A stretch of DNA of 62,867 nucleotides, counting the filler, from Bipalium vagum (taxonomy: Eukaryota): the NCBI GenBank assembly GCA_037834085.1. It is 3 parts of 3 records of this genome, joined end to end, with 100 filler letters (N's around TTAATTAATTAA, not from the genome) between each part and the next. Parts side by side here need not be neighbours in the genome. Positions count along the whole stretch, not along the records: positions 16,951 to 40,588 come from JBBMKC010207152.1; 2 more parts are not named here. One strand, written 5' to 3'. Under the pieces are notes generated by a model. The model saw only the letters and a list, made by a program, of their open reading frames with translations, was not told the origin of the DNA and searched no databases. Positions 1 to 62,867 of this stretch are shown here, in pieces (positions within the stretch are counted from its first letter, which is position 1; each line of letters starts with the position of its first letter). Position numbers and translations under genes: made by a program.

Positions 1-81
1 TGATTATTATGATTATCATTATTGTTATTTGTATTATTATTTTTTTGTATTTTTATTAGTATTATTATTATTATTATTTTT

Positions 82-112
<31 letters not shown>

Positions 113-128
113 TTATAATTATTATTTT
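1..128. repeat. (ATT)n microsatellite / low complexity
   Basis: Imperfect tandem ATT/TTA repeats. Confidence 0.9.
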
Positions 129-1559
129 TCCATGAAGCTCATTAAAGAAATCAACATTCCTTTAAAATGATATTTCTTTTTTTGATAACCTCTTTTTTTT
201 GAAGATTTATTTTGATAAACTTCCAAATGTTAATAAAATAATAATAAATAATTATTATTTAGAAAATGTTAATAAAAAGAGAAAATCAGAAAATCAGAGG
301 GACGCAACAAGAAGGTAGAGAAAGAACATTTATTCCTTCAATTCAATTAAAAGATGTAAATATTTAAATAAATATCATTATATCCTTAGCCCAGCACTAA
401 TTTAATTTAATTTAATTTAATTTAATTTAATTTAATTTCGGAATCCTTCCCAAATTTCTGTCCAGACAAGAAAACAATTTTTATTTGAAAGAAAAGAAAT
501 TTTCATTTAAAACGAAAACTTTCAGGAAGACAATTTCAAAGATCAACAGCTGCACCAAAAGAAGGTGAAGAGCTCTGACAAATGTTGAAGAGCCTAGACT
601 GAAACCAGAGTTCCTTGTAAAACCAAGTGAGGTATGCCTGGAAACCCGTTGCCTTTCTAGGCGCCCATTGCAACAAGGATTATTATTTTACTCTGCTGTC
701 GATTTGTGTTTGTTGTTGAACCAATGTTTGTCGTGGGTTGGTTTCAGAAATGTAATCTTGCTATATTTTAAATTTCATTTTAAGCATCTCTGGAAGACAA
801 TCAGCTTCACATTTGTCATAACAAGCCAACGATGATAATGCCCAGAAGCTCTGAAGAAAGAAAGGTCTGAGACCAAGTAAAAGGCACGATGTTGCGTCAG
901 ATGTAAAGGTTTTCCCTGCACATTATTATTACCCAGAGAAAATTTTTACAATCTTTCATGCACAATAACGTAACCACATATTGGATGGACGGGTGTGACA
1001 AGGTAAGGAAGGAAAATGGACATTCAGTGGATGAAGGTCCATTATAAAGAAGTTCTAATGTTTTGTTTAGAGCTTGATCCGAAATAAAAGAGCTTGATAT
1101 CAAAATGTTTCCTCACTGACTCTCCCTCTTCAAACCATGTAAAAAATCGTAATTTGTATAAATACGTGACCAGTTTTAAAACGTTTTACTTCGTCATTTT
1201 TTATTGTTAAACTCTGAAATGGGCCCTCTTATTTTAATCTGTGTCAATGGACAATATAAAATCGGTTTTGTCTGTTTTCATTCACGTTAAATAAAACGAT
1301 CTTTTTCAATGTTCTTCCTGTATATCCGGTTTGCTTTTCTTGTAAATATCGACCTGGGTTCGTTTTTACCACCAGGATCAGTTTTAAATCGACCTCATCA
1401 TTTATAAACCTGAACAAATTTCGAATTTCATACCAAAACGTATGAAAAAGTTTGTGATCAAAATAATAATTACAGTTCTAAATAAAATTTAATTCGACAA
1501 ACAAGAGGATGGGTGACATAATAATTCCTCCGAGACGGAATCTAGGGAAAACCTCCGGA

Positions 1560-2200
1560 GAAAATTGTTTCATTCATTCATAACTTAACAACTAAAAAAG
1601 ATATTTTAAAACATACACCATAAACCCAGCGTTGCGTGAGTTCTTGAATTCTACGACAACAATTCTTCGGGTTTTAGTTGATAAACTTGCGACACCCCAT
1701 TTCCAGTTCTTCAATATTCACGAAGTTCCTCAATATTCTTCCCTGGTTAATCATGGTTCAATCACTGACTTCTTTTATCTGGATTTGAGAAATAGGCCCA
1801 TTTCTCATCACCAGTTACTAGTTGGTTGATCCAACGATCATCTTTGGGATTCTGAAGTTGCCGACAAATGTCAACACGTCGCTGTGCTTGAGCTGGTGTC
1901 AATTCGTGCGGTATTTCTCGAAAGCGTTTGTTGACCTTCCCGACCTTGTAGAGATAGTGAGTATCTTGTTTGGTTGATAACCTACGAGTGCTAGTTTTTG
2001 GATAATCATTAACAGCTTCACATAAGATCTCATAATCCAGAGATATCGGCCAATCCGTCCTAGGGAGATCCTTAAGACTTGTGTTCCCTTCGGCAAACCT
2101 TTTTAACCACTTTGCTTCTGTGGTTTAGGAGACATCATTTGCCTTCCACATGGCATATTTCTTTTTCTACTTTTTCCAAAAGAATTTTAGTATTACTCGA
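1560..2200 (-). mobile_element. Internally deleted mariner (DD34D) transposase remnant
   Basis: Minus strand reads WLKRFAEGNTSLKDLPR..EIPHELTP, then LVTGDEKWAYF, then jumps to C-terminal IQELTQRW; stops and frameshifts; ends approximate. Confidence 0.75.
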
Positions 2201-2622
2201 ATTTCTATCTGTTCCATAATTATCTAAAATTCAAAAAAAATTCTTATTCAATGTGTATCTAATAAATTTTTTAAACAGTATAAAGAGAAATCTTATAAAT
2301 TTAATTAATAATTTAATTAATAATTTAATTTAATTATAAATTTAATTTATTTGAATATAATAAAAAACATGAAAGTGTCCCCGAGCTACTGACTCACACT
2401 AATACAGGGTCGTCCAAAAGAAGCTTTACTACTTTAATTCGCTATTTCTCCGTACATAAAAATTAAAAAGCCAAGTAATTTTATTTAAACACAGATATTA
2501 CAAAACTTTCTATTTTATATCTTATATAGATCCATATTTAATTTTCAAATGTTTTGCTAGAATAATGTTAGATATTAATTTATTTAAACAAAAACTACTT
2601 AGTATGTGTTATACATAACTTA

Positions 2623-2843
2623 TAAAGTCCCCGCCAAAAGTCTTTGGCCACCATGTAAAAAAGCCTAGTTTATCTTTTAGTTATTTATTTTTTTATTGAT
2701 AAATTTTGATTAATGATTGTGAACTCTTCTAATGTCGTTAACGTTCTTTACATTTGTTCCTAATAAATATTAATGACTGGAATTATATAAATGCTTTTTT
2801 CTAGAATTTTAAGAGTGGTCCAAGACTTTTGGCGGGGATTGTA
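2623..2843. mobile_element. Tc1/mariner-type MITE (~220 bp)
   Basis: TIRs ta-aagtccccgccaaaagtctttggccac (2623-2651) and gtggtccaagacttttggcggggattg-ta (2815-2843); AT-rich non-coding interior. Confidence 0.8.
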
Positions 2844-3125
2844 TGTTAAAGGTAGTAAAGCTTCTTTTGGAAGACCCTGTATTATGAAATATCTAATACA
2901 TTTTAGTTGAGTAAACGTCCGGACAGCATCTATTTTTGATTGATAAGTTTGTACACTCTGCTTATCTTCTTGATTCGATAACTGACATTTCTCAGGGTTA
3001 ATTCGCAAGCCAGCGTTTTTAATGCTCACATCTATTTCATTAAAGACTGACAGTGGTCCGCAATTTTCTCCCAATCTAAAATATCATTCAAATATTCCTT
3101 GAACTCCTATGATTTTGCTATCACT
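2844..3125 (-). mobile_element. Ty3/gypsy reverse transcriptase fragment
   Basis: YLNDIL (decayed YLDD), then KNAGLRINPEKCQ and KIDAVRTF..KCIRYF after a frameshift. Confidence 0.65.
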
Positions 3126-3371
3126 TTTATCTTGACTTTTCCTAAAATATTAAATTATTTTTAAATTCAAATTACAATTAACAGAGGATACTATGAAAGA
3201 AATATAAATAAATAATATATAAAATTTAAGGTTAACCTTTTATTTTTCAGTGAAGCCAGTAAAGCAAGCAAAAATAAAGAGGGTCAAACTTCAATAAAAG
3301 AAAATAAATTACAGTTCAGGCCAATTAAAGACCCGTTAGAAGGTAAACATAAACGAAATGGTTAACTAAAT

Positions 3372-6057
3372 TTAACTTTTGTAAAAGATGCCATCATTAC
3401 GACTGTTGAAGTTTTGACTTGGGCACTTATCGTACCAATCTCCAGTTGGAACGATTTGCATCAGACTTGAGATATCTTGTAAACTGTTCATTGAATTGAT
3501 ACCCACTTCCCTTTCCTTTTTTGTGAAGTCAAATTGATAGGTGGTCTGGGTATCTAATGGTTTACTTTCTATGGAAATGTTACATTTGATCGGTTCCTTA
3601 ATAGGTTCTTTACAATATTCATATTTAATGAATGTATCATTATAAATCGTGTTCTTTGCAAAGGGTATTTCCGGTTTTCTGTATGATGGATAAGGCAAAT
3701 ATAATTTAGAAGGAGGCTTCCAATTAAAGTTTTCTTGATAATCGGTTGGTGCTCCTTCATTATTGATCACATCTTCCTTTAATGTTGAAGCAGTGTTTAA
3801 AGTAAATATCTTGTTCCATTCTTGAAAATCTTTTTTATAAACACTTGATCCACTTTCTCCGTCGTTTACCTTCCGGTCGTAATTGAATTTTAAAGTGGAC
3901 ACCGGCGGATTTACTGGAGTCGTTTTTTCTATAAATGAACAAAAGTTATAAAACTCTTCCATTGATAATAAATAATATTCATGAAAGTCATTAAGAATTA
4001 ACAGAGAGATGTAGTAAATAGGCATTGTTAAGAATTTTGGCAACCATACTATGGAGTACAGATAAATAACGAGGGTGTCATTAATAAAAAGTATGATAAT
4101 TTCAAAGATGCTTGAAAAATAATTTATTGTAAAGAATTTTAATTTAATAATTTACCCACAACTTCCTCCCATCTTCTAGCCAACTCTTATTTTGAGACAA
4201 ATCATTTAAAGACCTAATTTGGGCATCTTCTTACGTTTAGAAATGCTGCTCCTCCATTCCACGTTCCATTGACTCGAACAGATGAAATGTGGGGATTACG
4301 CCAAGTGACTGTGTACTGCATAGATCATATCTTTTAACATGTTTAAAGTGATTTTAAGTGGGTGGTGGTGCGTAGTCATGGAGTAAAATTACTTTGCATA
4401 AGATTTATCTAATTCTGGATCTTTTGCAATTAAAACAATGTTCAATTTAACAGTAAAATGTTTAAGGTACACCAGACTTTTTCACTCTTTATAGATTCAG
4501 AGCATTGTTTTATTTTCAAAATTTCATGGTATTGGAGTCTGTTTAGACTGTTGATCTGGGTTAACCAATGATTTTTGTATGAAGACTTTCTTTTGTATTG
4601 CTTTAACAAAACCTCACTTAACATCCTCGGTTTTCCAGTTGTCTTTTGTCATATGGTTGATAAGACATCAATTTCATTCCCTTAAAAACTTTCCCATAGC
4701 TTTTAATCAACTCTGGCAGACAATTTCTTCCTTAATGATGTCAGAAAACCAATTACCGTAAATGTGGAATTAAATATGTTTTTCTGCAATTAGAAGATCT
4801 TTAGAAAGACGGTTTTACTTGTCACATATCTGGTCAAACAATCCAATTATTAAATCAAAGTTTAGTGAGCGTTTTATTTCGAAAAATGGGCCAATCTATT
4901 GGCCAACTTGTTCGTGAGATTTGAAATCTCTTGACTTTTTTCTTTGGGGACATGTTAAATCATTGATCTACAGCAACAAGTCAGACATTCGTGAAGGTAT
5001 CAAAACCAAGAACAAGACATTACTGGACATCAATCTGATTTGTGTGAAAGAGTAATGGAAAATTGGATTCAACGAATGAACATCTACAAACATGCTTTAG
5101 GAGGACATATGAGGGATGTTGAGTTCCAAAATTAATGGTTACTCTGTGTACTTCAGTTTGAAATAAAAATTTTATATATCAAATAGAAGTCATTTTATTC
5201 GAAAATCAAAATGCATCTTACTTAATGGAACACACTATATTAACATCTTATGAAGATTCAAATAATTACTCTAATAAATATTGATTATTAAAACAAAATG
5301 GATTAAATTTGAATTCAAAATTGTATAACTGTCAGTGAATCGATTTAAATAAACTCACATTAATCATTTGTACATTTAGCAAAACATAAATGAATTAAAA
5401 ATACATTTGAATATTTCTTATACAAGTTCACATCTCTTATAGGTTGATGTTAGTGTAAAAAAGCGAAATTTTAATAAAAGAAGTCTGAAGAAGAAAATAA
5501 GCTTACAGTTCAAAAATCCACTGAGGACTTTGACGAACTGAGATGTAAGAAATTAAAAAATAATAATTTTAGAAAATCGTGAAATGCTGTGAAAATAATG
5601 AAAAAATGTCATAATAGTTTATCAATATTTTTTTTGTTTTCATTTACCAAGTTTTATAAAAATTTTATATCAACATAAAAGTAAAAAAAGCTCATAAAAA
5701 ATTTAAAAATTAAAATTTTTTACCTGGATTTTTTTGTTTAAATTCATAGCCATAATTAGACTGTGATTCCATGGGCAGTTTTGAAAGCTGAATCTGATCA
5801 AGACGACGGACAAATTTTTGTGAGAGATTTCTTTTATTATGCAAGTAATTGTCTCTGTATTCGGTGTAGTGCTCGAAAGGAGTGTTCGGTTTGACATAGG
5901 TTGATTTTGGGTTGAAAGATGGAAAGCTAGATAACGTATGGGGAACATAGTTGGATTTTTGTTCCGTTGATGAAGAATATTCGGTACAGTTTTCAATGCG
6001 CCATACTGGGAAAGCTTTTAATGACCTGTCTATTCGAGACTGTCTTATATTTGTCAT
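3372..6057 (-). CDS. SAXO-like (stabilizer of axonemal microtubules, Mn-repeat) protein, ~296 aa; exons 6057-5724 and 3928-3372
   Basis: Repeated Mn-like motifs (STEQKSNYVPH, TEYRDNY, SNYGYEF, SVYKKDFQEW, TDYQENF, TTYQFDF). Phase-1 intron CCAG|gtaaaa ... tttatag|AA joins the two ORF-track ORFs in frame. Start codon uncertain. Confidence 0.7.
4068..4765 (-). mobile_element. Decayed mariner in the SAXO-like intron
   Basis: KVILLHDYAPP (HDNARPH motif) and FHLFESMERGMEEQHF; TIR-like cgagggtgtcattaataaaaag near 4070. Confidence 0.6.
4780..5240 (+). mobile_element. DD37D/maT-type transposase 3' fragment
   Basis: RFISKNGPIYWPTCS*DLKSLDFFLWGHVKSLIY and ..GGHMRDVEF; TIR-like end near 5239. Confidence 0.7.
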
Positions 6058-6748
6058 TATACGATACTAGTCGAGGGGTGATTAGGTTTTAGAGCCTATT
6101 CTGTGACCAAATGGCGATTGACACAAAAACGGTTTGGTACTTCAATATATTCGTAGTGAGAGACAAATTGATACCGTCAAACTGTACACCGTCTTTTATA
6201 ATGGAGACACACAATGCTTCATATTTGCATTGATTTTTTTTAGAAAACAATAGAAACCAAACACAGATTTCTCTTTTATTTGCCTTTTTGTTTTTGTTAC
6301 CGTCTCTTGGGTGAGAGTTAATTATCAGGTTAAATTTCAAAGATGTGTCAATGCTTAGTTCTTAATTTAATTTATTGTTTAACTGAACCAAATGTCAAGA
6401 AAAATATTTGGATGCAAAAGATGTTATCGGTTTTATTATTAAGTATTAATAATTATTATTATTATCAGTATATTAAGAATAATTTATATATATATAATAA
6501 TAATAATATATGTAATATTAATAATTATTAAATAAATTTAACGAATATTTAATATCGCTTTTTATTTCTTAATAATAAATTGATCAAGCCAACCCTATCA
6601 GAAAATAGTGTATGATTAATATTTGTAAGGTTAAGGCCGAAAATGTTTTAATAAAAATTATACATGTAAGATTTATAATTGTAATCTGAAAAAGAAAAAT
6701 CTCTTTTGAGATACTTAATGTATTAATATTAAAGAAATTTACTGGTAT

Positions 6749-7830
6749 ATAGGGTGTCAATTACGTAGCTTTACAACTTTATGAGTGAATAATAAAAGAA
6801 TTCATCTATCTAACTCAAACTTTTTTTATAAGAAATCGAAACCATACACTACATTTGTTTATTTTGAAATGTTCTTCTTTAGCTCGCTTGCAAACACGTA
6901 ATCAACCAGGAACAGAGAAGCATGCTTGTTCACAAAAATTGATTGCTATATTGGAAATACATCAATGATTCTTGGTTACAAATTTTACAATGAAAGAATT
7001 GGTTGTGAATTGAACTATCTGGTTATTATGCTCCCAAAAAAAAATTTCATGGGAGCAAAGTTCGGTGACTTCAATAGTTCCAATAGTACCAACCAATAGC
7101 TCTTCTTATGCTAATCTACTTTCCAGGAATATTTTGCCATAGCCATTGACAAATTCCTAAAGACCAATATGCAGAGCACATAAGAAGTATTCAAGAGACT
7201 GAGGATTTTTTATTCAAAGCAGACCAAAAGTATACTTTCATCATATCTAATTTGTAGCTGTCGGGTTTTCGGAGAAAACATGAGCTCCAATGAAGCCACC
7301 AGCATATACATAAATTTATCAAGACACCAGGAGAATTGACTGGCTTCTCCAATGTCAAATTAGGATTGTCGAATCACCAATAAACGATTATGTTTCTGTT
7401 CAAGTAGTCATCAATATAAAATTTAGCATCAATGCTTCAAAAAATAAGACCACTACAGTTTGTACCTCTGTCAATTTGAGTTAGAAGTTCCTAACAAAAC
7501 TATAACAGTCTCAAAAACATCTTCTGTCAAAGATTAAGTCAATCTTGAGATGTAAATTTTAAAATGTCTGCACTACTTTGCAAACTGTCTTATATGATAC
7601 ATTACATTCATTGGACATGAATTTAAGTGATGTTTTGGGATTTTCTAGCAAGAATTGATAGAAATTTTTATACAAATATTTCCACTCCTTCCTTGTTTTA
7701 TGGTCACTCCTTGGTGTATTCAAGACACTTCCAATTTTGAGAAAATTTGTAAATTTTGTGCTGATCATTGGTTTATTTGTTGGATTATTGTTTGTTTTCC
7801 GTTTTAATATTCCCTAAATTGTTTTGGGTG
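6749..7830 (-). mobile_element. Decayed DD37D/maT-type DNA transposon
   Basis: N-terminal HTH FLKIGSVLNTPRS..ENPKTSL; decayed SPDLTPMDFF-like region near 7050; TIR-like tatagggtgtcaattacg near 6749. Confidence 0.6.
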
Positions 7831-7844
7831 AGTTAAACTTATAT

Positions 7845-10251
7845 ATCGATTAAATCGTTTTGACATAGAATAATTTTTAAAATTGATTACTAAACGAATT
7901 AAAATTAATGAATATTAGAATATAACACGGGTTTCCAATATTGTTTTATAAGAGACTCAATTTTATTAAAATATGACAAATGAAAAAGAGTAAATTTTTT
8001 GACGTACTAGTTTATTTCTAATAAAACCTAAGTGCTCAAAAATAATCAGAATTTTTCTTTTTGTCGGCCATTCCAATACTGATATACCAAATTTCTTCAT
8101 GAATTCCTACATTTTCTTACTTTTGTACACCGAACTAATAACCAATTTTCACCATAATTAATTTTATTGTGAGTTCAGCACTTTCTGACAAAAACTTAAT
8201 GTATTCATCAGAATTCATTTTTCCTTTCAGGACCTTGAAAGACAACAAACCGTTTAGCATTCCAATCCCTTTAATACAATGACTTGGCTATGATTTGTTT
8301 ACAAAGAATTTGTAATCAATGTCAAGAAATCTCTTCTATTCAGAAAAATTTGAGAGATCCCAAATATGATTTATTGAGATCGATGATATTGTGCCTTTCA
8401 AATGTAAATGCTTCTGGACAACTATCAAATAAATTTGGGCTGACATTCTTTTGCATATAAAATCTGTTTTTCTTAAATATCTCTGTACGGTACTTCTTCA
8501 TGCAACTAAATCAAATTCTTTTTATTAACTTTCTTGCATTTAATTTTTCTTTTTTTTCATTAGGAACAAAAATCTTTCTTTTTACGCAGTACTAACACGG
8601 CTTATGAATTTTTAAAATTGGTAATGTCGTCATCTGAATTCTTTTTGTTCTGTAGACGTATAAGTTTTGACTGCATCACGTATAATATTCAACCTTATTC
8701 CAATGGCTGATTGACTAAGCCCTTCTGCTGTCCATTGAATAGCCATTTTTATTTCAAATATATCGTGTATTATTGAAAAAAAATCTAATATATTTTTTAA
8801 TTAAATTATACTAAAAATTAAAAAATCATGTTATAAATTTTAAATTTGCTGTGACAAAAAATTTGACTTAAATAATTCAAAATTTACTAAATATGACTAC
8901 ATTATATAAAAAAGTATATTTAATTAAAAAATTTTTATATATCAGGTAACGAACTAAGCTTTTTCGTTTATTCAATTGTTTAAATTTGTTAGCACTTGGG
9001 ATTCTCATTTATCAACCGATTTATATTTTCTTTGTTTTAGTTTGCTGCTTAAGCATATGATTTTCAAATTTACTGTATAATAATAATAATTATTATATTA
9101 TTACTTATTCTCTGGAATGGGTGCTCCGAAAGTTCGCTGGAAAAATCACAAATTCAAGCAATTATTTATTACGATTGGAAAAATAACACAACCACAAATG
9201 AAATTGTCTCAAAACTTAACGAGGTGCTTGGTGAAGGAACAATGCAACTGTGAACAATGCAAAATTGGTTCAAAAATGCAATAGTTGCGATTTTTCATTG
9301 GAAGGCTAAAAGTTGGAGAATTGTCAAATTAAGGAGTTAAATATAAGCGATACAGCCATAAGAAACCGACTGAAAGCATTAGGATTGACTTGTAAACTGG
9401 TCAAATGGGTTCCCTACCAACTAGCTGAAAAAAAAGTTGGATAGCATTGAAATTTGTTAAGACTTCTCGAAAGAAACCGAAATGATCCTTTTCTCGACCG
9501 GATAGTCACTTGCGATGAAAAGTGTATCTATCATGACAACATAACCAGATGAAGATCGTGATCGTTAAAAGGAGAACCTCCGCAAAAATTGAAAAACACA
9601 ACCTTACACGAAACAAGATTCTTTTATGCATTTGGTGGGATTCTCGAGGAATTATTTATCAGGAGTTTCTCAAATCCGGGGAGACCATTAATTCTGATGT
9701 CTATTGTGAAATGCTAAAAAGAGTTCATGCCATTATGAAAGAAAACCGGAGCAGTTTGATAAACCGAAAACAAGTGATTTTCCACCAAGATAATGACAAG
9801 TCTCGCAAATCAATAAAGACGTCGTAGGTTATTCAGGAATTTAACTGGATTCTAATAGAACATCAGCTATCGCCTCACTAGATTTTTATTTGTTCCGGGT
9901 ATTACAGAATGACTTGATGGGTAAAAAGTTTAAGAGTTCCGAAGGTATAAAAAATGAAGTACTTTTTTCTTTCATTCAAAAGATAGAGAATTCTTTAATA
10001 CTTGGATCAATAAACTTCTAAATAGATGGAGGCAGTAATAGAAAAAGATGTGGAATATCTGGATGATTAATTATTTAATAAAGTTTTATGATTAATAAAC
10101 TAAATTAACTTCAGTCTTAGTTTAGTATTTAATTAAAAAAACGAAAACTTAGTTCGTTAACTGATTCATACAAAATAAATCATAAAAGTATTTTGATTAA
10201 GCATCATTAATAAAAGTTTTATGTGTGTCAAAAATTTGGACCCTCGCTATA
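7845..10251 (-). mobile_element. Decayed Tc1 element interrupted by a mariner insertion
   Basis: HTH (AEGLSQSAIGIRLNI) near 8700 and VLEWP near 8070; 7870-8245 is homologous in inverted orientation to 53680-54245; candidate TIR at 10223-10251 resembles 54285-54313. Confidence 0.6.
8941..10165 (+). mobile_element. Near full-length mariner (DD34D) with TIRs; pseudogenised transposase
   Basis: TIRs atcaggtaacgaactaagctttttcgttt / aaacgaaaacttagttcgttaactgat; motifs KWVPYQL, IVTCDEKC, LCIWWDSRG, FHQDND; ~1.2 kb. Confidence 0.9.
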
Positions 10252-10534
10252 TATGGAAGAGAGAGAAATTTATATAAAACTGTTGGTTGAGTTTATTATT
10301 TTTGTAATGATTAATTAATTTTTATTAAACTTTAATTTTCGTAAAAATAATAATTGAAAACTATTGTAATATTTAAAATATTATAAGATTTAAACGAATT
10401 CTTATCTCTCATTTTACAGATTACATATTACTAAAATTAAGCTTTTATAAATATTAAATCTGATCTTTAAATGAAGTAAATTGTTTTATGATTTATTTTT
10501 ACATTTGAAATTAGATTTTTTTTTTGATTTTTTG

Positions 10535-10697
10535 ATGGTTAAATTGTATTTTTGTCATTGTTGTTCGCATATATGGAATGCTAGTGATATGGTAAATAAC
10601 ATTTCAATTGTAAGCATCAAATTATTGTTTCGATAAATATAGCACATCAGAATATGTCCAAGCTGCCGTACTGATTTTATTCAGGAAATAGAGTTCA
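10535..10697 (+). CDS. 5' exons of a gene with an RNF115/RNF126-type N-terminal zinc ribbon (exons 10535-10591, 10643-~10697)
   Basis: Splicing a 51-nt GT-AG intron gives MVKLYFCHCCSHIWNASDM-HIRICPSCRTDFIQEIEF (FCHxC..CPxCxxxFIxE). Downstream exon chain not resolved. Confidence 0.6.
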
Positions 10698-11899
10698 GTG
10701 ATTTATTATTTTACTAATTTAACAATGTTTTTTTAATTTTAGGGAAGAAGTAATATTTTCTTTTTCGTCAAAGTTGTCTTAAAAATCATGACGATTTCAA
10801 CAACCACTTGAAAGTATATTTGAAAGTGTTTGTGGTCTCATTTGAAGTCGTAGTTTAATTTTATTCTTATTCCACACCTTTTTTCCTTTTTAAAACTCTG
10901 TTAATGTATAATCCTTTTGAATAATACTTTTTATTGATTTTGTTAATTAATCAGTTTCAATCAATATTTTAGAATTATTATTATTTTTATTTAAATAATA
11001 TAAAATGTTTTATTTATTATTATTTTGATGATTAAATAATTATTTAATTTTATGTTATCTCTATTTTTTAATTTTGTGTTAATTTTAGTATTTTCGGATG
11101 ATAATGAGTTATTTTGATTGGTTAATAATGATAAGGATATAAAAATTAATTCTTTGAAGTACTTTCAATTAGTAACAAAGTCGGAAGAAAATTAACATTG
11201 ACCTTTCTAAAATGATTATTATTTTTTTGATTAATACTAATTTGATTTTTCTAAAGAATAATAATTATACTAATAATCTATTATCATCCAAAAAACTTTT
11301 GTTAAAATAACATCAATTACAGAACTTCAAATGGAACTAAAAATGAAATCAATATAAATAAATACCCTTTTTCTCACTAGTTGCCTTTATCTCAATTAAA
11401 TAATTTTTCGTTCAGTTTGATGATTTAGTCACAGATGGTGAAAGCGTTGCCGTTCCAGAATCCTCAGGATTAATGGTAATTATTTCATCGATTTTATTTA
11501 AATTTTAAATTGAATATATAAAATTAATAAATTCTTTTCTTTTAATGATTTAAAAGAAATTCAATTAAACATAATTTTCATTTAAAATTGTATTTTTAAA
11601 TATTGTAAATATTTATAAATCGATATTTTAACAGATCAATGTTATCAATAAATTAATCATTGAAAAATAAACCACTCATTTCTTCAAATCTAACGCCCAC
11701 CTACAACCCACGAAATTTCATTTCAATTACTCGATATATACATGTATGTATATATTACTTATATTTTTTGTATAAATGTTATTGAGTATAATCGATTTAT
11801 TTTTCCAATAAACTTTTTACACTTAGAAAATGAATAAAAACCATAATCTGAAATATACAATTCCTCTAAAGTTAACCTTGTTAAAAACAAACATACAAA

Positions 11900-12570
11900 G
11901 GTCAACCAAACATTTATTGATAAAATTTCCGTCAGTAGGATGTGTGACTACCATTCTTTTCAACAAATTCAGTCGTTCGGTGTGGCATATTGTCGAACAA
12001 AGACTTGACTGTTTCAAAAAGAATCGAAAAGAATCCACTGCTCTTTCAGTCGTTGTTTTAAAGATTCCACGAAGACAAGTGGTTCGGTATACTCAGTTTG
12101 CAATCTCATGCCAAGTACATCCAACAAATGTTCTATAATGAAGAGATACAAACATAGCGTAAACCATGGAATAGTTTTGATATTATATTTGGTTTAAAGC
12201 CGCTATAACAACTCTAGAAATTATAGGGCGTGCCTTCTGATGCTGGAACCAGAAGTTGTGCTGTTTCATGAAAGGTACAACGTTTTTCTCAATGATTTCT
12301 TTCGCATACTTGTCACCATTTAAAGTCCCTTCAATCATTATCAGAGGGCTTAATTGTTGAGAAGTCATGAGCGTCCGCAAAATTGGTAATAATGTAACGT
12401 TCCAAAAAACGTTCTATAATTTGCTGTCTGACTCGAAATGTTCCATCCTTTATATCAAAGCAGAACCGTGATTCGTCGATAAAACCATCTTCTGCCAACT
12501 TTCATTAGATCAATGAAGTTTTTCTTTGCACCAAATTAAGGAATTAGAACAATTTAGTAAAGGCATTTCT
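11900..12570 (-). mobile_element. Tc1 (DD34E) transposase 3' remnant
   Basis: WQKMV (decayed WxxVxFSDES region), IEGTLNGDKY, FQHQKARP (QDNARPH), IEHLLDVLG (IEHLWD). Confidence 0.75.
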
Positions 12571-12574
12571 AGAT

Positions 12575-15500
12575 ATGACAAAACTGGCCTGCCCGGGTTA
12601 GCACATGGTCAAAACCTTCTCGTGGTGGAGTTGTTAACCTGAATATGGACCAATTTGACTGTGGTTAGGGTTGGGGGATACGCTGGTTGATAGCCGCGTA
12701 AAAGGCCGACCCAGGACTAGGGTGGTTGCAGGGGGCGCATCGACCCTGTAATCACCTGAAACACGTTCTCGGTTTCGTGCAATTTATGAAAAGTTCACTA
12801 CTATTAATTTAGCAAGCATTCATGGGCGTTCAAGACAAAGACAAGTCTGAAGCGTCGCACGGAGTTGAGGTTCGGTGTACAATCTGCCCGAAGGTCTGCA
12901 AAGGTCTGAGGGGTTTGGGGGTGCAATGGCATCACAGAAAGCAAGGAGAAATTCCGATTAAGACAACTTCAGAATTACCGTTGAAATCGAATCCTCCGAA
13001 CTCCGAGCTGTTTGTTGGTGATGCAGCCACCTTATCAGTGGTCGTGTCATCTCCGCCGGAAATGAAGGATGAAGTTATGAAGAGGAAAACGGCACGAAAG
13101 ACGAAATAGCGGTCTTTATTCAGGCCGAAGCGCGTCTTAAAGTGCAAGGCGTTCAGGTTATCACTTCGGAGATGCTTGGACGGATTTATGGCATCACGTT
13201 TTACCGAAAGGGGACTGATTACCAAGTTGCTTTGGAGATGGCGATTTTTGATTTACGGACCAAGGAAAAAAGGAAGACAAACCTCGCTTGCGAGGCCGGC
13301 GATGATCTTGATATTTTACCTGGAAGTCGAGTTATTAGACAGCAAGTGGACGACAGATGCGGGATTCTTAAAATTCTTACGATCGATGAAGAAGTCGACT
13401 AATGAAGATAAGTGGGGCGAGAAGCTACTTGACTAGGCGATCGAAGATCCCGGTAGGTTGAGTGAGCTGGTGGAACAACAGGCCGCAGTGTTAGTAGCGT
13501 CATATAGTAAGGCGGGTAAGCAGAGAACGAGATGGGAATGCTAACCATTTGAGGAACAACCAGTGGAACCTAAGAGGGTACGGAGAAAACGGTATCGACT
13601 TTGGCTGTTCCGGAATATCCAATCTCTATATCAGATCGACAGAGCGAAGGCCGCACGGCTGGTATGCGATGACCAAATCTCTACGGGGGTTCAACTGGGG
13701 AACGAGCAGAAGGGGTTCTTACCTCTGGACGGTTGCCTTGAGAATATCTCAAAACTGAAAGTTATTATGGAGGGGGCAAAGACCGACTCTGGTAGAGTCT
13801 TTTTGGCGTTTCTAGATATGAAGAACGCGTTTGGATCCGTAAATCATGAGTCGCTCATCTGGGCGGCGAGGGAAAGAGGAATCCCGGAAAGGGTGATTAA
13901 GTATGTCACCTGTAATTACAGTGGTGCGACAACGGTAGTTAACGGGTTCACCGTAGCGATTAACCGAGGGGTGAAACAGGGAGACCCATTGTTACCAGTC
14001 ATGTTTAACAACGTCATGGAATCTGCAATTAGTAAGGTTAGAGCGCATGCTAGGACCTTTGCTGGGGGAGAAGGTAACTCCAATCCTGGCCTATGTGGAC
14101 GATATAGTTGTTTTTGGAACGACCGAACGTGAGCTGATGGGCATTCTGAATACTTTGGTCGATGAACTTCGGCTCAGTGGACTTCAGTTGAACCCGAAGA
14201 AATGCGCAACAATGGGATTCCAAGCGGTTGGCCATACTTGGAAGATGCTGCTTTTAGCGATAAAGGTAGGTGATCTGTTGCTTAACATGTCCAGTAAAAC
14301 GGACACATATAAGTATTTGGGTATTCGATTCTCGGCGAAGGATCCAGTCAAAGAGGATTTTAGTCGATTGATCTTGAGGGGTTTAGGTGGGCTGTCAAAA
14401 GCTCCACTGAAGCCTCAACAGAGAATGTGTATCCTCCGCGACTACCTGATCCCTAAGGTCCAAAATGTTGAGGGGTTGGGATCGGTAACCTCAACCGAGT
14501 TGAGAACGCTCGATAAGTATATGCAGCGGAAAGTTCGTGAATGGCTGAAATTATCAAGTGATATGACATCAGCGTATATTCATGCTAGAGTGGCGGATGG
14601 TGGTATTGATGTGCCGTCACTCTTGGCTACAGTTTACTTTGGAAAGGCGCGGCGGCTGGCGAAGATGGGTGAGAGCACTGACCCGACTGTGCGTGCGGCA
14701 GGTGATTGTCTGAAGCTTGGTAAGGAGGTCGCATTGTGGAACGAACCGTTGGTGGTGGGCTCTGACGAAGCGAGATCGATGAACGACTACTGTCTCGTTT
14801 CTGCGTCTATGTTGTATTGGTCGTTGGACGGAAAAGGATTAGCGGAGATGGATTGAGTCCCAGGGGTGCATTCGTGGTTCAACGATGGCACCAAACTTAT
14901 GAGTGGGAAATATTATATTTACGCGATCAGGATTTGGGATAACCTGATTCATACTGCGACAAGAGCATTAAGGGGTAGAGCTGGCTCTAGGAGCCCATTC
15001 TGTGATAAAGGCTGTGGTGACAAGCTCGAGAGCCTCAATCATTTACTCCAGGAATTGTAGTGCTGCAAAAGGCCTGCGTCCCTATAATCCCCTATAGCAG
15101 CAGTTTTCTAAAGCCGGATATCGTAGCCTTTAAGGACGGTAATCCTCCTCTGGTTTTAGATGCCCAGATTGTCAGCGACTCAAGTTTGGTAAACTTAGAG
15201 GAAGCTAATAAGATCAAGGGCGGTAAATATGATATAAGCGTGGTACATCCTTATGTAGACCCCGGATTGTAGCAGGTATAACACTCAATTGGAGGGGGCT
15301 TGGTGTTACAGCACATGGTTATTACTCAAGGAACTCGGGTTCACGCTAGGGGACCTAAAGGTAATGACTGTGAGGTCTTTGGAGGGCTCTGCTGCAATGA
15401 TTCGATTCAGGCATGTCGACGTATATTGGGCTGAATGTGTGGCCGTATGGACGCCCTAAGCAATAGCCATCCTTATGGCTCGATTCTCTGTTTCGGTGGA

Positions 15501-15891
15501 GGGTGTCGGATTTCTGTTTCAGCAGGGGTCGACTCTCTGTCGAGCAGGGAGGGAAAAGTGTACGGGTGTCCGGCGGTCGGGCTAGGGAGGAACCTGAGGT
15601 CATTTATGACCTGGGAAAGGGGACCTGGTCAAGATGAATACCCCCGAGGCAGGTAAGTTAGGTAAGTTTTATGTTATTTTCTTTTATTTATTCCGTTTCT
15701 TTTTCTGTTAGGAATGTCTGTTGGATTAATTTATTGTATGATAGCTTTTTTGATGTTTGGTGATGGGTAGGGTTGGTGTTAGTGTTGTTAAGAAGTTTAT
15801 TTGTACTATTTGTTGAATGTTCTGATCATACGGGGTATGTGGGTTCTAGTCCACGACCGGCGTGTAAACTGGCTAAGGTGTATAAAAAAAA
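12575..15891 (+). mobile_element. R2-clade non-LTR retrotransposon (RLE type), decayed, inserted outside rDNA
   Basis: GC-rich island. C2H2 finger CTICPKVCKGLRGLGVQWHH; RT QKGFLPLDGC, LDMKNAFGSVNH, GVKQGDPL, LAYVDD, YKYLG; KAPLKPQQR; CDKGC..ESLNH; RLE KPDIV..VLDAQIV..K..KY; TLNWRGAW; poly-A at 15884-15891. Frameshifts and an internal deletion before the RT core. Confidence 0.9.
12595..12660 (+). ncRNA. HDV-like (R2-type) self-cleaving ribozyme core
   Basis: P2 ggtcaaa (12607-13) / tttgact (12654-60); P3 acc/ggt around L3 ttctcgt (12617-23); J4/2 aCcaa; located at the R2 5' end. P1 5' strand unclear. Confidence 0.7.
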
Positions 15892-16165
15892 TAGAATTAT
15901 GAAAATTGGTTGAAATGAACGAAAAATTTTGTTATAATTAGCTTTAATTATTTATAGAATCTGTCTATTGTAATGGATAGAAATGCTATCAATTCTTTAC
16001 AAATTAATTTTTTAAAATATATTGTTGGCTTTGGAGGGTAAATAATTCTTTTTTGGTATCATTTATTTTTCTTTGTCAAAAATTTAAATTGTGATCGGTT
16101 TGGAAAATGAATTTGAAGAGTTGCAAAGTATCAGTTCTTGTTTTACTGTTTTAATCTTATATTCA

Positions 16166-16679
16166 GAGTTCTTCCGATTATTCAACACTTGTTCCACGTG
16201 ACAACACTTCAGCTTCTTTTTCCAACAGAAGTCATTTGATAGCTCGTAGTTTATCGCAAGCAACCAGTTCAACGTCAGATTATCAGTTTATAGTAGAAAC
16301 GTCATCTGCAGTAACAGCGGCAGTTGCATCTGATTCAAATTCAAATTCCTCGAATCCCTTAACTTTGCCCAATGTATTTCCATTTCTAAAATTTACGAAT
16401 TGTTTCAACATATCACGTTTTAGCATAATCTTTCAGAAAACAACAATAACTCAGAAATTGACAGTTTTGAAACAAATTTCTCATCAATATTTTCAGATTT
16501 CATTAAAATTGAATCGGTAATTTTAAAAATGATAAATTATAATAATTATAATAATAAATAATAATAATTTTAATTTTAATATTCATAATAATAACATCAT
16601 TCTTAATAAATCAATAATAATTTTTGTGTAGTCTAGATCGCCACCAATATCATCGGGTTCCACGAAAAACATTCCAGAG
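16166..16679 (+). CDS. Putative Ser-rich exons (16166-16373, ~16632-16679), possibly continuing the zinc-ribbon gene
   Basis: cag|SSSDYSTLVPRDN..PLTLPN|gta and tag|SRSPPISSGSTKNIPE|gtttgt; open frames bounded by AG/GT; no recognised domain. Confidence 0.4.
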
Positions 16680-16769
16680 GTTTGTTTGTGTATTGATTTC
16701 ATTTTTTTAATAAAAATTTTTTGTTTTATGATTTGATGAATATTAATAATAAATCTTTATCAAAACTTT

Positions 16770-16777
16770 AATTATTA

Positions 16778-16820
<43 letters not shown>

Positions 16821-16950
16821 TTATTATTATTATTATTATTATTATTATTANNNNNNNNNNNNNNNNNNNNNNNNNNNNNNNNNNNNNNNNNNNNTTAATT
16901 AATTAANNNNNNNNNNNNNNNNNNNNNNNNNNNNNNNNNNNNNNNNNNNN

Positions 16951-17021
<71 letters not shown>
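16770..17021. other. Scaffold gap (16851-16950) flanked by (ATT)n/(AAT)n microsatellites
   Basis: N runs with central TTAATTAATTAA filler. Confidence 0.95.
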
Positions 17022-17023
<2 letters not shown>

Positions 17024-17299
17024 GCTATATGTCAATATTTTTCATATTTTCATATAAATTGAATCATTAAACAACAGATTTTTCAGTTCTTTATTTTTCA
17101 AAAATTATTGCTTAAATTTCTCTAAGTTAATTTATTAAATTTTTATATGATTATACTTTATGTTTATTTAAATTTTTAAAGTGAAGGATTCATTAATTTT
17201 ATTTAAATTCTAAATTAATCATTAAATATATTTTGTATTATCTTAATTTCCATTGGATATCACTTAAAATATGATTTTTAAATTAAAATTTGACTTAGT

Positions 17300-17990
17300 A
17301 TTATTCTAATTCCCCATATGACATGTTCAAGATTTTTAATTTTTTAATAATGGATCTCTCGAGATGTATCTTAGGCTATATAATCTATGAAAGACTTTGT
17401 ACAGCCTGTCATATCTCTTTTATGATTGGGTTTTACTATAGCATTTCACTTACCATTTCCTATTATAGTTTCTCATTCAAAACTTATTCAAAAGTATGAG
17501 AAAGTTCAATTAATCAATTTATTTAATTGTCACATTCTTTATGATTACAAATTTAGTTTTTTGACAACGTTTTCTTGATCATGCCTCTTGCCTATGTAGA
17601 CCTGTCATTTGTAAATCTCAAACATTCATCGTATTGAATTCAAACAACCGTTCACTTCTGAAAAATCTGCCAGTCCATTACATTAAATCATTCAAGTAAA
17701 GCACCGTATTCTTATCGCACTTTATCATTTACATCGGGATTTCTTTGGGTTTCTTCAGTTTCCTGTAACCACATTAAATTGATTACACTCTTCTCTTTCC
17801 AACTTCCTCTTTTTAAACTATATACGCCACAGTTCTTTTGACCACCGCAACCATTTGTGAAAAATCGATTTCTATCTATAGTAAATAAATGTTATTAGTT
17901 CCTCTACTAATAGAAGCTAACAAAAATTAATTCCAGAAAATAATATTGGCAAACATTAAATCGCTAATTAAAAGAAAAAGGAAATGACGT
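17300..17990 (-). mobile_element. Highly decayed IS630/Tc1-like transposase remnant
   Basis: RNPDVNDKVR*EY (RNxxxxxxxRxxY) and an RAWSxK-like segment; many stops. Confidence 0.35.
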
Positions 17991-18467
17991 TTAAAAAATA
18001 ATTGTACTTAAATAAATTGGGATATACTGATCTTAAAATATGTATATCATATTATAAATTTGAACTGTTCAAATTTTCATTATCGATCCAACAAAGTCTT
18101 TAAAACATGACACTCTAATCCTGTGAAACCCAAATTGACATTATTCTCGCAAAAACAATGGCAACTTGTTTGAAGAAATAATCTCAATAAATGAAACTGT
18201 TTGTCGTCGTCTTATTTCTATTTACGACTCATAAAGGATAATTACTTTTCTTTAACTTCAGTGCGAATTAAATAATAATTTCTGCTCTGGCGAAGCCATC
18301 ACATTTTTGAATTATTAATTTGATAAAATAAGGTAGAAAATGGTGTTACAAGGACAAATAAAACATTAAAAAATATTTACGCGGATGTCGAGTTGTGACA
18401 AATGTGTTGTTTTTATGTTCACTTGAAATTATTCCATTTTCACATTTCTTTTCATCCAATTCCTTCA

Positions 18468-19746
18468 GAATCAATACGATTTTTTCACCCATTAAAATAT
18501 TTTGTACAAAGATATAGAAATAAAGCTAAAGCCACAATGAACAGGTTGTTAAAGAGGTATGGTCAATTTGCTTCTTTCGTTTGCTTCGGCCAAATAAATG
18601 GGCAGGTTCAATTATCTGTCGACAATTTTCCACACCCGGAAATCTGTCTTGAATACAATGATACTTTGGATAATCGATTCCGAAAAATGTTAAAAAAATT
18701 ATTTATAATCCAAATATTAACCAATTTAAATCTTTGGAATAAATATTTCAGATAACTGGAAATCTGTTACGTTTAAGGACTTTATAATAACAGTACCTAA
18801 TATAGAGTAAATAAGTTATCAATACTGTTTGATGAGAGTTAACAAAACAAAAGATAAATAAAAAATAAAGGATACCTTCGATATATTGCAAAAGATAATT
18901 TTTCAAGAAATTAAAAGAAATTCCAATCTTTTAGTGTATGAATATAATACTAATTTTTTTAAAGGAATGTGATTCTTTTTATTTTACTGGAACTGGCCAG
19001 ATTTAAATCAGGTCTTTGCAAAATATAATCCATTAGATGAAAACAAATATTCTAAATATCTCAGACCTGATGAAATACTATTGAGACGATATAAATATTG
19101 TAACATGGATCTGATTACGGTAATTTAAGAAATATTATAAAATAGTTGATCCTATAACTCACAATGTATATTTATGTAGACTTTACGACGTTATGAATAA
19201 ATATATAGAAAGTATTAAGTAATATGGAGAAATTATTAATCATTATAAAGAAATTTGCTTAAAATTTCATTCATGTAGTAATTGCAGTAAATCAACATTA
19301 AAATGGACAAAGCAAATATAAATAATAGAAAACAAAAAACAAGATGAGTTGTGAATTCGTAAAAACTTGCTCTCATTAAATCAATGCTTGAAGAAGGGAA
19401 ATCTATCTCAAAAATTACCGGATTAAGTGAAATTGGAATATCCACTGTGTACAAAATGAAATCTCTGGCAGAAGAGAATGATATCGGAATGTTAGCTAAA
19501 ATCATTAGAAAGTCAAGTTGGAAAGCAACTATCTTAAATTACAGCATGGTTAAGGTATTTGAGTGTGTCCAAAATGATTTAACACTCACTCAAAAAGGTA
19601 TTAAGAAATATTATTTGAAATGTAGTTACTATCAACAACGTCCAAGCCCTCAAATTTCACCAGAACTAATTGAGAAAGTTAACCTTGTATATCAACAGAC
19701 GACCCTTGACAGTTTACTTAATTTTAATAATTTTATGCCAATATGA
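18468..19746 (+). CDS. Putative multi-exon gene segment of unknown function
   Basis: Several short coding-like blocks with nearby AG/GT signals (NWKSVTFKDFIITVPNI; WNWPDLNQVFAKYNPL..MDLIT|gtaatt; tag|..YYQQRPSPQISPELIEK..MPI*). No consistent full model. Confidence 0.3.
19300..19612 (+). mobile_element. IS630/Tc1-like transposase N-terminal HTH fragment
   Basis: IKSMLEEGKSISKITGLSEIGISTVYK..VQNDLTLTQKGI. Confidence 0.5.
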
Positions 19747-20042
19747 GAATATATATCGATTTTGCTTATAATGGAAGTTTTTTAATTTTTCATATAATAT
19801 ATGTAATCTCTGTTCTTAATCTTTTAATATAATTTTCTACAATTCAAATAAGTAATCATATTAAAAAGGAAATTAAAAACAATTTTTGATATATAATGAT
19901 TAATACTTTCTAATATTACTTAATGGTTTATATGTATTATTTTATACTTTCCATTTATTTTGTTTAATAACCTTGAGACTTAATTGAAGATCTTTTTTTA
20001 TTGTAAAAATTTTTTACAGTTTTTATATAATATCAAATATAA

Positions 20043-21249
20043 TAATAGGTGTCAAATAAGTCCTTTTCGATTTTGAATGAAAAATGTCATGAGAAATTTT
20101 GTATTTACAATTAAATAACAAATATTACACAGATACATACTGTAAGGATTAAATTTTAATTAATATTAAATAATAAATCATAAATATTTTTTTAATATTT
20201 TTTAAAGTAATATATAAGTAAAATAAGTTTTTAAATAAATTTAGTAAATTGAAATCGTTTTTAAAAAATTAAATAATTTAATTAATTTTAATAAAATTTT
20301 TAGATAATTAATTTGTTTAAATAAAGGATAAAAAGAGGACACTTATTAAATCTATAAAATTATTTTCTTGAAATAAAAATGTTAAGAGAGATTGCACAAA
20401 TGCTTCAGCAGATGATGATGGCTGGAGGAATTGGAGCTCGAAGTTACCAGATATTGAATATATGATAAATGCAACAAGACAAAAGACATTGGGAATGTCA
20501 CCAGCAGAGATGATATTCGGAAGGAGAATACACAGAGAACAATGGTTTGAGACTGAAAGAGTTGACGATGATCTCAGGGGAAATAAGCTTACAAAACGAC
20601 AGTTCCAAATATGAGATGAAGTTCTGGTAAAGCTTAACGGAAGATCAAAAAATAATGAAAGATATGTAGGCCCGTGCGAGATTATTGAAAAACTCCATGA
20701 CAGAAGATACCGCCTGAAAAATCCAAGTGGCAGAGAAAAAACAGGAACATAGAAAAACTTAAAAGATTCTTTAACGAGGGGGGGGGTGTAAGGATTAAAT
20801 TTTACTTATTATTAAATAATAAATCATACTTATTTTTAAAATAAGTTTTAAAGTAATATATTAAAATTTAATTCTTAATGTAAAATAAGTTTTTTAATAA
20901 TTTTAATAAATTGAAATCGTTTTTAAAAAATTAAATAATTTTAATAAAATTTTTAGATAATTAATTTGTTTAAATAAAGGATAAAAAGAGGACACTTATT
21001 AAATCTATACAATTATTTTCTTGAAATAAAATTTTAAAAAAATCTTGAGTTTTTGAATTCTGAAACTGTCGATAACGTGGCAGTAACTAACACATACAAA
21101 TTGCAGTTCCATTTATTCTTCAAAAATGTCACCTTGATGCAGACAAGATGCAGATTTTAAATCCAAACACAAAATAAACTCAATAAAATAATTTTCTGTT
21201 AATATTACATATTGAATAAAATCCGAAAGGACTTATTTAATACCATGTA
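20043..21249. mobile_element. Mariner-type MITE hosting an LTR element
   Basis: TIRs ggtgtcaaataagtccttttcgatttt (20048-20074) / aaaatccgaaaggacttatttaatacc (21218-21244); ~250 bp after removing the insert. Confidence 0.75.
20141..21092 (+). mobile_element. Miniature (internally deleted) gypsy LTR element, 952 bp
   Basis: TG..CA ends; TSD CATAC (20136-40, 21093-97); 3' LTR 20787-21092 after a poly-G PPT; truncated 5' LTR 20141-~20380; integrase C-terminus YMINAT..GMSPAEMIFGR..YVGPCEI. Confidence 0.9.
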
Positions 21250-23069
21250 TATGAAATAACTAGCATAATTAATTAAAGAGATTATGTATGATATATAATG
21301 ATAGATTTATATGAATTATTTATATTTAGTTTGTTGACATTAATACATATAAAGTATATTATTAAGTGCGTGATAAAAATATAATTTTTATTCGTAATAA
21401 ATAATTTTTTAATATTAATTAAATAAACACTTATTTTACTATTTTCGAAAAAAGGATAATTTATCAATCTATTTTATTGTAACAATTTATGTAGAACTGT
21501 TTAGTTAGTTGTCCATTTAGGTTGACAACAGTATAATATTATTATTATCAATAAAAATTTCACATTTAATCTAGAAATAGATTTTCAAAAAAATAATGAA
21601 CTTCTGATTAATTAAGTAATTAAAATATATTAAATTTATTTAGGGAGTTTAACTTTTAGAAACCATACCATTTAATCCTGAGTCAGTTAAATAATATACA
21701 AATATATTATGATTATGATAATTATTATTTATTTTATTTCAATTAACACTTCAATATTTCTTCTCAAGCTGAGTTAATTCCAAAATTTTTTGAATCAATC
21801 TTGATCATTTTGAAGGAAATATGGAACTATATTGTTTACTTTGCAAACTCAATAATTAATATTATTAGTAAAAAATAATCAGAATCTTTTAGTGGCTTTT
21901 AGCATTTTAATAATGGGTCCTATTATTGGCTCTTGAAAATCAACTCTTTTAACTGTCTCTACGTCCGCCTGATAAACTAAACGTTTTCTCCTTCTTTTTG
22001 TTACTATTATCACTATTTATTATTATTAATTATAATTATTATAATTACAATTATTATTAATATTATAATTTAAGACATTGAAAATTCATAAATAATTATA
22101 AATTGTCTATGATATCTTGAAGTTATTCATTATATTTAATAAAACTAAAATTTATATGAATAATAATTTATTTATGAATGACATGATTAAAAGGATGCAC
22201 AATTTTAATAAAATAAATGATTAAACAAAATTATACAAAACCAGGTAAAAGTTCCTTTCATTAATTCACATTGAAAGGGTTTCTAAGTAAACAATTTGAA
22301 GTCTAATGTTTGTTGGGAGAGGAAGCATTTTTGTAAGGTAAATATAATAACTGACTTTTGTGAGGTTTCCAAAAATTTCATTAAACATTTTGAATAAATG
22401 TGTTGAATATGACATGTACTTCAGCCATTTTTACAAAGACCGAAAACCATTTTTACTTTATATAGTGAACAAAATGTTTATAAACTCACAGTTTTCCATT
22501 AATTTTATAGTAAATTATGTGAATCTGAATATCTAATTTGGTTACAGAGCTACATAAAAAATACAAAATTGGTATGCTGAAAATGAGCGATTTTTTGAAA
22601 TATTGAAAACAATATGTTTTCCGACTGTCAACACAGAGGATCACACAAATGTTAAAATTTTGACTTATTATTCGTAATTTTAAATGTACTATTATTAACT
22701 AATAATATCATTGTATGGCTGACCAAAGGCACATTCCTTCGACTTGTAAAGACTGTCAAAGGGTCTGATTTATAATAATAATAATAATAAACTCCATTAG
22801 TAATAATAATCGTAATAATAATAGTAAGAATAATAAAAAAAATAATAATATTAATAATAATGTTTTTAGGTTTTTCTAATCTTTACAATGTTGAATTGTC
22901 AAGATTCAATCAGGTCCACAATTAGGGACCTATTTACTAATTTTCGCCTAAAAAGAAGTTGAAGTTCCTTGAAAAAAATATTGGTCTAGAACTGAGTAGT
23001 TGTAGCCAATATAAAAAGCGATGGAGTCCTTAATGGATTTGCTCAAAAAAATTGTAGATTTTAAAATTA

Positions 23070-23295
23070 TACAGGGTGTTTTATAAGTAACTGACTATTT
23101 TATTTTTTAAATATCTTTTTATCATTTTGATAATAGGTTTTCACAATTGTCACACGTTCTTTTATTGTTTAATTTTTCATGCTGATATTTTATGATATGA
23201 TGAATATATAAACAAATTATTGATTCCAAGAATTAAAAATTTAATAATAAATCAATCATTTAAAAAAATGTCAGTTACTTATGAAACACCCTGTA
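23070..23295. mobile_element. Tc1/mariner-type MITE (226 bp)
   Basis: TIRs ta-cagggtgttttataagtaactgac / gtcagttacttatgaaacaccctg-ta. Confidence 0.9.
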
Positions 23296-24537
23296 TTCTC
23301 CATATTTGAAGAAACATATGTTATAAACTATTAATAAATCGTAGGAAGATTATATTTAAGTATCTTGAAGGTTTCTATAATGTTTTATGTGACAAGGGTC
23401 AATGATGGGTCCTGTGTAATTGGGTGGTTTTCTAGCGCAGTTCTCATAATATTATAAACATAACAATATTATAAGCATTTAGGCAGATGTAGCAGAATGA
23501 AAATAATGATAGGATTAGATTATACATGCTTATAACTTATATACCCAATATTTTCCTTTTTCTATAGCAACATTTACCATGTTACAATTTGTTGGGATTT
23601 CAAAATGCTTATCATTCGATGACCTTTTTTATTTAATTCTTTAACGAATTAGCTTATATATCCATAACTGATTTTAGCAAGTGGAAATCGTCATAAAGAA
23701 TGTCTGCAAAATGTAACTAGAATTAAACGACAATAGACAAGAATTTAAAGATTTAGCAGAGAATATTTTCTAAAATTATCCAATTGCCAAAATCGATCAA
23801 TAAGGAAAACATTCCGTTTTATTTATTCAGTCTATTAAAAGTAAATTGTTTACAAAATTTGATTTATCAAAACATAAAATTGACTCATTTTGCAGCAGAA
23901 TTGACTAATTGTTTCCGAAAATCATGCCATATGAGAAGGGTTTGTTATCAGTTAATTATTTTATGGTGATTTGCAATACTTTTTTTGTACTCCACCACCT
24001 ATTATACATAATAAATTAAAACAAATAATATATTAATTTAAAACGAACTAAAAAGCAAAAGAAAATGTGCCAAAAAAATTAAAATGAAAATAAGGAAAAA
24101 AACGATCGAAAATTCAAAATAATAATATTAAAGTCTGTTATGTCACACTATATTGCTTTAAGAACTGTTTTTAAAATTAAAATCTCGTATTTCGTTCTCC
24201 TTTTCCTCTAGCCACTGCGACATGTTTATGCCATGTTTGTGGACTTTTTGTGGAAAAGAGTTTTTCAATGCCTTCTGACCAATGAGATTTTAAAGGATTT
24301 TTAATTTCTTTGGTAAATAGAGAAGTTCTTTTTCCATTTGATTGAAATCAATTAAATTGTACAATGTTCTTTCACAGAATGAGACTTAAATTAATCAAAA
24401 ATTGCAACCAAATAACATTTTTGATTAAATTAATTAATTTAAAATTTAATAATAATTCTTTCGAAAGAATTCATTATTGTTCATTTTCTGTTCGGAAAAG
24501 TAAATACTTTGTTCATTGTCCACATACTACAACTATA

Positions 24538-25250
24538 TATAGTGTCCAATTTATATTATGAACCTCTAATCGACAAAACTTCAGAATAAATTTTATTATT
24601 AACATACAAACATTATTGGATTAAATATTCTCCATCAGTGTCAACTACCCTCTGCCAAAGAATAATGCCATCGGAATAAAATTCAGTAGCTTTCTGATCA
24701 AAAAACTTTTGTAAATCATTTCTTAGGTCGTCTAGGTTTTAATTATTTCTCTTAAGAACAGAACAGATGATAATCTACAGACGCGATATCTGAGCTATAT
24801 GGCGGATGTGGCAAGATCTCATAACAAAGTTCCCTTAATGTCTTTTGTTTCATTTTTGATGCATGGGGTTTAGCATTATCATGCTGAAGAATAACTCCTT
24901 TTCTGCTAATTAAATTAGATCTTATTTCTTGAAGAGCGCAGTGTAAACTGTTTAAATGTTGGGAGTAACGTTCAGAGTCAATAGTTTCGCAAGTTTTCAA
25001 GAGTTACTCCTAAGCAATCCGACCAAACAGTTAATAGAACCTTTTTTGGAATGGTTCTGGTTTTTGAGGCAACAGGTGGATGTCGATAACCATATTCAAC
25101 CCTATTTTCATCGGATGTCACAATTTTTTTTCTAAAATAAATCTCGATCATGTTCCATCTTCAGGCTCTATATGATTTCCCAATTTCATGTAAGTGAATT
25201 TTTATCCTCTCTGCAAGACAATCGAAAATTGTAGCAGTTCTTTAGTATTT
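24538..25250 (-). mobile_element. Mariner (DD34D) remnant
   Basis: VILQHDNAKPH and LPHPPYSSDIASVDYHLF; upstream IVTSDEN; TIR-like end at 24538. Confidence 0.85.
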
Positions 25251-27010
25251 TTTTCCCATCAGTCAGTCGCTTTATCTTGTCAGCATCGACAAAATCCATC
25301 TTTAAATTTTCTAAATCATTTTCTTCACGTACTGACTTTCAAATCAACTTTTGTAATAAGTTGGTTGAAATGAGTAGGTGTAATTCTGACATAGATGATT
25401 TTGTAATTTTGCAATTAGACAGGACGAAGTGTTTGTTTTTCCAAATATACATAATAAATTCTCGAATCCTTTAGTTCGGAATTTGTGACAGAAAATAATT
25501 GCATGATTACTGAGTAATGTTTTTCGTCGCGTAGAAAATCGAATAATCGCGACCCTCTATTTCCTTTGTCTATTGCCAATAGTTCAATGCCAAAAGCTGT
25601 TTTATTTACATTGAACATGAGTTTAAATCTCTGTTTTTGAATCGGTAATGATTAAAAAGGTTGATTATGTTAGAAAAAGTTAACTTTTAACTTTTGATGA
25701 TCATGAATCCATTTAAATGTTTATTTTTAAAAAATAATTTATAACGATGAATTAAAGGAAATATTTAAAAAGGTTGCGATTTGGACAAAGTTTTTAGCAA
25801 ACCTTCAGTGAGAGAGTGCGTGATGAGGATAGATTTACGGAATACTTTTGTGGGGCCTCTTTATCTTTGGTGATTTAGCCATACTCATACAACAAGCTGT
25901 GGCTGATGCGAGTATTTGTAATACTTTTAACCATAATTTTTCCAAGAGGAAATAAAGAATTATTATTTAAATTTAAATGTGATACATAAATTGTTTTTTT
26001 CAAACAAATATAACATACATTTTAACAAAGAATTTCAAATTGATTTAAATTGATTTTATTAAAAAACATTGAAGTTTTGCAATATAAAGAGTGGATAATT
26101 AAATTGGATCCCTAAGATATATATGCTAATAATGTAACTAAATGATTAATTGAATTTTTTTCCTTAAGAACATAGATAGAAAATGTATTATATTTTGAAA
26201 AAAAATGCTTTATTCTTAATTGTTGGTAGAGGAGATTGTTTTTCAGTCAAAATTAGCATAAAAGATCATCCATACGTACCGAAAAATCATATATTTTCAC
26301 ACCAAGAAACAAATAAAATAATATTCATGTTATGAAATCCATACCTCATGCTACAAAATTGTATCTCAATTTGATGGTCTTCGTGATGGTCAGTGAAATT
26401 TATGTTGAATATTTTATTACTTTTAAATTTATACATTTTATCACACACGTTACAGTTTTGATGATGAAGGCATATTTAATTAGAAGAGAATGGCCAAATA
26501 TCCGAAAATTCTAAAAATGTTTCTTCTTCTTAAGGTCAATACAGTTAGACCAATAGTGTTTTTTGGAAATCTTTTGTTGCATGCCTTCGTTTAATCTTGT
26601 ATTTTTGAACAATTTTTATGGTTATGGTTTTAATAAAAATTAAATTGTTACTCTAGACTTACTGATCTGAGGTTATTGGGTGGTGTTTAATTAAATACAC
26701 AGAGTAATGTTGACCCATGTAATATTAAATCTAAACAATGTCTCTGAATCAGGAACAGTATTTTTAATGTACAAACATTCCTTCACAAAACACATGTTAG
26801 AAATTAATTAGTCTTGCTCAATTGTACAATTGATTTATTTTTATGAATCACATTTCCTTTTTGAGGGACTTGGAAAGATTAACAACAGATCAGAATAAAG
26901 TGGTTTGACATGTTTAAATTTTATTCAAATTTATTAACATTACATATTATCCTATGAGGGGAATAAAAAAAATATATTCAATGTTAAAACATTTCATTCA
27001 TCCTTCTCAC

Positions 27011-30000
27011 CTGCAACTCCTTCAAAAGTGTTAGCTTCAACATTCAAAATTATGGATGCAGAGCTGATACAATTTCGGACTTCAAAAAGAGAGTACAGTG
27101 ACAAGCTGGCAACGTGTGGTTTAGACCAACGTTCACCTCCTTCTTCTACATCTTCTTCAAATTTTATCCACCTTTTATTAATCAATATTACAGAAAATTG
27201 ATGTTTAGTAAAATGAACCTCGCCGTTTCTTTCCATTCGGGTTCTCCTTCGCATTCTAAACGCATCTCGTGCATCTCGCAATATAAATTGTGTTTTTCTT
27301 CATCATCATCTTCACCAAGTAGAAACATTACGTGTTGACTGGGATCAGTAGCTGTGAAAAATGAAATTGATTTTCGTAGATAAAACTCTTTGAATTTTGT
27401 TATTGCACATTTATGGGATTTATATTTATTTACAAATATCAATATTTATATTTAATAATTCAAAAATAATCGAAAATCTTAGAAAAACTGATGCTGACAA
27501 AAAAACTTAAGATCAATAGACAAAACTATATTTCAGAGAATATTGAGGATTTCAGAGAATATTGAGAATTTAAATCGATTTTTTGTCCCCTTTTAAAGAT
27601 ATTAAGACTGCCTGCCTCTGTTCAAGGTATTCTCAATCAAAATTATTTGTCTGAACAAAATTTAATGTAATTTTAAAGACTCTGAATTATTCTGAATTTT
27701 ATGGAAATAAAATTCATCTTACACTCATAAAAATGTGTAATCATTTCATCCATTCAGAATCATCAGTCGTTAAAAATAAATTAAAATGAGCTTTTTAAAA
27801 CATAAAAATAACATCAGAGGTCATATTATGCAATTTTTAAACTTGCATATAATAATAAATTAAAATTAATAAAATAAAACAGCAAAAAAATATTATTATA
27901 CTACTAAATAAATTTTTCATAAACAATTATTAAAGGTTAACAAAATTATTAAGATCCAACACTTTGAAAACAGAGGATAATTAAAGATTCGTTCTCTAAA
28001 GTTCTGAATGGTTAATGAATTATAAATGTCTGTAGTCAGGTGAGAAATTGTTCCTTTCAACAGCTCTATCAATTTATTCGTAAAGCTGAAATCTTAAAAT
28101 AAAATATGTTCAAAAATAATAATTGATGTAACAAAAACTTTGAGGAAAAACACTGAAGCCCAAAATAACCACATGCTTTATTGTATATACATGCTTATAT
28201 ACATGCTATAATTTATAAAAATTTGTGTTATTAAGAAATACAGAACATATTGTTAACATAAAATTTATTACTACTGTATTAAACAAAAATGGGACACCAT
28301 TTCCAACATTTATTTTTATTTTCTTGCAGAAGTTGCAGAACTTCAAGAAATCTGTGATGTGTACGGAGAATTTACAATTGCGTGGAGCACAGATAAAGTA
28401 TGGTACACAAATTCGATAAAAGAAATTTACATCTTCAAGATACACCTAATAGCGGTCGCCCATTCATATTCGATGAGGAAAAAGTTAACGTGATATTTAT
28501 GGAGAATAGCTAAATGTGTCAGAGGTGTTCTCCAAAAGCTCCAGTGAGAGGTTCTTATTTTAATACATTATCCATATTCTTAGGACCTATGTGATTTTTA
28601 TCTTTTCCACTCGATGTACAACCAAATGGTGGGGCTTAAATACCATAATATAGGAGGACCTTAAAAGTGGCTAAACAACTTCGTTGAGACTAAGCTCAAA
28701 GACCTCTAAGTCGTGGAGTAGACAAACTGGTGAACAGGTGGATCTATTATTTGGTCTTTTAATTAGGAAACTTTAGAAGAATAGAAACATTGGCTTATAA
28801 AATCTTGGGATTTTGGATAAGAAAAATTGAGTTTGGGTAAAACTCTACTTTACTTTGGTTTTCTTCAAAGTTTTTAAGGTTTTTGATTCTTTAATGATAT
28901 TAGAAAATTTAAACAGGAAAAAATAATTTTTGGAAATAATTTATAAAAATATTTTTCTTTGTATTGAGCGGACATTTTTTCTAATGTTTTGGGTTTTAGA
29001 TAAGTATTGATGTAAGAAATCTAAAATAACTAGAATTTTTAACGTTTCATTCGTCTATTACCATTTATTTAACCAAAAACAAAATAAATTTTAAAAATTA
29101 GGTAAGATGAAGTTTTCAAACAACTTTGTTTCGCAGGTGTAGATACACTTATTAAATATATCTGATTTAGTTTCAATTGTTACATCATATTTTTCAGAAA
29201 ACAGTGATTTAGAATTAACGAATTTGAAATGTAAAAAGTGAACCAGAAATATTATTAAATCAATTGTAAAAACATTTCAAAATTTTAATGATAAATAATA
29301 TCCATCAAAAGGGATTGAAAACTTACGATAATCCTTTTTATCGCTTTGTACCTGTTTTGGTCTTCTACGCCTTTGTCGATGTTGTCCAATTGGGTCATAT
29401 ATTCTATCAAGAGGTAAATTAACACCAATATATAAACTCCTTTGAGATCGGTGATCTATCATATTAAAGGTTTTAGATAATAATAATAATAATAAAAAAA
29501 AATAATTTATTGAAACAATTTGGAACATTTAATATTGATCAAGATTTATGGGAAAGCATAAGATCAATGAGAGCCACTTTCAGGTTTCTCGTAAATTAAG
29601 AACCGCAATATAATATTTAAGTACAGACATCACAAAAAGATAATGGTTTCTGTGAGGTGGAATATGAATGGTACCATTTATTTTGAAATGTTAGGATGAA
29701 ATCAGACCGTAAATGCAAAATTATACTGCCAACAATTGGAGCTGGTGTCAGATGCGATTGCACAAGTGTCAAAAGTGAAAAAAATAATTCTACTCCACGA
29801 TAATACTAGACCTAATATTGGTCAATTCACCCGTAAAAATTCGTCAGTTGAGGTAAGACGTTCTCCCAAACTCGCCTTATTCACCAAATCTGGCTCCAAC
29901 AGATTTCTATTTATTCTGGGCTATACAGAACTACCTAAATTCTAAGACGATTGCAAATGATGATGAGTTAAAAGCAGCACTTGGTGATTTTTTTTGAAAA

Positions 30001-31926
30001 CCAGTCAAGGGATAAATGAACTGCCACATCGTTGGAAGCAAGTGATAGAGAAAAATGGTAATTATAATACTGACTTATATCTACTTTGTTGTTGTAATAT
30101 TACATTGTATTATAAATTTTTCATTTCATATTCGTCTTATATTCATTTTTTTCTATGAATAAGTTTTGGCCGGAAACTTTGTTTCAACCTTATAGTAATC
30201 ATTCTTAAATATTAGGTTGTCCAGAAAGTCGTTTCGGTTTTTGCATTATGAGAAATGTTAATAATTTTCTGGTATGTATGAGTACAACAAACAATTTTAT
30301 TATTATAGTATTTTTTTGAAAATGCAAAATCAAAATTAACATTTTTACATATTGTACTTTATTAATTTAAAAAAGGCAAAACAGTTGCAGAGTCTATATA
30401 GAGTCTATGAAAAAGATGGAATAATAGAACGCACTTGCCAAATTGAGTTCCAGAACTTTCACGATTCAAGATGTATCACGTTCTATTAGGCCATTTCAAC
30501 TTAATGAAGACCAATTAAAATCAATATAAAAAACGACTGGCATATTACAGTTCATGAGATCGCAAAGAAGTTGGATTCGTCGAAAACAATTATTGATGAT
30601 CATTTAACAAATCTGGGATATGCAAAAGAGCTTGAAATTTGGGTACCACATAAACTGGGTGAAATTCAGTTAACTCCACGTATCAATATTTGTGTAATGC
30701 TCATCAAACGAAATCAAAGCTAGCCATTTTCGAAAAACCTGTTAAAAGATGAGGACAATAGAAATGTATAAAATAATGTTCATTGCAAAACACCATGGTC
30801 AAAGTCCAGTGAGACCAGTCAAAGAATATCAAAACCTGATACCCACCAAAAAAGACTATGCAATCCATATGATGGAATTAAAGGGTATTATATACTTAGA
30901 GGTTTTGCAGCAGAAACGCTCGACGCAGAAATGTCAACGCAAGTCCCCATACTACTTTGGTCAGAAATTGGTGGAACTTGGTTGGGCTACGCCAACACAT
31001 GATCTTTACAAAATTCTTTGACTTGGAAAACACCTGCCTCAGGTGACATCATAAAACTTACTTGGATTTCTTTGATGGAAAAGATATAAAATTTTATCAA
31101 GCTGGACTAATGAAATTAACTGAGAGTTGGGAACTCATTGTTGAACAAAATGGTCAATATTTAATATAATAAAATTTTATATTCGTACAGAATTTTGTGA
31201 CTTTTTATGTTATAGTAATATCCTAATATTTTATTAAAAAAGTAAAAAATATTTCTTTTTTTCTAAATTTCAATTGGAAGCGTTGATATTTAACCAAAGC
31301 CAAATTCGAGAAAAACGCTATTTCAAAAATGAATCTAAAATTAAACAAAAAGTTGATATATTTACTGAATAAAACGTGAAGTAGAAATAAGGTAAACAAT
31401 GTAGAGAACTTAAGAGTTATTGACCCAAAATATTTTTTCCCAGAAAAATGGATAAAAATTTCTATTTTATCCAATTATAGTAATAATTCAATTTCATAAG
31501 ATGTAATAGGATATATAAATAAATTCGTTTTTAGAGTTAAAGAAACAATTAATAATCTAAGCATGAACCGATTCTTTAACGGTATATATTATATTAAAAT
31601 AAGTACACTCACTAAAATTGAAATTTAAAAATAATAAACATTTTCAAAGGAAAAATCAGAAAATAAGAACATTTAAATATCGATATTAAAATAAATTTAT
31701 TTTTATTTACTTTTCAATGATAAAAAATATCAGTACAAAAATACAAAATAAAAGTTATATGTAAACATAAAAAAGGATATTTATAAGAAAGATTTCTTTT
31801 TTTGCAAATAAGCAAAGTTTTATAGTCAAATTTAATTTAACCTTCAATTTCATCTTCTGATGGCTGATAATGAGTAAAAAGAAAACCACGATCCAGAATG
31901 GGTTCGTCTCCAACAGTGATATCCAT
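27011..31926 (-). CDS. SLC4A: SLC4-family bicarbonate transporter (NBC/NDCBE-like), first four exons: 31926-31842, 29455-29327, 27351-27219, 27171-27011
   Basis: Phase-consistent GT-AG splicing gives [91 protein letters not shown], the Band-3-like cytoplasmic N-terminus. Later exons not found. Confidence 0.85.
28200..28760 (+). mobile_element. Internally deleted mariner in an SLC4 intron
   Basis: [19 protein letters not shown], then [12 protein letters not shown]. Confidence 0.7.
29545..30193 (+). mobile_element. Mariner 3' half
   Basis: [38 protein letters not shown]; TIR-like ..gtttcaaccttata. Confidence 0.8.
30210..31200 (+). mobile_element. Decayed mariner
   Basis: Left TIR tattaggttgtccagaaag; [35 protein letters not shown]. 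Confidence 0.8.
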
Positions 31927-32289
31927 TTTTAGCAAGATTATTTTACTTCAATTAAGAATGTAAAGCAAAGCTCATATAAAGTCTAGAATTTTAAAAATAA
32001 TGTTACACAATAACTATTACGTATCCTTACTTTGAATAAATTAAGCTTTCAATTCAATTTGAAGACTAATTAAATATATGAATATTATTACAAATAAACA
32101 AGAATATTTATTAATTTTGTTCATAAATAATAGCAAATAAATATATTGAAAAACGTCATTTCATTATTATTATTTTTAATAATAATAATAATATTATTAT
32201 TTATTTATTATTATTATGAAATGACATTTATGGTATTTAGCTTGCTTTAATTATTATTATTCAAAATGATTTAAAGATTTATAAATATG

Positions 32290-32630
32290 TAAAATATATT
32301 TCAAAAGATTTAAAAGATAGACATTGGTGATGTTGAAATGATAAATGAAATAAACCAAATTCAAAAACTTGAAAGAGCAATAGTAAAATTAATTATGAAA
32401 GGTAACATAGTTTTCGGATTATGTGTTCCAAGTGCTACTTAAATTAATGAAAATGAAAAACTTTATGAATTCAAAGAAAAATTAAAACCAGAAAATAAAA
32501 AGCAATTAGCAAATAAAATTCATAAAGAACTTAGAAAACCTTAATAGTATCTTAAAATTAAATTTTTTAATAAAGATGATATTTGGTCAGAAGATTTAAC
32601 ATTTGTTCCAGGAGAAAAATTTTATAAAAT
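32290..32630 (+). mobile_element. Polinton/Maverick remnant: PLA2-like ORF end plus integrase N-terminus
   Basis: SKDLKDRH..ERAIVKLIMKG..FG, then QLANKIHKELRKP..NKDDIWSEDL (LAxELHKP..DxWxxDL pattern). Confidence 0.6.
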
Positions 32631-32639
32631 AATTGGATT

Positions 32640-35600
32640 GGAATCAAGTAAATCTCCACATCAACTTCTCCTTTAATAATGATGGATGACTGAGCTTCTG
32701 GTAGAAATTCTTCGGCTGTTATTTCTTGTTACCGTTTTTCTAGTACTTACACTTTACCAGTAGATCCCAATCTGGTTGACAGTTGTTCGTGTATGAACAT
32801 AGCATCTTGAGTAATGTTCCATTAAAACTTTCTACTAGCCCATCCGTTTGCGGTCTATACGGTGTTGTATTAAGTTTAAGTATAGCGAATAAAACACATA
32901 TCTCTTTTAGTAATTCGCTCATAAGATTTGTTCCTTTATCCGTTAACAATTTCCTGGGAGCTCCATACCTATAAATAATTTCTCCTACAAAAATCTTTGC
33001 TATTGTTGCTGCCTTCTGATTTTTTCATCGCATAGGCTTCCGGCCATTTCGTGAAGTCATCACACATTACTAATATATATCGATTATCCTCTGTTGTTTC
33101 TGGCAATAGTCCTACGACATACATTGCTACCATCTCCATGGGTGCCAATAGTGCTCTGATTGATTTGAGCGGTACTTTTGTTCTTTTGCTCCTGTTCCTT
33201 TCTGTGTCTGACAGATCTTACATGATTGACACCAATTCCTAATGATTTGTTCCATCTTCGGCCAAAAATATTTTCTTGAAATTCTTGATAACGTTTTTCT
33301 TGCTGATAGATGTCCACCTAGTGCCCCGTCATGATATTGCATCATTATTGGATCCCTATCCTTACTAGGTACTACATAGCATAACTCTTTGTCTCTGATA
33401 AAATATAAAATGCCCTCTTTAATTTTAAATTTGTCTTTTAATTTCTCCCAACTCTCTTGCCAATCTTTCGGAACTTTTCCCGTCATACATTCCTTAATCA
33501 ATACTTAATCTTCATCTTCTTTTTAATTCTCTTCCCTAGATTGCCATATTTGGATAACGCAATATCGGTTCTCTAATTAATTGTTCTTTTAACTGTTCGA
33601 ATGCCTTTTGTTGTTAGTCTCCCCACATGAATTTGTTCACATGTTTTTCTATTATATTGACTACCTTTTCTCGCTTCACTTTTCGTTTAAGAGCCCTTGC
33701 TTTCCCTTTTAATAAATCGTTCAACGGTGCGGCTATTTTCGCGTTATTCTTAACAAATCTCCTACAATATCCAGCTAATCCAAGGAATTATCTGAATTCC
33801 TTTGTATTCTTTGGTATCGCAAAATTTGCTACTTTTTTCTTATTCTCTGGGTACGGTCGAATTCCTGATTCTGATACTATATGGCTTTTCCTTCGCTTTT
33901 TGCCCCTTCATACTTGGTTGGTTTTACTTTTAATCTCGCTACATTTAGTCTTTGCAAGACTGACGCTATGTCCTTTATGTGTTCATCTCCATTCAAAGAA
34001 AAGATTATCATATAATCTAAGTAAACCATTGCATGTTATACATCCATTAATATCAAGTTCATCAATTGCTGAAATGTTGCTGGAGCGCCTGTTGATCCGA
34101 AGGGCTTCTTATTGTATTGATATAGTCCTTTACTTGTTACGAAAGCAGTGATTTCTTTACTGTCTTCATCCATTGCCACCTGATTATATCCTTTTTGTAA
34201 ATCCATTACGGTAAATATTTTTGACCTTTTGATTTTATCAAACATCATTTCTATCACTGGTATAGGATACGTGTCTTTTCTAGTTACTTCATTAACCTTC
34301 CTATAATCAATACACACTCTGATTGACCCGTCCTTTTTCTTTACCATTACTACAGGTGATGTCCATGGTGAGGAACTTGGCTCGATAGTTCCCATCTTCA
34401 ACATGTCATTAATTTGCTGGTTTATTTCCTCTTCTAATCCGTATGGTTGTCTATAGGTACTGAATAGTATTTAATTGGTACTGAATCTGTCAAAATAATT
34501 TTGTGTTGGAGTATATGCGTAATCATCCTTCGCGAATACATGGTCAAATTTCCAAATTTCTCGCTGTCGTTCTGTCAAATTTGGGCTCGTTATATTGTTA
34601 GTTTATATTTCTTAATCATACTTGGTCGTAATACATTGATGAAATCTGCGTAAGGTTCATTTGTAAAAAGGCTGTAATTGTCCAATCTTCATTTTTGTGT
34701 ATAATTGTTTTTCTTTTACGTCAAAATTGACTACTCTTACTGGGATTTTTCCGTCCTTGATTTCCAGTACCTCATCTACTGCTCCATGTAACCATCGTAA
34801 TTCGATTCTTGGTTTGAAATACGCATACCACCTTTCCTTGAAACTGAAAATTTGGCCTCTTGGTCCTGGCTGCATATTGTGATTTACGTAATCTGTTAAA
34901 ATCTTATCACTAATAATTAATATCGTAGCTCCTGAATCTAATAACGCTGATATCATTCTTCCATTAATTTTGACTTTTATTACACTTTATGATATCTTCT
35001 CTTCATTTCTCCCCGGTAATTACTTTACTCATGCTTATCCGAGGCTTATATACTGGAATTCCTAACCTAGCTACTTTTTCCTCATCAAGTTCACGGTCTT
35101 GTGGTTTTTCTTCCAGTTTTTCATCTGCATTCTGCTCCTTTTCTGGTATTTCGTCTTATATGAATGGATCCAATGTCGGATAAATTGTTGGACGCAGCCC
35201 GATTAATGATATATAACGAACCGGCACCTTCGGTAATTTCCTATTAATCTTGAGATATTCACCGCTGACTGGCGCTGTTGGTATTCTCCGCTTTTTCTTC
35301 TTTATTTTTGGTCTTCGGGCTTGATGTGAGAAAAATCTAGATTCCCTTCATTACTACTAGTCGAACTTTCACATGTTTTTACCACCACTTCCAATTCGCC
35401 TTCCGGTTCCTCTGATTTTCTTTTGTGAAAAATGTTTTAAGCTTTGTTAGCTCCTTTCCATGGTGATGGGTAATAACAAACTTTGCTAGGAATGGTAAAC
35501 AAGCCGTAATCAATCTCCATGTGAATCATATAGTTCTATGTAATGTATATACCGACATTATTTGAGATAATCCCCATTTAATCAACATGAATATCGTATA

Positions 35601-38600
35601 AATTTCGATTATATCTGCCATGAAATTCTCAAATCCTGTAAACTTTCTCCATGTTTTTTCCAACAGTTTCATTATTGCTTTCTTGTAATGGTCTGGACTG
35701 AGTAAAATCTCATAATTTCTTTTATCTGCTTATCTTCCGTTCCCTTGCATCACCGCATCCACTAGATGTGTTAACACTCTTTCCCTTCTTTCTGGAAACA
35801 TAATATTCCTTCTAGCTTCTTCAATATCAGAGTCGTATATATTCCTCCTGAAGCCAATTCGTCGGAATCCTCATATTTTAGTTCACTCTCGATTTTTAAC
35901 AATTCTAAATTCTCAACCTTACTTGTTTCTTTTCGATGGGGAAGGGTGATCCATATATCCTGAGTTATTTTGTATATGGGTGACATTGCTGTTCCACATT
36001 CCAATATTTTTGGTTTTGTTTCTTTTTCTAACTAGCTTCGTGTGACTGGTGACACAAAAAGTTCTTCAGTTTCCCCATCATTGGTAGTTCGTTGGTGTGA
36101 TAACATTTTCCCTGTGATTGCGTTGAACACTTCCTCAAATTCTTGTAGTTGTACCATATAATCCGAATATGTAACTACCCAGGACACTTTCTCGACTTTT
36201 CTGTATTTTTCTCTACCACTGCAGGTACCGTCGTCTCCTATACTTCCCTCTACCGTTATGGTTTGTCGTGTTCTTACTCCTATTTTTCTCATCAATTGCC
36301 AGTCCTGCCGCAATTTGTAACTTTCCTGTTACAAAAGTTGATTCACAATTTTCCGAGTTTACAATTACTGGGACTGGTATGAGAATTGCTTCCAAAAATG
36401 CGGATCCACTGTGATCACCACAGTAGTACTTAAAAATCGCCTTCTTCACAATACATTCTTTAACAGTAGCCCTTCTGAATTTAGTCTCTTGATAGAGTTG
36501 TATTCCAATTTTCTACTCGTTAAATTTGTTGGATATGCCTATGAGGATTCTTCGAGGTCTACAAGCGAATAAATTTTCCCCATTTTTGGTTTTGTGCAGT
36601 CGTATGCTACCAATGCATTCGTTCTATTTATCATAATTAGGAAAATCATAATCATTATTAGCATCATTGGTAGTAGTGAATCATTTGTCGATCGTCTATC
36701 TCCCCTGGGTTGACTATTATCTCTTCTCGGATCTTCCTGTTACTCCTCCCGCTTTGTTCTTTGTCTAATTTTTGATTCCCTTCTTGGAGGTTCAAGTGAT
36801 TTTTCTGTGGTTGATCCAGCCTCTGGTTCTGATATTTGCTTTGCTCCAAATAAACTTCGCCATCTTTGGTTTAACTGCAATCTTCAATCATTTTATTAGC
36901 TCCTCGAATAAATGTTTCTGTATTTCGTCTCCCTGACTCCCGATTCATGTTGTCCGCTCTTTTTAAAATTAACGCAATTGACTTTTCTTTATCCAATCTT
37001 CCTTCACATAATTGCGCTAGCCATACGTCATCCATAAAATCTTCAATATGTGATAAAATTTTCGAAATTTCCAAAAATATTTCTATAGTTAAATTATTAG
37101 CCTTCATTGATGGATCCATTAATTCAATCAATCTTCGTAATCGCTCTTGATCTTCCTTTTGTGGCCTCATCATATACTTCTTCCTCATGTTGTTTCCTGT
37201 ATCGGTCGGGTAATCTCTGTCAATATTCCCTTCGTACAATTCTTTTAGTTTCTCTGCTAATTCCATAAGGATGTGGTTCATTTGGGTCCTTCCTTGGTCT
37301 CCCAACTGGATTACTTCCGGGTCTTGTTTCTCGTGGTCTTAGTTGTTCCTCCGGTCTTGAAATTTCTTCCCTTTAAGCTTCTTCTCGGGTTTGCTCTACT
37401 GGTGATATTTCTATTGGTCTTTGTAGTTCTTCTTCCTCGGATATTTCTTCTAAAACCACTGAATCAGGATCTGTAACTTCGGATCGTGCTGTTTCTGTGG
37501 CCATTTCCGGTGGTTTCAAATTTCTTTGGCCAGCTTGGTTGATTAATTCTTCATAACTGTTTCCGGCTAGTACTGTCCGTCCATTGCTATCTACCTGAAG
37601 TGCAACGATTACTGTTTCTTCATCTGCATTGCATCCACAGTCCAAAAAGTATTCGTCGTCTAGCTGATATTTATTCCAGAAAATTACAATGATCCATTCC
37701 CTACCCATTAGTTAAGTTGCTTTTTCTCTTCCTGCACGAACCCTTGCACAATAATGAAGTTCTATGGTCGCTTCTTCCCATCTAACCATTTTCAATTTGA
37801 TTTTTATTGGTGGCTGATCGATTCATATTAACCTCATATATCTTCCGTATCTACCGATCACGGATCTGATATCTGCCTACTGAACACCAAATTCTCTTAT
37901 ATGTAGTTTTATTACTTTAACTATTTTTTCACGAATCATTGGAGTGACCTCCAGATCCGATACCTGACTTTACAAATCCATAATTCTTTCTTTGTTTCTT
38001 GGCGTTCTTGCGAATTACTGTTTTAGTACCTCTGGAAGTTAACATCTGTTTTCTCTTCTAGCGAATCGTTTCTGGTTAATATCTTAATTTCATTTTCCTG
38101 TGATTTGATTATTGATATCGTTTTGTGTCTGATTACCCTGGTCAATGTATTCATTCTTCGTTTTCCGCCCTCAATTTCTCCGTTTCATCATCGTCTTCAA
38201 TATTCCTTACCATGTTTATTTTCGCATTACCGAATGCCAACCTTTTAACCACCTTTGGTGACGTCTTTTCACTAAGACAAAATTTTACCATATTCTCATA
38301 CTGCTTGCTTTTAAAGCATTGTACTTTCCCATCGATGTTTACATTATCTCTTTGAGGGGAATTCTTCGCATAACACTTAACTTCCAAATGACCTCTTTTG
38401 TTGCAATACCTACAAATTTTTATTTTACACTCTTTTGCAAAATAACCTATTTCATTACAGTTTCCACAAATAATATCTGTATTCCGTCTCTTATCCTTAC
38501 CTGGACCAAATTCTGATTTCCTAGCTTTATATTGCTTCGCTAAATGCCCTGGCTTCTAACAATTAAAACATTTCTTTACCATTGGTCTCATTTCGCTTCG

Positions 38601-38995
38601 ACTCCATGTTTCTAGTGCTACTGCTGTCTCCTCTAACTGCTCCTATTTCACAAATCATCGTTGGGTTTCCTTTAATATTCATTTTCGCTTTTCTTGCCTT
38701 TTGCAGTAACTTTTCGAAATCCTTATAATCTGCCAATCCTAACGCTGTTCTTAATGATTGTAACATTCCAATGAAAAACTGATATTCCAATATCTTTTTA
38801 ATTGTTTCTGTCCACTGGTTTTTGGGTCCAAATGCTCTCTGTGCTAATAATTCTACTTGATTCATATATTCGCCTACTAACTCTTCTGTTCCTTGCTTCC
38901 TCTTGTAGAACATCTGCCTATTTACCCTACCTATATCTCCTGAAATTAGCTTCTTCGTCAATTCCTTAACTACTTCTGCCCAACTTGTTTTATTG
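32640..38995 (-). mobile_element. Decayed, rearranged Ty3/gypsy retrotransposon with env-like gene
   Basis: gag (RKQGTEELVGEY; CFNC*KPGHLAK near 38560), extra ORFs 37708-36670, env 36667-~35300, protease ALLDSGAT (34956), RT SPWTSPVVMVKKKDGSIRVCIDYR..PFG, integrase HHCC (YHDGALGGH..CQSCKICQ) and core LTDKGTN..TTPYRPQTDGLVE. Confidence 0.9.
35300..36667 (-). pseudogene. Chuvirus-like glycoprotein (env), frameshifted and internally deleted
   Basis: Signal peptide MMLIMIMIFLIMINRTNA, LVAYDC..YSLVDL, QLYQ..C..YYCGDHS, GDDGTCSG, FVSPVTR..C..P.Y, LASGGIYT, and hydrophobic C-terminal WRKFTGF..IFMLIKW..LH. Confidence 0.7.
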
Positions 38996-53400: not shown

Positions 53401-53639
53401 TTCTTCAACAAAAAAATAATAATTTTTCCCTTCTCAATAATAAAAAGAAAATTTTCTTCGGAGAAATTCCTTTTCGGAATCATAGCCTTATATAGTCTTA
53501 AAGATTAATCTACGACAGCGATCTACGTTTGAAAGGCTATTTACTCTAATAGGCCATTAATATCGAGATAATATAATAATAAATGACCAATAATAAAAAT
53601 AATTATATCCCGCCGTCGGGATATAATCGTTTTTAAGGG

Positions 53640-54313
53640 GCAGTGCACTGGTAAGGATTATGACAATGTCAAACGATCTGCTGTCTTTCAAGGTCCTGAA
53701 AGGAAACATGATTTCTGATGAATACATTAAGCTTCTGTTAAAAAGTGCTTAAATTATAAAAAAAATACAATTAAATTATATAGCAAATTTTTGGTTCTAG
53801 TAGAATAATTTTTAGGTGTAAAAAAGTAAGAAAGTGTAGGAATTCATGAAGAAATCAGGTATATCAGTATCTGAATATTGTTGAGGACTGTTGGAAAACA
53901 ATATCAGATCTGGTCTATGAGTGAAACCAGTTCAATGATAAGGATGGTTTAGTTGAAAAATTTTTTGCTGTCATAAATCGTCTTAAGGTCAACAAGCAAT
54001 ACAAAGTTATTGATTTATACAAGTCAATTAGACGTCACTTATGTACAGTATTAGAAAACCATGGTGATCTGTATAATCATTAGATTTTTCCTATAAATAA
54101 ATAGATGTGTCAAAAGATTTAATCTTTTTCATTGACTATTTTCATGATTTTAAAAAGATTGAGTTTAGTGTAAAACAATGTTGGAAACCCGCTTTTATAT
54201 TCTAAGATTTATTACCTTTAACTCGTTTAGTAACCAATTTTAATAATTATTCGAACTTAAGTTTCTTAGATTTATATATCACAGGTGTGTCAGAAAACTT
54301 AACCATCAGCATA
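53640..54313 (+). mobile_element. Tc1 3' remnant, same family as 7845-10251
   Basis: Shared segments such as gtaggaattcatgaagaaat and ttggaaaccc; TIR-like end 54285-54313. Confidence 0.75.
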
Positions 54314-55789
54314 GAATAATAATAATAATAGGTTTTATCTACTGGATTTTGTATTGAATAATAGATTTATTACTTTATCTGATTCCTAATATATTTTGGT
54401 GATAGTAGTGTTCCAATCACAGATCTTTTTCCAATAAAATTTTTAATAGAATTGTAACAACAATGAAGTTTTAAAATGTATTTTTATAATGATAAATATT
54501 TTTTTTATTTATTGATTGATTTTATTTTATTTTTATTTTTTATTAAACTCAATCTGCACTATGAATTATACAGACGCCCTCAAGTGAAAATAACAGATCT
54601 GTTAATATTCCAATAAATATTAACCAGCAAAATTTTATCCTGACTCCAAATTACAAAATAATGGTTCGTTTTAATCAATTTATTCACCACAAAAAATTCA
54701 CTTAACAATAATATCAATTTGATTCTATTCGTTTTTGTCCTTGTTCTTGTTTGATTCACTGTCTTGTTTTTCGCTCGTTTCTGTTCTCTGTTTAACTCCA
54801 TACTTTTGTTTTGTTCAATTTTATTCTAACTGCGGAGAATCTGACAGTTGCTTATATACTCTCCAAATTTCTTACTAAAACAAAAATAAAACAAAAATAA
54901 AATAAAATAAAATAAAAATAAACTGACAAAAAAAATGACAATAAACTGCTTCCAATGCTTTTTATACTGATCAAGCGATTACTCAGTCGTAGACCAGTAT
55001 TCTCAATGGGAATGCCAATTCCTTTTAAGGCACTAAAACGTAAATCGGTTCCTAATCACGGACCCTTATCTAATCTTGGTAATTCGACATTGGTCGTTGT
55101 TAAGATTAGATCATTTTTATTTTATTATAAACTTTGCCTTTTATAACTATTATTCCGTCTCTGTCCCTTTTTCAGTCTTTCTAATTAATTAATTAATATA
55201 ATATTCATCCTAGATCCTTTAGCAGTCTTCAAAATATAATCTAAAAGGATTAAAGGGATAACCAAACTGAACTTAGAATATTATTTTTCCTTTAGTTTAA
55301 AGTTTTTATCTTTTAAACTAATCAGTTGTGGTGTGAACATTTTTTATTGCATTTATTATAATATTTATTTATTTTTAAGCATGTTACATGCCCTATTGTG
55401 ATCAGTCGATTAAAATGCTTTTGATTCTGATAATGTGCAATATTTTAAGCTACCTCAAAAAATAAAAATACAACCCAAGTCACCATCGGCAGTAACTATT
55501 TAGTTTTTTCATGTTTTAAATAAAAATTGTGGCAGAACATAACTAGTCTGCTATAGATTTTTTGTAACTATGGAGACTGGTTGAAAATAATATTTTAAAT
55601 CAATCAAATCATGTTAAAAATGATAACCAAACAAAAATATAATTTAAAATCCGAATCTAATTCAAGATACCAAATATTGAGGCATGAAGGAGATTACATA
55701 GAAGGGAAAGCTGTGGATTGACTTGATAATGAAAGACCAATGAAACCTTGTAATCGTTTTTAAAGAGAAACGAAAAAACGGACCACGGG

Positions 55790-56979
55790 TCAATTTTTTT
55801 TATTGATCAAAAACGGGAAATTTTTGGTAATATTATCACTCAATTTTTTCGTAATAGCTTCCTCATCGCTATCCGATCCGGTTGAGCGAACGGTCGCCAA
55901 TGGTTTCCGGTACCGTTTTTTGGGATTGAGAAACGTCTCGTATAGATCACGTTTTCGTTTTCGGTACTCTTTGATTTTCGTGATAATTTCTATCTGTTTC
56001 TCCTTGTCAATGGTTCTGCATGATTGTACCTGTACCACGGGAACCAAACTCAGTTATAACACGAGTTTGACCAAATGCAAAAAACATGTACCTGAGCATC
56101 CGTAAGAGGAACCATGGTGAACGGGTTCTCTTTGGCACTGCCAACAGGCTTTGTACTCCAGAAATGCGTCAGTGTTTCCTGATTTGTGTATTTGCCGCAT
56201 GGAAGTTTGACGGGATTGGTTAATGGTTGAAAAGTCAATGGGTCCAGACAATCGTCGGGATAAGTGTCACAGTGATGTTGATCCTCTGAAAATGGTACAA
56301 AATAGCGTCAAGTACGATTGATCTCTCACCGATTTCATCTTGTTCCACGGTCATCGGGTTGGGCTCTGTCTTGTGCTCCACTAACGCCATTAGTTTCCGT
56401 TTTTTCGGAATATATAATCGCAAGCAACTGAGGCACGGAAGCGATGTGTCCTTCATCGATATTATTTCCAGCAGAACAAGATGAACGCTGGTACGACGGA
56501 TGATATTGTAAATACACTGATCGGCATCGCTCCTATCGTATTGGGAGACGATATTTATTTCCACGACCTGGGATTGTGGTGATTTTGATAAATCAATTAA
56601 CAAATCTGGCTGAAAATGAAATACATATATTGATTTTATAAAGCCAATACAAAAATACTTTATTTAATTTAAACTGATTAATTATAGTTTTAAAGTTTTC
56701 ATTATTTACAATGTCTGAAAAGAGATTTCTACAAACCAACCTGACTGACATTTTCTTAATCATATGTCTATTATAAGACGGTTGGAAAGTTATTTTATTC
56801 ACTTTATATGTAAAAGGCCAAGTGACTAAAATATAAACCGGTGGTGTCACAAAAGATTGGGCTAGAAACCCACTTTCTGAGGTTTCACTTTTCATTAATA
56901 ACTGAGAAATATCTTTATTTTCAGAAGATGGGTGACTGCAAAATATTTGAGTACCAAATTCTGATTTACAAATATTCAT
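55790..56979 (-). CDS. UBOX5: UBOX5/RNF37-like U-box protein; exons 56979-56659, 56609-56330, 56285-56092, 56029-55790
   Basis: N-terminus MNIC..GFLAQSFVTPPVYILVTWPF; U-box YPDDCLDPLTFQPLTNPVKLPCGK..NPFT; short GT-AG introns with matching phases (last acceptor less sure). Confidence 0.8.
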
Positions 56980-58640
56980 TAATTTAAAAATTTAGCCCTA
57001 AATTATTTAAAAATTTGACCTATTCAATTATTTATTTAAACAAAAATATAAATACAGAATGATTATTTAGTTTCATTAAACAAATTAAGTTCGTTTTATT
57101 TAATGGACAATAAACCATAAAAATATTTGCATTTTTAACATTTACTTTATTTCTTGTTATTTATTTGAAAACTTTATCTTTATAAATATTTTCATTTATT
57201 ATACATTTTATTTAATATTAAAGTAAACTTTACTAATTAAAATATGTTTATAACTATATTCGTTGACAATTAGATATAGATTTAGAGTTTCAATATATAT
57301 AAATGCTATCCAAAGATCCAACAAATATTATCACTGTCTTTATAATTCTGTTGAATGGGCATAAGGTGAAAGAAAATTTCCGCCTAAATGAACATGCACA
57401 TAATAACCGGGAATACATTTAAAAACAAAAACCAAAAATTATGATGACTAAAATTAAAAGCTAACCTGATTCTACGTAATGTTGATAATATAATTAGAAA
57501 ACAATTGTCATAAAGATTATAATTAACAATGAAGCACCATAAACGTGTGGAAAATCATTTAATTCAGGAATCACGGTTAAAAGTTTTGATTGAAAGAATG
57601 AAATAAGTGCTAAATTTATTAGTATAAAAAGATTTATTAACTTCAACTTATATAACACGTCAAAATATTCTAAGTAGTTTCTATTAATATTTTTTGATTT
57701 TTAGTTATCTCATCACCAATTGTGAAAAAACAAAAAACAAAAGATGTCACGGAAACATTATTTGATAAAAATTTTCAGTTTATTATTATTTTATCAATAA
57801 CTTCTAAATGAGTATTATTCTTTAAAATGATTAAATTTTAGTAAAATATGAAAATTATTTCTTATTTAAATCTACGTTATTTTACTTTTTTTATTGAATG
57901 TCGATTTTTTCTTTAATAATAAAATTATTTTTTTAAATTAAATTCGTTAAGAAAAAATAACTAAATATATTTTGAACAAAATATCCCGATTTAATAGAAC
58001 AATTATTTTGAATTTAACAAAATCATTGATTTTTTAAGTTGAGTCGGCTAACTTAGGTTTCATTATACTAATACAGTTAATCGTAAAATAGTACCCATGA
58101 TTTTTTTCTTATTTTCCTAGTTTTAAATAACCTTTCTTCACCATATTTATTATTTAAATTATTAATGTTATCCACATACTGATTAACCACCTGTATACTT
58201 ACATTGATTTTTCTTTTCATAACAATTTTCCTAAATATCAGAAAATTACTGCAATTCAATTGTGGCGAGATTAAATTTAAAATCAAATTTCAACTTTGAA
58301 TTGAATTAACCATAACGTTATAATTGATAAATTTTTTTGAAAACAAAAAACTGGTTATAGAATAATTATTTAAGTTCAGTAGATAAAAATCACATTCAAT
58401 AGCATATTAAAATCGATATCTAAAATTTTAAAAATCAATAAACATTTTCATTAAATCTCTTACGGGAATCAAATAATTTTTATTGAAAGTAGATAAAAAC
58501 AAAAATAGCACAGACCAAATCGTTTACTCCTTCATTTCTCTTCGTATACTTAAAAAATTACAATAAAAAAGGAAAACAAAATCCGCTTTTATTTTTATTA
58601 TAACTATTAACATTTTCTGAAACATCCGTTTCCAACGAAT

Positions 58641-60808
58641 TCAGTGCTTGTCTTCTTTTTTTTCTGAATCGCCTCCTGCACCACTCGTTCCTCCTTCGGT
58701 TCCCGATGACCCACTGGATGAATCGGAAGATGATGAACTTGATCTTCCGCTGGATTCTCTTTCAGAAGCCATCTAAAAATTATTGAAATTAATACAATTT
58801 AATAATTATTTATATTATTGATTTAATTTAAATGATTTTCTTAATATTATAATATTAAATCAATCAATAAAATACTTTTTTGTATGCCATTTCGAAAAGC
58901 TTCAACGACGACTGCTGCAACTCATTAGTAGCAGCCTTGATCGATTCCGCGGTCTCGTTTTCCTTGTTTGACAACCGTTCTCGGACTTTACCAATCAAAT
59001 CCCTCAATTTTTCACACTCTTCACCAGGCAACTGGCTCTTGAATTCGTCCATTTTTGATTCTGTGTCGTGCACAATTCCTTCGGCCTGGTTGATAGCCTC
59101 GACCAAGTCCTTTTTCTTGCGATCGGCCTCGGCGTTCTCCTCCGCTCGACGAATCATATTCTCAATCTCATCTTTGCTCAGGCCACCGCTGCTCTGAATC
59201 ACAATCTGCTGTTCTTTCCCGGTTCCTTTGTCACGCGCCGATACATTGACAATACCATTGGCATCAATGTCGAACGTCACCTCAATTTGCGGAATGCCGC
59301 GTGGTGCCGGTGGAATGCCAACTAATGAGAACTGACCCAACAATTTGTTGTCGATCGCCATTTCCCGCTCGCCCTGATGGACCTTGATCTCGACCTGGGT
59401 CTGACCGTCAGCCGCTGTCGAGAAAACCTGGGACTTTTTCGTAGGGATTGTCGTGTTGCGGTTTATGAGTTTCGTGAACACTCCCCCCAACGTTTCAATA
59501 CCCAACGACAGAGGCGTAACGTCGAGCAACAGAACATCGGTGACGTCGCCGGCTAAAACTCCACCCTGAATAGCTGCTCCCATGGCAACGGCTTCGTCAG
59601 GATTGACGCTCTTACTCGGAACGCGACCGAACAGTTTCTGCACCGTTTCCTGGACCTTGGGCATCCTGGTCATGCCACCAACTAGAATGACCTCCTTGAT
59701 GTCGGACACTTTGACCTCAGCGTCCTTGATGGCTTTCTCGCAAGGACCGATGGTCCGCTTGATCAAGTGCTCTACCATCTGCTCAAGTTTCGATCGAGAC
59801 AGCTTCACATGCAAATGTTTGGGCCCAGCGTTGTCCATGGTCAAGTAGGGCAGGTTTATATCGGTCTGGACGGCGGAGGACAATTCAATCTTGGCCTTTT
59901 CGGACGCTTCGCGAACGCGTTGAAGAGCCATTTGATCCTTGGCGATATCCACACCCTGATCGCGCTTGAACTCATTGACGATGTGCTGCAACAGAACGTT
60001 ATCGAAGTCCTCGCCGCCCAGGAAAGTGTCACCACTGGTGGATTTGACCTCGAACACGCCCTTTTGAATTTCAAGGATCGATACATCGAACGTGCCACCT
60101 CCGAGATCAAAGACACCGATTATTTTGTCCTCGGCCTTGTCCAAGCCATAGGCCAGAGCAGCAGCCGTTGGTTCGTTAATGACGCGCAGTACGTTTAACC
60201 CAGCAATCTGACCAGCGTCTTTCGTTGCTTGGCGTTGGGAATCATTAAAATAGGCTGGAACAGTGATGACTGCATTCTTGACGGAGGTTCCCAGAAAGCT
60301 TTCAGCTGTTTCTTTCATTTTAATCAATACAAACGCTCCGATTTGGCTGGGAGAATACATTTTCTTTTGTGCTTCGACCCAGGCATCACCGTTGGAAGCT
60401 TTTACGATTTTATATGAGACGTTTTTCATGTCTTTCTGGACTTCTGGTTCATCAAATCGTCGACCGATCAATCTCTTGGTAGCGTGGAGGGTATTTGATG
60501 AATTTATAACGGCTTGGCGTTTAGCAGGTGCTCCAACCAGTCTTTCACCGTCATTTGTGAATGCAACCACAGATGGTGTTGTTCTGGCACCTTCAGAATT
60601 CTCCAATACTTTTGGAGTTTTCCCATCCATAACACAAACACAAGAATTTGTTGTGCCAAGATCAATTCCAATGACATGACCTTTGACTTTGTCACCGTAA
60701 AGTCTGACATTCTTTACAATATAAAAAAGAAACTTGAGAGAAATTTGACAACCAAATGTTTACCTTTAAATAATCAAAAAGTATATTCTGACGAAATAGT
60801 TTGAACAT
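58641..60808 (-). CDS. HSPA9: Mitochondrial HSP70 (mortalin), 670 aa; exons 60808-60764, 60711-58876, 58772-58641
   Basis: [39 protein letters not shown]; short basic presequence [12 protein letters not shown]; no EEVD; phase-0 GT-AG introns. Confidence 0.96.
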
Positions 60809-61859
60809 TTTCAACTAGTTTTCTAGAAATGGAAAAACAAACTACGTGTTTAAACAATCCAATAAATATTCATTATTAATGAAGTATTTTTAATTTTAAA
60901 ATTTATTACATTTTAATTTTTATTAAAATAAATTGATAATTATTTTTTCATTAATTACATAACAAAAAATATTAAATAATTACGTAATAAATTTATAAAT
61001 GAATTTAAAATTTTGAAAATGATACTCATATTTTAACAAATTAGCTTAAAGCTATAAAATATTAAATTAAAAATGTAATTTTTTCAATTTTTAGATTAAT
61101 AGATATTAAATAAAATATTCTGAGATAAATAATCACAAAAATAGAAATAATTAGATTTATTGCACTACTTTTATTTAAAATCAAATTCATCCCCTCATGT
61201 AAAGTTGTAATTAATAATTTGAACTTCATTGTGAATTCTTGTTAATTTAATAAATTGTTATTTATACAGTCTTATTTCATTTAAATCATCATGAGTAAAT
61301 AATTTTTGAATATTTTTTAGTATCAATGAATTATTATCACTTTTTCCATTTTATTCATTTCATCATATTACTTTAGTTAAATATTAAATTTTTAGAATAA
61401 TTTTGGTACAAATTATTAACCAAACTTTCTCTGACTCCCATGAATTTAAAGAGTTATCAAACTAACATTTAAATAACAAATTCAAACTAGGTATATGCTT
61501 AAGTTAAATAATATAAATAAATAATAAATAATAGTATAATAGAAAAAGTTGTAAGAATGAAGTAGCACATTTTGTAAATAGAATAAAAAATTCTAAAATG
61601 TCCCATCAGATATTTTATTAAAAGAATATTAATTTTTATTTTATATATCTTTCATTCAGTTTTTACATTAAATGATCTTCGAATAAAAATATCACGTGAT
61701 AAATAATAAAAATTTTCAATTAATAAATAATTAAGATTAGAAGCTAAGGAATTTTAATTCATATATTATTTATATTTTAAATTATATTAACTGAATGTGT
61801 ATAATTGGAATCATCATTTTTGAAGAGCTTATGCATGGATGATGCCGGTAAAGTCAGTA

Positions 61860-62300
61860 ACTCCGAGCTAGCTACTAGAATCAGGATTGTGAAGCCTTAA
61901 TTCAAATCTTAAAAAATCTACAAATCTAATTTGTTTTTATAAATGAATGAAATATATTTTTCATCTTTTTTTGGATTTAAATTGTTTAAGTTGTTAGAAT
62001 TTCCAGTATCTTTATTTAAATGAATTTCTTCTTCAAAACCATTTATTCTTAGATAAAAATCATAACCTAATTCATTATGAAACTCTAATGGAATGAAATT
62101 TAAAAAAGAATCTTAAAGATTACAATTTATATAACCAGGTCCTCTATAACCATCATTTTTATGATCATAATCAACTAGTTTATTTCCTTTATTATTAAAT
62201 TCTTTTTCACATAAAAGACCAATTTATTTTTATTAAGTTTTTCGTTTCCTTCTTTTGTTAAGTTACAAAATATCTGTTTTTATTTTTTTCAAAAAATAAT
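61860..62300 (-). mobile_element. Polinton/Maverick DNA polymerase B fragment
   Basis: LCEKEF..LVDYDHKNDGYRGPGYINCNL followed by FIPLEFHNELGYD (DHxHxxGxYRG..CNL..FHNxxGYD pattern). Confidence 0.65.
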
Positions 62301-62867
62301 GTTGACCTATTATTATTTATTTAAAAAAATTTTGAAACGTTCTTCCTTTACAAAAGTATTTCTAGTTTATATTTAATTAAAATAATCGGAAATATGTTTG
62401 GATTAGCGTAGAATAAAGGGGTAATATAATAATCATAATCACAATAATAAAAATAAAATAACAATAATAATACAGACGAAGCGGTGAAATTGGCCACCAG
62501 TTTACAATAGGAAAATTTTCAGAAAAAGGAAAAAGTCCTACCATTAATATAGAACAAAACTCTTTTTACATTGGCCAGATTTGTGAAGTATACATTGGTG
62601 TGCTTCAATTTTTAATTATGTAATTGCAAATTCAGAATTATCAATGCCATTTTGTGACATGGACAGAAAATTGTCGATTTCTTTCGGTATATAAACCAAT
62701 GTAAAGTGCCACAAAATTTTAAATACATTCTAAAATTTTAAACCAAAACTTTTAAAATAATTTTAAATATACCGGGTGCGTCGTATAATTGCGGAAATAA
62801 ATGCACAAATATAAAAATTAAATTTATGAAGTAAAATTTTATTGAGAACTAAATATGAACATATATT

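Follow-up and report, generated by a model that had tools for sequence, protein, structure and literature searches.

A decayed Ty3/gypsy element with a chuvirus-type glycoprotein pseudogene between gag and pol in a flatworm genome

Errantiviruses of Nematoda, Bryozoa, and Platyhelminthes, as described in the sections of the survey by Chary and Hayashi that are drawn on here (PMC13524379), carry only HSV/gB-type env genes and are arranged GAG-ENV-POL. In that survey, HSV/gB-type is an operational term, inclusion was based on intact open reading frames, usually in multiple copies, and the GAG-ENV-POL elements make up more than one clade. Nine flatworm elements are tabulated there, including six from Schmidtea mediterranea (1-215 copies), two from Prostheceraeus, and one from Macrostomum, and unannotated env-pol matches were also tallied for Dugesia japonica and Girardia tigrina. 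The same work reports that the Chuviridae-like glycoprotein known from mosquito BEL/Pao elements occurs beside gypsy pol too. The initial annotation of the present locus held that errantivirus env is F-like, which is true of one of the two env types in that survey but not of the other (HSV/gB); it also knew of no description of such an element, whereas HSV/gB-type GAG-ENV-POL elements have already been published for flatworms, planarians included (PMC13524379). Planarian Burro elements, in which env lies in-frame between gag and pol, were noted in a 2019 review (PMC6431247).

The window analyzed here, the whole stretch of 62,867 nucleotides, contains one Ty3/gypsy element of ~6.3 kb that runs on the minus strand from 39015 to ~32750 in the order gag-X-env-pol, X being a decayed, coding-like stretch. 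The element is very probably one old insertion, now inactive, of a Ty3/gypsy element with GAG-ENV-POL order that is of the same kind as the HSV/gB-type errantiviruses of flatworms (Platyhelminthes C1a group), an assignment that rests on gene order, env family, decay, and the flatworm host, with linkage taken from one copy and the comparison with Smed elements made on env. Its parts are as follows.

38154..39015, minus strand: gag remnant, made up of a piece presumed to be capsid (39015-38566) and a nucleocapsid piece (38618-38154)
36670..38150 (1.5 kb), minus strand: X, a decayed coding-like stretch between gag and env, from the gag/pol-trained codon model
35260..36667, minus strand: env pseudogene (5' end 36667, 3' end ~35260), a chuvirus-type/HSV-gB-type class III fusion glycoprotein, from PF24664, tblastn to the natural relative P0005, the P0005 fold, and the match to Smed errantivirus env
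34700..34983, minus strand: aspartic protease remnant, downstream end approximate (RVP, E 8.8e-5 over 34983-34900)
33545..34470, minus strand: reverse transcriptase and start of RNase H (RVT_1, E 3.7e-27; RT_RNaseH_2 positions 1-27 of 100)
32750..33372, minus strand: integrase, frameshifted and with its C terminus cut off (Integrase_H2C2, E 2.9e-22; rve_3, E 5.4e-4)

The initial annotation had placed env among gypsy gag and pol pieces. Gypsy neighbors are indeed present on the same strand, but not as loose pieces: env lies between gag upstream and protease-RT-integrase downstream, the position that it has in HSV/gB-type GAG-ENV-POL elements. The nucleocapsid piece of gag contains three CCHC-like knuckles (zf-CCHC, E 1.4e-6). 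The piece upstream of it (39015-38566) gave no meaningful Pfam match, and we take it to be capsid from its position and from similarity; the 5' end of the gag remnant is probably missing. In pol, the Pfam domains follow the order protease-RT-RNase H-integrase, with RNase H present in part, and most of that domain appears to be gone. The best match of the RT among solved structures in the PDB, a set of chains not known to include a BEL/Pao RT, was the Ty3 RT (E 2.5e-32), at 115 bits compared with 75 for the next chain and ~50 for HIV RT. The domain order and this nearest solved structure bear out the earlier identification of the element as gypsy. Peptidase_A17 and DUF1759-type domains are characteristic of BEL/Pao pol, and neither was matched among the pieces scanned with Pfam. 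The mosquito Anakin elements (Dezordi et al. 2020, PMC7642597) are likewise LTR retroelements with a chuvirus-like glycoprotein, but in the account drawn on here are BEL/Pao elements of arthropods, whereas the window element is Ty3/gypsy in a flatworm. The noncanonical nematode ERVs described by Sacco et al. (2022, doi 10.1099/jgv.0.001739) are reported to be Metavirus elements with env before pol, and differ in their nematode hosts.

The base composition of the element ends near 32750, where the integrase ends. Self-comparison found no LTR pair in this copy, which is truncated at both ends, with a gap at ~40589-40688, and no purine run of 11 or more that could serve as a polypurine tract was found at the truncated 3' end of the element. 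Over the full window, an Rfam scan and a tRNA scan each gave 0 matches.

The env pseudogene begins with a strongly hydrophobic leader from an ATG at 36667 and has two hydrophobic stretches in its C-terminal region, as judged by hydropathy. Between the leader and these stretches the minus strand encodes, in order, the motifs AYDC..SLVD, QLYQ..C..YYCGDHS, GTCSG, SPVTR..C..PIY, and LASGGIYT, so that the motif series, signal peptide, and hydrophobic tail listed in the initial annotation are all present and in order; as a sequence pattern, the series exceeds chance. Three frameshifts divide the motifs among four frame segments, and there are in-frame stops in addition. All four of these pieces matched the Monjiviricetes fusion glycoprotein family PF24664 in Pfam (E 6.2e-4, 3.6e-8, 3.1e-9, and 3.3e-14), and three of the four exceeded the curated cut-off. 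When the third piece was split, the result was five collinear pieces on the 653-position profile (5-46, 56-129, 134-191, 407-494, and 487-611), of which the one at 134-191 is weak alone (E 0.088). Near 36100-36070 there are ~13 residues where PF24664 has 215 positions, which implies that roughly 200 codons of the ectodomain have been lost.

Sequence searches with env pieces recovered few relatives. The C-terminal piece had 0 matches in a PDB sequence search, and one env piece gave no usable match in the ESM Atlas. Searches for full-length relatives, restricted to longer proteins, found none among 477 candidates (env-piece query) or 7997 (alignment query), which is weak evidence, and an exhaustive search with an 87-residue env piece returned three short proteins, including P0005 (180 amino acids). 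P0005 matches the window env by tblastn (E 5.8e-24) at 47% identity over 72 residues and 42% over 53, and it was used for the fold model in place of the window env, which is too broken to fold.

The initial annotation expected a fold search to return a chuvirus G or another class III fusogen, and a Foldseek search with the P0005 model, the confidence of which is low (mean pLDDT 54), did so. Of the viral matches, 21 had an E of 0.001 or better, with chu-like and xinmovirus glycoproteins at the top; the best was a chu-like virus glycoprotein (E 2.3e-8), and identities across the 21 matches were 11-20%. In the PDB, herpesvirus gB and rhabdovirus G filled the top six rows (Z 4.8-5.5, rmsd 2.8-6.0, 69-151 residues), a Z range that is common for the tool, with secretins next at 4.7, so these matches to class III fusogens are weak and serve as corroboration only. 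The chuvirus-type identity first proposed for the glycoprotein is sustained by the collinear PF24664 tiling together with the P0005 model and its chu-like virus matches, and these two lines give good support to its assignment as a class III fusogen of chuvirus/gB type. As in the published HSV/gB-type elements, this class III gB/chuvirus-like env carries both a leader and a membrane anchor (PF24664, P0005 model, hydropathy).

[quoted passage not shown] The comparison was made by eye and ungapped against the printed domain I-II of these proteins (PMC13524379), and two of the six were counted. Two window env pieces were identical to Smed_errantivirus_4 at 33/61 and 23/56 positions, or about 48% over 117 positions, and the first piece was identical to Smed_errantivirus_1 at 27/61. 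Within the comparable stretch, the four cysteines stand at matching positions; the other cysteines of domain I-II belong to the portion that has been lost. Identities within the Smed group range from 32 to 64% for six of 15 pairs, which places the window env inside the spread of the family. The Smed elements are intact, with copy numbers of 1 to 215, whereas the window copy is broken, truncated, and of a distinct family that is ~50% divergent.

These identities, set against the 11-20% of the viral matches to P0005, support the reading as a single insertion of the C1a type, as does the same gene order published for flatworms in the sections drawn on here (PMC13524379). They also bear on whether a jingchuvirus glycoprotein, as a nonretroviral endogenous viral element, was inserted into a gypsy copy that had no env, so that the neighborhood is accidental. 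Jingchuvirales glycoproteins of arthropods are often flanked by gypsy fragments with no clear capture, according to the part of Dezordi et al. (2023, PMC10084718) used here, and the best structural matches of P0005 are chu-like virus glycoproteins; however, the window env is 41-54% identical by eye to planarian retroelement env, compared with 20% or less between P0005 and the viral glycoproteins, is located as in the published flatworm elements, and shares the strand, composition, and codon bias of the element. We give an accidental insertion of this kind only a very slim chance.

Between 39000 and 32750 the strand composition stays uniform (A 0.36-0.46, G 0.15-0.26), with G at 0.07-0.18 in the flanks. 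A codon model trained on gag/pol scored env at z 7.1, above 100 of 100 shuffles, whereas the flanks scored z 0.8 and 0.7, and flanks and opposite strands overall (z 0.2-0.8) did not stand out. The density of decay is similar across the element: regions of 0.9-1.5 kb contain 3 to 10 breaks each. Uniform composition, shared codon bias, and similar decay density point to a single insertion, although the gag-env-pol linkage is seen in one copy only. The 411-nt linker between env and the protease was indistinguishable from shuffles (z 0.9, reached by 20 of 100), as might be expected if two elements had nested or recombined, with gag-X-env coming from one and pol from another, and the missing RNase H and missing ends mean that rearrangement has occurred. 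Against such a composite origin, neither an internal repeat nor an LTR-like duplicate turned up, composition does not change across the env-pol junction, and the gene order agrees with the published type as described in the source drawn on here; we regard it as highly unlikely, and the single insertion as the better account of the locus.

The stretch X between gag and env scored z 5.9 with the codon model trained only on gag/pol, a value reached by 0 of 100 shuffles, compared with z 0.6 on the opposite strand. It contains a 155-codon open frame (37338-36871) that is predicted to be helical, and an open frame with one stop runs into the env leader. No recognized family was found for X: Pfam gave no match, and the ESM Atlas gave none at 0.9 or above (scores 0.82 or less). 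A single-sequence model (pLDDT 59) matched no viral fold below E 0.9, and its fold search returned helical bundles of a generic sort (best Z 7.4, rmsd 3.4, 88 aligned).

Burro and GYPSM1, as described in the review (PMC6431247), are giant planarian gypsy elements that likewise have env between gag and protease and extra coding sequence between gag and env. Their gag has two or three CCHC knuckles, comparable to the three CCHC-like knuckles of the window gag. Burro exceeds 30 kb and encodes MATH, BIR, BCL2, ankyrin, and dUTPase domains, none of which was detected by Pfam in the window element, where the distance from gag to env is only 1.5 kb. A BCL2-like reading of X, prompted by Burro, found no support in the fold search of the pLDDT 59 model. 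The review likens the Burro env to gypsy Env and to the fusion proteins of baculoviruses, paramyxoviruses, and mononegaviruses, in contrast to the chuvirus-type env of the window. If intact copies conserve X, it could modestly extend the anatomy described so far.

All of the genes of this copy are broken by frameshifts, stops, and deletions, and pol is truncated as well. With three frameshifts, stops, and ~200 lost codons in env, a broken and truncated pol, and no LTR pair, the copy is an inactive fossil; having no intact open reading frames, it is a decayed relative of the HSV/gB-type GAG-ENV-POL errantiviruses and not an intact member. [quoted passage not shown] Domestication of env is known in other animals. 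Nothing from the window favors host co-option of this env as a fusogen or restriction factor, and in frame tracing from 36667 to 35400 the best path had three shifts and four stops, in addition to the large internal deletion, so that env is decayed as much as pol. Domestication of this copy has next to no probability and is effectively refuted, unless the breaks are assembly errors.

In the intact ancestor of the single insertion, gag, X, env, and pol would probably have been expressed from a single long RNA, and possibly made as one polyprotein. By analogy with the biology of class III fusogens, the hydrophobic segment at 36667 may have routed the env ectodomain into the ER lumen, with the C-terminal anchor holding env in the membrane. 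A trimeric class III env would then have coated budding Gag particles and mediated their fusion with another cell; reverse transcription and integration in the recipient cell lineage would have produced a new heritable copy. A single gag-X-env-pol polyprotein is plausible from sequence, given the coding-like character of X and the open frame, interrupted by one stop, that continues into the env leader, in which case the "signal peptide" of env would be an internal signal; a continuous polyprotein is weakened by the linker between env and protease, which has no coding signal above shuffles. A bolder proposal, which we consider unlikely, is that the intact form is a single polyprotein that threads through the ER membrane, with X as a new module, accessory or matrix-like, that links Gag to the class III fusogen, and that the flatworm's intact copies still pass from cell to cell (into neoblasts, for example) as an infectious retroelement of the adult stem-cell system.

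The kind of element is already published, and this copy is a decayed further example. As found, it matters little, adding one more decayed copy to the gB/chuvirus-type GAG-ENV-POL gypsy elements spread through flatworm genomes. In the background, and beyond the reach of this copy, are the questions of which cells are entered by such elements when the animal's adult stem cells hand insertions on, whether the glycoprotein was first in retroelements or in negative-strand RNA viruses, and how a class III fusogen can act in the absence of partner glycoproteins.

The flatworm host suggested as probable at the outset is borne out by the neighboring STAG/cohesin gene, which had 10 matches, one at 76% and nine named ones at 34-46%, and all nine named relatives are flatworms. 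The GC content of the window is low, which with the STAG matches would fit a free-living flatworm such as a planarian.

In addition to its retroelements, the window contains a host STAG/SCC3 cohesin subunit gene, with runs of low-complexity G, H and Q, which places the host among flatworms. The coding features and the non-LTR element are as follows.

3372-4151, minus strand: 259-codon open frame
13545-14856, plus strand: frameshifted non-LTR retrotransposon; RVT_1 matches; reverse transcriptase matching R2 proteins best (E 3.6e-30)
44820-47330 and 48079-49092, plus strand: host STAG/SCC3 cohesin subunit gene, two long exons
56593-56991, minus strand: open frame with a DUF5918 match (E 6.6e-13)
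58864-60759, minus strand: Hsp70, single long open frame (E 1.2e-268)

The Hsp70 resembles the mitochondrial type, and the DUF5918 frame probably represents one exon of a larger host gene, continued at 56235-56663. The 259-codon frame had no Pfam match; its short repeats may be reminiscent of SAXO-type microtubule-binding proteins.

The non-LTR retrotransposon is enclosed by a GC-rich block (approximately 12000-16000). No rRNA was detected around it with Rfam (0 hits), and the element may therefore be an R2-like or NeSL-type element residing outside the rDNA or, alternatively, a dead copy that has been displaced.

A run of Ns, at the position of the filler between the second and third records (40589-40688), lies 1.6 kb upstream of the gag remnant of the decayed Ty3/gypsy element and has a short linker with stops in all frames at its middle. 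A 5' LTR could lie inside this run or past it.

The sequences at 8070-8940 and 52342-53876 are related (75-83% alike) and inverted relative to each other, and their translations, judging by motifs, look like decayed Tc1/mariner transposase. A local duplication links 20141-20394 and 20787-21047, which are 89-93% identical at a spacing of approximately 650 nt.
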